A stretch of DNA of 64,000 nucleotides from an uncultured Spirochaetota bacterium (GTDB lineage: Bacteria; Spirochaetota; Spirochaetia; SZUA-6; CAVTHK01), in NCBI GenBank assembly GCA_963734495.1, contig CAVTHK010000013.1, forward strand, positions 224,001 through 288,000, in the 5' to 3' direction. The notes below the pieces were generated by a model, which saw only the letters and a list, made by a program, of their open reading frames with translations, had not been told where the DNA came from and did no database searches. Numbering within the stretch: the stretch's first letter is position 1; each line of letters opens with the position of its first letter. The translations under genes and the position numbers were made by a program. Positions 1 to 64,000 of this stretch are shown here, one piece after another.

Positions 1-480
1 GCCGAAGAAGCACAGGACGACGCCGTCCTCCTCGCGGTAGCGGACGGCGAAGGCGACGCCCGTGGCCACCGGGATCTGCGAGCCGACGATCCCGTTGCCG
101 CCGAACATGTGCCGGCCGGCGTCGAACATGTGCATCGAGCCGCCCTTGCCGCGGGAGCAGCCGGACGCCTTGCCGTACAGCTCGGCCATGATCGCCTTGG
201 GGTCCATCCCGCAGGCGAGGGCGTGGCCGTGGTCGCGGTAGCCGGTCAGCACGTAGTCCTTGCGCAGGTCCAGCGCCGCGATCGAGCCGACGGCGACCGC
301 CTCCTGGCCGTTGTAGAGGTGGCAGAAGCCGCCGATCTTGCGGATGCCGTACATCTGGCCGGCCTTCTCCTCGAAGCGGCGGATGAGCAGCATGTCCGCC
401 AGCAGCTTGTGCAGAAAGGCCGGCTGGTAGCCCGGGCTGGAGGCGGGCCTCACCGCCTTGCGGGTGCTGCTCGCGCTCAT
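1..480 (-). CDS. pdhA: Pyruvate dehydrogenase E1 alpha subunit (5' part, runs off window)
   Basis: Manual translation: MLLIRRFEEKAGQMYGIRKIGGFCHLYNGQEA...RGKGGSMHMFD...GGNGIVGSQIPVATG. The ATG at 480 overlaps the upstream stop. Confidence 0.95.
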   Translation of the reverse strand, partial: MSASSTRKAVRPASSPGYQPAFLHKLLADMLLIRRFEEKAGQMYGIRKIGGFCHLYNGQEAVAVGSIAALDLRKDYVLTGYRDHGHALACGMDPKAIMAELYGKASGCSRGKGGSMHMFDAGRHMFGGNGIVGSQIPVATGVAFAVRYREEDGVVLCFFG

Positions 481-929
481 GAGCGGTCCTCCTTGCCAAG
501 CAAGGCGCTTTCCCTTCGGTGCTTCATCGTGTCAAAGATAGACACCTGCTCGATCAAAGTCTCCAGCACGACAAAGTCCGTCTTCTCGTTCACCCGCCAG
601 AACACCTCGAGGCGCCGCCCGATCGCCTCCAGCACCTCGCTCTTGAGCTGCGGGTTGTCCACGACCGAGATCGCTCCCTTGACGGTCACGATGCGGTTGA
701 GGTCCGGGGTCTGGAACATCCACTCGACGCCGGGCTGAGACTCGATGTGCTTGATCTTGCGAAAGCCGGGCGAAGTCACCGCATACAGGCACCCCGGGCG
801 GCCCCGCACCTGGGCAGGCGTCATCCATCGCATCGCCGGCCGGCCGTCCGGGTCCGTGGTCGCGAGAATGCCCACCTGCGCCGTGTCTATGATCGCGTCG
901 AGGGCGCCCAGGATTTCTGTTTTGGTCAT
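477..929 (-). CDS. Pyridoxamine 5'-phosphate oxidase-like FMN-binding protein
   Basis: 150 aa with a GILATTDPDGRPAMRWM...RKIKHIESQPGVEW split-barrel pattern. Confidence 0.75.
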   Translation of the reverse strand: MTKTEILGALDAIIDTAQVGILATTDPDGRPAMRWMTPAQVRGRPGCLYAVTSPGFRKIKHIESQPGVEWMFQTPDLNRIVTVKGAISVVDNPQLKSEVLEAIGRRLEVFWRVNEKTDFVVLETLIEQVSIFDTMKHRRESALLGKEDRS

Positions 930-1017
930 GGGTCGAGGCTCCTCCAGGCGGCTCCTAATGTAACAGAGCCGCGCGCAAGGGACAAATCCTTGCGTGGTCA
1001 GAAGTAGCTTGCCGGGG

Positions 1018-1052
1018 AAAAAAAGAGACGGCCCCCCGTTGGGCCGTCTCTT
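1018..1052 (-). terminator. Rho-independent terminator of the ferredoxin gene
   Basis: 12-bp stem AAGAGACGGCCC/GGGCCGTCTCTT, followed by a T-run on the minus strand. Confidence 0.85.
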
Positions 1053-1074
1053 CGAATGCGCACGATCCCCTGCT

Positions 1075-1260
1075 TCAGGAGGCCTTGATCGCCTCCACGG
1101 GACAATCGGTCGCCGCGTCCTTGACCGCCTTCTCGTGCTCGGGCGGGACGTTCGGGCTGATCACCTCGGCCACGTCGCTGCCCATCTTGAAAACCTCGGG
1201 CACGCTATCGACGCACAGGCCGCAGGCAGTGCACAGGTCGTTGTCGATCGATACCTTCAT
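1075..1260 (-). CDS. Monocluster ferredoxin
   Basis: 61 aa, CTACGLC...CPVEAI. Confidence 0.92.
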   Translation of the reverse strand: MKVSIDNDLCTACGLCVDSVPEVFKMGSDVAEVISPNVPPEHEKAVKDAATDCPVEAIKAS

Positions 1261-1341
1261 ATCCGGCTCCTCGTTTGTTGATGCAGTGGCCGCCCCTCAA
1301 GAGAAAGGCCGCGGTCACAGGCGTTTTGCGTTGACGGGCGG

Positions 1342-1371
1342 AGTGTAGACTGCCCCTTCCCGGGGTGTCAA
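1342..1371 (-). promoter_or_regulatory. Sigma70 promoter for ferredoxin
   Basis: TTGACA-N18-TACACT on the minus strand. Confidence 0.65.
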
Positions 1372-1398
1372 TCCGCCGCAGACTCTCAAGGGCGCTCT

Positions 1399-1736
1399 GG
1401 GGGGGAAAGCCTTCCCCCTGGCCTCCGCCCTGCCTGGCCGCGCCAACCGCCGAAGCCCGCCCCTCAGCGCGGGCGCAGGGCTCCGGCCACCCCCTTCTCC
1501 TGGGGGCGCCTCCCGGCGCCCCCAAGCCCCCGAATGGCTGCGGCGGTCACTGGCTGTCACGTGCATGGCCCCCGCGACGGCACGGCCTCAAACCGGCTCG
1601 AGAAACGCCGGCACGCGCTCGCCGACCGCTTCGAAGGCCACGCACGTTGTCGCTCGGAACGCACCGGCGCGTCCGCGTACAGTGGAGTGCGCAGAGCATC
1701 GGGAGTGGGTGGGAATTCATCTTGTGGGGAGCGCTG
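1399..1736 (-). repeat. Structured repeat element, long copy
   Basis: Shares 26-bp and 20-bp identical blocks and a 19/21 block with 2060-2210, in inverted orientation. Confidence 0.8.
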
Positions 1737-2059
1737 CAAGCCCGCAAGACCGGCTACGCAACCACGAACGGTAATCGCCCCCTGCCGTCGCCACCCGAGG
1801 CGGACAGAGCACAGTCACATACGATCCACCTTGACTTTTTCGCGGAAACGCGGCTGCCATCCTCCTGGACGCGGCGGACCGCTTCCGGGGTGGCGGCCCA
1901 CTGAGCCTGATCGCCCTGTCGGCCCGCGATGGCCACGCTTCCGCGGAAACGCGCACGTACGGCCTCCGCCGCCTGCTCGGGCTGCTCGACCTCCACGTAG
2001 AGGGGGGCACTTGCACGGCTTTCCGCGACGCCCGGCTACTGGCCACAGTCTCCTGCCGT

Positions 2060-2210
2060 CAGCGCTACCCACAAAATGAAAGCGCTCCCATCGGGAGTCT
2101 CGTGCTTGACTTGAGCTGCTGCGGGGGTTTGGGGGCGAGGCCCCCGACGAAGGGGGTGGCCGGAGCCCCGCGCCAGCGGGGCGAAGGCCAGGGGGAAGGC
2201 TTTCCCCCCC
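2060..2210 (+). repeat. Structured repeat element, short copy
   Basis: CAGCGCTACCCACAAAATGAA...GGGGGTTTGGGGGCGAGGCCCCC...GAAGGGGGTGGCCGGAGCCC...AGGCCAGGGGGAAGGCTTTCCCCCCC, an inverted match to 1399-1736. Confidence 0.8.
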
Positions 2211-2308
2211 ATGGTCCTTGCCCCGCCTGACGGACATCCCCGGTGAGTACGCCGGGCCAAAGCGCCTGTACGTCCATGTACGCGCTACCCCCGGACCATC
2301 CCTGGTCC

Positions 2309-2337
2309 TTGAACACGACCGGATCGATCATTATAAT
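2309..2337 (+). promoter_or_regulatory. Sigma70 promoter of the nqr-like operon
   Basis: TTGAAC-N17-TATAAT. Confidence 0.8.
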
Positions 2338-2463
2338 CAATCGTCACTACAATCACAATTAAGTCGGGGGCTCGGTCACGTCGGCCGGGAGGCGGTCTGT
2401 CGCCGTCAGCGCCATCGCCGATGGGCAGTCCTCCAGGACGCGCCTCGGAAACGGAGCGATCGG

Positions 2464-3432
2464 GTGTACGAGAGGTTCTTCCAGAAGCAGGTGATCATGC
2501 GCCGAGTTCTGCTCGCGCTTGCGCCGATCTACCTGTTCGCTTTCTACATGTACGGGTGGCGGCTGCTGCTTCTCGGCGTCGTCGTGTTCGCGGCCGGCAT
2601 CGGCCTGGAGTACGCGTTCGAGAGCCGGCGCGGCAAGAAGATCTCCGAAGCCGTCCTCGTCACCTGCAGCCTCTTCCTGCTCTCGCTGCCGCCGCAGACA
2701 CCGCTCTGGGTGGCGCTGATCGGCATTGCGTTCGGCGTCGTGTTCGGCAAAGAGGTCTACGGGGGATTCGGGCGCAACATCTTCAACCCGGCGATCTCCG
2801 GCCGGCTCTTCATCTATATCGCGTTCCCGAGCTTCCTGCAGGCCGGCTACCTGATCCCGGGGCGCTTCGGCTTCGCCGCCACCGACGCCATCACCACGGC
2901 GACGCCGCTCGCGATGATCCGCGGCGGCGAGACCGCCGACCTCCTGAGCCTCTTTCTCGGGTTCCGCGCCGGCGCGATGGGCGAGAGCTCGATCCTGCTC
3001 ATACTCGCCGCCGCCGTCTACCTGATCGCCACCAGGACGGCCAACTGGCGGATCATCGCGACGGAGCTCGCGTCGTCCGCCGCGTTCTCGTTCGCCTTCG
3101 ACCTCCTCAAGCTCCCCGGAGCGCTTTCCGCGCTGCCCTCGCTGCTCTCCGGAAGCGTGATCATGGTGGGCGTCTTCTATGCCACGGATCCCGTCTCGGC
3201 GCCGAAGAAGCCCGGGGCGCAGTACATCTACGGCGCTCTCATCGGCGCCGTCTCGATGGTGATCCAGAACTTCTCGCTGTTCCCGGTCGGCACGAGCTTC
3301 GCGGTCATCGTGGGCAACACGTTCGCCTCCCTGCTCGACGAGCTGATCGGAGCCGCGAAGCCGGCGGCAAAGACAGCGAAGAAGGCCGCGCCCGGTCCGG
3401 CGGCGCTTCCCGCCGGGGAGGGTCGGTCATGA
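2464..3432 (+). CDS. nqrB: NqrB/RnfD family membrane subunit
   Basis: KEVYGGFGRNIFNPA, DAITTATPL (flavinylated Thr motif), GAMGESS, ATDPVSAP. GTG start with a GGAG SD. Confidence 0.85.
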   Translation: MYERFFQKQVIMRRVLLALAPIYLFAFYMYGWRLLLLGVVVFAAGIGLEYAFESRRGKKISEAVLVTCSLFLLSLPPQTPLWVALIGIAFGVVFGKEVYGGFGRNIFNPAISGRLFIYIAFPSFLQAGYLIPGRFGFAATDAITTATPLAMIRGGETADLLSLFLGFRAGAMGESSILLILAAAVYLIATRTANWRIIATELASSAAFSFAFDLLKLPGALSALPSLLSGSVIMVGVFYATDPVSAPKKPGAQYIYGALIGAVSMVIQNFSLFPVGTSFAVIVGNTFASLLDELIGAAKPAAKTAKKAAPGPAALPAGEGRS

Positions 3433-4031
3433 ACCGCGAGGGGCTCGCGTACACCGTACTGGTGACCTTTGTCGTTTCATTCGTCTTCGTGGGGCTGCTC
3501 GCATTCGCCAACGAGCTCACCAGGGACAAGGCGGAGGCCAACTCGCTTATCATGGAGCGGAGGGCGGTCCTCAACGCCCTGGGCGTCCCCTACTCGAGCG
3601 ACGCCGAGGTCCTCGACGTCTACAAGCGGGAGGTCGAGCAGGTCCATCTCGGGGGCCTCGCGATCGAGCGCGCGATCGTCGACGGCAGGGTCGTCGAGGC
3701 CGCGCGGTTCTCCGGCCCGGGCCTCTGGGGCACGATCACCGGCGTGATCGGCGTGACGCCCGACCTCTCGGAGATCGTCGGCCTGGACATCATCTCGCAG
3801 AGCGAGACGCCGGGCCTGGGCGGCAGGATCGGCGAGAGCTGGTGGAAGGCGCAGTTCCAGGGCGAGAAGATTCCCGCGGGCCGCATCGACGTGGCCGCGG
3901 GCTCCGGGCGCGGCGACAAGGACAAGGCCAACGGGAAGGTGGACGCTGTCACCGGTGCCACGATCACTTCCCGCGCGATGGAGAGCATCATCAACCGGAC
4001 CCTCGAGGCCCTCAAGGAGGCCGCACGATGA
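3429..4031 (+). CDS. nqrC: NqrC/RnfG family FMN-binding subunit
   Basis: N-terminal TM helix, GPGLWGTITG, SETPGLGG, VDAVTGATITS. Confidence 0.85.
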   Translation: MNREGLAYTVLVTFVVSFVFVGLLAFANELTRDKAEANSLIMERRAVLNALGVPYSSDAEVLDVYKREVEQVHLGGLAIERAIVDGRVVEAARFSGPGLWGTITGVIGVTPDLSEIVGLDIISQSETPGLGGRIGESWWKAQFQGEKIPAGRIDVAAGSGRGDKDKANGKVDAVTGATITSRAMESIINRTLEALKEAAR

Positions 4032-4633
4032 AGAAGTTCCTCACGGTCCTCAAGGAGGGCCTCTGGACCAACAACCCCATCTTCATCCAGATCCTCGGAA
4101 TCTGCTCGACGCTCGCCGTCACCAACAACATGCTGAATACGGTCATCATGGGGGCCGGGGTCACCTTCAGCACGGCGTTCACGAGCCTGACGGTCTCGCT
4201 CATGCGCAACATCATCCCGCGCAAAGTGCGCATGATGGTGCAGGTGCTGCTCGCCGCGTTCTACGTGATCATCGTGGACATCACGCTCAAGGCCTACCTG
4301 CCCGACGTGAGCAGGGCGCTCGGGCCCTACGTCGGCCTCATCATCACCAACTGCATCCTCATGGGCCGGGCGGAAGCCTACGCGCAGGCCAACCCTCCGC
4401 TCATCTCCTTCTGGGACGGCGTCACCAACGGGGTCGGCTACTCGGCGGTGCTCATCGTGATCTCGTTCGTCCGGGAGCTGCTCGGCTTTGGAACCCTGTT
4501 CAACGCGCGCGTGCTGCCCGAGGCCTTCCCGACCTGGACGATCATGGTGATGGCCCCGAGCGCCTTCTTCCTGGTGGCGAGCCTGCTGTGGATCGCCAAG
4601 ATCGTCATGCTGCGCAAGGAGGCCGCGAAATGA
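4028..4633 (+). CDS. nqrD: NqrD (Rnf-Nqr family) subunit
   Basis: NNPIFIQILGICSTLAVT, GLIITNCILMGRAEAYA. Confidence 0.88.
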   Translation: MKKFLTVLKEGLWTNNPIFIQILGICSTLAVTNNMLNTVIMGAGVTFSTAFTSLTVSLMRNIIPRKVRMMVQVLLAAFYVIIVDITLKAYLPDVSRALGPYVGLIITNCILMGRAEAYAQANPPLISFWDGVTNGVGYSAVLIVISFVRELLGFGTLFNARVLPEAFPTWTIMVMAPSAFFLVASLLWIAKIVMLRKEAAK

Positions 4634-5226
4634 CGGCGCCCGACGTCGCCCCGCTCTCGCTGTTCTTCGCATCGGTCTTTACGAGCAACATCCTGCTTTC
4701 GAACTTCCTCGGGATGTGCTCCTTTATCTCGATCTCCAAGGACATCAGGAGCTCGAACGGCCTCGGGATCGCCGTGACCATCGTGCTCGTCATCACCGCC
4801 GTGATCAGCTGGCTGCTGCTCTACTACGTGATGATCCCGCTCAAGATCGAGTACCTCTCTCTGGTCGTCTTTATCATCGCGATCGCCGCGGCCGTGCAGA
4901 TGCTCGAGATGATCATCGAGCGGATCTCGCCGCCGCTGTACATGGCGCTCGGGATCTTCCTGCCCCTGATCACGGTCAACTGCGCCATCCTCGGCGGCGT
5001 GCTGTTCATGCAGATCCGCAACTACAACCTGCTGCAGACCGCCGTGTTCGCGCTCGGCTCCGGGCTCGGCTGGTGGATGGCCATCGTGGCGCTCGCGGCG
5101 ATCCGCGCCAGGGTGGAGAAGGCGCCCGTGCCCGCGGGCCTCAAGGGGACCGGCATCACGCTGATCACGATCGGAATGATGGCGATGGGCTTTATCGGCT
5201 TCTCCGGGATGATCCGCGTCCAGTAG
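4630..5226 (+). CDS. nqrE: NqrE (Rnf-Nqr family) subunit
   Basis: NFLGMCSFISIS, LGIFLPLITVNCAILGG, GFSG. Confidence 0.88.
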   Translation: MTAPDVAPLSLFFASVFTSNILLSNFLGMCSFISISKDIRSSNGLGIAVTIVLVITAVISWLLLYYVMIPLKIEYLSLVVFIIAIAAAVQMLEMIIERISPPLYMALGIFLPLITVNCAILGGVLFMQIRNYNLLQTAVFALGSGLGWWMAIVALAAIRARVEKAPVPAGLKGTGITLITIGMMAMGFIGFSGMIRVQ

Positions 5227-5240
5227 GAGGTGAGAGAGCC

Positions 5241-6368
5241 ATGCCTGTGTTTCTGACAGCGCCCCTCGCCGTCGCCGGCATCGGCGCCGTCCTGGCGGCG
5301 ATCATCGCGCTGCTCGACTCGGTCGTGAACAACTACGGCGAGGTCAGGATCGACATCAACTCGGGGAAGAAGGAGCTCGCCGCGAGAGGAGGCCCGACCC
5401 TCCTGCGCCTGCTGGCCGACAACGGGATCTTCCTGCCGTCGGCGTGCGGCGGCCGGGGCGCCTGCGGCGTCTGCAAGTGCAAGGTCACGACCGACGTGGG
5501 GCCGGTTCTTGCGACCGAGGTCCCCTATCTCAGCCCCAAGGAGATCGAGCAGCAGATCCGCCTCGCCTGCCAGGTCAAGGTCAAGAAGGACGTGGCGATC
5601 CGGGTGCCCGAGGACGTCTTCTACGTCAAGCAGTGCCGGGGCACGGTCGAAGCGCTCGAGGACGTGACCTACGACATCAAGCGCCTGCGGATCCGGCTCG
5701 ACGACCCGAAGCAGATCGAGTTCGAGGCAGGGCAGTACGCGCAGCTCGTCGCGCCGCCGTACGACAACGTGAAGGACTACATCCAGCGGGCGTACTCGAT
5801 GTCGAGCGCCCCCTCCGAGGCGCGCTCCGAAGGCGCTCTCGAGTTCTACATCCGACTCGTGCCCGGAGGCGCCCTCACGAGCTACGTCTTCAAGCACCTC
5901 AGGCCGCGCCAGAAGATCGAGCTCACGGCCCCGTACGGGGAGTTCCGCATGCGCGGCACCGACGCGATCAAGCTCGGCGTCGCGGGCGGATCCGGCATGG
6001 CGCCCCTCAAGTCGATCATACTCGACATGCTCGAGAAGGGCGGGACGGACAAGGAGCTCTGGTATTTCTTTGGCGCCCGCGCCGTGAGGGACCTATACTA
6101 CGTCGAAGAGCTCGAGGCGATCGCCAAGAAGTGGCCGAGCTTCCACTTCGTCCCCGCGCTCTCCGAGCCGCTCCCGGAGGACAAGTGGAAGGGCGAGACC
6201 GGCCTGATCACGGACGTCCTGGACAAGTACCTCGAGACGGTGATAGGGAAGACCCGACCCAAGGAGGGCTATCTCTGCGGCAGCCCCGGGATGATCGACG
6301 CGTGCATCAAGGTCATGAAGAAGCACGGGGTGACCGACCACAGGATATTCTACGACAAGTTCGCGTGA
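5241..6368 (+). CDS. nqrF: NqrF-like NADH-oxidising subunit (2Fe-2S + FAD/NAD)
   Basis: SACGGRGACGVCKC...RLACQ, RAYSMSS, GGSGMAP, YLCGSPGM, FYDKF. AGGAGG SD. Confidence 0.88.
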   Translation: MPVFLTAPLAVAGIGAVLAAIIALLDSVVNNYGEVRIDINSGKKELAARGGPTLLRLLADNGIFLPSACGGRGACGVCKCKVTTDVGPVLATEVPYLSPKEIEQQIRLACQVKVKKDVAIRVPEDVFYVKQCRGTVEALEDVTYDIKRLRIRLDDPKQIEFEAGQYAQLVAPPYDNVKDYIQRAYSMSSAPSEARSEGALEFYIRLVPGGALTSYVFKHLRPRQKIELTAPYGEFRMRGTDAIKLGVAGGSGMAPLKSIILDMLEKGGTDKELWYFFGARAVRDLYYVEELEAIAKKWPSFHFVPALSEPLPEDKWKGETGLITDVLDKYLETVIGKTRPKEGYLCGSPGMIDACIKVMKKHGVTDHRIFYDKFA

Positions 6369-6381
6369 GGGGGCGGCCCGC

Positions 6382-6831
6382 ATGAAGATGACGCCGGACC
6401 TGCGCAGGGCGCAGGCGAACATGACCCCGGGAGCGATCAGCGCATCGGGCTTTCTCGGGCACGACACGCGCCCGCTCGGGGACATCATCCAGGCGGACGA
6501 AGAGGCGATGGCGGCGCAAGGGATCACGTTCGAGGAAACGGCCGCCAAGATGCGCTACCTCTTGGACGAGGGGCGCAAGGGGCTCGGCGAGCCGATCACC
6601 GTCTCCCGGAACTGGCTGGTGCGCATCGACGAGGCGCGCGGCGTGATCGCCTCGCCGTTCGGAGGCGGCACCGTCCCCAAGCTGAACGCGCAGGTGTACC
6701 GCGTCGACCGCGACGTGAGCGTCACCTACAGCGCGCTGTCGGTCGTGCTCTGCGAGCGGCACCACTTTCTGCAGGGCAAGGGCTCGCCCTACCGGCTCGA
6801 GCCGACGGTGCTCAAGGCGGTTCTCTATTGA
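6382..6831 (+). CDS. Hypothetical protein, likely co-transcribed with the nqr genes
   Basis: 149 aa, 13 bp after nqrF, host-like codon usage, HHFLQGKGSPYRLEP near the C-terminus. Confidence 0.75.
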   Translation: MKMTPDLRRAQANMTPGAISASGFLGHDTRPLGDIIQADEEAMAAQGITFEETAAKMRYLLDEGRKGLGEPITVSRNWLVRIDEARGVIASPFGGGTVPKLNAQVYRVDRDVSVTYSALSVVLCERHHFLQGKGSPYRLEPTVLKAVLY

Positions 6832-6942
6832 TCGGGCGCGCAGCGGTGGCCGTCGCGGGACCGCGGGATCCTGCCGGGCTGCACCGGGTTGAGGATTCGC
6901 GCGCGTGATGCTAAGCTCACCTCCCGGGAGGGTATCATCGCC

Positions 6943-7905
6943 ATGCACCTGAGCCGCAGCGGGGTCACGCTGGTGCTGCTTCTGACGTGCTTTGCAGCAC
7001 GAGCCGAATCATACAAGCTTTCGGTCTATTACGAGGGCCCGCCCGCGGTCGCGAGAGACATCGAGCGAGCCTTCGAGACGTTTCGCGGTGACGTGCTCTC
7101 CATCGTTCCCTTTTCCGCAGACACCGAGGCGGATATGGACGCCGTGGCAGCCAAGGCGGACGTCGTCTGGGGAGGAGGCGAAGCGCTGCATGGCCGCCTG
7201 CAGGCTGCGGGCCGCGTGCGACCGTATCGCTCGTCCGAGCTGGGTTCGATAGCGGCGCCCTACTGGAAGGCCTCGCCTTTCGACGTCGTGTCGGGCCTCG
7301 AATGCATGGTCATAGCCTACGCCCCGGACCGGCTCGCGGGAGCCGCGCCCCCGGCGCGCTGGCGCGACCTCCTGGACCCGCGCTGGCGGGGACGCGTGGC
7401 GATGCGCAACCCGGCATCCGGCCCGGATTCGCTCGCCTCGGCCTCGGCGATCCTGCATTCCTTTGAATGGTCCTGGTTCGAGTCGCTTGCCGCGCAGCGG
7501 CCCCTGATCGCGCCCACCGACGACGATGCGCTCGCGCGGCTTATTTCGGGCGACGCGCTGGTGGCCGTGGTGCCCTACCACGCCGTCACCCGGGCTCGCG
7601 CCTCGCTCGCCGTGGTATGGCCCACCGACGGGGCGATCGTCACACCGCGCCCCATCGCCATCCTCCAGCAGGACAAGCGGCCGCAGATGATGACGGGCTT
7701 CGCGGAGCAGCTCGTGGACTTCGTTCTCTCGGTCGAGGGACAGACCATCGGGCGGCGGAACGGCCTCTACCCGACGCGCGTGGACGTCCTGCCCCCGCCG
7801 GGAGCTCCCGCCGTCACGCTGCCTGCCAGCGGCGAACCGGCGTGGCTGGAAGCACAGCCCGCCGACCTCGGCGACCGTCTGCGCCGCCTGTTCGGCAGCC
7901 TCTGA
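6943..7905 (+). CDS. ABC substrate-binding protein (AfuA/FutA iron or thiamine type)
   Basis: Signal peptide, ADVVWGGG, PARWRDLLDPRWRGRVAM, DFVLSVEGQ. Confidence 0.75.
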   Translation: MHLSRSGVTLVLLLTCFAARAESYKLSVYYEGPPAVARDIERAFETFRGDVLSIVPFSADTEADMDAVAAKADVVWGGGEALHGRLQAAGRVRPYRSSELGSIAAPYWKASPFDVVSGLECMVIAYAPDRLAGAAPPARWRDLLDPRWRGRVAMRNPASGPDSLASASAILHSFEWSWFESLAAQRPLIAPTDDDALARLISGDALVAVVPYHAVTRARASLAVVWPTDGAIVTPRPIAILQQDKRPQMMTGFAEQLVDFVLSVEGQTIGRRNGLYPTRVDVLPPPGAPAVTLPASGEPAWLEAQPADLGDRLRRLFGSL

Positions 7906-7939
7906 GGCCGGCCCCGCGCGGCCGCCCGCGCCGGGACCG

Positions 7940-8794
7940 TCAATCCGCCTTCGTGTCCCCCCGCGCGTAATCCGCGAGCCTCGCGATCTCGGCCGGCCAT
8001 CGATCCTCGTCCGGCGTTTCGAGGATCAGGGGGATCCCGTCCGTGCGCGGGTCGCTCATCAGGCAGCGGAACGCCCCCCAGCCGATCTCGCCGTCTCCGA
8101 GCGGCGCGTGGCGGTCCACGCGGCTGCCGAGAGCGGTCTGCGAGTCGTTGAGGTGCATGCCCCTGAGGCGGCGCAGGCCGACGATGCGGTCCAGCTCCGA
8201 CAGGATTCGCTCGCAGCCCGCGCGCAGGTCGTAGCCGCCGGCAAAGGCGTGCGCGGTGTCGAGGCAGATGCCGATCCGATCCCCGTGTACCACACGCTCG
8301 AGCAGGCGGGCCAACTGCTCGAACGTCCGTCCGACGTTGGTGCCCTGGCCCGCGGTGATCTCCACGACCGCGGTCACGCCCTCGGTCCGATCGAGCCCGA
8401 AGTCGATCGATTCGGCGACGAGATCCAGGCACGCCTCGTCGCTCATCAGCCCCTTGTGGGCGCCCGGGTGAAAGTTCAGCATCGTGAGGCCCAGCTCTTC
8501 GCAGCGGCGCAGCTCGTCGACGAAGGCTTCGCGCGATTTCGCGAGGATCTTCGAGTCCGGAGCGCCGAGGTTGATCAGGTAGCTGTCGTGCGGGAGGATG
8601 CTTTCCGGACCGTAGCCGGCTTCGCTGCAATTGCCGCGAAACGCCGCGATCGTCTTCGCGCTCAGCGGCGACGAGCGCCAGGCGAGCTGGTTGCGGGTGA
8701 ACAGCGCGAACCCCGTGGCTCCGATAGCGCGGGCGCGCAGAGGCGCGTTCTCGACGCCGCCTTCGGTCGACACGTGCGGCCCGATGAGCTTCAC
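7940..8794 (-). CDS. nfo: Endonuclease IV
   Basis: IGPHVS, HDSYLINL, NFHPG, EITAGQG, CLDTAH, HLNDS, DRHAPLG, ILETP. Confidence 0.95.
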   Translation of the reverse strand: MKLIGPHVSTEGGVENAPLRARAIGATGFALFTRNQLAWRSSPLSAKTIAAFRGNCSEAGYGPESILPHDSYLINLGAPDSKILAKSREAFVDELRRCEELGLTMLNFHPGAHKGLMSDEACLDLVAESIDFGLDRTEGVTAVVEITAGQGTNVGRTFEQLARLLERVVHGDRIGICLDTAHAFAGGYDLRAGCERILSELDRIVGLRRLRGMHLNDSQTALGSRVDRHAPLGDGEIGWGAFRCLMSDPRTDGIPLILETPDEDRWPAEIARLADYARGDTKAD

Positions 8795-8848
8795 GAGCGC
8801 GCATCATGAGCGGCGGCACTTCGGGAGTCAAGCGTGCGGGACGGAAGG

Positions 8849-8983
8849 AAAAAAAGAGAGAGGGGAAAGGCAAAAAAGCGGGGGTAGTAACACTACCCCC
8901 ATTTGCTGCAGCAAGGGAAACCGGGCAAGGAAAGGAGGTGAAACTTGCCCGCAGGGGAAAACCTTCAGGCTCCCCTCTCTCTT
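8849..8983 (-). ncRNA. Candidate structured sRNA with an anti-SD loop
   Basis: 13-bp closing stem plus U-tail and two internal perfect hairpins; one loop reads UUUCACCUCCUUUC. Confidence 0.6.
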
Positions 8984-9016
8984 CAACTGGACAAACAACC
9001 GAGTGATGGGAAGGTT

Positions 9017-9067
9017 ACAAAAGGAAAGGGCCGCGCCCTCCGACGGTCGGTCGAGAGGGTGCGGCCC
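9017..9067 (-). terminator. Terminator of 9092-9787
   Basis: GGGCCGCGCCCTC...GAGGGTGCGGCCC stem, followed by TTTCCTTTTG on the minus strand. Confidence 0.75.
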
Positions 9068-9091
9068 CGCGTCCGCGGAAGCAGGGTTCGC

Positions 9092-9787
9092 TTACTCCAG
9101 CTTGGTGACCTTCAAATTGTCAAACGCGACCGCCAGGCTGTTGGTCCTCAACCCGATGTACTTGCCCGACTTGAGGGGGATGTCCGCCTTGAAGCGGTAG
9201 AAGAAGTTCAGGTCGAGCGGATCGTAGACCCGGATCTCCCCGGCATTGGTGTCGACGACGATCTTGACCGGAATCGTGATATTGAAAGCCTCGGGTCTCA
9301 TGTAGCTCGCCGGCAGCGGCAGGTTGTTGCCCGCCTTCATGATGTCACGCGGCGGGTACAGCCCCATCTGCGTGGGTCCCGTGCTCGCGTAGGCCTGGGC
9401 GAAGACGCCCGGCCCGTAGGCCGCTTTGTCCCAGGTGAGCCACAGCAGGCCCGAAGTCCCATCGCCCCAGCTGCGCCCCTTGCTCGGGTCCGAGGCCATG
9501 ATGTGGAAGCCGAACCCGCCGTAGTCGTCCTGGAAGCCGTCGACGTACTGGATGTCGAACTCGTACTGCATGACGCCCGACTGCTCGCAGGGGATGTTCA
9601 GGACCGACATCGTTTCCTTGGTGTCGGTCTGGTAGAGTTTGCCATCCTTGATCTGCCAATTGCCGGCCGCCACTATCCAGCCCGCGGGGAGCGGCCCGCT
9701 CGAGAAGCTGTTGATCAGCACGGTCTGACCCGAAACCATGCCGGCTGCCAGCAGGAAGGCCAATAGCCATACGAAGAGCCTTTTCAT
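9092..9787 (-). CDS. Secreted beta-sandwich (ConA-like/DUF1080-like) protein
   Basis: Signal peptide, GNWQIKDGKLYQ, GKYIGLRT...FDNLKVT. GGAGG SD. Confidence 0.7.
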   Translation of the reverse strand: MKRLFVWLLAFLLAAGMVSGQTVLINSFSSGPLPAGWIVAAGNWQIKDGKLYQTDTKETMSVLNIPCEQSGVMQYEFDIQYVDGFQDDYGGFGFHIMASDPSKGRSWGDGTSGLLWLTWDKAAYGPGVFAQAYASTGPTQMGLYPPRDIMKAGNNLPLPASYMRPEAFNITIPVKIVVDTNAGEIRVYDPLDLNFFYRFKADIPLKSGKYIGLRTNSLAVAFDNLKVTKLE

Positions 9788-9853
9788 CGATCCATCCTCC
9801 CGTCCGACTGAGTTGGTTTATCCTGAATCCGGGTCATTATGGACCCGCCATTT

Positions 9854-10459
9854 TCAGCCGTCAAGTTTTTTTTGCTTGTGGAGCAAGCCGATCAGGTAGG
9901 TCTCGGTCGATGCCTTGCGGCTCGCGGGGGGCTTGAACGCCCGGGCCTTCTCGTAGCTCCCTCTCATCAGGTCGAGAAGCCGCCGCTCCTCGCCTCCCTG
10001 CAGGATCTTCACCACCAGGTGGCCGCCCGGGGCGAGATGCGAGTCGGCGAGCTCGATCGCCCGCTCGGCGAGCGCCGCGGACGACGCCACGTCGGAGAGC
10101 CGCGTGCCGGTCGTCGACGGCGCCGCGTCGCTCAGCACCGTGTCGAACGGGCCGCGTTCCGCGAGCTGCGGACCGAGCGCGGAGGCGAGGATGTCGCCCT
10201 TGAGAAATGTCAGGCGGGCACCTCCTTCGCGCGTGACCGACGGGTCGAGATCCTGGAGGTCCACCGCCGTCACCGTCGCGGACCACTGCGTGAGCACGTA
10301 GCGGCACCAGCTTCCGGGCGCGGCCCCCAGGTCCAGCACGCGGCCCCCGCGCCGCACCACCGCAAATCGTCTCTGGATCTCCTCGAGCTTGAACACCGAT
10401 CGCGCCGGATAGCCGGCCTCGCGCGCCTTGCGCGTGTAGTGGTCCGCCCAACGGTTCAT
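9854..10459 (-). CDS. rlmE: 23S rRNA Um2552 methyltransferase RlmE/FtsJ
   Basis: DHYTRKAREAGYPARSVFKL, VLDLGAAPGSW, LSDAAP, KPPASR..STETY. Alternative start at 10471. Confidence 0.93.
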   Translation of the reverse strand: MNRWADHYTRKAREAGYPARSVFKLEEIQRRFAVVRRGGRVLDLGAAPGSWCRYVLTQWSATVTAVDLQDLDPSVTREGGARLTFLKGDILASALGPQLAERGPFDTVLSDAAPSTTGTRLSDVASSAALAERAIELADSHLAPGGHLVVKILQGGEERRLLDLMRGSYEKARAFKPPASRKASTETYLIGLLHKQKKLDG

Positions 10460-10579
10460 ATCGCCCATCATACACGTGCGGGCCGCGGCCGCAAACGGCA
10501 GCGGGCCGCTCCGGCCTTTCCGGGGCGCGTCGGGTGCGATTGTTGACAGGTGCGCGGCGCGGGCCGTACTTTAGAACAA

Positions 10580-11191
10580 ATGAACCGTGTCCGCAGGCCG
10601 TTGCCCTACCATTTCTACAATGCGACTCTCGGGCTCGTCATCGCGTGCGTCGTGGTGTTTCTCCTGACGATGACGTCGCGCAGCGCGTTCGCCTACCTCA
10701 GCCTGATCCCGCAGCTCGTGACGCAGGCGGGGTACGTCTGGCAGCTCGTGACGTACATGTTCGTGCATGCGAGCTTCGGCCACATCCTGTTCAACATGCT
10801 CGGCCTGTACATGTTCGGGATCCCGCTCGAGCGCGAGATGGGCAGCTCGGAGTTCCTGGTCTACTACTTCACCACCGGGATCGGCGTCGGCATCGTCTGC
10901 TTGCTGCTCGGGATCAACGTCGTTGGTGCTTCGGGCGCGATCTACGCGCTGCTGCTCGGCTTTGCCACTTACTTCCCGCACTCGCGGATCTTTCTCTTCG
11001 GGCTCCTGCCCCTGCAGGCGCCCATCGCGGTCCTCGTGTTCGCCGCGATGTCCGTCTTCTTCCAGTTCACGGGCCTGCAGGGCGGCGTTGCGCACTTCGC
11101 CCACCTGGCCGGCATCGGGTTCGGTTACCTGTATTTCCTCCTTCGCCTCCGCATCAACCCGGTCCGCGTGTTTCTCGAGCAAAGCCGCTGA
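10580..11191 (+). CDS. Rhomboid family intramembrane serine protease
   Basis: WQLVTYMFVHASFGHILFNM, GASGA, AHFAHLAG. Confidence 0.92.
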   Translation: MNRVRRPLPYHFYNATLGLVIACVVVFLLTMTSRSAFAYLSLIPQLVTQAGYVWQLVTYMFVHASFGHILFNMLGLYMFGIPLEREMGSSEFLVYYFTTGIGVGIVCLLLGINVVGASGAIYALLLGFATYFPHSRIFLFGLLPLQAPIAVLVFAAMSVFFQFTGLQGGVAHFAHLAGIGFGYLYFLLRLRINPVRVFLEQSR

Positions 11192-11225
11192 GCGCTCGCG
11201 CTCCCCGCCTGCCGATAATCGAAGC

Positions 11226-11885
11226 GTGAGTCGATGGATCAGGCCTCTCGCCGTCCTGCTGGCGCTGCTCGCGGCGGCGCCGGCGGGCGCCTCGGGTCCC
11301 CTGCTCGAGGTCCCGGTCTGGACCGAGATCGAGCCCCCGCTCTCCATTGTTCCCGAGTCCCCGGAAGCGCTCCGCCTGCGCCTGCTCGAGCAGGCCCGCG
11401 CCGTCATCGGCGCGATGATCTACGGCTACCGATTCGTCTACACGCCGTCCGACCGGGCGCGCGGCGTTGCCGACAGGTTCGAGATCACGCCTCTCGGCGA
11501 GGTCCGGTGGGGCGACCCGCGCCTCTCCGTGGCGTGGCTCCTCAGGCAGAAGGACCGGGTATCGGGCCGGATCGCCTACGAGCTCGCCGATTTCCAGAGC
11601 GCCCGGCGCCGCGCCTGGGGCACGAACACGCTCCCGACCGCCACCGGCCGCGGCGAGCAGTCGCTGTTTGCGGGACCGGATGCGCGCCAGGAGTCCCTCA
11701 CGCGGGCGATCGAGCAGGCCATCCGCGACTACGCCCGCGGCCGGATGGATAACAAGCCGCGCGAGCTCAGGGGCGAGGTGGTGATCTGGGAGCCGCCGTA
11801 CACGGTGTTCGGCGCCGGCACCTACCTGACCACCGTCAAGGTGAAGCTCAGGATAGAGGAAGCGGTCCCATACCGGGTGTTCTGA
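11226..11885 (+). CDS. Exported conserved hypothetical protein
   Basis: Signal peptide, MIYGYRFVYTPSDRARGV; resembles spirochaete hypotheticals found next to rhomboid genes. Confidence 0.7.
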   Translation: MSRWIRPLAVLLALLAAAPAGASGPLLEVPVWTEIEPPLSIVPESPEALRLRLLEQARAVIGAMIYGYRFVYTPSDRARGVADRFEITPLGEVRWGDPRLSVAWLLRQKDRVSGRIAYELADFQSARRRAWGTNTLPTATGRGEQSLFAGPDARQESLTRAIEQAIRDYARGRMDNKPRELRGEVVIWEPPYTVFGAGTYLTTVKVKLRIEEAVPYRVF

Positions 11886-12030
11886 ACGCCGCGGCCCGTC
11901 GCGGCGGGACGGCCGCCGCCGGCTGCTGCGCGCCGGCAGTTGTGCGTCCCGCCCCACCGCTGCGCGTTTCGAGCACGCCGCGTTCTCGAGGCAGCCCCCT
12001 TCCTTCGTTGGCGTTCTCTGGCTCGCGCAA

Positions 12031-12089
12031 CCGTCGTTCCCGTTCCCGTCGTTCCCGTTCTTGACGATCGGGCGGGGAGCGTATACGGT
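12031..12089 (+). promoter_or_regulatory. purA promoter with an abutting 15-bp tandem duplication
   Basis: (CCGTCGTTCCCGTTC)x2, then TTGACG-N17-TACGGT. Confidence 0.5.
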
Positions 12090-12150
12090 GGCCGTTGGTT
12101 CGAGCAGCGCGGGCCTCTTGAGATCCCTCCGCACCGAGGAGAAGTCGTAA

Positions 12151-13428
12151 TTGAAAGTCACCGCAATCGTCGGCGCCAACTGGGGTGATGAGGGAAAGGG
12201 CAAGATCACCGACTACCTCGCCTCGGAATCCTCCTTCGTGGTCCGTTTCCAGGGTGGGAAGAACGCCGGCCACACGATCATCAACGAGTACGGGAAGTTC
12301 GCGCTGCACCTGCTGCCTTCGGGAGTCTTCTACCCGAACGTGACCAACGTCCTCGGCCCCGGAATCGCGCTCGACGTCGAGGCCTTCCTCAAGGAACGCG
12401 AGGAGCTCCTGCGCCGGGGCGTTCCCGAGCCCAAGCTCAGGGTTTCCGACCGCGCCCAGGTGGTGATGCCGTACCACATCCTGTTCGACAAGTACGAAGA
12501 AGAACGGCTCGCCGACCGCAAGTTCGGCTCGACCCGGAGCGGCATCGCGCCTTTCTACGCCGACAAGTACCTCAAGATCGGCATCCAGACCGCGGACCTC
12601 TTCGACGAGGCGCGCCTGCGCGCCCGGCTCGAAACCGCGCTGCCGGTCAAGAACGCGCTGCTCGAGCACCTGTATCACCAGCCGCTCATCGAACTGAAGA
12701 CCCTGCTCGCGCAGCTCCTCGAATGGGGACGGGGGATCAAGCCGTTCCTCTGCGACACCACCGACCTTCTGCTCGGCGGCCTCGCGCGCGGGGAGCACGT
12801 CCTCCTCGAGGGCCAGCTGGGCGCACTGCGCGATCCGGACCATGGCATCTACCCCTACCCCACCTCCTCGTCGACGCTGGCGGGGTTCGGCGCCGTCGGC
12901 GCCGGGGTGCCGCCTCACGCCATCGAGCGTGTGATCGCGGTCACCAAGTCGTACTCCACCTGTGTCGGCGAGGGCCCGTTCGTGACCGAGATCTTCGGGG
13001 AGCAGGCGACGGAGCTGCGCAACCGCGGGGGCGACGCCGGCGAGTACGGCGCCACGACCGGCCGTCCGCGGAGGATGGGCTGGTTCGACGCGGTCGCGAC
13101 CCGCTACGGATGCCGCGTGCAGGGGGCCACCGAGGTCGCCCTGACGATGCTCGACGTGCTCGGGTACATGGAGTCGATCCCCATCTGCACGTCGTACAGG
13201 ATCGACGGGCGCGCCACCAACCGTTTCCCGGTGCCGGCCGAGCTGGACAGGGCCGAGCCGGTCCTGGAGCAGATGAAGGGCTGGAGGCAGGACGTCAGCG
13301 GCGTGCGGCGCTTCGAGGACCTCCCCGGCGAGGCTCGCGACTACGTGGCCACTCTGGAGCAGCTCATCGAGACTCCGATCCGATGGATCTCGGTGGGACC
13401 GAGGCGCGACGCGATCATCAGGAAGTAG
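12151..13428 (+). CDS. purA: Adenylosuccinate synthetase
   Basis: WGDEGKGK, FQGGKNAGHT, EYGATTGRPRR. TTG start with a GAGGAG SD. Confidence 0.97.
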   Translation: MKVTAIVGANWGDEGKGKITDYLASESSFVVRFQGGKNAGHTIINEYGKFALHLLPSGVFYPNVTNVLGPGIALDVEAFLKEREELLRRGVPEPKLRVSDRAQVVMPYHILFDKYEEERLADRKFGSTRSGIAPFYADKYLKIGIQTADLFDEARLRARLETALPVKNALLEHLYHQPLIELKTLLAQLLEWGRGIKPFLCDTTDLLLGGLARGEHVLLEGQLGALRDPDHGIYPYPTSSSTLAGFGAVGAGVPPHAIERVIAVTKSYSTCVGEGPFVTEIFGEQATELRNRGGDAGEYGATTGRPRRMGWFDAVATRYGCRVQGATEVALTMLDVLGYMESIPICTSYRIDGRATNRFPVPAELDRAEPVLEQMKGWRQDVSGVRRFEDLPGEARDYVATLEQLIETPIRWISVGPRRDAIIRK

Positions 13429-13434
13429 GCATCG

Positions 13435-14718
13435 ATGGCCAACGGCTCCCGCAACGGCAGGAACGGTCACCAGACCAGGCTCGAGCGCTTCCAGGACGTC
13501 AAGCCGGTCAGCCGGCTGGCCTATGCGCTCATGGTGGTTCCTGTCCGTCCCCTGGTGCTCAAGATCTTCCGAATCCGCGTGGTCAACCGGGAGGTGGCGC
13601 CCTACAACAAGCCGGCGATCGTGCTCTGCAACCACGTGGCGCTCTTCGACCCGATCTGGCTCTACGCGGCCGTGCGCGGGTCGATCCACTTCGTCACCAC
13701 GGAGGACGTCTTCCGAAGGCCCATCATCGGGCTGCTGCTCCACCTCCTCGGCTGCTTTCCCAAACGCAAGGCGGTCCAGGACTTCAGCTCCCTCAAGAAC
13801 ATCATCCGCGTGCTCAAAAAGGGGCGCCCCATCGCCGTCTTCCCGGAGGGCATCCGCACGTGGGACGGGCTGCTCGCTCCGATCGCGCCCGGCGTCGCGA
13901 CCCTGATTCAGAAGATGAAGGTCCCGGTCATCACCTGCCGCCAGGAAGGGGCGTACGTGAGCCATCCGCGGTGGGCGCGCAGGTGGCGACAGTATCCGGT
14001 GACCTTCACCTTCAAGAAGCTCTACGAGCCGGAGACGATCCCGGACGACACCGAGCGGATCCTCGACGACATCCGCAAAGGGATCACGGTCGACGACTAC
14101 TCGCTGCCCGTGGACGAGACCCGCTACCGGCGCAGCGGCCTCGCGGTCGACGTGACGAGGCTGCTCTACCGCTGCCCCGTCTGCCGGACCTATGAGGGAC
14201 TGAAGGTCGTGCGGCCGCACGGATCCAACCGCATCGAGTGCGTGAGCTGCTTCTCCTCCTGGCGCCTCTCGGTCTCCAATCACCTGATCCCGCTCGACGA
14301 AAGCGGCCGGGCCCTCGACGAGCGGATCCCGCTGCACGCGGTCTACCGCCAGATCCGGGAGTTCCCGCTCGTGCCGCAGGCGGGCAGCAGGCTCCTCCGC
14401 CTGCAGCCCGGGGAGACGCTGTACCTCAGGAGCCGTCCCCACTTCCTCAGGCGCGAGGACGTGTTCCCGCGCATACGCACGCTGTCCATAGGCAGGATCT
14501 ACCTGACGGACCGGCGCCTGATCTTCCGCAACCGCTACCGCCTGATCCTCGACGCCCCCCTCGGCGACATCAAGGGGCTCTCGACGGAGGCCGGCAACCG
14601 CTTCAACTTCGTGTACGGCGGCAGAGTGTACAACGTGATGTTCCGCTACGAGAGCATCCTCAAGTGGTTCGACACGATCAGCCGCCTCTCGGGCGCCTCG
14701 GTCCCCGGCATCATTTAG
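13435..14718 (+). CDS. PlsC-type lysophospholipid acyltransferase with a C-terminal extension
   Basis: NHVALFD (HxxxxD) and FPEG motifs; later CPVC...CVSC. Confidence 0.88.
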
Positions 14719-14813
14719 GAGCCCGAGCCGCCCTGCTCCGGCTTGCGCGGCGCGGAGACCAGCGCCTACAATCGGAAGGGTGCGCGGCGCCGGCGGCGCG
14801 CACGGAGGGGCTC

Positions 14814-17469
<2,656 letters not shown>

Positions 17470-17563
17470 AGGCCGGGGCGCGGGGCCCGGCGACGCGGGG
17501 CCCGCCGACCCGGCGCGGAGCCCTCGTGTTATATTCGCGCCCGGGAGGAGACGGGAGGAGACG

Positions 17564-18368
17564 ATGGAGCTGAACCTCTCGGGACGGAACGCGATCGTCA
17601 CCGGCGGGTCCGCCGGCATCGGGCTGGCCTGCGCGCGCGCCCTCGCTGCCGAGGGAGTCAGCGTGGCCATCGCAGCCCGCGACCCCCAACGGCTCGCCCG
17701 CGCCGCCGCGGAGGTCGAAGCCGCAGCACGCGCGCGGCGCGAGGGCGCTCGCGATCGCAGCCGACCTGAGCGTCGCCGACGACGTCGAACGCATCGTAAA
17801 GACCGCGAGCGAACGCCTCGGGCCGGTCACCGTCCTGATCAACAACGCCGGCTCCGCGGTCGCCGGGCGCTTTCTGGAGCTGGCGGACCAGGCGTTTCTC
17901 GATGCGTGGAACCTGAAGCTGCTGGGATACATCCGCATGGTCCGGGCGCTGGTGCCCTCCATGGCCGCGCGCCGCGACGGCCGCATCGTCAACATCATAG
18001 GCGGGGCGGCGCGCAGCCCTTCACCTTCATTCCTTCCGGGCGGCACGGCCAACGCCGCGCTGCTGAACTTTACGCGCGGCATCGCCGCCGAGCTCGCCCG
18101 CCAGGGCATCCGCATCAACGCGATCTCGCCGGGCTCCACGGCGACCGAGCGCGCGGAGCGCCTCGCGGCGCAGACCGCGGCGGCCCGCGGCGTCAGCGTC
18201 GACGAGGAGCGCGCCGAGCGCGCGAAGGAGATGCCGATCGGACGGCTCGTCGCCCCCGAGGAGATCGCGGCGATGGCGGTGTTCCTCGTCTCGGACCTGG
18301 CCGGCGCGATCGCAGGGGCCGAGGTGGTGATCGACGGCGGGCGCTCCGCGGGCGCCGCGGGCCGGTAG
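17564..18368 (+). CDS. SDR family oxidoreductase (frameshift near 17730)
   Basis: [23 protein letters not shown]. The SD region is duplicated (CGGGAGGAGA x2). Confidence 0.88.
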
Positions 18369-18417
18369 CGCCGCGTCTGTGGACGGCGGGCCCGCCCGCG
18401 TGTATCTTGAGGCGCAC

Positions 18418-19071
18418 GTGATCCGCTGCCTCGTGCTCGACCACGACGACACGGCCGTCGACAGCACGGCCACCATCCACTACCCCGCGCACCGCGAATG
18501 CATGGCTCGCCTGAGGCCGGCCCTCGAGCCGGTGACGCTCGAGCAGTGGTACCTCAAGAACTTCGATCCCGGGATCGCGCACTACCTCGAAGAGGATCTC
18601 GGCATGAGCCGCGAGGAGCTCGAGACCGAGCTTGCGATCTGGCGCAGCCACACGGCCGCGAGGGAGCCGCACTTCTACCCCGGCATCGTCGACGTGCTGC
18701 GCGCCTTCCGCACGCGGGGCGGCCTGGTCGCCGTCGTCTCGCACTCGGAGGCGGCCACGATCGAGCGCCACTACCGCGCCGCGGGCTTCATGCCGGACGA
18801 CGTCTACGGCTGGGTCGACGACGCGGACAAGCGCAAGCCGAGCCCCTGGCCCGTCGACCGCATCCGCGAGCGCCACGGCCTCGCGCCCGGCGAAGTCGTG
18901 GTCGTCGACGACCTCAAGCCCGGGGTCCTGATGGCCGCGAGAGCAGGAGTCCGCGCGGCGGCCGCCGGCTGGGCCCACAGCATCCCGCAGATCGAGGCCT
19001 GGATGCGCGAGCACTGCGAGGCCTACCTCGCCACGGTCGGGGACCTCGAGCGCTTTCTCCTCGGAAGCTGA
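18418..19071 (+). CDS. HAD family hydrolase
   Basis: LVLDHDDT, KPSP, VVDD. Confidence 0.85.
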   Translation: MIRCLVLDHDDTAVDSTATIHYPAHRECMARLRPALEPVTLEQWYLKNFDPGIAHYLEEDLGMSREELETELAIWRSHTAAREPHFYPGIVDVLRAFRTRGGLVAVVSHSEAATIERHYRAAGFMPDDVYGWVDDADKRKPSPWPVDRIRERHGLAPGEVVVVDDLKPGVLMAARAGVRAAAAGWAHSIPQIEAWMREHCEAYLATVGDLERFLLGS

Positions 19072-19137
19072 CTTGAAATTTGAAGGCACCCGCGCCGCGA
19101 CTCGCGCGGCTTCGGGCGCCAGCGCGCCCGCGGCGGG

Positions 19138-19857
19138 TCAGAGCGCGAGGAGCGCCGCCGCTTCGGCCGTCCACAGCCCGCGCAGGGTCTCGACCTGCAG
19201 CGCCTCGGCGAGCTCCGCGACGAAGCGCCTGCGGGACATCTGCACCGCGCCGAGGCTCGCCAGGTGCCGCGTCGGGGCCTGGCAGTCGATCATGGCGAAG
19301 CCCTTGGCCCTGACCCACTCCACGAGATGGAAGAGCGCCACCTTGGACGCGTTGGGCTCGAGCGAGAACATCGACTCGCCGCAGAAGACGCGGCCGAGCG
19401 ACAGGCCGTACAGGCCCCCGACCAGCGCGCCGTCGCGCGAGACCGAGACGCTGTGCACGTAGCCGGCCTCGTGGAGTCGCGTGTAGGCCTCGACGAACTT
19501 CGGCGTGATCCAGGTGCCTTCCTGGCCCGGCCGCGGCACCGACGAGCAGCCTCGGATCACGCCCGCGAAGTCGACGTCGAAGGCAACGCGGAAGCGCCGC
19601 TGGCGGACCACCCGCTGGAGCCGCTCGGTCGCGCGGTAGTCCTCGGGATAGAGCACCATCCGCGGGTCGGGCGAAAACCACATGAGGGGCGGCTGATCGA
19701 ACCAGGGGAAGATGCCGCGCGAGTAGGCCTCCAGCAGCACCGGCTCGCTCAGGTCGCCGCCGATCGCGACCAGGCCGTGCCGGTCCGGCCGCAGGTTAGC
19801 GGGAAAGAAGGGCGGGCTCGCGGGATCGACAATATGGGGCAGGACGTACAGCCGCAT
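19138..19857 (-). CDS. aat: Leucyl/phenylalanyl-tRNA--protein transferase
   Basis: [41 protein letters not shown]. Confidence 0.95.
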
Positions 19858-19903
19858 TCCCTCGCACCCGTCCGCGCGGCCGCGGCCGCCGGAGCGAAGC
19901 CCG

Positions 19904-20617
19904 CTACCGGCTGTCGCGCCGCTTGACCATCTCGGACCGCCAGGCGCGCAGCTCGGCCATCGTGGGCCGCACGCCCGACTTGATCCGCTCGCGCAGCCGC
20001 TCGAGCATCGGCTCCTCGGCGCGCTGGACCGCGCGGCACGCGTCGGCCAGCTCGGCGGCGGCCGCGCCGCGGGATCAGCAGCGCCCCGTGCTGGTCGGCG
20101 AACAGCAGGTCGCCGGGCCGCACGACGAGGCCGCCGACGGTCACCGGGCAGGCCGCGGCCTCGATGTGCACGTTGGCGTGCGACACGAGCACGCAGCGCG
20201 CCAGGTAGCCGAAGCCGAGCGCCGCCACCTCGTCGAGGTCGCGCACGCCGCCGCTGGTGATCGTGCCGATGCAGCCGAGGGCGAGGTGAGTGGTCACCTG
20301 CACCTCGCCCCAGAACGAGCCCACGGGGTCGGCGTCGAGGTCCTCGATGACCGCGATGGTCGGGCCCTCGGCGGAGCGGACGTGCTCGTAGTAGGCAAAG
20401 GAGAGCTCCTTCTGCTCGTCGGTCGGCAGCGTGGAGGCGCGGATCTTTGCCGTGACCGCGTAGCCGACGAACGGCCGCTCCGGCTTGAGCACCGCGCGGA
20501 TCTCCGAGCGCATGAAGCCCTCGGCCTTGGGCCGCAGCCCGAAGCGCTGGATCGCGTTGCTGACGGTCGGCGAGTCGAACTGCCGCAGCTCCTCGAGCTG
20601 CGCCGTGCTGAGCTTTG

Positions 20618-20621
<4 letters not shown>
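19904..20621 (-). CDS. RraA/HMG aldolase family protein (frameshift near 20070)
   Basis: [42 protein letters not shown]. Confidence 0.85.
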
Positions 20622-23060
<2,439 letters not shown>

Positions 23061-23066
23061 GCGGCG

Positions 23067-23095
23067 ATAATAGCGGCGGGGATGGGGGATGACAA
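23067..23095 (-). promoter_or_regulatory. leuS promoter (leaderless arrangement)
   Basis: TTGTCA-N17-TATTAT-N6-ATG, no SD. Confidence 0.65.
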
Positions 23096-23165
23096 CCCGC
23101 AGGGACCCTGCTATGATCCGGCCTTCCGCGCGGGGGCTGTACCAGGCCTCCCGCGGCGGCAACCC

Positions 23166-24206
23166 ATGACCCCTGTCGAACGTTTTCACAGGACCGCACG
23201 TTTTGAGCCCGTAGACCGCCTGCCGCTTATGGAGTGGGCGCCCTGGCGCGAGGACACCCTCAGCCGGTGGTACACCGAGGGGCTCCCTCGGGAGATCCAC
23301 GACGCGCGGGAAATCTGCGGGCAGCTCGGGCTCGACGGCCACAGGCGGCTGCGGCTCTTCGCGCGCGGCGCCGCCTGCCCGCCTCCCCCGCCTCACGGGG
23401 CGCTGGTCGACGGGGCAGACGCCTACCGCGCGCTCCGCGGCCACCTCTACCCGCGCCCGCGCCTGCGCACCCACCCGGCCGCGCCGGATCTCGGCGCCTG
23501 GGCCCGCGAGCACGAGGAGGGCGCGAGCCTCGTTTCCCTCACGCTCGACGGCTTCTGCTGGTACCCGCGAACCCTGCTCGGAGCCGAGCGTCACTTCTAC
23601 GCCTTTCACGACGACCCCGCCCTGCTGCACGCGATGAACGGCGATCTCGCCGACTACGTCGAGTGGGCGATCGACCAAGTGTGCCGCCTCGTGACGCCCG
23701 ACTTCGTCGTCTTCACCGAGGTCCTCGCCCACGGCCCGGGCCGGGTGATCTCTCGCGAGCTGTTCGACGAGTTCCTGGCGCCCTACTATCGCCGCGTGCT
23801 GCCCGCCCTCGCGGGCCGCGGGATCGTGACGCTGGTGGCCGCCGACGGCGAGCTTTCGACCGCGGCTCCCTGGTTCGAGGAGGTGGGCGTCGGCGGCGCC
23901 GCCACGCTGGAGCGGAGCGCGGGCGCGGACCCGCTCGCTCTCCGCGCCGCGCGCCCGCGCTTCCTGCTGATGGGGGGAGTGGACGCGAGCCTGCTGTGCC
24001 GCGGCGCAGAGATGCCGGGCCTGCAGGCGGAGCTCGAGCGGCTGCTCCCGGTCATGCGGTCCGGCGGCTTCTTCCCCTGCCTCGACTGCAGCGCGCCGGC
24101 CGCGATCTCCCTCGCACGGTACCGATCCTACGTGGCGCTCCTCGGAGGGTACTGCGGCCAGGCGGGCGCGGCGGATCCCGCCGCCGGGACCGTCGCCTCG
24201 CCGTAG
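23166..24206 (+). CDS. Uroporphyrinogen decarboxylase-like family protein
   Basis: MTPVERF...[34 protein letters not shown]. Confidence 0.8.
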
Positions 24207-24238
24207 GCTCCGGCAGGCCGCCCGCGCCCGCGCAGGCC

Positions 24239-24673
24239 CTACCGCTTCTTCAGCGCGTCGCGGATCTCGGTGAGGATGCGCACCTCGTCGCTCGGCTTCG
24301 CCGGCGCGGCCGGCTTTGCCTCTTCCTTGCGCTTGAGCACGTTGATCCCCTTGATCAGGATGAACACCGAGAACGCCACGATCACGAAGCTCACGACTTT
24401 GTTGACGAACATGCCGTAGTTCAGTGTGACCGCTCCGGCCTGCTGCGCGACCGCGAGGCTCACGTAGGGTCCCGGCGTCGCTCCGGGTTTCAGCACGACG
24501 AACAGGTTCGAGAAGTCGATGTTCCCGAGCAGCAGCCCGATCGGCGGCATGATCACGTCGGCCACCAGCGACGACACGATCGCGCCGAAAGCGGCACCGA
24601 TGATGATGCCGACGGCCATGTCCACGACGTTTCCCTTGACGGCGAACTCCTTGAACTCCTTGACAAGACCCAT
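24239..24673 (-). CDS. mscL: Large-conductance mechanosensitive channel
   Basis: [31 protein letters not shown]. Confidence 0.97.
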
Positions 24674-24831
24674 GCAGCCCTCCGTTCTATTATTCGTTGC
24701 GCGCCCAGTCTACCACAGGCGGCCCGGGCGGGCGTAGGGCGAGCGAGCGAGGCTCGCCCCGCGCGGCCGCGCGTGCTTATCTTGGCTTGGAAGCCGCTTG
24801 TGGCGCGGCGCGCGCCCTGCAGGGGGTGGTC

Positions 24832-25473
24832 ATGGAGATCGGTATCATCGGCTCGGGCACCGTGGGACAGCACCTCGCCCTGGGGTTCCAGAGGCTCCGC
24901 CACCGCGTGACCATAGGCACGCGCACGCCGGAGAAGCTCCGCGAGTGGATCGCGGGCCAGGCCAAAGGCATCCAGGCCGCGAGCCCCGCCGAAGCGGCCG
25001 GCGCCGAGCTGCTTGTCGTGGCGACCGCGTGGTCCGGCACAGAGGCCGCGCTCCGCTCCGCCGGGATCGAGCGCTTCGCCGGCAAGGTCGTCATCGACGT
25101 CACGAACCCGCTCGTCTTCGACGGCCAGGGAGGGCCTCCCAGGCTTGCCCTCGGCTACCCGCTGTCGGGGGGGGCCGCGGTCCAGAAGTGGCTGCGCGGC
25201 GCGAGGGTCGTCAAGTGCTTCAACATCATCACCGCCGGCTACATGACGGACGCGGCACAAGCGACGAGCGATCCCGACATGTTCCTCGCGGGCGACGACC
25301 CGGCGGCCAAGCAGACAGTCGCGGAGATCGCCCGCGCGTGGGGCTGGTCGGTGCACGACGTCGGCGGCATCGAGATGTCCTACCTTCTCGAGGCGCTCGG
25401 CATGCTCTGGATCGTGTACGGCTTCCAGCACGGCCACTGGACCCACATCTTCAAGCTCATGAACAAAAAATGA
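24832..25473 (+). CDS. NADPH-dependent F420 reductase family oxidoreductase
   Basis: IGIIGSGTVG, VIDVTNPL, VVKCFN, AGDDPAAK. Confidence 0.85.
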   Translation: MEIGIIGSGTVGQHLALGFQRLRHRVTIGTRTPEKLREWIAGQAKGIQAASPAEAAGAELLVVATAWSGTEAALRSAGIERFAGKVVIDVTNPLVFDGQGGPPRLALGYPLSGGAAVQKWLRGARVVKCFNIITAGYMTDAAQATSDPDMFLAGDDPAAKQTVAEIARAWGWSVHDVGGIEMSYLLEALGMLWIVYGFQHGHWTHIFKLMNKK

Positions 25474-25518
25474 AGGTGGCCCGGCCGCTCGGATGCGGCG
25501 GCTCGCCGCCCCCGCGGG

Positions 25519-26613
25519 CTACTCCCGCAGCTTCCGGATGACCGCCGTCCCCGCCTCGCGCGTGCCCGCGCCGCCGCCGACGTCGACCGTCAGCGCGGAA
25601 CCGTCGGCGAGCGCGGAGGCCACGGCTGCCTCGATCGCGGCCGCGGCGCCGGCGGCGCCGGTGTCGCCGTGACGATCCGCGAGCCACGACAGCATCATGG
25701 CCGCCGACAGAATCGTGGCCGCCGGGTTCGCGCGGTTGCGGCCGGCGATGTCCGGCGCCGAGCCGTGGGCCGGCTGGAAGAGCCCGTGCGCGTCGCCCAC
25801 GTCCGCGGACGGCGCCATGCCGAGGCCCCCGACGGTCGCGGCCGAGAGGTCGGAGATGATGTCGCCGAACATGTTCTCCGCCACGACCACGTCGAAGTCC
25901 CAGGGCCTCAGCACCTGGTACGCGGTCATGGCGTCCACATAGGCGTAATCGCGGCCGATCTCGGGCCAGGCCGCCGCCGTGTCGTCGAAGACCTTTCGGA
26001 AGAAGGCATACGAGCGGAGGACGTTCGACTTGTCGACGCAGGTGACCTGGCTGCGGCCGTCGCGGGGGCGGCCCTTGCGGGTGCGCGCGAGGCGGAAGGC
26101 CGCCTCGACGATCTTGCGCGTCCCTTCCCTCGTGACGACGAGGCTGTCGACCACGACCTCGTCGCGCACGGCGCACCCGCCGCCGCGGGAGGCGTAAAGC
26201 CCTTCGACGTTCTCGCGGACGACGACGTAGTCGATGCCGCGGCCCGCGTCGCGCAGGGGCGAGGCCACCCCGGGCAGCAGCTTCACGGGCCGGATGCCCG
26301 CGTACAGGTCGAGCCCGAAGCGCAGGCGGAACATGGCGTCGCCCGCGACCTCGGTGCCGTCGGGGTGCCGCACCTCGGGCAGCCCGATCGCGCCGAGCAG
26401 GATGGCGTCGGCGTCGCCGCAGGCGGTGTACACCGACTCGGGCAGGGTCACGCCCGTCCGCCTGAAGAGATCCGCGCTCGCCTCGAAGCGTTCGAGCTCG
26501 AGCGTCACGCCCCTGCGGGGAGCGACGGCTTCCAGAACGCGCACCGCCTCCCCGATGACTTCGGGCCCGATCCCGTCGCCCGGGACCACGGCGACCTTGT
26601 AGCTGCGGCTCAC
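25519..26613 (-). CDS. Isopropylmalate/tartrate (beta-decarboxylating) dehydrogenase
   Basis: GDGIGPEV, VRENVEGLY, DKSNV, NMFGDIISD, PAHGSAPDIAG. Confidence 0.92.
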   Translation of the reverse strand: MSRSYKVAVVPGDGIGPEVIGEAVRVLEAVAPRRGVTLELERFEASADLFRRTGVTLPESVYTACGDADAILLGAIGLPEVRHPDGTEVAGDAMFRLRFGLDLYAGIRPVKLLPGVASPLRDAGRGIDYVVVRENVEGLYASRGGGCAVRDEVVVDSLVVTREGTRKIVEAAFRLARTRKGRPRDGRSQVTCVDKSNVLRSYAFFRKVFDDTAAAWPEIGRDYAYVDAMTAYQVLRPWDFDVVVAENMFGDIISDLSAATVGGLGMAPSADVGDAHGLFQPAHGSAPDIAGRNRANPAATILSAAMMLSWLADRHGDTGAAGAAAAIEAAVASALADGSALTVDVGGGAGTREAGTAVIRKLRE

Positions 26614-26729
26614 TGATCCTGCCTCCCGGCGTGACCCTACCCCGCCGCGCGCAGCACGTCTACCGGCGGTCAGGTTGACGGCGGCGCCCTCTGATGACTA
26701 ACCTTCCCGCGGTTGCGCAGGGAGGTCCC

Positions 26730-27140
26730 ATGCCTTTCGGCTCCGTCAACTACCTTGCGGTCGTGGTCGGCACGCTCTTCAACATGGTACTCGGCTTCCT
26801 CTGGTACGGCCCGATCCTCGGCAAGGCCTGGCTCGCCGAGATGGAAAAGGCGGGGCGCAAGCGCGAGGACATGAAGGGCTCCGGCGGGATGTACGCTCTT
26901 ACTCTGATCGTCGCTTTCGTCTCGTCGCTGGCGATGGCCCTGATCATCAAGGCGGCGGGAGCCTCGACCGCGGGCGGAGGCGTGCTCTGGGGCGCGGTCG
27001 TGTGGATCGGAGTCGGCGCGGCAACGGCGCTCACCAGCACCACGTTCGAAGGAAGGCGCGTCGCCCTCTGGCTCATCGGGAGCCTCTACTACCTGGTCGT
27101 CTTCGCCGTGCAGGGCGCACTGTACGCGCTGTGGCCGTGA
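26730..27140 (+). CDS. DUF1761-like membrane protein
   Basis: VNYLAVVV...LGFLWYGPILGKAW, four TM helices. Confidence 0.8.
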   Translation: MPFGSVNYLAVVVGTLFNMVLGFLWYGPILGKAWLAEMEKAGRKREDMKGSGGMYALTLIVAFVSSLAMALIIKAAGASTAGGGVLWGAVVWIGVGAATALTSTTFEGRRVALWLIGSLYYLVVFAVQGALYALWP

Positions 27141-27165
27141 CGAGCTCACCACGGAGGTGCACGGA

Positions 27166-28045
27166 ATGCCGCGCATAGCGAATCCTTACGGCGACGTTTC
27201 GCAGGCTCGATTCCGGCTCAAGGGCAACCTGCACGCCCACACGACCCTGAGCGACGGCATGCTCGAGCCGCAACAGGTCATCGACGCGTACGCCGAGCGG
27301 GGCTACGGGTTTCTCGCGATCACCGACCACGACCGCCTCGCGGATGCCCGCGCTCTCGAGACCTGGGCGGACCGGGGGATGGTGCTCATACCCGGCAACG
27401 AGATCAGCGCCGGCGGCTGCCATATCCTGCACGTGAACGCGGCGCAGCTCGTCGCTCCGCATCCCGACAGGCAGAAAGTGATCGAGGAGATCCGCCGCAC
27501 CGGAGGCTTCGCCGTCGTCAACCATCCCAACTGGCAGACGCGCTTCGACCACTGCCCGATCGCGGACATGGAGCGCTGGCAGGGCTACGCGGGCCTGGAG
27601 ATCTACAACGGCGTGATCCTGCGTCATCCGGGCAGCCCCTATGCGACGGGCAAGTGGGACATGCTTCTGAGCGCGGGCAGGCGCGTGTGGGGGTTCGCCA
27701 ACGACGACTTCCCACGCCCCCGAGGACCTGGCGCTCGGTTGGAACGTCGCGTTCTGCGGCGAGCGCTCTGCCGCGGGAGTCGCCGCGGCCCTGTCGCGGG
27801 GTGCCTTCTACGCTTCGACCGGCGTCGTCATCACGGACATCGGCGTGAACGGCCTCTCCATCACGGTGCGGACCGAGAACGCGAGCAAGGTCGCCGCCCT
27901 GGTCGACTACGGCCGCCGGATCGCTCAGAGCCGCGGCCCCGCGATCACCGTGGAGGTCCCGCCCGGCGTCCGCTACGTGCGCTTCGAGTGCTGGGGCGGC
28001 GGGGAACAGCAGGCCTGGACTCAGCCGTTCTTCGTCGAGGCCTGA
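27166..28045 (+). CDS. PHP-domain (CehA/McbA-like) metallohydrolase (frameshift near 27712)
   Basis: KGNLHAHTTLSDG, AITDHD, NHPNW, GFANDD. Confidence 0.85.
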
Positions 28046-28698
28046 CCCGGCGCATCGCGCACGTCGTCGAGCGAAACCGCGGCCAGTGACGGGAACGCGC
28101 GGTCGGCGAGCCTGCCGATGCGCGGGTCCTGCATGCTCGGCACGACGAAACACGACATGCCGGCCGCTTTCGCGGCGCGCACTCCGTGCAGGCTGTCCTC
28201 GAACACCAGGCAGCGCTCCGGCGCCGCGCCCAGAAGCCGGGCCGCGGCGAGAAAGACGTCCGGAGCAGGCTTGCCCGCGCGCACGCTCTCGCTCGATACG
28301 ACCGCCTGGAAGAGCCCGGCCCACCCCGCGCGGGCGAGCACGCTGCGGATCGCCTCCTCGGGCGAGCCGGAGGCCACGGCCAGCGGGTAGTGCGGCGCGA
28401 GGGCCCGGATCAGGGCGTCGGCGCCGTCGAGCGCGGGCACCGGCCTCGAAAAGGCCTGCAGCAGGAAGCGGCGCATCATCCCGCCGCACTCGTCGTCGCT
28501 GCGGCCGGACACGCCGAGCTCGCGCCGGATCGTCGCTCCCACGTCGTGGGCGTTCTGCCCCTTGTACTTGAGCGCGATCTCGGGCCTGTACGCGGAGCCG
28601 AGAGCCGCGAACAACCGCTCCTCGGCCTCCCGCCAGACGGGACCGCTCGCCACGAGCGTGTCGTCCATGTCGAAGATGACGGCCGCCTTGTCGTTCAT
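28021..28698 (-). CDS. HAD family phosphatase
   Basis: IFDMDDTL, GKPAPD, FEDSLHG. Confidence 0.9.
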   Translation of the reverse strand: MNDKAAVIFDMDDTLVASGPVWREAEERLFAALGSAYRPEIALKYKGQNAHDVGATIRRELGVSGRSDDECGGMMRRFLLQAFSRPVPALDGADALIRALAPHYPLAVASGSPEEAIRSVLARAGWAGLFQAVVSSESVRAGKPAPDVFLAAARLLGAAPERCLVFEDSLHGVRAAKAAGMSCFVVPSMQDPRIGRLADRAFPSLAAVSLDDVRDAPGQASTKNG

Positions 28699-28800
28699 CG
28701 GTGGCCGCACATTGCAGAGCGCGCCGGCCGCGGTCAAGCGACCCGCGCGGAAACGTTGACAATGCAGCGGAGACCAGTATAGTTGGCCTCGGAGTGCCCC

Positions 28801-30219
28801 GTGAGCAAGCGTCCTAATCTGCTGTACGTCCTCGCGGATCAGCTCCGATTCCAGTCGGTCGGCTGCAACGGGGACCGCAGGGCGCAGACACCCGGCATCG
28901 ACCGCCTCGCCTCACAGGGCGTGAGCTTCGTCAACGCCGTCTCGAGCACGCCGGTCTGCGCCGCCTACCGCGCTTCGCTGTTCACCGGCAAGTACACCAC
29001 GAGCACCGGAATGGTGATCAATGAGCTGCGCATCAGCCCGCAGCATCGCTGCCTGGGCCACGTGGTCACCGAGGCCGGCTACCAGACTGCCTACATCGGC
29101 AAGTGGCACCTCTGGGCGAACCAGCTCGGCAATCACCTCGACCCGAAGAACTCGTTCACGCCCCGCGGCCCGTACAGGCTCGGCTTCGACGGCTTCTGGG
29201 CCTCCTACGGCTTCCATCACGAGTACTGGGACGCCTACTACCACACCGAGAGCCCGGAGAAGATCGTGATCCCCGGCTACGAGCCGGACGGGCAGACGGA
29301 CCTGGCGATCCGCTGGCTGCGGGAGCAGCGGGACCCGGCGTCCCCGTTCTGCATGGTCCTCTCCTACGGGACGCCGCACGACCCCTGGGGCAGCGACAAC
29401 GTGCCGGAGGAATACTGGCGGAGGTTCGCCGCGGCCGACTTCACTTATCCTCCCAACTACCTGCCGGTGAACGACGACCCTTACGCGGACGCGTGGGCCA
29501 GGTTCAAGCCGGGCGAGCGGGAGAAGCTTCCGGACTGGATGCGCGGCTACTACGCCATGGCCGCGAATCTCGACTGGAACATCGGGCGGCTGCTCGCCGC
29601 CGTGGACGAGATGGGCCTGGCGGGCGACACGATCCTCGTCTTCACCTCGGACCACGGCGAGATGTTCGGCGCGCACGGCAGGCGCGCCAAGAACATCTTC
29701 TACGAGGAGGCGGCGCGCGTGCCGTTCCTGCTGCGCTGGCCGGGCCGCGTGGCGGCGGGCAGCGTCTGCGACGCGTGCCTGGGCACGGTGGACATCCTTC
29801 CGACGCTGCTCGGGTTGGCGGGGCTGGAAGTGCCGCGCGAAGTCGAGGGCATGGACCTGAGCCTGCGCGCGCAGGGCCGGCCGGGTCCCGAGCCCGACGC
29901 GGCGTTCCTCCAGAACACCGGCGCCTGCGCGGCGTGGGAGGACGGCCACGAGTGGCGCGCGCTCCGCGACAAGCGGTACACGTACGCGAAGTACCGGGTC
30001 GACGGCCGCGAGCTTCTGTTCGACAACGCCGCCGATCCTCTGCAGATGCGTGACCTGGCAGGCGAGAGGGCGCACGCGGCGACCCTGGAGCGTTTCCGCC
30101 GGCTGCTGGCTTCGAGGATGGAGGCGCTGAACGACACGTTCCCCGCGAGCACCTGGTACAGGGACCACTGGATCGAGGACCGCGTCATCAGGCGGACGGC
30201 GACGGTGAATCCCGTCTGA
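28801..30219 (+). CDS. Cys-type sulfatase
   Basis: RPNLLYVLADQ, PVCAAYRASLFTG, GKWH, TSDHG. Upstream TTGACA-N16-TATAGT at 28756-28783. Confidence 0.93.
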   Translation: MSKRPNLLYVLADQLRFQSVGCNGDRRAQTPGIDRLASQGVSFVNAVSSTPVCAAYRASLFTGKYTTSTGMVINELRISPQHRCLGHVVTEAGYQTAYIGKWHLWANQLGNHLDPKNSFTPRGPYRLGFDGFWASYGFHHEYWDAYYHTESPEKIVIPGYEPDGQTDLAIRWLREQRDPASPFCMVLSYGTPHDPWGSDNVPEEYWRRFAAADFTYPPNYLPVNDDPYADAWARFKPGEREKLPDWMRGYYAMAANLDWNIGRLLAAVDEMGLAGDTILVFTSDHGEMFGAHGRRAKNIFYEEAARVPFLLRWPGRVAAGSVCDACLGTVDILPTLLGLAGLEVPREVEGMDLSLRAQGRPGPEPDAAFLQNTGACAAWEDGHEWRALRDKRYTYAKYRVDGRELLFDNAADPLQMRDLAGERAHAATLERFRRLLASRMEALNDTFPASTWYRDHWIEDRVIRRTATVNPV

Positions 30220-30271
30220 CGCGCACGAGCGTCCGTTGGACGCAAGGCATAGACCGGAGAGGAGGAGTACC

Positions 30272-31526
30272 GTGAAACGCAACGCAATCATCCGTGCTGG
30301 CGCTGCTGGTGGCCGCGACGCTCGCATTCGCGGGCGCGCAGTCCGAAGGCAAAGCTGCGGGCAAGGTGACGCAGATCAAGTACTGGGCGCTGTTCGGAGG
30401 GTCGGACAGCGAGATCATGGAGCTCATGGTCAAGAGCGCCAACGCGGCGATGCCGAAGATCCAGACAGAGGTCACATTCGTGACCCAGAACTACTACCCG
30501 CAGCTCTCGGCCGCGATCGCGGGCGGCACACCGCCCGACGTGGCGATCTCCCACACGCGCAACATCCCGGCCATGGCCTCGGAGCAGCTTCTCTACACCT
30601 GGGACGAGGCGCTCGCGAAAAAGGGCATCAGCGAGAAGGACTTCGTCCCGATCGCCTGGAACGGCGGCTCGATCGGCGGAAAGCGCTACGGCGTGCCGCT
30701 GGACGTGATCGTGGGGCTGGTCAACTTTTACAACACCGATCTCTACAGCAAAGCCGGGCTCAAGGATGAGCCGAAGAACGCGGCGGAGTTCGTCTCCTTC
30801 TCGCAGAAGATCAAGGAGGCGACGGGAGTGTGGGGGACCAACGTGCCCCTGACCGGCATCCTGCTGTACCGCTACTGGTTCAGCGGCATGTACCAGGACG
30901 GCGGGACGCTGCTCACCGCGGATCTCAAGAAGGCCGCCTTCAACAGCCCCTCGGGCATCAAGAGCCTCCAGTTCTGGTCCGACGCGGTCTACAAGAACAA
31001 GATCAGCTCGGAGAAGCCCATGGGCGAAGGCGAAGGGTTCCGCTTCGGGAAGCTCGGCATGCAGCTCGACGGCGTCTGGAACATCAACGGGTTCCGCCAG
31101 CAGCAGAACCTCAAGTGGGACATCTTCCCCAACACCGCGCTCTTCAAGCCGGGCAACCGGGCCTATTTCGCCAACTCCCACAACTTCATCCTGCCCAGGC
31201 CCAGGAACGTCGACGCCGCCCGGCGCGACGCCGCCATGACCTTCGTCCTGTGGATGAGCGAGAACAGCTATCCCTGGGGTGAGAAGGCCGGCATGCTCGT
31301 GGCCCGCAAGAAAGTCCAGGACGACCCGAAGTACCAGGCCTACCCCTACATGAAGGCGCTGATCACGCAGGCCAACGACGCGACCTATCCCCCGAACGTC
31401 AAGGCGACCAACGAGGTGCAGGACGCGATCTTCAAGCAGCTCGAGTTCGTGATGGCGCAGAAGAAGAGCGTCCAGCAGGGCCTCGCCGACGGCGAGTCCG
31501 AGGTCAACAAGATCCTGGCGCAGTAG
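30272..31526 (+). CDS. Sugar ABC substrate-binding protein (probable indel in signal peptide near 30290)
   Basis: GGAGGAG SD, then GTG at 30272 out of frame with the main ORF; GTPPDVA, RYGVP. Confidence 0.88.
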
Positions 31527-31536
31527 CATTCCTGTG

Positions 31537-31563
31537 GCGGGCCGGGTACGCGCCCGGCCCGCC
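31537..31563 (+). terminator. Stem-loop after the binding-protein gene
   Basis: GGCGGGCCGGG...CCCGGCCCGCC. Confidence 0.6.
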
Positions 31564-31568
31564 GCTTC

Positions 31569-32477
31569 ATGTCGAGGATCGGGGAGGTGTCCGTGGCCGC
31601 GAGACAGGGCTTGAGCGTTCGCAGCGACAGCGTCGCGGCGTATCTCTTTCTCCTTCCCTACGCCCTGCTCTTCATCCCCTTCCGGATCTACCCGGTGTTC
31701 TCGGGCCTCGCCCTCAGCCTCTACAAGCGCGACATCCTCGGCCTCGAGAACCAGTTCATCGGCCTGGCCAACTTCGCGAAGGCGCTGTCGGACAACGTGT
31801 TCTGGACGTCGCTCTGGAACACGATCCGCTACACCCTGATCAGCACGCCGATCATGGTCCCCGCCGGGCTGCTCCTGGCCCTGGGCCTCTCCCGCAGGTC
31901 GGGGAGCAGCACGATCTTCCGCGTCGTATTCTTCATGCCGCGCGTGGTGTCGGTGGCGGTCGCGACCCTGGTGTGGCGGTGGATCTACCAGGCCGAGTTC
32001 GGCCTGCTCAACCACTACTTCAGGCTGCTCAACCTGCCCGAGCAGAACTGGCTCGCGAGCCCGGTGTGGTCGATGTTCGCGATCGTCGTGACCGACACCT
32101 GGTGGGTGGTCGGGTGGCCCATGATCATCTTTCTCGCCGGGCTCGGCCAGATCGATGCGCAGCTCTACGAGGCGGCCAGGGTCGACGGTGCGGGCGCCCC
32201 GCAGAGCTTCTGGCACATTACGCTGCCGGGCCTCCGGCCGAGCCTGCTCTTCATCATCGTCACGCACCTGATCGGGAGCCTTCAGATCTTCGGGCTCATC
32301 TTTATCATGACGGGAGGCGGCCCCTACGGGTCGACCCGCGTGATGGTGCAGTACATCTACGAGAACGGCTTCGAGTACTACAAGATGGGCTACGCTGCGG
32401 CCCTTTCGTTCCTCCTGATGATCGTCGTGCTGATCGCGACGCTGCTTCAGTTCACGATCCTCAAGCCCAGGGAGTAG
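31569..32477 (+). CDS. Sugar ABC permease
   Basis: LYEAARVDGA EAA motif, TGGGP. The start may be 31593. Confidence 0.92.
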   Translation: MSRIGEVSVAARQGLSVRSDSVAAYLFLLPYALLFIPFRIYPVFSGLALSLYKRDILGLENQFIGLANFAKALSDNVFWTSLWNTIRYTLISTPIMVPAGLLLALGLSRRSGSSTIFRVVFFMPRVVSVAVATLVWRWIYQAEFGLLNHYFRLLNLPEQNWLASPVWSMFAIVVTDTWWVVGWPMIIFLAGLGQIDAQLYEAARVDGAGAPQSFWHITLPGLRPSLLFIIVTHLIGSLQIFGLIFIMTGGGPYGSTRVMVQYIYENGFEYYKMGYAAALSFLLMIVVLIATLLQFTILKPRE

Positions 32478-32481
32478 GGGC

Positions 32482-33324
32482 ATGGCCAAACCGGGAACAT
32501 CCAGGGCTGCAGCCGCCGCGCTCAACTCGGTCCTCGCGATCGCCGCGCTCGCGTTCCTGGCGCCCCTCGTCTGGATGCTTTCCACGTCGCTCAAGTCGGA
32601 GACCGAGATCTTTACCCTTCCGCTCCACTGGATCCCGTGGAAGGTGAGCCTCGAGCACTACATCAAGGCGCTCACGGGCACGAAGCTCCTGCGCTGGTTC
32701 TGGAATTCGGTCTTCGTCGCCATGATGGAGACGGGCTTCGGCCTGGTTTTCATGTCGCTGGCGGCCTACCCGTTCGCGCGCATGAAGTTCGCGGGCAAGA
32801 ACGTCGTTTTCATCATCGTGCTGTCCACCATGATGATCCCGTCGCAGGTCACGTTCGTTCCCACCTACCTCATTCTCGCACGCATCGGCTGGATCAACAC
32901 GTTCCGCGGGATCATCGTGCCGAACATCGCGAACGCGTTCGGCGTGTTCCTGCTGCGCCAGTTCTTCGAGGGCATCCCGCGGGAGCTCGAGGACGCGGCC
33001 CGGATCGACGGCTGCGGGCGGCTCGCGATCTTCCTGCGCGTGATCGTCGCGCTGTCGGGGCCGGCCCTGACCGCGCTCGGCATCTTCAGGTTCCTGGGGT
33101 CGTGGAACGACTTTCTCTGGCCCATGATCGTGCTGCAGGAAGCGGGCAAGATGACCCTGCCCGTCGGGCTGGCCATCAGCCTGCAGGCGACCTACACGAC
33201 CGCGAGCTACGGGATCCTCATGGCCGCGGCGTTCGTGGCGTCGGCGCCCATCCTGGTGGTCTACATCGTATTCCAGGAGCAGATCATCAAGGGCGTGACC
33301 CTCACGGGCGTCATCAAGGGATAA
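32482..33324 (+). CDS. Sugar ABC permease
   Basis: IPRELEDAARIDG, WNDFLWP. Confidence 0.93.
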   Translation: MAKPGTSRAAAAALNSVLAIAALAFLAPLVWMLSTSLKSETEIFTLPLHWIPWKVSLEHYIKALTGTKLLRWFWNSVFVAMMETGFGLVFMSLAAYPFARMKFAGKNVVFIIVLSTMMIPSQVTFVPTYLILARIGWINTFRGIIVPNIANAFGVFLLRQFFEGIPRELEDAARIDGCGRLAIFLRVIVALSGPALTALGIFRFLGSWNDFLWPMIVLQEAGKMTLPVGLAISLQATYTTASYGILMAAAFVASAPILVVYIVFQEQIIKGVTLTGVIKG

Positions 33325-33325
33325 G

Positions 33326-33756
33326 TCAAGAAGGTCGGCGGCCGGAGCCTTTTCGGCTGCCGTCGCCTGGGCGCGACGTGAAGCGCGTGCGAACGTACTC
33401 CCGTGCGCTTTCAGGCGCGAGCTTGATCGTTCCCGGTCCGCTGCGCACGTAGAAGTCGCCTTGCGGGTCTGTGTCGACGCCTCTCCAATTGACGAATACA
33501 GGCTCGGGGCTTCGCTGACAGCTCGCGACGCACACTGTCCTGCCCTGCACTACCTGAGCGCCAATAGGGTGACGTGTTCGTCATCCTTGCGGTCCTCTTT
33601 GAGATTCCAGCGCAGTGTCGACCTGAACTCGGAGGTCTTGGACTCGTGTAGACGGCGAACCCCTCCAGGCGACCCTGCGTCTCGCATAACAGGTTGGGGT
33701 CGGCGCCCTCGGAAAGGAGCGTCGTCTCGTAGTAGGGCCCGAACGCCGCTTTGATC
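33326..33756 (-). pseudogene. hsdR: C-terminal remnants of type I HsdR with an AlbA_2/Schlafen-like domain
   Basis: Three joined pieces in different frames: IKAAFGPYYETTLLSEGADPNLL; ESKTSEFRSTLRWNLKE; VCVASCQRSPEPVF...FYVRSGPGT. Confidence 0.7.
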
Positions 33757-33952
33757 GACGGTGGAAGGGGAAGGACGGGGCGGCGGTCCCTGATCTTTCC
33801 GCGGTACCAGCAGCTCGAGTGCGTGCGCAAGCTCTTGCCAGATGCACGGGTGCACGGGCCCGGCAGGCGCTACCTCATCCAACACTCGGCGGGAAGCGGC
33901 AAGAGCTTCACCATCGCCTGGCTTGCCCACCAGCTCTCGGTCCTCCACGACG
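33757..33952 (+). pseudogene. hsdR: Inverted internal fragment of HsdR (helicase motif I)
   Basis: LIFPRYQQL...YLIQHSAGSGKSFTIAWLAHQL. Confidence 0.85.
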
Positions 33953-34292
33953 CACACAGTCCGCGACCGATACCGTAGTCCTGATCCGCGATGTTGAGCT
34001 CGCCGACGGGCGCACGAACAGACATCAAGATGTCGGATGGGCGAGCGCGCTTCGTCGCACTGTCACATGCCTGGCTCGGTGTTGGGTGCAACGGTCCAAA
34101 CTCCGCAGCCCCTTGCAGGAACGGAAGCCCCTCCGAGCCGGCGACGACAAACTCCGATGGTGGCGATTGCCCAGCTTCGATGTGCGCAAGAAACTTCAGG
34201 CGGAGCATCTTTCAGTGCGCGGGAGTCTGTTCGAACCATCCAACGCCCGAGTCCCTGTACTTGGGGTATGGCTTGTATCGCCCGGCGCTCAT
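33950..34292 (-). pseudogene. hsdS: Truncated HsdS specificity subunit
   Basis: YPKYRDSGVGW...PAH* (TGA at 34212-34214), then GQSP, PFLQGAAEFG, DILMSVRAPVG, IGRGLCA, then breaks off. Confidence 0.85.
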
Positions 34293-35200
34293 CGCCACGG
34301 GCCTCCGGGACGCCACGTGCCGCGCGCCTTCGCTTGTCCGCGCTGATCGTCAAGAATCGGTAGCAGGAACTCGCCCAGGAGCCTGGAGAACTCCGGCCCC
34401 GGGATCTCGGCTTCCAGCCGCGCTCGTTTCACGAACGCCCGCATCTGCGAAGGACGCGACGGATTCTCCCAGTACTGCGGCGTCAGACCGATCGGCGTCT
34501 CAGCGGGGATCGGCGTGCGCCGCCTGCCGAGGGTTCTCCTGACAGCCTCGCTGAGCGTCTTGCGATCGAACTCGAAGCGTGTCGCCAGATGGTGAAGATC
34601 AAAAAGATCCTTGATGCGGCTGTTTCTGTCGCCGAACACGATCACTGCTTCGAGCTTTTCCGCCACAACGGCCTCACGTGGATAGGCGAGCACTTCGGGA
34701 ACGGGGGAGTCGAGCAGCACGGGATACCTGCAGAGCTGCGGTGGGGGCCACACTGGGTCGCCGACGCCCATGTCGATCTGGAGCGAGAGCCGTGCCGAGC
34801 CGCAACGGGCCGGCAGCGCCACTCGGGTCCCCGCATACTCGTCCTCTGCTCGGATCGCGTCGATCTTCACTCCGTCGGCGTCAAAGACAACCGCGTCGGG
34901 CTCTACCTCCGTCGCGCACACCGTGCGAATGTCCTCACGGATCGCATCGAAGGATGCATTGCCTATGCGAAGGAGATCCAGGTCGCGAGTCGCCCTGTAG
35001 GGGCGATCCGACCAGACACGGAGCAGCATGGCCCCCTTGAGCACGAACTGATCCCGCAGCGCAGAAACGCCTAGGCGATAGAGGAATCGCTCGAAGCAAT
35101 AGCCCGTCAGCACCACGAGGTAGTCGTCCCCTGCTTGCTTGGCGCGGTTCAGAAGGCGTGTCGCGACCGAAGCGGCAAGATTGGCCTTCTTCTGTGTCAT
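34289..35200 (-). CDS. abiEii: AbiEii/AbiGii nucleotidyltransferase toxin
   Basis: ERFLYRL, FVLKGAMLL, RATRDLDL, AEKLEA, SRIKDLFDL. Confidence 0.92.
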   Translation of the reverse strand: MTQKKANLAASVATRLLNRAKQAGDDYLVVLTGYCFERFLYRLGVSALRDQFVLKGAMLLRVWSDRPYRATRDLDLLRIGNASFDAIREDIRTVCATEVEPDAVVFDADGVKIDAIRAEDEYAGTRVALPARCGSARLSLQIDMGVGDPVWPPPQLCRYPVLLDSPVPEVLAYPREAVVAEKLEAVIVFGDRNSRIKDLFDLHHLATRFEFDRKTLSEAVRRTLGRRRTPIPAETPIGLTPQYWENPSRPSQMRAFVKRARLEAEIPGPEFSRLLGEFLLPILDDQRGQAKARGTWRPGGPWR

Positions 35201-35799
35201 GCTGTCGCGTCCAGGTACGGTTGCATCACGCGTGTGACTCGACAGATCCGCGCGTAGCGGGCAAGCTCCGCAGCGCCGCCGCGATGACGGCGGCGAAAGT
35301 CGCGGAGCGCTTCGACGGCCACGTCAATGCCCACTTTGTAACGGTACTTGAAACAGTCGGCCACCGTCTTGGCCGCCGAGTACACCCGGACCTGCACTCC
35401 TTCCACGCGATGTGTCTCGATCCCCTCCGCCAGCGCGGCCCCTGAAAAGCGGGCGACCCTCAGCTTGGGATAGTCGAGGCGAGGTCGTCGCGCCTTTTCG
35501 GGCAGGGCAACCCAAACCTCGGCGGGGTTCTGGGTAGTGAGGCCATGAAACCGGAGAGCGGTCAGCAGACACACGACTCCACCGGGCAGTCGCTTCGCCA
35601 GGTGCGCCAGCGTGTGTCTCTCTGTGACGGCATGTTGACTTGCGATGTAGACACCTCGAGCCTGGCGCGTGATCACGCCGTCGCGGACGAGGCGGTAGAA
35701 CTGCCCCAGCGGGATCCCGCGGGTCTTGAGGTCGACCGGCCTGACGATGCCCAGCTCCCGGACAACGCGCAGCACCCGGTCTCTCGTTGCGCTTGCCAT
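35197..35799 (-). CDS. abiEi: AbiEi antitoxin / transcriptional regulator
   Basis: N-terminal wHTH (ARGVY), CLLTALRFHGLTTQ, RVYSAAKTVADCFKYR; 4-bp overlap with the toxin gene. Confidence 0.92.
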   Translation of the reverse strand: MASATRDRVLRVVRELGIVRPVDLKTRGIPLGQFYRLVRDGVITRQARGVYIASQHAVTERHTLAHLAKRLPGGVVCLLTALRFHGLTTQNPAEVWVALPEKARRPRLDYPKLRVARFSGAALAEGIETHRVEGVQVRVYSAAKTVADCFKYRYKVGIDVAVEALRDFRRRHRGGAAELARYARICRVTRVMQPYLDATA

Positions 35800-35808
35800 T
35801 CCAGGCAC

Positions 35809-35904
35809 ACTATACGATCTGTCGGGACTTGTTCGCAAGGCCCGACGTTTTGTACCATACCGGTTCCGGAAACGTCGGCAACTCCTTCTCATTTGCCGAC
35901 GTTT
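35809..35904 (-). promoter_or_regulatory. abiE promoter with two inverted-repeat operators
   Basis: TTGCGA-N18-TATAGT; GTCGGG-N14-CCCGAC (35821-35846); AAACGTCGGCAA-N11-TTGCCGACGTTT (35870-35904). Confidence 0.7.
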
Positions 35905-35912
35905 TTTGGAAG

Positions 35913-36105
35913 CTACTCTCTTCCGGTTACCTCGGCCAGCATGCGCACGATGTCCTTTTCGATGACCCGGATATCGGCATCGATCTCCTCGAGGGGGCGG
36001 GGCGGAGCATAGACGTAGAAGTACCTGTTGAAGTCGATCTCATACCCGACAATCACATCCTGGTACTTGTCCGGCAACGCCCCAGAGGAAACTCGCTGTG
36101 GTTCA
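35913..36105 (-). pseudogene. hsdM: Internally deleted HsdM remnant
   Basis: N-terminal scraps MNHSE / SFLW / KYQDVI joined to the C-terminus VGYEIDFNRYFYVYAPPRPLEEIDADIR. Confidence 0.8.
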
Positions 36106-36125
36106 CCGCCCCGCGGATCCGAGCC

Positions 36126-37865
36126 TCAACCGCGCGTCTTCGAAAAGATCTTCCTGATCCGCTTCATATCGAACTTGGCCGAACGGTCAAAGGCATAGAT
36201 GCCGTTCTGCTCCTGCTCCACGTCCGTGAGCTGCGTGTAGCAGTAGCCCGCGATGTGGTCGAAGGAGAGGATCGCGTCGACCTGCCCCTCGAGACGCTCG
36301 TAGAATTCCGCTTCCGTCTTCGGCCCTTCGCCGTAGCCCCACGACGTCTCCATCCACGGCTTCGTCCCGGGCGGGATCCACTTGATCCCGCCGAACTCGT
36401 CGATCAGGTAGGGCTGGCCGGTGTACTGCGTCTCCCACTGCGGGTAGCAGCGCCGCAGGCCATCCGCGTCCGGGGTGAGCCACTGCTTGAGCTCCGCGGG
36501 CGGCTGGATGTAGCTGTGCACCGTCCAGAGGTCGGTCCGGATGTGAACGTACCCGCTGGCGTCGTTGACCGGACGCGTGGGGTCGAGCGCGCGCGTCAGC
36601 TCGTACAGGTCCTGGTGGAACCGCCAGTGCTGCGCCGGGCCGGGCTCGACCTGCCGCGTCTCGTTCAGCGGCGTCCACGCGATGATCGACGGGTGGTTGC
36701 GGTCGCGCACCACGGCCTCCGCCCACTCCGTGAGCAGGTTGCGCGCGCCCAGGCGGTCGGCCGGCTGCACGCCCCAGCTCGCGAACTCGCCCCACGTGAG
36801 GTAGCCGAGCTTGTCGGCCCAGTAGTGGAAGCGCTCGTCGAACACCTTCTGGTGCAGGCGCGCGCCGTTGAAGCCCGCGGCCATGGAGAGCTCGATGTCG
36901 CGCTTGAGCGCCTCGTCGCTCGGCGCGGTCCAGCCGCCGTCGGGGTAGAAGCCCTGATCGAGCACGAGGCGCAGGTAGATCGGCTCGTTGTTCAGCAGGA
37001 TGCGGTTGCCTTCGATCGCGACCTTGCGCAGGCCGGCGTAGGCGCGCACAAGGTCGACGACGCGCGAGCCGTCGAGCACCGCCAGCTCGATGTCATAGAG
37101 GAAGGGGTCCGCCGGCGACCACGGCCTCACGTCCGCGAGCGCGACGCTCACGGCCGCCCCGTCTGCCGCGGGGCTGCTCGCCTCGCCGACGGTCTTGCCC
37201 GCGGCGAGCGCGCGCACGCGAAGCGTGAGCCCGCGCCGCGTCTCGTAAAAGCGGGGCGTCACGACGAAGCGCCGGCCGTCGAGGTCGGGGACGATCTGCG
37301 CGTCCCTGAGGCCGTGCGGATCGAGCGCCTCCAGCCACACCGTGCTCCAGATCCCGGTCGTCCGCGTGTAGTGGCAGCGGTGGCGGACGAAGTTGAACTC
37401 CGGCCGCTGCTTGCCTCCCGGCTGCACGCCGGCTCGGATGTCATCCTCGGCGTACACGACCAGGTCGTGCTTCGCCCCCGCGCGCACGAATCTGGTGACG
37501 TCCAGGGAGAACGAGGTCGCCCCGCCCCAGTGGCGGCCGGCAAGCTTCCCGTCGACGAAGACGCGGGCATCGTAGTCCACGCCGCCGAAGTGGAGCATGA
37601 CGCGCCGCCCGCTCCAGTCGCGGGGGATCTCGATCGTGCGGTGGTACCAGACCGCGGGGATGAAGTCCTTGTGCCCGATGCCCGAGAGATCGCTCTCGGG
37701 GCAGAACGGGACCAGGATCTTCCCGTCGAAGCCCTTGCTCGCGGCGAGGCCCCGCTCGAAGCCCGACACGCCGAAGTCGAAGGCGAAGCTCCACGTGCCG
37801 TTCAGGTTGATCCAGCTGTCCCGCACGAACTGGGGGCGCGGGTGCTCCGGTCTGGGGGTGCTCAT
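36126..37865 (-). CDS. Glycoside hydrolase family 2
   Basis: PRPEHPRPQF, LHFGGVDY, TGIWSTVWLE, LDQGFYPDG, NHPSIIAWTPLNE, DEFGG. Confidence 0.93.
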   Translation of the reverse strand: MSTPRPEHPRPQFVRDSWINLNGTWSFAFDFGVSGFERGLAASKGFDGKILVPFCPESDLSGIGHKDFIPAVWYHRTIEIPRDWSGRRVMLHFGGVDYDARVFVDGKLAGRHWGGATSFSLDVTRFVRAGAKHDLVVYAEDDIRAGVQPGGKQRPEFNFVRHRCHYTRTTGIWSTVWLEALDPHGLRDAQIVPDLDGRRFVVTPRFYETRRGLTLRVRALAAGKTVGEASSPAADGAAVSVALADVRPWSPADPFLYDIELAVLDGSRVVDLVRAYAGLRKVAIEGNRILLNNEPIYLRLVLDQGFYPDGGWTAPSDEALKRDIELSMAAGFNGARLHQKVFDERFHYWADKLGYLTWGEFASWGVQPADRLGARNLLTEWAEAVVRDRNHPSIIAWTPLNETRQVEPGPAQHWRFHQDLYELTRALDPTRPVNDASGYVHIRTDLWTVHSYIQPPAELKQWLTPDADGLRRCYPQWETQYTGQPYLIDEFGGIKWIPPGTKPWMETSWGYGEGPKTEAEFYERLEGQVDAILSFDHIAGYCYTQLTDVEQEQNGIYAFDRSAKFDMKRIRKIFSKTRG

Positions 37866-37897
37866 GGCGGGCAGAGTAGCCGCGGCGGGCCCGCGAA

Positions 37898-40006
37898 TCA
37901 AGCGTGCTCGGCGAGGACGGCCGGCAGCAGCGGGGCCGCCTGCACCCGCGCTCGCACACCGCCCGCATCGGCTTCGAGCCGCACCCGGGCGCCGGTGCAC
38001 ACGTCGCGCAGCTCGCGGCCCGCCCAGAACCCGTCGCGGAACCAGACGTCGGCGCTCGCGCGGCCGGCCGGGAGAAAGACGAACACGACGCGGCCGCGGG
38101 TGCCGCGGCCTGCGACGATGTGGACAAAGCCGCCCGGCCCGGCCTCGGGGTCCACGGCCCTGAAAGGCCGCGGCGCGTGGCTGTCACAGATCCAGCCGAT
38201 GAAGCGCTCGAAGTCGCGTCCTGCATGCTGGAGGTAAGGGCCGCCGAGGTAGCTGCCGCACAGCAGCAGGCGCCCTCGCCCCGCTGCCGCCGACACCACC
38301 ACCGGCCCGCAGGCCGCCGTCGCCAGCGCCTCGCCGCCGCGCATCGGCGTGAGCCACTGCTCGCCTGCCAGCGCGAAGCGCTCGCCCCCCGCGCGCACGT
38401 CGAGGGGCGAGCCGTCGAGCGGGCGCCGGCCGAGCTCGGCGACGCCGGCGAGACGCGCGGGCAGCCGGTCCTCCGGGTACCGGTAGATCCCCGCCGGCGT
38501 GAACGCGCCGAGCTCGGACTCGGCCACGAGCACGCCTCCCGCGCGCACGAACTCCTCGAGCCTGCGCTCCGTCTCTTCGCTCAGGGCGACGGCGCGCGGG
38601 CAGAAGAGCACGCGGATCCCGTCGAGGTCATCGAGGTGCTCCTCCTCGATCACGCTGTACGGGATCGACTCGCGGACGAGCGCGCGGCAGGTGCCTTCGA
38701 TCCCGTTCATGGCCCGCTCCGGCGTCCCTTCCTGCGACCAGTAGAGGTAGTAGGACTGCGGGCTGAAGAGCACCCCCACCTCGCCCGCGTCGGGGCGATA
38801 GCCTTGGAGCGCGTCGCGGCAGGAGGCCAGCGCCTCCGCGGTGCGGCGAAAGCCGGCGAGGCGCACCGAAGCGAGCCCGTCGCCGCCGGTGATGCCGTAG
38901 CCGCTCGACTCCTGGCCGAAGACCTCGTCGCGCCAGCACCAGAAGAGGATCGTGTCGGCGCCTCCCGCCACGCCGGTCCAGAGCCACCGCTGCTGAGTGG
39001 CCGCGTCCACCGCGTCGCTCAGGTCGAAGGCCTTGTTTCCCCGGCCTCCCTGCAGCTCGCTCAGCCAGAGGCGCGTCCTGCCGCGCGCGGCCGAGCGGCC
39101 GTAGCCGACGCGGGCGGCGAAGTTCGCTTCGTCCTGCCCGTACCAGCGCGGAAAGCTCGAGAAGCCCACCGCGTCCGCGGCCTCCGCGAGGTGCCAGTCG
39201 TTCCCCCTGTTGAGCGCGGTGTCGAACGCTTCCAGCGTGCCGGGGTGCAGCGGCGAAGGCCGCGCTCCATGGACGGTGACCGGCCGCCCGGGGTCGAGCG
39301 CCTTCACGACCTTGTAGCGCGTCGCCGCGTGGTTGTTCGCGCGCCAGGTGAGGAAGTGCTGGAACGCCATCATCTCGGTGTACGGCCGGGACGGCAGCTT
39401 GCCCGGCCGGACCTGGTCCCACGATGCGTAGCGCCTGCGCCAGGCGCGGTTCAGCTCGTCCAGCCCGCCGTAGCGCGCGTCGAGCCAGGCGCGGAACGCG
39501 GCCAGAGTGTGCGGGCACCAGCACACGAGACCGTCGGCCTGCACGTTCCACCGCAGCTCGTTCCAGATGTCCCAGCCATGCAGGTGAGGCAGGTCCCGGT
39601 ACCGCGTCACGACGGTCTCGAGAAACGCCCGCATGCGCGCCCAGACTTCGGGGTTGTCCCAGCAGCCGCCGGGGGTCAGGCCGAAGTGGCACTCCACGCG
39701 GCTCGACGAGACGACGCGCGCGCCGGTGTTCGTGATCATCTCGCTGTCGGGGACGACGTCGTGGATCCAGAGCGGGTGCACCTCGGCGATCGTGCTGAGC
39801 ACGACGCGCAGCCCCTCGTCCGCGGCGATCTGCACGAGCCGGTCGTAGTCCTCGAAGCGGAGCTCACCCGGCTCGGGCTCGACCCACGCCCAGACGACCC
39901 AGAGCTGCACGGCGTCGAAGCCGCTCGACTTCATCAGGCGCAGGTCTTCGACCCAGTAGCGCTCTTCCGGGAACGGCGGACGATAGTACTGCGAGCCGAT
40001 GATCAT
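37898..40006 (-). CDS. GH42-like beta-galactosidase
   Basis: QYYRPPFP, WAWVEPEPG, WDIWNE, WLSELQGG, trimerisation-type C-terminal domain. Confidence 0.88.
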   Translation of the reverse strand: MIIGSQYYRPPFPEERYWVEDLRLMKSSGFDAVQLWVVWAWVEPEPGELRFEDYDRLVQIAADEGLRVVLSTIAEVHPLWIHDVVPDSEMITNTGARVVSSSRVECHFGLTPGGCWDNPEVWARMRAFLETVVTRYRDLPHLHGWDIWNELRWNVQADGLVCWCPHTLAAFRAWLDARYGGLDELNRAWRRRYASWDQVRPGKLPSRPYTEMMAFQHFLTWRANNHAATRYKVVKALDPGRPVTVHGARPSPLHPGTLEAFDTALNRGNDWHLAEAADAVGFSSFPRWYGQDEANFAARVGYGRSAARGRTRLWLSELQGGRGNKAFDLSDAVDAATQQRWLWTGVAGGADTILFWCWRDEVFGQESSGYGITGGDGLASVRLAGFRRTAEALASCRDALQGYRPDAGEVGVLFSPQSYYLYWSQEGTPERAMNGIEGTCRALVRESIPYSVIEEEHLDDLDGIRVLFCPRAVALSEETERRLEEFVRAGGVLVAESELGAFTPAGIYRYPEDRLPARLAGVAELGRRPLDGSPLDVRAGGERFALAGEQWLTPMRGGEALATAACGPVVVSAAAGRGRLLLCGSYLGGPYLQHAGRDFERFIGWICDSHAPRPFRAVDPEAGPGGFVHIVAGRGTRGRVVFVFLPAGRASADVWFRDGFWAGRELRDVCTGARVRLEADAGGVRARVQAAPLLPAVLAEHA

Positions 40007-42406
40007 GTCGGTCCCTCCACCGCCACGCGATGTGCGCTCGCGCCTCGCGGGATCCTCACGCGGACGAACGCGCCATCGTGCTCCCAGCCCGCGCCCCGCG
40101 AGAGCTCGCGGCCGTCGAGCTCGACCCGCGCCGGCGCCGAGCGCGCGAGCAGCTCCACGACCCAGCCGCGCCGCCTGCGCATCCCGCGGTAGCGTCCCCG
40201 AGCCGCGCCGATCGCGACCTCCGTGCGGCCGCCGCTCGTCTCGCACGAGAGCGCCGTGATCGCGAAGCGCCCCTTCTCGTAATCGTACGACACCCCGTCG
40301 TCCTCGTAGAGCTCGAAGCTCGCGCGCGGGCCCGGGTAGACGCGCAGCGTGATCGGGTCCGCCGGGCGCTCGCGCGTATGCTGCATCACGGGCCCCATCG
40401 GCGTGATCGATCCGGCCTTGAAGAACAAAGGGAAGGTCTCCAGGTCGACGGGAATCGAGGCGCTGCGGCCGCCTGGGTATTCGACGTTGGTCCAGAAATG
40501 GAACCAGCGCCCTTCGGGAAGGTAGACCTGCCACGCGCTCACGCCCTTCTCAAGCACCGGCGCGGCGAGGAAGTTCGGGCCGAAGAGGTACTCCGTGCCG
40601 AGGGCGTGCACCTTCGGGTCGCCCGGAGCATCGGTGACGAGGGGCCGCATGAACGGCGCGCCGGTGGCGCACGCGTGCCGCGCGATGCTGTAGATGTAGG
40701 GCAGCAGCCGGTAGCGCAGCTCCACGTAATCGCGCCAGATGCGCTCGATCTCGGGCCCCCGCGTCCACGGGAGCTTCGAGCGCCACGGATGTCCGTGCGC
40801 CCAGAGGATCGAGCTGAACGTGCAGTGCTGCAGCCAGCGGACGAGCACCTCGTCGTCGCGCGTGTCTCCCCCCGTGAACAGGTGATCGTCGAGGAGGAGC
40901 CCTTCATCTTTTGTGATCTGGGAGACGTGGCCTCCCATGTCGGGGGCGCGGAAGGGATTGCCGCAGAGCGCCGAGCTCAGGCTGTACTGGATCTGCAGCG
41001 CGAGGCGCCCCAGGTCGGAATCGAAGTCGCCGGGCTGGACGATCACGCCGTAGCGGTGCAGGCCCGCGTAGCCGCTGCGGCAGCGCAGCAGGACGCGGTG
41101 GTTGGGCCGGCGCCTGCCGAGGCCGTGCCTCGGCTCGCGGAGGCGATCGTAGCTCTCGCGGTGCCGGAACAGGTCGAAGGTGTTGTGGCACTTGCGCCAC
41201 GAGCCTTCGCGCAGGCGCCCCTCGGTCGGCCCCTCGCCTCCGTCGTGCCACCACGAGTCCACGCCGGCGTCGTAGATCGGCCGCACCTTGCTCCACCACC
41301 ACGCCCGCGCCTCGGGGTTCGTGAAGTCGATGTACCAGGTCCGCCACCGCGTCGAGAACGGGAGGTCGCTCCCGTCGTCGCGCTTGATGCCGAAGCCGCG
41401 TCGCCTGAGCTCGCCGGCGTCCGGCGCCTCCATGTCGACCTGCGGGTACTGGTGCACCATGACGGTGAAGCCGCGCCTGCGCAGGCCCGCGAAGAAGCGG
41501 CGCGGTCCGCGGATGAGGTACGGGTTGAAGCGGTAGCTCGCGATCGGCGCGTCCCACCCCTGCTCGCGGCCCAGGATGCGGCTGTAGGTGGAAAGCAGCG
41601 TGATGTGGTCGCAGGGGATGCGCCGCGCACGCAGCGTCCGCGGCAAGTCCTCGAGCTCCTGCCTGTTGATGAAGTGGCGGGTGGACTGCTGGTAGCCGAA
41701 GGCCCACTTCGGCAGCAGCGGCGGGAAGCCCGTGACCTCGTAGTACCCGCGGATCACTTCGTCGAAGCTCGGCCCGAGGATGAAGTAGAAGTCGACCGCC
41801 CCGCCCGCGGCTTCGTAGGCGATGCCGCCGGCCTTGTCGATCGCCACGCTCGCGTCGTGGGGGTTGTGAAAGAAGACGCCGTAGCCGCGGGTGCTCAGCA
41901 GCAGCGGGCAGGGGATGTGCGAGCCGACGCGCATCTTTTCCCGCGTCCAGAGGCGGGTGGAGGTGCCGCGGCGGTCGAAGTCGTCGCCGCCGTCCTCCAG
42001 GCCGTAGAAATGCTCGTCGGCGGCGGCCTCGAAGCGCGCGCTGACGGGCCGCAGGCCGTCCTCGCCCGCCGCCTCGGCCGAGGACAAGCCGGCCAGGGCG
42101 AGCAGCGGGCGTCCCCGCGCGGCTTCGAAGTCGCAGTCCGAAGCGCCCCCGCGCGACTGCCACCTGCAGCGCCGCCGTGGAGCACAGCCACCCCGATGCC
42201 GTCGCCTCCAGCCGCCAGTCGACCGCGGGCCAGTCGCGCGGCGGCACGACGATGTTCTCGACCTCCCCGTATTCGGGCGCGGGCAGCATGCGCACACGGA
42301 GGATGCTGTCGGTGCAGGGCCGCACCTCGACGCTGCGCTCGCCGCAGTCGACGAGCAGCAAGCTCCCCTCGCGCGCCGCGGCGCGCGTGTCGGCAATAGC
42401 CTTCAT
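40003..42406 (-). CDS. Glycoside hydrolase family 31 (frameshift near 42140)
   Basis: PKWAFGYQQS, DFTNPEARAWW, WWHDGGEG, LRYRLLPYIYS, LYEDDG. Confidence 0.9.
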
Positions 42407-42416
42407 TTTGTGGGAC

Positions 42417-43301
42417 CTATCCCTTGATCGCGCCGGCGGTGAGCCCCTGGATGACGTGGCGCTGCAGGATGAGCACCAGGATGATCAGCGGCACGGTCAC
42501 CGCGACCGAGGCCGCCGACATCTCGCCCCACGGGAACTCGTACTCCCCCTGGATCAGAAGGATTCCGATCGGAACCGTCTGAGCCTGGGCAGACTGCGTC
42601 ATCGTGAACGCGATGAGAAAGTCGTTCCACGCCGCCACGAAGTTCAGGATCGACATGGTGAAGATGCCGGGCACCGAGAGCGGCGCGATCACGCGCGTGA
42701 GCGCCTGCACGGGCGTGCACCCGTCGATCAGCGCCGCCTCCTCGAGGGAGAGCGGGATCTCGCGAAAGAAGTTGGTCAGCACCCAGACCGTGATCGGCAG
42801 CATGAACGAGACGTAGGGCAGGACCAGCCCCGCCCGCGTGTTCATCAGCCCCAGAGCGCGCATCACGAGGAACAGCGGCCCGAGCACTGAAATGGTCGGG
42901 AACATCGAGACCGCGAGGATGCTCATGAGGATGATCCGCTTGCCCTTGATGTCGATGCGGGCGAGCGCGTACGCGGCAAGCCCTCCGGTGAAAATGCTCA
43001 CGAAGGTCGTGACGCTCGACACGATCAGGCTGTTGCGGACAAAGTCGGCCATGTGATAGCGGGTAAAGGCCGCCACGAAGTACCGGCCGCTGATCGGGTG
43101 CGGGTAGAAGTCGGGCGGGATCTTCGTGACGTCGCCCGGCATCTTGAGGGAGGTGTTCACCATCCAGTAGAAGGGGAACACGATGACCGCGACGAACACC
43201 ACGATCAGCGCATAGAGCAGGACGTTCGACAGTGTCCGCTTGAGCTTCAGGGGCCGCCTCGTGGCGAGCATGGCCTCGTGGGCAGCGAGTCGGGCGCTCA
43301 C
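42417..43301 (-). CDS. Sugar ABC permease
   Basis: IPLSLEEAALIDG, WNDFL. Confidence 0.92.
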   Translation of the reverse strand: MSARLAAHEAMLATRRPLKLKRTLSNVLLYALIVVFVAVIVFPFYWMVNTSLKMPGDVTKIPPDFYPHPISGRYFVAAFTRYHMADFVRNSLIVSSVTTFVSIFTGGLAAYALARIDIKGKRIILMSILAVSMFPTISVLGPLFLVMRALGLMNTRAGLVLPYVSFMLPITVWVLTNFFREIPLSLEEAALIDGCTPVQALTRVIAPLSVPGIFTMSILNFVAAWNDFLIAFTMTQSAQAQTVPIGILLIQGEYEFPWGEMSAASVAVTVPLIILVLILQRHVIQGLTAGAIKG

Positions 43302-44195
43302 TGGGTAGCCCCCCCGGTGAACTCCAGTTTCAGGCCCCTGATGTAGAAGAACGCGAAGATCACGCAGAACAGCACGATCAGCATGACGCTCGCCGACCCG
43401 TAGCCGAACTGCAGGAACGTGAACATGTGCATCTGCGAGTAGATCATCAGCGTCTCGGTCGACTCGAGCGGCCCGCCCTTCGTCATCCCGAAGATCAGGT
43501 CGAAGGCCTTGAACGCGTTCAGCGTCGTGAACAGCAGCGTGATCCCGACCGTGGCCCGCAGGCTCGGCATCGTGATGCGCGCGAACTTCTGCCAGCCGCC
43601 CGCGCCGTCGATGTCCGCGGCCTCGTAAAGCTCCGTCGGGATCGTCTGCAGGCCCGCCAGCAGCAGCAGGGCCGCGAACGGCGCCCCCCTCCAGATCCCC
43701 GAGATCTGCACCGCCACCATCGCCTGCGGGATCTCGTTCAGCCACGAGACGTTCTGCTTGATGAGGCCGGCTCCTATCAGGAGGTAGTTGGCGATCCCGT
43801 AGAGCCCGTCGAAGATCCAGGCCCACGTACGCGAAACGATGATCGGCGGCATCGCCCACGGGATGAGGATGAGGCTGCGCACGACGCCGCGGCCGGGAAA
43901 CTGACGGTGCATGACCAACGCCATGGCGAGGCCGAGAGCGAAGATGCCGGCGGTCTGTCCGACGATGAACACCGCGGTGTTCATCGTCGCATTCCAGAAC
44001 CGTCCGTCGGTGAACAACTCCACGTAGTTCCCGAAGCCCACGAAGTGGTTCTTCCACATCTGGCTGAGCTTGTACTGGTAGAAGCTGAGCTGCACCGTCC
44101 GCGACGACCGGGAACCCGATCACGACGATAAGCAAGAGCACCGCCGGGGAGACCAGGATGTAGCCGAGCTGCCTTCGGGTCGGGGAGAAACGCAA
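43298..44195 (-). CDS. Sugar ABC permease (frameshift near 44100)
   Basis: LYEAADIDGA, TKGGP. TTG start with a GGAGG SD. Confidence 0.9.
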
Positions 44196-44209
44196 GCAGG
44201 CCTCCAGGC

Positions 44210-44244
44210 GAAGCGCGGGGGCCGGCTGCCGGCTCCCGCGCTTC
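44210..44244 (-). terminator. Stem-loop after the binding-protein gene
   Basis: GAAGCGCGGG...CCCGCGCTTC. Confidence 0.6.
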
Positions 44245-44251
44245 GGAAGCG

Positions 44252-45529
44252 TTACTTCATGACTGACGTGATCTTTTTGGCCGCGGCCGCGAGCGAGTCC
44301 TTGACGGACTTCTCGCCGTAGAGGGCCGGCATCACTTCCTGGCTGATCGCCTCCGTGATCTCGGCGTACGCCGGGGTCACCGGGCGGGCAACCGCCACGT
44401 TGTAGTTGTTCGCGAGCGCCTTGAGGAACTCGGGGTTCTTGGCCACGTACTCGGGGTCGGACATCGCCTTCTTGTTGGGCGTGGTCTGGCCGAACTGCAG
44501 AACCTGGGTCCTCATCATGTCGTCCTCGGAGAGCGTCCTGATGAACTCGACCGCCGTCGTCTGGTTCTTGGAGAAGGCGTTGACGCCGTTGTTCCATCCC
44601 CCGATCACGCTCACCTGGTCATGGCCAGGGAAGCTGGGCGGGGTCCCGACACCGACCTTCCCCTTGACTTTCGAGCTGTCCTGCTGGAACCGGGCCCAGG
44701 AGTAGTCCCAGTTCATCGTGAACACTGCGCGCCCCTCGTTGAACACGATGCGGGCGTTGTCGGTCGTCAGGCTCAACACGTCCTTGGGCGCGATCTTCTG
44801 CCTGGCAATCGCGTCCGCCATGAGCTGCAGGGCCTCCGCGTTCTCGGGGCTGTCGATCGTGACCTGGCTCAGATCCTTGCTCATGACGCCGCCGCCGTTG
44901 CTCGCGATAAAGAGCAGGAACTGGCAGAAGATCTGGTTTCCGCGCTCCCACGAAGCGACGAAGCCGAAACGGTCGGGAGCTCTGGAGCTTGAGCGCCTGC
45001 TGACCGAGATCGTTCCACGTCGTCGGCACCGCCATGCCCGCGCTCGAGAGGAGGTCCTTGCGGTAGTAGAAGTCCAGCGTGTCCGCGGTCAGCGGGATCC
45101 CGTAGAGCTTGCCGTTCCAGAGGCACGCGTTGAAGAAGGCGGTAGAGTTCCGGTCGCGGACCTCATTCACGTTGAAGAACTTGTCGAGGGCGAAGGATCC
45201 ATCCGGACGAGGCGAACTCGCCGGTGTCCACCGTGTTCATCAGCACGACGTCGATGGAGCCATCCTTGGCCGCGAACATCGTGACGTACTTCGCCCTGCG
45301 GTCGACCGAAGTGTTGGGCGCCGGGACGAACTCCACCTGGACGTTCGGGTACTTCTTGTTGAAGTAAGCCCCGTAGGCCTTGTCGAGGTTCTCACTGGCT
45401 GCTCGTATTGATCATGGCGGTGATCTTGCCCTGCACCTGGCCGGCCTTGCTCGTCTCGCCCTGCCCGGTCGCGTAGACCATCGCCGCCATGAGCAGCGCC
45501 GCGAGAATGAAACACGCTCGTCTGAGCAT
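44252..45529 (-). CDS. Sugar ABC substrate-binding protein (several frameshifts)
   Basis: Signal peptide MLRRACFILAALL, GKLYGIP, YYRKDLL, PTTWND, ARPVTPAY, spread over several frames. Confidence 0.85.
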
Positions 45530-45600
45530 TCTCCACCTCCCCCTGCGGTAGCTCCGCGTGCGCGGACGCTGCCCGGCGGGCTGGCCGCAGGCTCGCGTCA

Positions 45601-45699
45601 AATTTGGTCACAGGGTGCCGGTTTGTCAACGAGATTTGCGCCCGCGTGCGCCAGCGTGCGCCCGCGAATCTTGACCCCGCGACTCGCTTGAACTAACAT
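45601..45699. promoter_or_regulatory. Divergent sigma70 promoters
   Basis: Minus: TTGACA-N17-CAAATT (45629-45601). Plus: TTGACC-N17-TAACAT (45671-45699). Confidence 0.55.
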
Positions 45700-45724
45700 C
45701 CGCGATCACACTCCGGGAGGCATC

Positions 45725-47907
45725 ATGGCACGATCGACGGACGCACGCGTCAGGGTCGCCGGGCAGCATGCGCGGGTGACCGTCACGGCTGCGAGCGATC
45801 GCACCGCGAGGATCACGGTGGCGGCCGCCTCCGACGCGGGCCTTCCGCCGGACGAGCCGGTGCTGGCGCCGCGCGCGTGGCCGGAGCCGGCAGCGAGCTT
45901 CGACGCGCTGCCGGCGGAGGTGCGCCTTGCTGCGGGCGCGCTCACGGTGAGCGTCTCGCGCGGCGGGAACGGCATCGAGATCGCGCTCACCGACGGCTCG
46001 CGCCAGCTGCGCCTCGAGATCAGCGCCGACGCGCACGAGCTGCTGTTCGACGCCGGCCGCGGGCCGCTGTACGGGCTCGGCGCCGGGGGGACGCAGCAGA
46101 TGGACCGGCGGGGCGGCGTGTTCGAGCCGCTCAACGGCCAGATCGCGGGCGAGCAGGAGGAGTTCGGCGCGAGGGTGTACATCCCCCTGCTGCTGAGCGC
46201 CGAGGGCTGGAGCCTCTTTGTCCACCGCCCCTTCCACGCCACTGTCGACCTGCGCGGCGAGCGCGGGCGCCTCGCGGCGGGCGGCCTTCTTCCCCTTGAC
46301 CTCTTCGTAACGGTGGCCGGCGACCCTGCGGCGCTGCTTTCCGAGCACGCCGCCCTGGTCGGCCCCACGCCGCTTCCTCCGAAGTGGGCCCTCGGCTACC
46401 AGCAGTCGCACCGCACCCTCACCTGGCGCGGCGAGGAGCAGGTGCTGAAGACCGCGCGCACCTTTCGGGAGAAGCATCTCCCCTGCGACACGCTCATCTA
46501 CCTCGGAACCGGCTTCTGCCCCGCGGGCTGGAACAGGGGCCACGGCTCCTTCGAGTTCAACGCCGTCTTCGACGACCCCGAGGCGACGCTCGCCGAGCTC
46601 CACCGCATGGGCTTCAAGGTGATCCTGCACGTGCTCGCGCATCCCAAAGGGCTGCACGGCAGCGTGCAGCGAGGCGCCTGGCGCGCGGCCGCCCGCGGCG
46701 GCGGACCCGGCCGATGCGCGCGCCTACTGGGACAAGCACCGCTTCCTGCTCGAGCCGCGCCTCGGCGTCGACGGCTTCTGGCCCGACGAAGGCGACGACG
46801 ACGACATCCCCGCGCGCCTGGCGCGCCATCGGCTCTACTGGGAAGGACCCGTCGCGGAGCGGCCTGACGTCCGGCCGTTCTCGTTCCACCGCAACGGCTA
46901 CGCGGGCATGCAGCGCTGGGGCGGCAACATCTGGTCAGGCGACACGTTCGCGTGGTGGCGGACGCTCAAGTCCCACGTGCCCATCGCGCTGAACGCGAGC
47001 CTGAGCGCGACGCTCTACTGGCAGTCGGACACCGGCGGGTTCTTCCCCACAAAGGAGCTCACAGGCGAGCTGTACGCGCGCTGGTTCCAGTTCTCCGCGT
47101 TCTGCCCGATCTTCCGCAGCCACGGTCGCACGTGGCACCTGCGGCGGCCGTGGGGCTGGAACACGGGCGATCTCGGGCCCGACGAGGCGGGGACCGGCTA
47201 TCGCGGGCTCCCGGGTCTCGGCAATCCCGACGCGTCCGAGCTGCACAATGCCGAAGTGGAGCCGATCTGCCGCAAGTACCTCGAGCTGCGCTACCGCCTG
47301 CTCCCCTACATCTACAGCCTCGCGTGGGAGGCGTGGGCCCGGGGCATGCCGCTGATGCGGCCCCTGTGGCTGCACTTTCCCGACGACGAGGCGGCGGTCC
47401 GCTGCTCCGACCAGTACATGTGGGGCCCTTCGATCCTCGTCGCCCCCGTCCTGGAAAAGGGCGCGGCGTCGCGCAGGGTGTATCTCCCGCGCGGGCCTCT
47501 GGTACGACTACTGGACGCGCGAGGCGATCGAAGGCGGCCGCACCGTGGAGCGTCCGGTGGATCTCGCGACGATGCCGCTCTACGTCCGCGCGGGGGCCGT
47601 GCTCCCGCTCGACCCTGTGCGCGAGCACGTCGGCCAACCGGTCGACGCGCCAACGACCCTCGAAGTGTGGGAAGGGGCCGACGGCTCGTTCCTGCTGTAT
47701 GACGACGACGGGGTCAGCCTGGAGTATAGACAAGGGAAGGGCGCCCTCACCGCCCTCACGTGGAGCGAGGCCGGCAGGACCCTCACGCTCGAGAGACGCG
47801 GCGGAGCGAGGGCGCCGGCGCCTGTGCGATACGCGGTACGCAGCGCGCTCCGCGACGGACCGCGCGAGCTCGTCTTTGACGGCCGTCACGCGTCCGTCGT
47901 ACTGTGA
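45725..47907 (+). CDS. Glycoside hydrolase family 31 (frameshifts near 46700 and 47495)
   Basis: PKWALGYQQS, FWPDEGD, WSGD, SDTGGF, LRYRLLPYIYS, LYDDDG. Confidence 0.9.
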
Positions 47908-47947
47908 CCCGCGGGGGCCGCGGCGCGCGCGGACGTGGAGGGTTGTG

Positions 47948-48739
47948 ATGCGCATCAAGCAGTCGTTCTGTCTCCCGATGTACCGCCAGGAGGGGCTCGA
48001 TCTGCCCGCTCTCTTCCGCGAGGTGCGGAAGATCGGCTATCCCGCGACCGAGGTCTGGGACCGCTTCGCGCTGGAAGGCCCGGGCTGGGAGGAGACGTTC
48101 GAAGCCGCGCGCAGCGCCGGCCTCGCGATCGCGAGCATGAGCGGCCATCGCTCGCTGCCCGACGGCCTGAACAAGACGGAGAACCACGACCGCATCGAGG
48201 CTGAGCTGCGCGAGTCGATCGACGTCGCGGTCAAATGGCGCGTCCCGGGCCTGATCTGCTTTTCCGGCAACCGCAACCCGGGACAGAGCGACCTCGAGGG
48301 GATGATGGTGTGCGCCCGGGGCCTGCGGCGGATTGTCCGCTACGCCGAGGAAAAGAAAGTCAACCTGAACGTCGAGCTGCTCAACTCGCGCGTGAACCAC
48401 CCGGGCTACCAGTGCGACCACACCGAGTGGGGCGTCGCCCTGTGCGAGATGGTCGGCAGCCCGCGCGCGAAGCTGCTCTTCGACATCTACCACATGCAGA
48501 TCATGGAAGGCGACGTCATCCGCTCGATCCGCTCGCACATCGGCCGCATCGGCCACTTCCACACGGCCGGCAACCCCGACCGGCGCGACCTGGACGACGA
48601 GCAGGAGCTGAACTACCGCGGCATCTCGCGCGCCATCGCGGCAACGGGATACGACGGGTTCGTCGGGCACGAGTTCAAGCCCAGGGGCGACGTCCTCGAG
48701 GCGCTGCGGACGGCCTTCGCGATCTGCGACCAGGGCTGA
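47948..48739 (+). CDS. Hydroxypyruvate isomerase family TIM-barrel protein
   Basis: ELLNSRVNHPGY, LLFDIYHMQIMEG, HFHTAGNP, GHEF. Confidence 0.88.
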   Translation: MRIKQSFCLPMYRQEGLDLPALFREVRKIGYPATEVWDRFALEGPGWEETFEAARSAGLAIASMSGHRSLPDGLNKTENHDRIEAELRESIDVAVKWRVPGLICFSGNRNPGQSDLEGMMVCARGLRRIVRYAEEKKVNLNVELLNSRVNHPGYQCDHTEWGVALCEMVGSPRAKLLFDIYHMQIMEGDVIRSIRSHIGRIGHFHTAGNPDRRDLDDEQELNYRGISRAIAATGYDGFVGHEFKPRGDVLEALRTAFAICDQG

Positions 48740-48751
48740 GGCGAGCGGCCG

Positions 48752-50207
48752 TCAGCGGCGGCCGCGGGCCATCTCCCGCGCCAGCTCGCCGAGTGTCCTG
48801 ACCGCCTGCTCCGTCACCGGGTTCCACGCCGCGGCGCTGAGGCGGAAGTAGCCGTCGTATCCTCCCGACGCCGAGAAGAGCGGCCCCGGCGCGATCGAGA
48901 TCCCGCGCTCGAGCGCCCTGCGGTAGAGCTCGAGCGAGTCCAGCCCCTCGGGCAGCTCGATCCAGAGCAGGTACCCTCCGGCAGGCCTGGTCACGCGCGT
49001 GCCCGCGGGGAACAGGCGGCCGATCGCCTCGCCCATCGCCGCGACGCTCGCCGCGTAACCGCGGCGGATGCCGCGGAGGTGCCGGTCGTAGCCGCCGTTC
49101 TCGAGGAACTCCGCCATCGCGATCTGCGTCGGCGAGGCGCTGGCGACGTTGCTGATGAACTTGAGCCGCGCGATCTCCCCTTGCAGCTTCCCCGCGGCGA
49201 TCCAGCCGACCCGGTAGCCCGGCGCCACGGTCTTGGAGAACGAGGAGCAGAGGATCACGTTGTCGTCGGCCGCGCGCGCCACCGGCGGCCGCGGCTCCTC
49301 GAACGAGAGGTCCCCGTTGATGTCGTCCTCGATCAGCGCGACGCCGTGGCTCGCGAGAAGCCTCACCGAGCTCCGCCTTGCGCTCGACGGGCATGACGCT
49401 TCCCAGCGGGTTGGTAAAGTTCGTGATCGCCACGCACGCCCGCACCGCATTGTGCTCGAGGGCGTAGCGCAGGACCTCGAGGCTCATCCCTTCGCTCGGC
49501 GTCGCGGGGATCTCGAGGACGCGCAGCCCGAACGACTCCATGGTCTGGAAAAAGCTGAAGAACGTCGGCGACTCCACCGCGACCGTGTCGCCCGGCCGGC
49601 AGAGCGCCCGCAGCGCGAGACCCACGGCCTCGAGGCAGCCCGATGTGATGACGATCTCTTCGGGCTTCAGGGCGCAGCCGGCGAGCAGGCCGCGGCGCGC
49701 GATCTGCTCGCGCAGCCGCCGGTCGCCGGCCGGGGGCAGGTAGCCCACGCTCCGCGCGGGATGGCGGCGCGCCTCGACCGCGATCATGCGCGTGAGCCGC
49801 TCCGCCGGGAGCAGGGCCGGGTTGGGGAGCCCGAGGCCGAGCGGCAGCAGCGTCGGGTCCGAGAAATGCTGCATGATCCGCTGCAGCAGCGCGCCGTTGG
49901 TGATCTCCGCGGGCGCGACCGCGGCCTCCGCGACCTCGGCGGCGTGCGGCAGCTCCGGCAGCGGTCCCGTCACGTAGTAGCCCGACTGCGGCCGCGCGGA
50001 CACGACGCGCCTCGTCTCCAGCAGCTCGTACGCCTCTTTGACCGTGTTGACGCTCACCCGAAGCTGCCGGCTCAGAGTGCGGATCGACGGGATGCGGTCC
50101 CCGGGTCTCAGGGCGCCCTCGCCGATCATCGCGTTGATCCGCGAGGCGACCCGCTCGTAGAGCGGGGCCTGCCTCGCCTCGAGCTGTCCTGTTCCTGGTT
50201 CGGTCAT
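48752..50207 (-). CDS. MocR/GntR family PLP-dependent regulator (frameshift near 49365)
   Basis: GDRIPSIR...VSVNTV...RPQSGYYV, SSFSKTVAPGYRVGW. Confidence 0.92.
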
Positions 50208-50221
50208 GGCCATAACGTTAA

Positions 50222-50330
50222 TATGACTCAAAAAGTCATAAAAGACTCAGTCGGGCCGCCCGGCAATGGTCACAGTTGCCCCCCGCGCCGACTGTGTCGG
50301 GCTCACATCTGATTGACTGAATCTGTTCCG
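50222..50330. promoter_or_regulatory. Candidate MocR operator region
   Basis: TATGACT-N5-AGTCATA (50222-50240), CACAGT-N14-ACTGTG (50271-50296), repeated ATCTG. Confidence 0.5.
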
Positions 50331-50423
50331 CGCCCGCGAACAAGAGTATTGAAATTGAAGGCTGCCGCCAACGCGCCCCGCCCATCGCGGGGAGCGCGGG
50401 CACGGCTCTCGCGGAGGTTCGTG

Positions 50424-50733
50424 ATGAAGACGGTTGTCCACCCCGGATGCTCGCTCGTGCTGACCGGCGACGCGAGGGGTGTCTCGGTGATCTGCGGCCA
50501 GGGCGTGCTCTGGCTCACTCAGGAGCGCGACGAGCGCGACCACATCCTCGCAGACGGCGAGACCTTCGTCGTCGACCGCCGGGGCCGCGTGGTGATCTCG
50601 TCGCCGCTGGAGTCCGAGGTCGCGCTCGCGGGACGGCCGCGGCGCGGCCTGCTCGGGCTGCCGCTGTGGAGGACGCGCCTGGCGCCTCACCCCGCGATCC
50701 GGCGGCCCGCGCCGCCTGCGGCGCGGCCTGTGA
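50424..50733 (+). CDS. DUF2917-like small protein (3' end uncertain; the ORF as read extends to 50924)
   Basis: VICGQGVLWLTQERDERDHILADGETF. Confidence 0.75.
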
Positions 50734-50740
50734 CGCCGGT

Positions 50741-51742
50741 CTACAGCGAGTCGACGTCGACGACCTGGCCGGTGTCGAGCGAGCGGATCGCGGCAAGAAT
50801 CACCCGCAGGCCCCGGAGCGCGTCCTCGCCCGAGCCGTCGATCTCCTCGGGCTTCGCGCCGGCCGCCACCTGGCGCACAAAGGCGCGCAGGCGCGCGCGG
50901 AAGGTGTCGTCGAACCCCGCGTAGCCGCCAAACACCGGGTTGGTGAAAACGCGCTTCTCCAGGTTGCCCGCGGGGTACAGCGTCGCCTCGCGCCACATGT
51001 CGTCGACCACGAGGCGGCCCTTCGTGCCCGCGATCTCGCAGCGCTCCATCGGGTGGCCGCGCTCGATGTCGTAGCTGCTCGTGAGGTGCCCCACCGCGCC
51101 GTTGGCGAACTGCATGTTGAACGACGCCGTCGACCATATGTTGCGGCCCGGTGCCGTCATCGCAAAGCAGTGCACCCGCCTCACCTCCCCGCAGTAGTAC
51201 CGCATCATGTCCACGCTGTGCGGGTTCAGCGCCTTGATGTGGTAGGTGCGCGACTCGAGCGGCTGGAACTTCCCGATCCAGAGGGCCATGTTGCAGAAGA
51301 GGAGGTCGCCGAGGAGGCCTTCATTCTGCCATTTCTTCGCCTGGAGTGCGGCGGGCGTGAACCGGTGGTTGAAGTCGCACCCGAGGCAGAGGCGCTTCTC
51401 CCTGGCGCTCGCCACCATGGCCTGTGCAGGCTCGAGCTCGTTGGAGATCGGCTTCTCGACGAGCACGTGGCAGCCCGCCTCGAGGGCCTGCAGCGCCGGT
51501 TTCGCGTGGTCGCTCGCGTACTCGTAGCCGCCCGTTGCGACGCTCACGATCGCCGGCTTCGCGGCGCGCAGCATCTCGCGCGCATCCGTGTACCAGGCAA
51601 CGTCCAGCCTGCGCCCGGCCTTCTCGGCCCGGTCGGGGAGGATGTCGCACACGGCGGCGAGCTCCACCATCTCGTCGCGCTTGTAGAGATCGGCGTGCAG
51701 GTTCCCGATGGGCCCCAGGCCCACGACGCAAACCTTCACCAT
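50741..51742 (-). CDS. Gfo/Idh/MocA oxidoreductase
   Basis: VVGLGPIG, HVLVEKP, NHRFTP, HSVD. Confidence 0.92.
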   Translation of the reverse strand: MVKVCVVGLGPIGNLHADLYKRDEMVELAAVCDILPDRAEKAGRRLDVAWYTDAREMLRAAKPAIVSVATGGYEYASDHAKPALQALEAGCHVLVEKPISNELEPAQAMVASAREKRLCLGCDFNHRFTPAALQAKKWQNEGLLGDLLFCNMALWIGKFQPLESRTYHIKALNPHSVDMMRYYCGEVRRVHCFAMTAPGRNIWSTASFNMQFANGAVGHLTSSYDIERGHPMERCEIAGTKGRLVVDDMWREATLYPAGNLEKRVFTNPVFGGYAGFDDTFRARLRAFVRQVAAGAKPEEIDGSGEDALRGLRVILAAIRSLDTGQVVDVDSL

Positions 51743-51772
51743 GAGAGCCCTCCCCCCGACGCGGCGCCCCTG

Positions 51773-52610
51773 CTACTTTCGTCCCGCGCCGCGCCGCTTG
51801 TCGGCCTCGAGGACGCGGTCGCGGACCGCGATCAAGTTGTCGGCGTTCACGTACTCGAGAACAAAGGGTAACCCTTCGCAGTGCTGGTGGTACAGGTCCA
51901 GGAACAGCGGCCAGTCGATGTCGCCGTCGCCGACGACGCGCCCCTTGGCGTCGTTGACCTTGCGGTCCTTGCCGTGGAAGTAGCCGATGTGGGGCGCCAG
52001 GTAGCGGAACATGTCCTCTTCGGAGCTGTTGGCGATGAGGTTCGCGGGGTCGAGCAGGACCTTGATCCGGTCGGAGCCGACCTGCGCGATAAAGTCGCGC
52101 GTGCGCTTCGCGCTCGGGACGGGGTCGAGCACGCACGACTCGAGGCACACGTGCAGCCCGTGCCGCGCCGCGGCCACGGCCAGGCGCTGGAAGCTCAGCA
52201 CGAGACGCGCAAAGTCGCTCTCGTAGGTCTCCAGACGCACGCCTCTCGCTCCCGGGCACGAAGCCGGTCTCGGTCGAGACATAGGGGACCCCGTTGGCCT
52301 CGGCGATCTCCATGTGCCGCTCGAAATAGTCGATGTTCTCGTCGAGCTCGCGCTCGTCGGGCTCCATGAGGTTGGTAAAGACTCCGATCGCCGTGACCTC
52401 GACGCCGCGGCCGCGGTAGGTCTCGACGATCTCGCGCGCCCGCTCGTCGGTCAGCCCCGAGATGTCGGAGCGGCCGTTGTAGACCCAGTACTTCGAATCG
52501 GTCTGCGAGAAGCAGAGCTCGGTCCAGCGGAACCCGTTGCTCGCGAGGAGGTCAGCGGTCTCGCGATTCGAGAGCTGCGGAAAGCTCCTGGTCACGACTC
52601 CGACGTCCAC
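51773..52610 (-). CDS. Sugar phosphate isomerase/epimerase TIM barrel (frameshift near 52250)
   Basis: STETGF, VCLES, LLDPAN, FHGKD, GDGDIDW, VLEY. Confidence 0.87.
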
Positions 52611-52688
52611 GGCATGCCTCCTGCGGAACGGTACCACGGCGCCGGGTCCGCCGCCTCCATGAAAGCGCCAGCCGCAAGCATGATCGGG

Positions 52689-54205
52689 TCAGGGCGCGCC
52701 GCTGCGGTGCGTAGCGCGTCCCCTCGCCGGCGGTCAGCGCGCGGTAGGCGACGGCCGTCCGCCCGTAGTCGCCGCCGCGGTCGAGCGCGTAGCCGCGGCC
52801 GACCGCGGTCGCGACGGCGAGCCCCGCGAGCTCGTCCGCGTGCCGATCCAGCAGGTCCGCTCCGGTCTCGCCGTGCCCGTCGAGGATCAGGTGAAGCACG
52901 ATCCTTCCGGCGCCCGCGCTGCGGGCCGCCTCGGCGATGGCGAGGGTCTCCCCGATCGTGCCGTGGGAGCTGGTCTCGGACAGCATCCCGATCAGGTGCA
53001 CGACCGAGCCGCGGCGCGCGGCCCCGCGCGCGAGCGCGGCGAGGCGCGAATGGCCCGCAAACCCGTCGGCAAACGCGCGGCGCAGCCGCAGCTCGTCCTG
53101 CTCGACGACCCTCCCCGCGCCGATCGTGAGGTGGCCGGCCTCCGAGTTCCCGCCGCGGCCCGCGGGCAGGCCGACCGCCACGCCCGACGCCTCCAGGCGC
53201 ACGAGAGGGAGCCGCGCGCTCAGGTCCGCGAGGTGGACCGGCGCCGCGGCCGCGATCGGGTTCGTCTTCGGGTCATCGGGACCGAGGCCCCATCCATCCA
53301 GGATCACCAGGGCCAGCTTCGAAGCGCGGGCGCGGGGGAAGACGAGAGCCGTTCCCGTCATCTCGGCGGGCGCGGGGATCCCGAAAAAGCGCAGCGCGGT
53401 GGGCGCGACGTCCGCGAGGCTTCCCTCGCGCGCGCGGAAGTCCGCGGCGCTCACGCGCCCGGTCCGACACCAGGAACGGGACGAGGCTCGTCGTGTGGGC
53501 GGTTCCCGGGGTGCCGTCGGGGTTCACCCCCACTTCGAGAAGCCCGTGGTCCGCCGTCACCAGGACGGCCGCCTCGGCGGCCGCGGCGGCGCGGAGGATC
53601 CCGCCGAGCGCCTCGTCCACGGCGCGCACGGCGGCGACCTTGGCTTCGAACGCCGGCAGATGACCGACAGTGTCGCCCGCGGCAAAGTTCACGAGCACGA
53701 AGTCGTGGCCGGAGAGGCCCTCGGCGGCGGCGGCGCCTGCTTCCGCGGTGCCCGCGACCACTCTCGTTTCGTGCAGCGGCAGAGGCTCGTTGCGGCGGCC
53801 GTTGAAGAAGAAGGTGACGAGCGCGCGCTTTTCGGCTCTCGCTCACGGCGAGCTGCCGCAGCCCGGCGCGGCCGAGGGTTTCGCCCAGCGTGTTGGCGGG
53901 GCGGAGAGGCGGGATGAGCGGCTCGACCCGTATGCCCGGATCGTATTCGACGAGAGGCACGAACTCCAGGCCCGGCAGGGGCATCCGCTCGAAAGTGCGG
54001 GAAACTCGCGGGACGTGAAGGCTTCGGTGAGCTGCGCCTCGCGGTCCCCCCTGCGGCAGCAGAAGATCGCCACGTCGCCGGGGCCGATGCGGCCGGCCGG
54101 GCCTTCCGCCCCCGCGGCCACGAGGGGCCGCATCCACGTGTCGGTCTCTCCCCGCGCGTACCGCGCGCGGAGCTCTGCGGCCAGTCCCGTGCTCACCGGG
54201 CTCAT
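52689..54205 (-). CDS. gpmI: Circularly permuted 2,3-BPG-independent phosphoglycerate mutase-like protein (about 4 frameshifts; stop uncertain, 52689 or 52552)
   Basis: All iPGM motifs are present, but the canonical C-terminal half precedes the N-terminal half. Confidence 0.85.
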
Positions 54206-54320
54206 TGTCCCGGGAGGCATCGCCGCGTGTCAAACCCGGGGCGGCCGGGCTGGGGCGGGCGCTTGCACCGCAGCCGCAGGACCGGCACAATGCGGCGCGC
54301 GGGAGGACGGCGAGGCAGGC

Positions 54321-55222
54321 ATGACGGTCGCGACAAGGGGCTCCTCGGCGGCGTCGGTGCGGGTCCTCCCCGCGTCGCGGGTGTTCCACGACGAGGGGTT
54401 CCCGCTGCACGCCATGGTCATCGACCAGTTCGACCTCGACCGGCACAGGCACGACTTTACCGAGATCGTCGTGGTGCTCGACGGCGTGGGCGACCACCTC
54501 TTCGACGAGCGCGTCTACCCGATCTGCGCCGGCGACGTCTTCGCGGTCGACAAGAGCCACGCGCACGGCTACCGCAACACGCAGGCCCTGCGGATCGCCA
54601 ACGTGCTGTTTGACGAGCCCTTCCTCACCGCCCGCGCGCCGTGGGTCGAGCGTCTCGCCGGATACCAGGCGCTGGTGCACCTGGAGCCGACGCTGCGCAA
54701 GCAGCAGGCCTTCGGCGGCAAGCTGCGCCTCGGTCCGCAGGCCATGGCGCGCGCCGGCGAGCTGGTCCGCAGGCTGCTGGAAGAGCTGCGCGGCGCCGCG
54801 AGGGCTACCGCGCGATGGCCTTCGCCCTGCTCACCGAGCTGCTGGTGGACCTCGCGCGCTGGTACGCGGGCAGCGACGTCCAGCAGACCCGCGACGTGGC
54901 CGACGTCGGCCGCGTGATCAGCTACCTCGAGAACCACTACCAGGAGCCCGTCGAGCTCGCCGACCTGGAAAAGCTCGTCGGCCGGTCCACCCGGACGCTC
55001 CTGCGGCGCTTCAACCAGGCGACGGGCCTGACCCCGATCCAGTACCTGCTGCGCGTGCGCGTCGCCCGCTCCTGCGGCCTGCTCGCCGCAAGCGCCCTGT
55101 CCATCACGGACCTCGCGGGGCGCGTCGGCTTCGAGGACAGCAACTACTTCGCGCGGCAGTTCCGCCAGGTGATGGGCATGAGCCCGTCGGAGTACAGGCG
55201 GAACACGAGGGCGCCGCAGTGA
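54321..55222 (+). CDS. AraC family regulator, RhaS/RhaR-like (frameshift near 54795)
   Basis: HRHDFTEIVVV cupin; VGFEDSNYFARQF. Confidence 0.92.
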
Positions 55223-55543
55223 ACGCTTCGCCTGCGGGCGCGGGCCGCGAGGCGCGGACCATGGGCGCCATGATCCGGCTCTACTGCGCCGCGCGCCACG
55301 GGACGAAGCGGCCCTGCGAGGACTGCGCTCGCCTCGCGGCCTACGCGCTGGACAGGCTGGACCGCTGCCGCTTCGGGTCGCGCAAGCCGGTCTGCGCGCG
55401 CGTGCCCGACTCACTGCTATCGGCCCCGGGAGCGCGAGGCGATCCGCGAGGTGATGCGCTGCGCCGGGCCGAGGATGCTGCTGCGCCACCCGCTCCTCGC
55501 GGCGCTGCACCTGCTGCACCGGGCCAGGGGCGTGCGCGCATGA
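55219..55543 (+). CDS. YgbA / nitrous-oxide-stimulated promoter family protein (frameshift near 55400)
   Basis: MIRLYCAARH...CEDC..LAAYA..RLDRC...KPVC, then HCY...VMRCAGPRMLLRHP. Confidence 0.85.
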
Positions 55544-56775
55544 GGCGGCGGCGCGAGCGCGGCGCGCGGCCCGCGCAGCGCGGGGCCGGCGACTCCGCGC
55601 TGCTGGAGGCCGCGGCCGGGGCCATCGCCGCGGTGCTCCGCGACGGCCGCCGCGCCGACGCGGAGCTGCACCGCCTGATGCGGGAGAACGCGCGCTGGTC
55701 CGCCGAAGCCAGGGCCGCTGTCGCCTCCGCGGTCCACGACGTGCTGCGCGACTGGCGGCGGCTCGCCTGGGCCGCGCACGCGCGCCGCACCCCCCCGACG
55801 GAAGCGGACGTGCGGGCCGTCGTGGAGGCGTGGGCCGCGTCCGCCGGCCGGCGCCGGGACGCGCCGGACGCCGCGGCGCGCCGCGGCCCCGCCCTCCCCT
55901 TCGCGGTCGAGCACTCGCTGCCCGACTGGCTCGACCGTGCGGGCGCCTCAGAGCTCGGCGGCGAGCGCTGGCGCGCCTTCGCCTCGTGGGCCGAGCGCGA
56001 GCCTCCCCTCTACGTCCGCGCGAACACGCTCAAGATCGGCCCCGAGGCGCTCGCCCGCCGCCTGCGCGCGGAGTGCGGCGCGGACGCGCGCCGCGTCAGC
56101 TGGTCGGTGGACGCCCTCGAGGTGCGCTCCCGCGCCGATCTCCTCGCCACCGAGGCGCACGGGGCGGGGCTTTTCGAGGTGCAGGATGCCGCGTCGCAGC
56201 TGGTCTCGCGGGCTCTGGACGCGCGGCCGGGGATGCGGGTCGTCGACGGCTGCGCGGGCGCCGGCGGCAAGACGCTGCATCTCGCCGCGCTGATGCGCAA
56301 CGAGGGCCGCGTGCTTGCCCTCGACCCGAGCGAGGCGAAGCTCGCGCGCCTCCGCGCGCGGGCCCGCAGGGCCGGCGCCGCGATCGTCGAGACCCGCGCC
56401 GTCGAGTCCACAAAGGTCATCAAGCGGCGCAGCGGGACCGCGGACCGCCTCCTCCTCGACGTGCCGTGCTCGGGCCTGGGCGTGATCCGCCGCAACCCCG
56501 ACATCAGGTGGCGCCTGCGGCCCGAGGACCTCGAGCGCGTGCGGGCGCTGCAGCGCGAGATCCTTTCGACGTATCCGCGCCTCGTGCGCGAGGGCGGTCG
56601 CCTCGTGTATGCGACGTGCAGCGTGCTACCTTCGGAGGGGGAGGAGCAGGTGCGGTGGTTCCTGGAGCGGGAGCCCGGGTCGTGGCGTCTCCTCGAGGAG
56701 AAGCGATGGGGGCCGCCCGGTCAGGACAGCGACGCTTTCTACATAGCGGTGCTGGAGAGAACCCCGCCCGGGTAG
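55540..56775 (+). CDS. RsmB/NOP family RNA m5C methyltransferase
   Basis: FEVQDAASQ, DGCAGAGGKT, DVPCSGLG, YATCS. Confidence 0.92.
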   Translation: MRRRRERGARPAQRGAGDSALLEAAAGAIAAVLRDGRRADAELHRLMRENARWSAEARAAVASAVHDVLRDWRRLAWAAHARRTPPTEADVRAVVEAWAASAGRRRDAPDAAARRGPALPFAVEHSLPDWLDRAGASELGGERWRAFASWAEREPPLYVRANTLKIGPEALARRLRAECGADARRVSWSVDALEVRSRADLLATEAHGAGLFEVQDAASQLVSRALDARPGMRVVDGCAGAGGKTLHLAALMRNEGRVLALDPSEAKLARLRARARRAGAAIVETRAVESTKVIKRRSGTADRLLLDVPCSGLGVIRRNPDIRWRLRPEDLERVRALQREILSTYPRLVREGGRLVYATCSVLPSEGEEQVRWFLEREPGSWRLLEEKRWGPPGQDSDAFYIAVLERTPPG

Positions 56776-56804
56776 CGCCCGGCGGCAACCACCTTTACTT
56801 TCGT

Positions 56805-56927
56805 GTAGTACGGGCCGGCTGTAGGGGGCGGGCGCCTGCCCGCTGTACTCGACGGGCACCTGCCTGCTGTACGAACGGGCGCTTGCCTCGGCAGGCATTG
56901 GCCCGTTGTACTCAACGGGTTGACCGC
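56805..56927 (+). repeat. Degenerate tandem array of REP-like palindromes
   Basis: About five GTA[G/C]-N2-4-CGGG[C/T] units, with a ~23-24 bp period in the core. Confidence 0.65.
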
Positions 56928-56983
56928 AAGAGCCTCAGCCGATACCCTGCTACGGGAATCAACGAGTCGAAGGAGGTGTCTCT

Positions 56984-57454
56984 GTGAAGCGAATCGTTCT
57001 GGCGGCGTTCGTGCTCGTCCTGGCTGCGTCGGCGCTCGCGGGCGCGGAAGGGCTGCACGGCTCGCGTATCGGCCTGGAGTTCGGGAACCCGGGCGGAGTG
57101 ATCATCTACCGGCCGAGCGCCTTCGACTTCAAGCTCGGCTACAACTTTGCGTCGGGAAGCGAGTTCCTGTACCTCGCCGCCGACTACCGCATCATCAGCG
57201 GGTACCAGCTCATCGACTTTCTGCACTTCTTCCTGGCCGCGGGCGGCTACGGCGCCTTCTACCTCGAAGACCGCGGGGGCAGCGAGGGGCAGGTCGACAT
57301 TGGCGCCCACATCCCCGTCGGGCTGCAGGCTTTCCTCATGGGACCGACGATCGAGATCTTCGTGGAGGTCGCCCCGACGATCCGCTTCTTCCCCGCGATC
57401 GAGGCGTTCCAGGACTTCCACGGCTATATCGGGTTCACGATCCTGATCAAGTAG
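56984..57454 (+). CDS. DUF3996-like small outer-membrane beta-barrel protein
   Basis: Signal peptide, IGLEFGNPGG, IGAHIPVGL, EIFVEVAP, amphipathic strands. AAGGAGG SD. Confidence 0.7.
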   Translation: MKRIVLAAFVLVLAASALAGAEGLHGSRIGLEFGNPGGVIIYRPSAFDFKLGYNFASGSEFLYLAADYRIISGYQLIDFLHFFLAAGGYGAFYLEDRGGSEGQVDIGAHIPVGLQAFLMGPTIEIFVEVAPTIRFFPAIEAFQDFHGYIGFTILIK

Positions 57455-57513
57455 ACCAGGCAGGGGCGCGCGGCTCGTGTCAACGGCGGCCGCGCGCCGC
57501 CTCTTCCTCGACT

Positions 57514-59779
57514 TCAGCCCAGATCCCGGTATCGCCCCGGCGTGATGCCCTCGTGCCGCTTGAAGGCGCGGATGAGGGCGTTGGCGCTCGTGTAGCCGAC
57601 CGCGCCCGCCACCTCGGCGAGCGGGGCGCGGCCCTCCATGAGCTTCTTGGCCACGGCGACCCGCGTGCGGCCGATGTGCTCCAGCAGGCTCTCCCCGGTC
57701 ATCTCCTTGAAGAGACGCGAGATGTACCCCTGGGTGAGCCCGAAGTGGTCCGCGATCATCGAGATGCTGAGGTTGACGTCGCGCGTACTGGCTCTCCACG
57801 AAGCCCCTGATCTCGAGCGCGAGCCGGTCGTCCTTCTTCAGGTTGCCCAGCGTCCGGCACACCCCCGCAACGGTCCCCCGCACCTCGGCGCGGAGATCCT
57901 CGAGGTCCCGCGTCCTCGAGAGGACGTCGACGAGCGGCTGGACCATGTCGGCCATCGCGTGCTGCCTGCCCGGCCCCGCCGTCGCGGCCACCTTGAGCAG
58001 GAGGTTGTACATGTCGAAGACGAAGCACTTGATCGCCTGCACCGACGGCTCCGCCTCGAGGAAGTTGCGCTCGAAGAGCTCGTCGAAGATGGCGCCCGCC
58101 TGCTCGTCGTCGCCGGCGCGCACCGCGTTCAGGAGCTGCCGCTCGGTCTCCAGCGGGCACGTGTAGACGGAGCGCCGCTCCCGGGTCTCGTCGAAGCGTA
58201 TGACCCGGCCCGGGCCCGCGACCAGCTTGTACTCCAGCGCGTCGAGGGCCTCCTGGTAGCAGTCCGGGATCCCGGCGACGTCGCTGTGGATCGTGCTCAG
58301 GCCGACGGTCGATTCCAGCTCGAAAGCCGCCCGGAGGTGCCGCCTCGCCTCGTCCACGATCGCATCGAGGTCCCGGTTCCACTCCGGGGCCGAGAGCAGC
58401 CTGAGGTTGACCACGCACGCGAGCATGTCGTCGATCTCGGTCACCAGGCCGCGATGCTGACGCTCGATGATCGCCTCGATGCTGTTCGCGAGGATGAACG
58501 AGGCGAGCCTCAGGCCTGGGTTGCGATCGGCCGGATCTCCGCCGGAGCCCTCGATGTAGACGATGAACACGGCATAGTAGGGCGAATAGGGAACGACCCC
58601 GAAGTCGGCAAACGACTCCTCCACCTCGACGACGCTTGCGAACCTGCCGCGCACGAGCCTGCGGACAAAGTTCTGCTTCATCGCCGCGTTGTACTGGCGC
58701 AGGCTGGAATCGAGCCTCTCCCTCTGCTCGAGCGTGGCCGCGACCGCGGCCCGCAGCACCTGGTATTCGTTCCCGCGGTCGACGGGGATGCCGGCGAGCG
58801 CCGCCATCTCTGTCGCGACTTCCGAGATGTGGTTGTAGTTGCGCCTGGCGAACGTGTAGGCGGTCGCGCCGCCCGCGGCGAGACAGATCAGCAGCCCGAG
58901 GATGGTGAGGTTCTGCAGGTAGGTCACCCTGCGGGTGAACGCGTTCGACGGCATCACCGAGGCGATCTTCCAGCCGGGCGGCGACAGCTTCACCGTTGAG
59001 ACGAGCAGCGTGCCCCCCGCCCGGCCGCTCAGGCGGACCGCCGCGCCTTCGCGTAGCTCGGCGTAGCGCAGCCCTTCGGGGACGCGGCCGCCTCCCGCGG
59101 CGGCGACCAGTCGGTCGGACTGGTCGACAATGACGATCGACTCGCGCTCGCTCCATGCGACCGCCTTGAGGGTCGAGGTTAGCCATTGCCGGTCCATCCG
59201 GATGACCAGCGTCGCGCTCATCGCCATGTGCGGGTCCGGCGGAAGCGACTGCATGTAGGTCAGCTCGTCGCCGACCCTCACGAAGTCCCCCTCGTGGTTG
59301 CCCTTCACGAGGGAGAGCCAGTCCCGGTAGCTCGGCATGTCCTCCCGGACGTAGAGCTCGTGGAAGAGGGTCGAGCTGCACACGGTCTCCGAGGACAGGA
59401 CGATGTCGGAATCGTGGAAAAAGACGAACATGCTCTCGACGAACGTGTGCGACGCCTTGTAGATGACGAAGTCGCGCGAAAGGAGGAAAAGGGCGTAGCG
59501 GTCGGAGAGCCCGATAGGCGCCTTGAGCGACAGGAAGCTGGTCACGCGCGGGTTCCACGAGGCCTGCAGCTTGAGCCTCTCGACGTCCTCGAGCCGCGAG
59601 TTGATCGCCTGCGCGGCCTGGCGGAGCGTCGCGCCCTTGGCCTGCTCGATCTCCCCGACCAGGATGCGTCTGGCCTCGAGGTAGACGGCCGCGGACAGCG
59701 CGACCAGGATGACCACGATGACGCTGTAGGAGAGCAGCCAGGCGAAAAAGACGCTCCGTCGCCCGGGAAAGACGCCCAC
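57514..59779 (-). CDS. Membrane-anchored AraC regulator (YesS/YtdP-like; frameshift near 57785)
   Basis: Two TM helices flank a sensor domain; C-terminal VGYTSANALIRAFKRHEGITPGRYR. Confidence 0.9.
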
Positions 59780-59800
59780 CGCGGCCCCCGTCCTTCGGCC

Positions 59801-60682
59801 CTATTCCTTGAGGGCCCCGATCATGATGCCCTTGATGAAGTAGCGCTGCAGGAACGGGTAGACGAACAGGATCGGCAGCGTCGCGGTCATGATGGTCGCG
59901 TACTTCACGGTCTCGCCGATCGGCTCCTTGTCCGCTGACGACGCCTCCGTCGTCATGCTGTCGGTGCTCGACGCGATCAGGATCTCGCGGAGCACGAGCT
60001 GCAGCGGGTACTTGTCGCGCGTGCGCAGGAAGATCATCGCGGGGAACCAGGAGTTCCAGTGGCCGACGGAGTAGAAGAGGATCATCACCGCCACGACGGG
60101 CATCGCCAGCGGGATGATGATCCAGAACAGGATCCGGTAGTCGCTCGCGCCGTCGATCTTGGCGGACTCCTCCATGCTGTCGGGGATCTGGGCGAACGAC
60201 GTCCTCATGATGATCAGGTTGTAGGTGCTGATGGCGGTCGGCAGGATGAGGGCCCACATCTTGTTCGCGAGCCCGAGCCCCTTCACGACCAGGTAGTAGG
60301 GGATGAGCCCGCCGGAAAAGAACATCGTGAACACGATGAAGAACATGATGAGGTTCCGCAGCATGAGCCTCTTGCGCGAGAGCACGTAGGCTCCGAGGGA
60401 GGTCATCAGGAGGTTCAGCACCGTTCCGATGCTCATGTAGACCAGCGTGTTCGTGTAGCCGGCCAGGATCATGGGGTTGGAGAGGACCAGCTTGTACGAG
60501 CCGAGGCTGAAGCCGAGCGGCGCCACGAGGAAGCCCATGTGCTTCGCCATCTCCGTCGGGTCGCTGATGGAGGCGAAGGTGACGAACAGGAACGGGTACA
60601 GGGTCATCACCACCACGAGCGTCAGGAAGACGGCGTTGAAGGCCATGAAGACGTAGTCGCCGGGTCCGTTCCTGCGGCTCAC
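59801..60682 (-). CDS. Sugar ABC permease (LplC-like)
   Basis: FSGGLIPYY, MEESAKIDGA, YPFLQRYF. Confidence 0.93.
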   Translation of the reverse strand: MSRRNGPGDYVFMAFNAVFLTLVVVMTLYPFLFVTFASISDPTEMAKHMGFLVAPLGFSLGSYKLVLSNPMILAGYTNTLVYMSIGTVLNLLMTSLGAYVLSRKRLMLRNLIMFFIVFTMFFSGGLIPYYLVVKGLGLANKMWALILPTAISTYNLIIMRTSFAQIPDSMEESAKIDGASDYRILFWIIIPLAMPVVAVMILFYSVGHWNSWFPAMIFLRTRDKYPLQLVLREILIASSTDSMTTEASSADKEPIGETVKYATIMTATLPILFVYPFLQRYFIKGIMIGALKE

Positions 60683-60691
60683 GACACCCTC

Positions 60692-61642
60692 CTAGAACAG
60701 GCTCGCCTGGTTCAGGCGGCGCACGGTCGCGTTGGCCAGGAGCAGCAGCGAGAAGTTGATGATGGAGTTGAAGATCCCGACCGCCGCCGAGTAGCTGTAG
60801 CTGAACTCCAGCAGCCCCTTGCGGTACACGAACGAGGAGATGACGTCGCCGGTCTCGAACGTGCTCTGGTTGACCAGGAGGATGACCTTTTCGAACCCGA
60901 TGCTCATCATGTTCCCCATCCGCAGGACGAACAGGATGATGATCGTCGGGAGGATGCCCGGCAGGGAGATGCTCCAGATCTTGCGCAGGCGGCCCGCGCC
61001 GTCCATCTCCGCGGCCTCGTAGAGCTGCGGGTCCACCGCGGAGAGCGCGGCCAGGTAGATGATGGAGCCCCACCCCGTCGTCTGCCAGACCTCGCTCGCC
61101 ACGTAGATCGGCCGGAAGAGCTCCGGCTGCAGCAGCAGCGGGAAGCGCTTGCCGCCCAGGGCGGCGATGATGTCGTTGATCAGGCCGCTGCGGCCGGTGA
61201 AGTCGATGATGATGCCGCAGACCACCATGATCGAGATGAAGTGCGGCAGGTACGAGACCGTCTGCACGAATCGCCGGGCGGCCTGCAGCCGCACCTCGTT
61301 CAGCAGGATCGCGAGGAGGATCGGGAGCGGGAAGCCGAACACCAGGATGTAGAGGTTCAGCAGCAGGGTGTTGCGGAAGATGCGGACAAAGTAGTAGCTG
61401 TTGAAAAAGCTCTCGAAGTGCACGAATCCCGCCCAGGGGCTCCCGAGGATCCCCTTGACGGGGCTGAAGTCCTTGAACGCGATCGACGCCCCGTACATCG
61501 GGCCGTAGTGGAAGAGCAGGTAGTAGGCGAGGACCGGGATCGCCATGATGTAGACCTGCCGGTTCCGCACGAGGTCCCGGGCGAGCTCGGCGAGGCGCCC
61601 GGCAGGTTCCGCGATGCGCGTGCTCTTCTCGGTCGCAGCCAT
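60692..61642 (-). CDS. Sugar ABC permease (LplB-like)
   Basis: SYLPHFIS, GWGSIIYLAAL, LYEAAEMDGA. Confidence 0.93.
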   Translation of the reverse strand: MAATEKSTRIAEPAGRLAELARDLVRNRQVYIMAIPVLAYYLLFHYGPMYGASIAFKDFSPVKGILGSPWAGFVHFESFFNSYYFVRIFRNTLLLNLYILVFGFPLPILLAILLNEVRLQAARRFVQTVSYLPHFISIMVVCGIIIDFTGRSGLINDIIAALGGKRFPLLLQPELFRPIYVASEVWQTTGWGSIIYLAALSAVDPQLYEAAEMDGAGRLRKIWSISLPGILPTIIILFVLRMGNMMSIGFEKVILLVNQSTFETGDVISSFVYRKGLLEFSYSYSAAVGIFNSIINFSLLLLANATVRRLNQASLF

Positions 61643-61668
61643 GGCAGTCCCCGGAGTATAACACGGAA

Positions 61669-61696
61669 GGGGGGCCGGGCGCCGCCCGGTCCCCCC
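61669..61696 (-). terminator. Stem-loop after the binding-protein gene
   Basis: GGGGGGCCGGGC...GCCCGGTCCCCC. Confidence 0.55.
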
Positions 61697-61716
61697 ATGT
61701 CACTCCGCTCGAGAGA

Positions 61717-63304
61717 TCAGCGCTTGTTGAAGCGCTCGAGCGCCGCCTTCTGGATCGCGATCGCCTGGTCGATGCCGAGCTTCTTGACCTGCGCGACGTA
61801 GGAGTCCCACTGGTCGAAGCCGACCTGGCCCATGAAGAACTTGACGAACATCTCGTCGGTGTAGACGTTGACCTCGTTCATGATGGCCGCCATCTTGGAG
61901 CTCTCCTCCGACGTCGGTGTCACCGGCGGCATCCGGTAGGAGAAGTCGCTCGAGGCCGCCCACGTCTTGGCAGCCGCGACCTGGTCCGGGTACTTCATGA
62001 ACTGCTCGAAGTACTCGATCCGCTGGACGAACGGCCCGTTGTAGTGCGAGCGCATCCACTTGCTCATGGCGATGGCCATCGGGAGGTTCGGGTCCTTGGT
62101 CACGGCGTCGGTGTACTTGGGGTAGCCGTTGACCCAGTTGTAGCTCACGCCCTCGAACCCGAAGTTGAAGACGAGGTCGCCCTCCTTGCCGTAGCCGTAG
62201 TCCAGGAACGCCGCGGTCTGCGGCACCGACTTGTTCAACGGCGTGATGAACGCCATCGACGGCGTCGGAACGTCCCAGTCCTTCTGCCCGAAGCGGCTCT
62301 TCTGGCCCGCCTTGAGCGTGAGGTACGGGCCGCCCACCAGGGCGAACGTCGGGTTCTTCGGCTTCACGTTGTCGTAGAAGAAGCCCATGCCGCCGCCGAC
62401 CAGGTTGAAGTAGGCGCCGACCTTGCCGTCCATGACCTTGGCGCGCCAGGTCTTGAGGTCCTGCACCGGGAAGTCGGGATCGATCAGCCCCTCCTTGAAC
62501 CACTTGTTCATCGTGATGAGGAAGTCCTTGAAGCCGGGCTCGATGTTGCCGTACTTGACCTGCTTGTTCTCATCCAGGTAGAAGCCGCGGGTCACGCCCC
62601 AGGCCCCGGAGAGCGAGGAGTTGTCGAACAGGTCGTCGCCGTCCTGCCCGACGCCCTTTTCGCGGAAGCTCATGGGGTAATCGATCTTCTTCTTGTCCTT
62701 GAAGGCCTTGAGCACGTTGTAGAGATCGTCGATGGTCGTCGGGACCTTGAGCCCGAGCTCGTCGAGCCAGTCCTTGCGGTACTGCGGGCCGCGGTAGGAC
62801 ATGAGCCCTTCGTTGCCGCGGATGAACGGGAAGCCGTAGAGCGTGCCGTCGTCGAGCTTGGCCAGGCGCTCCCAGTCCGGATGCGCCTTGTAGAGCGCGG
62901 TCAGGTTCGGGCGCGTACTTCGCGATGATCTCGTTGTGCTTGACCACGACGCCGTCCGCGATCGCCTTGGCCGCGCCGCCGGGATAGTTGGCGCGCAGGT
63001 CGTACTCCATGACGTCGGGCAGATCGCGCGAGGCCACGATCAGGTTGAACTGGTCCCGTCCCTGGCCCACGGGCGGATGGAGGAACTCGATCTGCATGTT
63101 GAACTTCTTCTGCAGATACTTGTAGAGCTCGCTCTCGCCCATGTTCTTGTAGATCTGGACCGCCTTGTCCGCCGGCATGTCCCACCAGTACTTGATCTTG
63201 GTCGGCCCGGTCGTGCTTGTCTCCGCCGTCGGGCCGGCAAAGAGATCCGCGGCAAAGGCGACGCCGAGGATCGCCAAAGCCAGCACCCACAGTAGTTTCC
63301 TCAT
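61717..63304 (-). CDS. Sugar ABC substrate-binding protein (LplA-like; frameshift near 62908)
   Basis: Signal peptide, ASRDLPD, YRKDWLDELGLKVPTTIDD, KWFKEGLIDPD. Confidence 0.9.
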
Positions 63305-63329
63305 TCAGACACCTCCTGCGACTCTCTCG

Positions 63330-63460
63330 ATTGTCGCGCCTGCGCCGCGCGCTGTAAATCGCCGTTTTTGCGAATGAGTAGCCGGAATTTGAAATGAAGG
63401 CAGCCGCCGGTGCGAGCCGCCCCGCCCCTATTGTCGAGCAGCCTGATCAGCTTGTCCAGC
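63330..63460 (-). promoter_or_regulatory. Promoter with candidate AraC direct-repeat sites
   Basis: TTTACA-N17-GACAAT; GCCG-N8-AATGA at a 20-bp period; TTGTC[G/C]AGC at a 21-bp period. Confidence 0.5.
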
Positions 63461-63476
63461 CCGGCGGCAGGCGACT

Positions 63477-64000
63477 TCAGCCGCCGATCATCACCTTGAC
63501 CGTGGCGGAGCGGTTCTCGGTGGCGAACCGGAACGCCTCGCACACGTCGGCGAACGCGTAGCGGTGGCTCACGAGCGGGCCGACGTCGAGGCGGCCGGCA
63601 GCGAGCAGCGCGATCGCCTCGGGGAACGTGTTGCAGTAGCGGTTGACCCCGCGCACGTCGAGCTCCTTCTCGATGACGACCTCGATGGGGTACTCGAACG
63701 CCCGCACCTCGGGCCACCCGACGAGCGTGAGCACGCCGCCGCGCGCGGCGAGCTCCGGCGCGATGCGGCACGCCACTGAGCTGCCGCTGGTGTCGAACAC
63801 GACGTCGACCCCGCGGCCGCCAGTGAGGTCCATGAGCGTCTTGATGGGGTCGGCCTTCTTCGAGTTGATCGTCGCCGTGGCACCGAGCGACTCGGCGAGC
63901 GCGAGCCTGTGATCGAGCACGTCGAAGAGGTAGCACTCGGTGGCGCCGTAGGCGCGGCTCACGAGGTAGGTCACGAGGCCGATCGGGCCGCTGCCGAGGA
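63477..64000 (-). CDS. Zinc-binding (sorbitol-type) dehydrogenase, 3' part
   Basis: LGSGPIG, GRGVDVVFDTSG, RGVNRYCNTFP. Confidence 0.9.
   Translation of the reverse strand, partial: LGSGPIGLVTYLVSRAYGATECYLFDVLDHRLALAESLGATATINSKKADPIKTLMDLTGGRGVDVVFDTSGSSVACRIAPELAARGGVLTLVGWPEVRAFEYPIEVVIEKELDVRGVNRYCNTFPEAIALLAAGRLDVGPLVSHRYAFADVCEAFRFATENRSATVKVMIGG

Follow-up and report, generated by a model that had tools for sequence, protein, structure and literature searches.

The stretch of DNA analysed here, hereafter called the window, comprises 64,000 nucleotides from an uncultured member of the Spirochaetota. Between two protein genes on its minus strand lies a short structured element that displays a copy of the anti-Shine-Dalgarno (anti-SD) sequence, the 3' end of 16S rRNA, in a hairpin loop. 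Such an element raises the question whether it is a gene in its own right, on which strand it is read, what switches it on, and what the loop is for. The features of the locus are listed below in minus-strand order.

9092-9787, minus strand: upstream ORF of 231 aa, no Pfam match
9023-9067, minus strand: terminator-like hairpin of the upstream ORF, ending a few bases ahead of TGTAAC
9014-9019, minus strand: -35 element TGTAAC of an ECF-type promoter; GTAAC is invariant in 16 of 16 aligned relatives
8993-8997, minus strand: -10 element TGTTT, 16 nt after TGTAAC; TGTT (8997-8994) is invariant across the 16-copy alignment
8872-8988, minus strand: predicted conserved small RNA (sRNA), ~115 nt, both ends predicted (unmapped)
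8913-8977, minus strand: P1, pairing 8968-8977 with 8913-8922 around P2 and P3 in the minimum-energy fold
8923-8950, minus strand: P3 hairpin, stem 8944-8950/8923-8929, loop 8930-8943 = UUUCACCUCCUUUC, the anti-SD copy
8903-8914, minus strand: linker with the palindrome TTGCTGCAGCAA; most relatives read AAAGCAGCAU, GCAGCA being the only part in common
8872-8900, minus strand: conserved intrinsic terminator, hairpin 8892-8900/8880-8888 (9 bp), then GCUUUUUU
8849-8866, minus strand: genus-specific distal arm; 8854-8866 pairs with 8971-8983, then a U-run
8803-8831, minus strand: nfo promoter, sigma-70-like (TTGACT-17-CATGAT), separate from the sRNA
7940-8794, minus strand: nfo, AP_endonuc_2 match at 5e-59

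The stems, loop and palindrome described in the initial annotation were all recovered where it had placed them. Read directly, 8854-8866 (AAGAGAGAGGGGA) and 8971-8983 are complementary throughout and form a perfect 13-bp stem. An 8-bp stem (8922-8929/8944-8951) closes the 14-nt loop 8930-8943, which reads UUUCACCUCCUUUC on the minus strand; a 9-bp stem occupies 8880-8888/8892-8900, and the palindrome TTGCTGCAGCAA lies at 8903-8914. A run of seven T (8855-8849, minus strand) follows the 13-bp stem, its first two T being paired within the stem. For the minus-strand segment 8840-8990 the folding energy is -61.7 kcal/mol (z -5.09), a value equalled by no sequence among 200 shuffles. The plus strand folds equally well (z -5.40), so the strand is not given by folding alone.

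The opposite strand therefore deserves consideration as a rival, in which a Shine-Dalgarno (SD) site (AAGGAGGTGA) and a TTG at 8945 would start a small ORF, or a leader similar to that of ylbH would be transcribed. The SD site is perfect and lies 4 nt ahead of the TTG, and the best sub-threshold Rfam match is the ylbH leader (RF00516) on the plus strand (8870-8954, 23.2 bits, E 0.011). This match overlaps the conserved core, yet it is on the wrong strand and far under the gathering score of 50, and its gene context and phylum differ too; hence it was rejected. Moreover, relatives differ in sequence and length beyond the TTG and conserve no reading frame there. The G-U wobbles found in P1, P2, and P3 turn into A-C mismatches if read from the plus strand, and both the promoter motif and the U-run fit only the minus strand. 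A terminator scan identified the hairpin 8901-8879 followed by CTTTTTT on the minus strand, which constitutes an intrinsic (Rho-independent) terminator. Wobbles, U-run, and terminator scan thus establish the minus strand, and together with the upstream promoter motif they bear out the free-standing minus-strand gene that had been proposed; a plus-strand feature is scarcely credible. At gathering scores, Rfam 15 returned no matches in the window and only rRNAs in 35 related loci (7 + 20 + 8), so the RNA is not one already described there.

Comparison with relatives redraws the boundaries of the element. The plan shared by the window's minus strand and its relatives starts with TGTAAC-N16-TGTT(T), ~10 nt, P1, and a variable hairpin P2. 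It continues with P3 (GGGCAAG/CUUGCCC) carrying the loop UUUCACCUCCUUUC, a U-rich linker, and the 3' arm of P1, and it ends with a linker, often AAAGCAGCAU, followed by the terminator hairpin and U-run. The counterpart of P1 in relatives is GAGGC/GCCUC, or GAGAC/GUCUC in family f2, where the palindrome linker is missing. The 13-bp outer stem, which had been taken as the closing helix of the RNA, is present only in the window and its congener G001 (L043, L044), and its 3' arm sits downstream of the conserved terminator; it is thus genus-specific and no part of the conserved RNA. Only transcripts that read through would be affected by the outer stem and the U-run behind it, which probably form a backup terminator or insulator before nfo. 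Accordingly, the ends and the ~135-nt size originally proposed give way to a conserved unit of ~115 nt that ends at the inner hairpin 8880-8900. Its 5' end is predicted at ~8985-8988 from promoter spacing (a start ~6-9 nt past TGTT) and its 3' end is placed in the U-run 8877-8872. The segment 8872-8988 folds at -47.7 kcal/mol (z -2.97), and the match to the covariance model described below covers 8873-9019, including the promoter.

The element had also been described as insulated from its neighbours. This holds for the terminator-like hairpin upstream (9023-9067) and for the sigma-70-like promoter of nfo, both of which were found. The position of the upstream terminator just before TGTAAC argues for the sRNA having its own promoter. 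As a separate observation, the -10 element of nfo ends only 8 nt short of the GTG start codon (8794-8831, minus strand), so that the nfo mRNA may be leaderless or nearly so.

Conservation of the element was followed at increasing distances. Within its own genome it is single-copy, which rules out a mobile element or repeat; paralogues, which the initial annotation had suggested seeking, are thus missing there. BLAST against 40 relatives showed a core of 28-30 nt that is identical across several families, and an exact 24-mer scan of the genomes of 185,579 species gave 16 records, all of them metagenome-assembled genomes of Spirochaetota/Spirochaetales/Spirochaetaceae. Of 92 genomes from the window's order (phylum Spirochaetota), 58 contain the element according to a covariance model built from 16 distinct copies; these carriers, mostly with one copy each, represent seven of the order's eight families: f1 (1/1), f2 (24/25), f3 (3/5), f4 (2/2), f5 (7/8), f6 (15/21), and f8 (5/5), with f7 (0/24) as the remaining one. 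In a 151-genome sample of the class, one convincing match (G119, E 2e-9) and three marginal ones were obtained outside the order.

The structure is retained along with the sequence. Over 31 distinct sequences, 97.7% of the cells at paired positions can pair and 16 of the 24 pairs show changes on both sides, in an alignment that was fitted to the model and therefore favours the structure. The observed pairing and covariation were matched by none of 500 shuffles, and in slid controls 36-57% of cells pair. Changes on both sides occur in four of the six pairs of P1 and in six of the nine pairs of the terminator helix, the latter with all cells paired. All cells of P3 are likewise paired, including 14 G-U or U-G wobbles. 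The loop is unchanged in 28 of the 31 copies, and ACCUCCUUU is present in all 31. One copy comes from another order (L057), where P3 has been rewritten as GGAUGGG/CCCAUUC around UUUUACCUCCUUUA and ACCUCCUUU is still retained. Hence the expectation that relatives would keep the loop and show compensatory changes was confirmed, and computation establishes that a genuine RNA gene, single-copy and conserved, is encoded on the minus strand.

The genomic surroundings of this gene vary considerably. Among 32 loci examined, 13 have a 23S or 5S rRNA gene upstream and three a tRNA-Ala(UGC) gene, in one case after 16S; neither rRNA nor tRNA genes occur near the remaining 16. In 12 of the 13 rRNA-linked loci, the rRNA gene is co-oriented and within ~110 nt (one 5S at 25 nt), and in the last it is 1.1 kb away. 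The element follows 23S by ~75-110 nt in six loci and follows 5S in another six. Two copies occur in family f4, of which one follows 5S by 12 nt (L128) and the other has the order ORF - sRNA - nfo, as in the window. In six f6 genomes (L027, L028, L030, L032, L033, L041), the sRNA promoter is located ~75-110 nt past 23S with no 5S between; 23S in these genomes is apparently not followed by a 5S gene. Across all copies, the neighbours include rRNA genes, EamA, Ldh, a hydrolase, and nfo, and such variety indicates a free-standing gene.

Such placement invites the view that the element is a trailer of rRNA operons, that is, a module for 3' processing or termination that arises from read-through and has no function in trans. 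The close, co-oriented positions past 23S and 5S speak for it. Against it, both 5S genes of the window's own genome are on other contigs, and the element there sits between the terminator of a protein gene and nfo. Moreover, no rRNA was near in any of 11 f2 loci examined, where no conserved neighbours were found, and the protein neighbours of four of these differ by Pfam; TGTAAC-N16-TGTT is retained in every context. The link to rRNA operons is therefore real and not obligatory, and a mere trailer is highly improbable. The same survey bears on a role in cis for nfo, in which transcription from the ECF-type promoter would run into nfo and the structure would tune or block read-through. In its favour, nfo serves in E. 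coli to repair oxidative damage, two families preserve the arrangement ORF - element - nfo (f1 in the window and G001, f4 in G004 and G011), and the window has tandem terminators. Most copies, however, do not adjoin nfo. Between the RNA and nfo stand a strong terminator and a sigma-70-like promoter belonging to nfo itself, and it is hard to see what an invariant loop would do in an attenuator. Thus, a leader or insulator of nfo is also very unlikely.

The promoter, which is the chief new finding, provides the clue to what switches the gene on. The initial annotation had noted a GTAAC-N17-GTT motif resembling ECF-sigma promoters; the resemblance proved sound, the precise form is TGTAAC-N16-TGTT, and the same motif fronts a conserved ECF sigma gene. 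A search of the 5.38-Mb genome (68% G+C) for the strict motif gave just two sites, one before the sRNA and one at C3:232372, which directly precedes a gene for a 173-aa protein (G000:C3:232403-232921, L064). This protein matches the Pfam models Sigma70_r2 (46.3 bits, cut-off 24), Sigma70_r4_2 (58.8, cut-off 25.7), and Sigma70_ECF (26.1, cut-off 21.1). In NCBIfam, only the ECF superfamily model TIGR02937 passes (89 against 42.9) and no equivalog cut-off is reached. Having sigma-70 regions 2 and 4 only, the protein belongs to the ECF (group 4) sigmas. A promoter matrix derived solely from other genera (60 promoters) ranks the sRNA site as the best in the genome (30.0 bits), with the sigma gene at 25.1 bits, and the third-best site (21.5 bits) falls within an AT-rich island. 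This island (G000:C3 ~600-45000), which also holds most of the weaker matrix matches, stands out in a 68% G+C genome and could represent foreign DNA or contamination from binning.

The pairing of sigma gene and motif extends well beyond this genome. An orthologue of the sigma (best match E < 2e-40) is present in 87 of the 92 genomes of the order, and TGTAAC-N16/17-TGTT lies just upstream in 25 of 30 fetched loci, the remaining five being without the canonical motif. Outside the order, nine of ten genomes tried have the orthologue, all nine with the motif. On the side of the sRNA, 30 of 31 copies have [T/C]GTAAC-N16-TGTT (29 TGTAAC, 2 CGTAAC). TGTAAC and TGTT are separated by 16 nt in 30 of these 31 copies, and by 16 or 17 nt in all 25 ECF promoters. 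As set out in PMC3817407, the majority of ECF sigmas drive transcription of their own gene, and this is the routine way of locating ECF promoters. The sRNA promoter is of the type found at the ECF sigma's own gene and is shared between the two, and dependence of the sRNA on this sigma in vivo would follow from the motifs.

Some further traits of the sigma locus are worth describing. A script located both the -10 element (TGTT) and the sigma start codon downstream of it in 35 loci, and in 32 of these only 3-7 nt separate the two, which suggests a leaderless sigma mRNA. The gene after sigma begins, by eye, with MCPD...LSAY.DGE...H...C..C in most orthologues; with this H-x3-C-x2-C motif it resembles a zinc-binding (zf-HC2) anti-sigma factor. 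In the window's own genome, the anti-sigma-like ORF is without the motif and stops at 60 codons; genuine decay, a frameshift, or a faulty assembly could account for this. Upstream of the sigma lies a gene with a conserved ...DTP.GT.W.. tail in many families (L116-L125, L068, L079, L084), which we take to be the C-terminus of cysteinyl-tRNA synthetase. This upstream gene order presumably resembles that of the Treponema pallidum rpoE locus, and on gene order the ECF sigma may be the orthologue of TP0092. The regulon of TP0092, the treponemal ECF sigma, was reportedly studied by Giacani and colleagues in 2013, and that study may report the sigma's binding motif.

What the loop is for can be approached through its sequence. 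The own 16S gene ends in ...GGATCACCTCCTTTCTATAG, and 12 nt of it (UCACCUCCUUUC) are identical to the loop, in agreement with the earlier claim that the loop repeats the 16S 3' end. Within the order, the whole 14-nt loop and the sequence of the P3 stem are near-invariant. This exceeds the 8-9 nt needed for a seed, and the RNA could have a protein partner. Beyond the order, where the covariance model gave G119 as its one convincing match, the wider family becomes visible only through a promoter-plus-motif pattern. The composite pattern TGTAAC-N16/17-TGTT-N30-60-ACCTCCTTT, which combines the promoter with ACCUCCUUU, matched 79 of 401 genomes of the class, against no matches for a reversed-pattern control. 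Outside the class it matched none of ~255 genomes, the control giving two matches. The bodies of these RNAs are unlike that of the window, typically 85-100 nt with one single-stranded ...GACCUCCUUUU, and relatives have one or two (A)CCUCCUUU motifs per RNA. A second CCUCC was read by eye in the terminator loop of 15 of 20 fetched variants. In a short form, found in genus g22 of f7 (closed genomes among them) and some f6 genomes, the anti-SD hairpin itself is the terminator.

Two variants may be mentioned separately. At L059:1501-1772 (G108), two small tandem units ~20 nt apart each have a TGTAAC-N16-TGTT promoter and their own terminator, one with ACACCUCCUUUU and the other with a UCUCUCCUU loop. 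A relaxed pattern (TGTAAC-N16/17-TGTT-N20-50-CCTCCT) run on ten further genomes gave one match, in G124, which folds into a 14-bp hairpin with the loop AAUCCUCCUUCGU followed by a terminator. The same pattern gave no matches in five other f41 genomes and one for the control, and G124 is a tentative case.

The constants across the class are the promoter and an exposed (A)CCUCCUU(U). As the body varies while promoter and motif stay fixed, it is the exposed CCUCCUU that selection retains: the part complementary to SD sites, and no more, persists through alterations in stems, flanks, and copy number, which speaks for pairing with ribosome-binding sites. This pattern is also what weighs on the reading of the loop as a mimic or decoy of the 16S tail, which would titrate a protein or RNase that recognises the tail (a maturation, hibernation, or cleavage factor) without pairing to any mRNA. 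The 12 nt common with the own 16S 3' end are in its favour, and so are the near-invariance of loop and P3 stem in genomes that range from AT-rich to 68% G+C and the frequent position directly 3' of an rRNA unit (23S or 5S at 13 of the 32 loci, tRNA-Ala at three). Outside the order, however, only (A)CCUCCUUU is retained, with the flanks GACC, UACC, AACC, and UUCC in place of the 16S sequence GAUCACC; the KH domain of Era, for example, needs GAUCA. Even within the order, the C before ACC is the position that varies (L005, L045, L057), and the motif, being enclosed in a loop, has no free 3' end. The loss of the 16S flanks thus weakens the tail-mimic reading that the initial annotation had offered as one of its two options, and we judge a decoy improbable.

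The explanation to which we incline, and which we hold to be probable if by no wide measure, is that the element encodes an ECF-driven, trans-acting sRNA of ~115 nt whose anti-SD loop blocks SD sites and so forms the noncoding repressor arm of the sigma response. Transcription would start from the TGTAAC-N16-TGTT promoter read by the conserved, autoregulated ECF sigma, whose gene is followed by that of the putative anti-sigma factor. With a promoter read by this sigma, the RNA would be made when the stress pathway fires. In the predicted molecule, P1 would enclose the variable P2 and the rigid P3, which shows UUUCACCUCCUUUC in its 14-nt loop, and an intrinsic terminator would follow. By pairing with AAAGGAGGU-type ribosome-binding sites, the loop would then bar the 30S subunit from target mRNAs. 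In this manner, a sigma that acts only as an activator would gain a repressor arm.

The choice of targets was explored by several routes. A crude target scan returned 1014 start regions with a loop pairing energy of <= -15 kcal/mol and no specific or conserved target; with so many candidates, the loop alone would confer little specificity. About 11 of the top 40 candidates have signal-peptide-like starts by eye, which is not clearly above the genome expectation. Complements of the extended loop occur in 53 places at <=2 mismatches, few of them before real ORFs. The start region of the anti-sigma gene was tried as a conserved target and rejected, its pairing (-5 to -18 kcal/mol) being no better than that of others. 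Hfq was not found in the genome, which is 83% complete. As to expression, a run search gave six RNA runs with 6-10% of the words of 7900-9900, four of which were examined as contigs. These four soil metatranscriptome contig sets (90-97% identity) cover 9069-9815 and 8564-8598, and contigs cannot show absence. None of their contigs lies on 8849-9019, which, these being contigs, carries no weight either way. The ORF 9092-9787 is the only substantially covered part of 7900-9900, apart from one 35-nt piece inside nfo.

A broader version of the same idea would make the RNA a class-wide throttle on translation: upon firing of the ECF sigma, abundant anti-SD RNA would compete with the 30S subunit for SD-led mRNAs in general. 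The leaderless sigma mRNA would escape this block and translation would shift to leaderless messages, while a position right after rRNA genes would tie the dose of the RNA to ribosome synthesis. We give this version only a slim chance. Unless it holds, the sRNA is a new family of an already known kind and not a new principle.

To RNAs already described, the spirochaete RNA shows both likeness and difference. A first group comprises the sRNAs of sigma-E responses, namely MicA, RybB, and MicL of E. coli (PMC4102768) and FoxI of Fusobacterium nucleatum, which likewise have a promoter of the ECF sigma gene type. FoxI, as sections of PMC9546586 describe, is the noncoding arm of a sigma-E response, binds across the SD site, and operates in a species without Hfq. 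The spirochaete RNA has no kinship with these RNAs in sequence or in Rfam, it belongs to a different phylum, and its sigma dependence is derived from motifs only. Furthermore, the known ones carry specific seeds for mRNAs of envelope proteins, whereas the seed here is literally the anti-SD, so its potential targets are very many.

A second group comprises the cuckoo or alpha-r14 RNAs of alphaproteobacteria, such as CcsR and NfeR1. They consist of one to several hairpins with ultraconserved anti-SD loops on stems that vary in a compensatory manner; they are induced by stress, and NfeR1 occludes ribosome-binding sites through its anti-SD loops, according to portions of PMC4615179 and PMC10746234. 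The spirochaete RNAs are alike in being class-wide with a variable body and a fixed loop motif. Cuckoo RNAs are defined by two to four adjacent hairpins with CCUCCUCCC loops in the relevant part of PMC4615179, whereas the window has one hairpin with UUUCACCUCCUUUC. In addition, the spirochaete motif is (C)ACCUCCUUU(C) and not CCUCCUCCC, the promoter is ECF-type, and there is neither homology nor an Rfam match. In Firmicutes, RNAIII and RsaE/RoxS pair with SD regions through C-rich or UCCC loops; a pyrimidine-rich loop is the common trait, and motifs, regulators, and phylum differ.

To our knowledge, few regulatory RNAs have been described in spirochaetes. A full-text literature search, which did not reach the TP0092 regulon study, found no such RNA described in spirochaetes, and no spirochaete RNA with a defined regulator that is conserved across many families. 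The present result offers a sigma with its putative anti-sigma, a promoter motif, and an sRNA built around the anti-SD. The sRNA appears to be the main target of the sigma other than its own gene, and in this genome the only one. The combination of a regulator, its promoter, and a conserved RNA effector should be of interest to those working on bacterial RNA as well as on spirochaetes. If the proposed mechanism is true, a third, distant phylum would join Proteobacteria and Fusobacteria in having ECF stress responses designed with a coding and a noncoding arm, and the spirochaete RNA would provide a natural test case for how an RNA that bears the ribosome's own docking sequence attains specificity.

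Follow-up and report, generated by a model that had tools for sequence, protein, structure and literature searches.

A probable natural circular permutant of cofactor-independent phosphoglycerate mutase in an uncultured Spirochaetota bacterium

A minus-strand locus (52689..54205) within the 64-kb stretch of the uncultured Spirochaetota contig CAVTHK010000013.1 analysed here (the window) raises the question of whether a gene that carries the two halves of cofactor-independent phosphoglycerate mutase (iPGM) in swapped order is a real enzyme gene or a product of misassembly or decay. A textbook enzyme of glycolysis with two domains, iPGM is also a drug target in nematodes and trypanosomatids. Two hinge peptides joining its domains and a phosphoserine intermediate are described in an earlier report (PMC5382265).

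We read the order of the gene from the three-frame translation of the minus strand, together with Pfam domains and tblastn searches. The gene spans 1517 nt, including about five surplus bases, which leaves ~503 codons plus the stop; a further in-frame ATG lies upstream at 54220 (minus strand). It runs from canonical iPGM residues ~221–511 through the linker FPRARAS to residues ~5–213, which places the cut between canonical residues 213 and 221 (Table 1). The C-to-N junction lies inside a single unbroken frame, from about 53460 to 52700, and the short linker at 53340-53320 is uninterrupted, as described in a sequence-only reading of this DNA that preceded our analysis. Every motif quoted in that reading was found in the minus-strand translation: LAAELRARYARGETDTWMRP, CRRGDRE, TLGETL, VTFFFNG, GDTVGH, TADHG, AHTT and LADVAPT...EMTGTALV in the C-half, followed by FPRARAS, KLALVILDGWG, GNSEAGH, HLIGMLS, DGHG, GRGYALDR and AYRALTAGEGTRY in the linker and N-half. 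Within the N-half, LDGWG holds the counterpart of D12, GNSEAGH that of S62, SSHG that of H123 and GRGYALDR those of R185 and R191. The third piece lacks ~13–16 residues that other family members have after FFFNG.

Pfam assigned iPGM_N profile positions 137-200 to the ORF at 53843-54220, Metalloenzyme positions 143-225 to the ORF at 53273-53761, and Metalloenzyme 2-62 followed by iPGM_N 10-132 to the ORF at 52552-53454, all above the gathering scores (E-values of 3e-17 and 4.8e-9 for iPGM_N, 1.3e-10 and 7.6e-19 for Metalloenzyme). In tblastn, a canonical iPGM (P0091) aligned in swapped HSP order, with residues 221-476 at 54181-53462, 485-517 at 53430-53332 and 10-214 at 53316-52720. Translation, domains and HSPs thus bear out the proposed succession of C-half and N-half, and on sequence grounds the permuted arrangement is far above chance level, given the Pfam E-values and the 78% identity to the homologue P0002. 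By tblastn, we found no other iPGM in the 64-kb window and no second partial copy or repeat at the locus. A weak match of protein P0004 at window positions 1-459 has no Pfam match and is not an iPGM, and a match at 29581-29859 was rejected as a sulfatase.

Table 1. Positions of the permuted gene, its pieces, its frame breaks and its neighbours in the window.
Feature	Positions	Strand	Remarks
Whole permuted iPGM-like gene, unedited	52689..54205	-	ATG 54205, TGA 52691-52689
Piece 1, transferase domain second part (canonical ~221-290)	53999..54205	-	CRRGDRE = R261, R264 counterparts
Piece 2, transferase domain end + hinge	53835..53990	-	ERMPLPGLEF...TLGETL...AVSES
Piece 3, phosphatase domain C-terminal part	53462..53833	-	EK (K336), GDTVGH (D403, H407), TADHG (D444, H445), AHTT (H462)
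Canonical C-terminus	53341..53460	-	…LADVAPTALRFFGIPAPAEMTGTALV
Linker FPRARAS	53320..53340	-	7 residues, old C-terminus to old N-terminus in frame
Canonical N-terminal half	52708..53319	-	Phosphatase N-part, hinge, transferase first part; ends AYRALTAGEGTRY
Frame break 1	53991..54001	-	Net +2 (or -1) nt, CCC/TTT runs of ...GAGTTTCCCGCACTTTCGAG...
Frame break 2	53834	-	One surplus C (AGCC GAA AAG)
Frame break 3	53461	-	One surplus base in GACCGGG
Frame break 4	52700..52710	-	Net +1, required for TGA 52691-52689
Xylose-isomerase-like TIM-barrel gene (AP_endonuc_2)	51773..52610	-	Next downstream; split by +1 break
Gfo/Idh/MocA oxidoreductase	50741..51742	-	Third gene of apparent operon; intact, 333 aa
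AraC-family regulator (cupin/AraC_binding + HTH_18)	54321..55222	+	Divergent; split by frame break

The permuted order recurs in many other genomes. Among the 120 protein matches listed, 55 are permuted, 60 canonical and 5 unclassified, which agrees with the collinear matches to other permutants that the sequence-only reading had anticipated from BLASTP. The 80 genome loci among the matches listed comprise 39 permuted, 36 canonical and 5 unclassified; none exceeds 43% identity, and the permuted ones come from at least eight named phyla and include a gene of the cultured Butyricicoccus pullicaecorum (locus L033). A permuted gene is also carried by the complete genomes CP070811.1 and OY969586.1. 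A permuted profile matched 19 of the best 150 representatives in a single full-length stretch. The closest permuted homologue among the matches listed, P0002, is intact (509 aa) and shares 78% identity with the window gene over 253 residues, junction included; its tblastn HSPs are collinear and consecutive along the minus strand of the window. P0002–P0006, the nearest relatives of the window gene, come from short metagenome contigs. The window gene follows the order of the clade, with C-half, linker and N-half and a cut at canonical ~214–220. Because such full-length collinear homologues exist, a misjoin at the junction is very unlikely, and the notion that the locus is a tandem-duplication remnant devoid of collinear relatives fails.

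Database names do not set these proteins apart. A search of the ESM Atlas returned iPGM-named clusters only, and permuted members elsewhere are variously called 'iPGM', 'alkaline phosphatase family protein' and 'sulfatase-like hydrolase/transferase' (e.g. P0002, P0004, P0012, P0020). The TIGR01307 profile matches permuted proteins as two swapped stretches. Most of them exceed its equivalog cut-off of 330.65 bits (365–481), whereas P0002 falls below it (313.3); canonical P0091 scores 743. Our literature search yielded no account of a permuted iPGM, and thus no paper that had already characterised the family, a possibility raised beforehand. The permuted iPGMs constitute a large family, apparently undescribed, spread over many bacterial phyla.

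An AlphaFold2 model of P0002 was confident (pLDDT 93, pTM 0.90), including the linker equivalent to FPRARAS (pLDDT 95–98). Foldseek comparison of this model with the PDB returned iPGM entries only at E<=0.001, each alignment covering about half of the chain (~266–333 columns, TM 0.35–0.45), as expected of an aligner that depends on sequence order when the query is permuted. The modelling check that had been proposed thus yielded, for the closest homologue, a confident fold with iPGM structures as sole matches. The permuted order is absent from all 11 PDB sequences matched at E<=1e-10, each of which aligned as two stretches.

For tree building, permuted sequences were re-ordered to the canonical order. 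A FastTree analysis of 290 rows placed 95 of the 97 permuted sequences beyond one branch (support 99) with no canonical row among them, and in an IQ-TREE analysis of 70 rows the window gene is sister to P0002 (support 100) within a permuted group of 26 rows (support 99). The two remaining permuted sequences, P0136 and P0153, stand among canonical rows in both free trees, with canonical nearest relatives. An AU test did not reject a single permuted clade (p 0.746), and likelihood was higher for the constrained tree. Since the permuted clade covers at least eight phyla, we infer that the permutation is ancient and goes back to a single event or to very few. The long proteins examined included no double-length fusion that could represent an intermediate. 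Together with the collinear homologues and the P0002 model, the tree grouping supports the earlier proposal that the gene is a natural permutant whose new ends lie within the transferase domain.

To assess the active site, we mapped residues through P0002 onto PDB 1EJJ, using G. stearothermophilus numbering. All seven metal and nucleophile residues (D12, S62, D403, H407, D444, H445 and H462) are kept, in agreement with the sequence-only reading, and their counterparts are invariant in 45 permuted proteins. Nine substrate-contact residues are given in PMC3886921 (S62, H123, R153, D154, R185, R191, R261, R264 and K336). Seven of these are retained in the window gene, namely S62 and the counterparts of H123, R185, R191, R261, R264 and K336; the counterparts of R153 and D154 are lost. 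In both the window gene and P0002, R153 is replaced by H and D154 by G or a gap, so that canonical DGRD reads DGHG, the substitution noted at the outset. At the D154 column, 94 of 95 main-clade permuted sequences lack the aspartate, against 192 of 193 canonical sequences that have it; the main permuted clade has S (61/95) or G (32/95) there, reading DGRS or GRRG, and keeps R153 in 89 of 95 sequences. The B. pullicaecorum gene is of the DGRS type, and P0136 is a permutant of the DGRD type.

Of the 36 columns with at least 97% conservation in both the permuted and the canonical sets, the window gene retains 34. The branch formed by the window gene and P0002 has lost positions at which the other 288 sequences are at least 90% conserved, namely R153, the H339 equivalent (H to L), one E, one S and two P. 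Both proteins also have the same loop deletion. These losses could reflect relaxed constraint. The substrate specificity of the window enzyme is possibly altered, as had been surmised, a suggestion that gains support from the R153H change, the clade-wide loss of D154 and the non-glycolytic neighbourhoods.

The permuted gene appears to be the first of a three-gene operon, followed by the TIM-barrel gene (probable start GTG 52610, with AGGAGG 6 nt upstream) and the Gfo/Idh/MocA gene; the divergent AraC-family regulator lies 115 nt from its start. No gap, pgk, tpi or eno occurs among the neighbouring genes, and the context is one of sugar catabolism rather than glycolysis. The Gfo/Idh/MocA protein is 68–95% identical to many proteins (68% to one of Mahella australiensis), and the similarity search gave no specific function for it. 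These operon partners are not conserved beside other permuted genes: among the matches listed, AP_endonuc_2 occurs near 3 of 39 permuted loci, and the Gfo/Idh/MocA genes near other permuted genes are non-orthologous (23–29% identity) and not adjacent. Many permuted genes instead lie directly behind one to four HAD hydrolase genes, an arrangement absent from the window. Tandem HAD genes stand upstream of 13 of 39 permuted loci and 1 of 36 canonical loci among the matches listed. In at least four loci, an ApgM-type mutase gene, encoding a separate protein, directly adjoins the permuted gene, which makes a simple housekeeping role as phosphoglycerate mutase doubtful there.

The reading frame of the window gene is broken at four sites. 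Removal of the surplus C at 53834 yields SESEKRALVTFFF and brings the K336 counterpart back into frame; without correction of the fourth break, the frame extends as far as 52552, into the next gene, whereas P0002 ends 12 residues beyond GEG. Three of the frameshifts listed in the sequence-only reading (~53997, ~53835 and ~53455) lie near breaks that we located, but the one at ~53770 is unsupported, since one HSP in a single frame spans 53854 to 53465; the break near 52705 was absent from that list. Five other genes in the 64-kb window are split in the same manner. We counted nine breaks in the window, located in short C/G or T runs, of which seven are net +1 nt and two net +2. Because all breaks are +1 or +2 and five other genes are broken alike, the breaks are most likely assembly errors rather than signs of decay.

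This bears on two readings that deny the gene a functional product. One reading takes the locus for a product of misassembly, or for what remains of a recent tandem gpmI duplication confined to this genome; it might be suggested by an error-rich assembly, by a gene that ends exactly where it starts, like a trimmed tandem duplicate, and by the tandem canonical gpmI pairs present in two CPR genomes (L023, L051). This is scarcely credible, as the same order, cut point and in-frame linker recur in 55 independent protein clusters and at least 39 genome loci of other organisms, the window gene groups with permuted rather than canonical genes in the trees, and the locus holds neither a second partial copy nor a repeat. 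If instead the permuted iPGM gene were a decaying pseudogene, with real frame breaks and a protein no longer made, this would account for the density of breaks (four sites in 1.5 kb, against 0–1 per ~1-kb neighbour gene, with perhaps more in a GH31 gene), the loss of several near-invariant residues together with the loop deletion, and the GC content of 0.749 compared with 0.66–0.71 in the neighbours, a possible sign of foreign and dispensable DNA. We nevertheless regard decay as improbable: the residue losses are common to the intact P0002 and therefore predate any decay, all 13 catalytic and retained contact residues are intact, the homologous pieces contain no in-frame stop in 500 residues, and the breaks consist of surplus bases only, unlike what natural decay should give, with the same +1 bias in at least five other window genes.

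What the enzyme does is a separate matter. It may be a housekeeping glycolytic phosphoglycerate mutase in permuted form, its substrate and role unchanged; the seven retained substrate contacts and complete metal and nucleophile set, the TIGR01307 scores of most permuted members, the ~40% identity that canonical and permuted proteins still share, and the lack of a second iPGM within the 64-kb window all favour this. We consider it possible but doubtful, given that R153 and D154 are both changed in the window gene, that just one of the 95 main-clade permuted sequences still has the aspartate of D154, that P0002 scores under the TIGR01307 cut-off, and that the neighbours here (AraC-type regulator, TIM-barrel isomerase-like gene, oxidoreductase) and elsewhere (tandem HAD genes, sometimes an ApgM-type mutase) are not those of glycolysis. 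Conversely, the permuted clade might not be a phosphoglycerate mutase at all, a new phosphomutase or phosphotransferase activity having arisen together with the permutation. This proposal, which we advance tentatively, would fit the replacement of Asp154 throughout the clade, the occurrence of its members in conserved clusters that combine HAD hydrolases in tandem with a PRK-like kinase, xylose-isomerase-like TIM barrels and sometimes a separate ApgM-type mutase, and the further divergence of the window/P0002 branch (R153H, loop deletion) in an AraC-controlled sugar-catabolic operon.

We therefore favour the view that the window gene is a real, natural and probably functional permuted enzyme of the iPGM family, with a probability of roughly 0.8; this figure is limited to that core claim, substrate and pathway being much less certain. 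The canonical chain reads phosphatase N-part, hinge, transferase domain, hinge and phosphatase C-part. The permuted chain starts in a transferase-domain loop (canonical ~215), passes through hinge 2 into the phosphatase C-part and, via the 7-residue linker, enters the phosphatase N-part, reaching through hinge 1 the first part of the transferase domain at the chain end. With start and end inside the transferase domain, the phosphatase domain becomes continuous and the transferase domain is assembled from both chain ends, the fold and both hinges being presumably retained. In the predicted chemistry, the two-metal site and the serine nucleophile would accept the substrate's phosphoryl group and return it once the substrate has re-oriented in the transferase domain. 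This order may have arisen when a gene was duplicated in tandem, the copies fused in frame and both ends were trimmed. The window copy and P0002 together represent a divergent sub-branch with a changed pocket (R153H, D154 lost, H339 equivalent to L, loop deleted). This pocket and the operon with TIM-barrel, Gfo/Idh/MocA and divergent AraC genes suggest a working phosphomutase for a sugar or sugar-acid catabolic route, whose substrate may be either 3PG/2PG, bound in an altered pocket, or a related phospho-acid.

A natural permuted family that inverts the nested-domain topology offers a ready test of how connectivity relates to hinge motion and folding, and the window copy adds a more diverged branch to it. 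It also matters for annotation, as the names of permuted proteins vary with whether two half-scores pass a cut-off. Asp154 is lost across the family, and its genes lie near those for HAD, kinase and TIM-barrel proteins; reconstructions of metabolism in Chloroflexota, Oscillospirales and others may therefore assign to glycolysis an enzyme with a different role.

Among known systems, canonical GpmI/GpmM (TIGR01307; PF01676 with nested PF06415; 1EJJ, 1O98, 5KGN) shares both Pfam domains and a length of ~505 aa with the window gene, to which P0091 is 31–43% identical over both halves. The window gene differs in being permuted at ~214–220, its former ends bridged by a 7-residue linker, and in its DGHG motif, which contrasts with DGRD in canonical enzymes and DGRS/GRRG in the rest of the permuted clade. 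With that clade it shares the cut point and end-to-end collinearity, and with P0002 also DGHG, the H-to-L change and the loop deletion; unlike most permuted members, it has lost R153 and, unlike many of them, it has no HAD genes directly ahead of it; it also carries frame breaks. ApgM (PF10143 + PF01676) and DeoB have the same metalloenzyme superfamily core but another cap domain and no iPGM_N, and their NCBIfam profiles gave weak matches confined to the phosphatase C-part (E 1e-5 to 1e-15, scores far below the cut-offs). Natural permutants attributed to 'permutation by duplication' include swaposin/saposin, some DNA methyltransferases and transaldolases. These resemble the present family by concept only, as complete folds with new termini and a short linker across the old ones; tandem head-to-tail pairs of the parent family exist as well, namely the gpmI pairs of the two CPR genomes.

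In a three-frame translation and ORF listing of the window, minus-strand homology to cofactor-independent phosphoglycerate mutase (iPGM, GpmI) is spread over four reading-frame pieces, all within the gene at 52689-54205. Pfam matches along this gene follow a permuted order: iPGM_N 137-200, Metalloenzyme 143-225, Metalloenzyme 2-62 and iPGM_N 10-132. A tblastn comparison of the canonical iPGM P0091 with the window returned swapped HSPs, residues 221-476 and 485-517 lying upstream of 10-214. P0002, the closest homologue (intact, 509 aa and itself permuted), aligns with the canonical Geobacillus stearothermophilus structure 1EJJ through residues 22-294 (chain 221-510) and 301-503 (chain 5-213). 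These results bear out the sequence-only reading of a GpmI with swapped halves in one gene, along with its expectation of swapped BLAST HSPs and collinear permuted homologues. The new termini account for only about seven canonical residues (214-220); hence no substantial part of the enzyme is missing.

Coordinates of the permuted gene, its frame breaks and other window features
Feature	Window position	Strand	Detail
Piece 1	54205-53999	-	MSPVSTGLAAELRARYARGETDTWMRP...CRRGDREAQLTEAFTSREFP
Break 1	54001-53991	-	net +2 or -1
Piece 2	53990-53835	-	ERMPLPGLEF...TLGETLGRAGLRQLAVSES
Break 2	53834	-	+1
Piece 3	53833-53462	-	EKRALVTFFFNG...GDTVGH...TADHG...AHTT...
Break 3	53461	-	+1
Piece 4	53460 to about 52708	-	...LADVAPT...EMTGTALV-FPRARAS-KLALVILDGWG...GNSEAGH...HLIGMLSETSSHG...LDGHG...GRGYALDR...AYRALTAGEGTRYA
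Break 4	about 52705	-	+1; required to arrive at TGA 52691-52689
Xylose-isomerase-like TIM-barrel gene	probable GTG start 52610	-	next downstream; behind AGGAGG, 78 nt after TGA
Gfo/Idh/MocA oxidoreductase gene	50741-51742	-	second gene downstream
AraC-family regulator		+	opposite strand; start 115 nt upstream
Split solute-binding protein gene	44252-45170
Split GH31 gene	45725-47702
Split GntR/aminotransferase regulator gene	48675-50231
Split TIM-barrel gene	51321-52637		neighbour of permuted gene
Split AraC gene	53670-55222
YgbA_NO/RsmB/F ORF	54610-56775	+	YgbA_NO aa 213-264; RsmB/F methyltransferase aa 438-697
Sulfatase gene	28783-30219	+
RnfD/NqrB-like and FMN_bind genes	2218-4031	+

We positioned the breaks by comparison with P0002 and inspection of the DNA. 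All four are located in short C, G or T runs, and deleting the surplus base at the second gives SESEKRALVTFFF, consistent with the family consensus. Three of the four frameshifts proposed earlier correspond to breaks 1 to 3, while the one placed at about 53770 is absent, a single HSP spanning 53854 to 53465; break 4 leads to the very stop codon previously taken as the gene's end. The permuted gene is less probably a pseudogene: its break density is the highest in the neighbourhood, but the surplus-base bias is common to many genes of the window and read-through meets 0 internal stops over 500 residues. Five further genes are split, four of these five breaks being net +1 nt, and among nine breaks measured in the window seven are net +1 and two net +2. 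The window assembly is error-rich, with a systematic surplus-base error, and this one-sided excess across many genes points to assembly, not decay, as the source of the breaks in the permuted gene. The ORF combining YgbA_NO and RsmB/F methyltransferase domains is probably two genes merged by another frame error or a spurious upstream extension.

Permuted iPGM is a family and no accident of this window. A protein search with the junction-bearing ORF, classed by motif order, gave 55 permuted, 60 canonical and 5 unclassed proteins among the 120 matches listed, the unclassed being fragments and the window's own ORF. Permuted members begin at a common point (…Y..G..DYW…) and run through ADHG, AHTT, LADVAPT, EMTG, a short linker, LDGWG, GNSE.GH and GRG.ALDR; P0002 shares 78% identity with the window over 253 residues across the junction. 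A genome scan, with one genome per species, yielded 39 permuted, 36 canonical and 5 unclassed loci among the 80 listed, and the motif order of L022 and L025, both unclassed, is permuted as well. The 39 permuted loci listed belong to Chloroflexota (14), Bacillota (13, including the cultured Butyricicoccus pullicaecorum ET57, locus L033), Thermodesulfobacteriota (3), Aminicenantota (2), Myxococcota, Omnitrophota, Acidobacteriota and Spirochaetota (1 each), or carry no phylum name (3). When 1.84 billion cluster representatives were searched, the permuted profile was matched in one full-length stretch by 19 of the best 150 and in two or three stretches by the remainder. P0247, a predicted giant protein of 5027 aa with one complete permuted unit at residues 3851-4375, may reflect either an error in gene calling or a genuine fusion.

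AlphaFold2, run on P0002 with an alignment of 45 family sequences, produced a model with a mean pLDDT of 93 and a pTM of 0.90, the linker region reaching pLDDT 95-98. Foldseek against the PDB at E<=0.001 matched this model to iPGM entries alone; the structural check suggested earlier returned, for P0002, a confident model of the expected fold. The matches align about 266-333 columns at TM 0.35-0.45, with an rmsd of 2.8-3.0 Å for 1EJJ and 1O98. An aligner that depends on sequence order would be expected to cover about half of a permuted chain, as seen here. All 11 PDB sequences retrieved by search at E<=1e-10 lack the permuted order.

Mapping of P0002 onto 1EJJ (G. stearothermophilus numbering, P0002 residue in brackets) identified counterparts of D12 (D308), S62 (S359), H123 (H419), R185 (R475), R191 (R481), R261 (R58), R264 (R61), K336 (K131), D403 (D183), H407 (H187), D444/H445 (D224/H225) and H462 (H242). 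This set is invariant in 45 permuted proteins and wholly present in the window gene, as had been claimed for D12, S62, D403, H407, D444, H445 and H462. The substrate pocket is changed. Nine residues contact 2PG/3PG in iPGM according to PMC3886921, and the window gene retains seven of the nine listed there. The R153 column holds R in 190/193 canonical and 89/95 main-clade permuted sequences and H in the window and P0002, which agrees with the reported change of DGRD to DGHG. At D154, 192 of 193 canonical sequences have D; the main permuted clade (n=95) mostly carries S (61) or G (32), with N and D once each. P0136 and P0153, two other permuted proteins, retain DGRD. P0054, P0055, P0078, P0081, P0107, P0112, P0115 and similar proteins carry MLGRRGERPESG in place of canonical LDGRDTPP, a subtype of the permuted clade in which the D of 'DG' is therefore lost together with D154 (G at the D154 column, 32/95). 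On the window/P0002 branch the H339 equivalent is L, an E has become H and an S has become G, and two prolines are gone with a deleted loop, all at columns where the remaining 288 rows are at least 90% conserved. P0002 scores 313 with TIGR01307, under the 330.65 cut-off, other permuted members 365-481 and P0091 743; no NCBIfam model specific for the permuted form was found.

Before tree building, permuted sequences were put back into canonical order, and proteins outside 470-570 aa, locus ORFs outside 470-600 aa and rows missing either motif were excluded. In FastTree (290 rows) a branch with support 99 separates 95 of the 97 permuted rows from all canonical rows. IQ-TREE (70 rows) made the window sister to P0002 (100), then to P0004 and P0006 (99), nested in a 26-row permuted group (99). 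P0136 and P0153 are permuted yet fall among canonical rows; they may stem from a separate permutation event with an identical cut point or branch early within the permuted clade. Each local alignment of P0136 to the 119 other matches listed covers at most 59% of it, at 42-57% identity. A single permuted clade was not rejected (AU test, p 0.746), the constrained tree having the better likelihood. The nearest relatives of P0136 and P0153 are canonical enzymes, at 51-57% identity for most matches.

The permutation would have originated by tandem duplication, followed by fusion and trimming. Two candidate-phyla-radiation genomes contain canonical gpmI as a head-to-tail pair (L023, 8010-9554 and 9555-11072; L051, 7161-8753 and 8756-10342), spaced by 0-2 nt, the tandem state needed for permutation by duplication. 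In the upstream L023 copy, GSSEVGH replaces GNSE.GH. No fused, double-length intermediate was seen among the long proteins examined.

Besides its immediate neighbours, the permuted gene lies near ABC sugar-transport parts, a GH31 glycosidase and another TIM-barrel protein, and no glycolytic gene or second iPGM occurs within the 64-kb window. We infer that this copy is functional and acts in a sugar-related pathway. Its GC content is 0.749, a local composition step against 0.662 (TIM barrel), 0.682 (oxidoreductase) and 0.708 (AraC). The Gfo/Idh/MocA oxidoreductase is unusually conserved: several metagenome proteins match it at 86-95% identity and a Mahella australiensis protein at 68%; its highest NCBIfam scores, UDP-GlcNAc 3-dehydrogenase (115 bits) and inositol 2-dehydrogenase (112 bits), are far under cut-off. 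Gfo/Idh/MocA matches near other permuted genes are non-orthologous, which ruled them out as a conserved partner. The sulfatase, a distant member of iPGM's metalloenzyme superfamily with a weak tblastn match, and the RnfD/NqrB-like and FMN_bind genes have no bearing on the permuted gene.

Among the loci listed, HAD-family hydrolase genes accompany 13/39 permuted versus 1/36 canonical loci, PRK/uridine-kinase-like genes 4/39 versus 0/36 and AP_endonuc_2 genes 3/39 versus 0/36. Ten of these permuted loci (L001-L006, L012, L013, L027 and L033; Chloroflexota and Bacillota) have one to four tandem HAD-family genes directly upstream on the same strand, often with PRK-like kinase, xylose-isomerase-like TIM-barrel, and LacI or RpiR regulator genes; this neighbourhood is a conserved cluster in both phyla. 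An ApgM-type mutase (NF003160, 571 bits versus a 468 cut-off) lies directly downstream in four loci, and the annotated neighbours of the permuted loci listed include no glycolytic gene.

Public databases already contain permuted members, named as iPGM-like proteins or generically. We found no description of a permuted iPGM in a full-text search of openly accessible articles, the papers listed being screened by title or abstract. The form is of real interest to specialists in enzyme evolution and annotation. The permuted enzyme would work in the manner of iPGM (architecture according to PMC5382265), through a two-metal site and a phosphoserine intermediate and with closure about the hinges, and is not a new kind of system.
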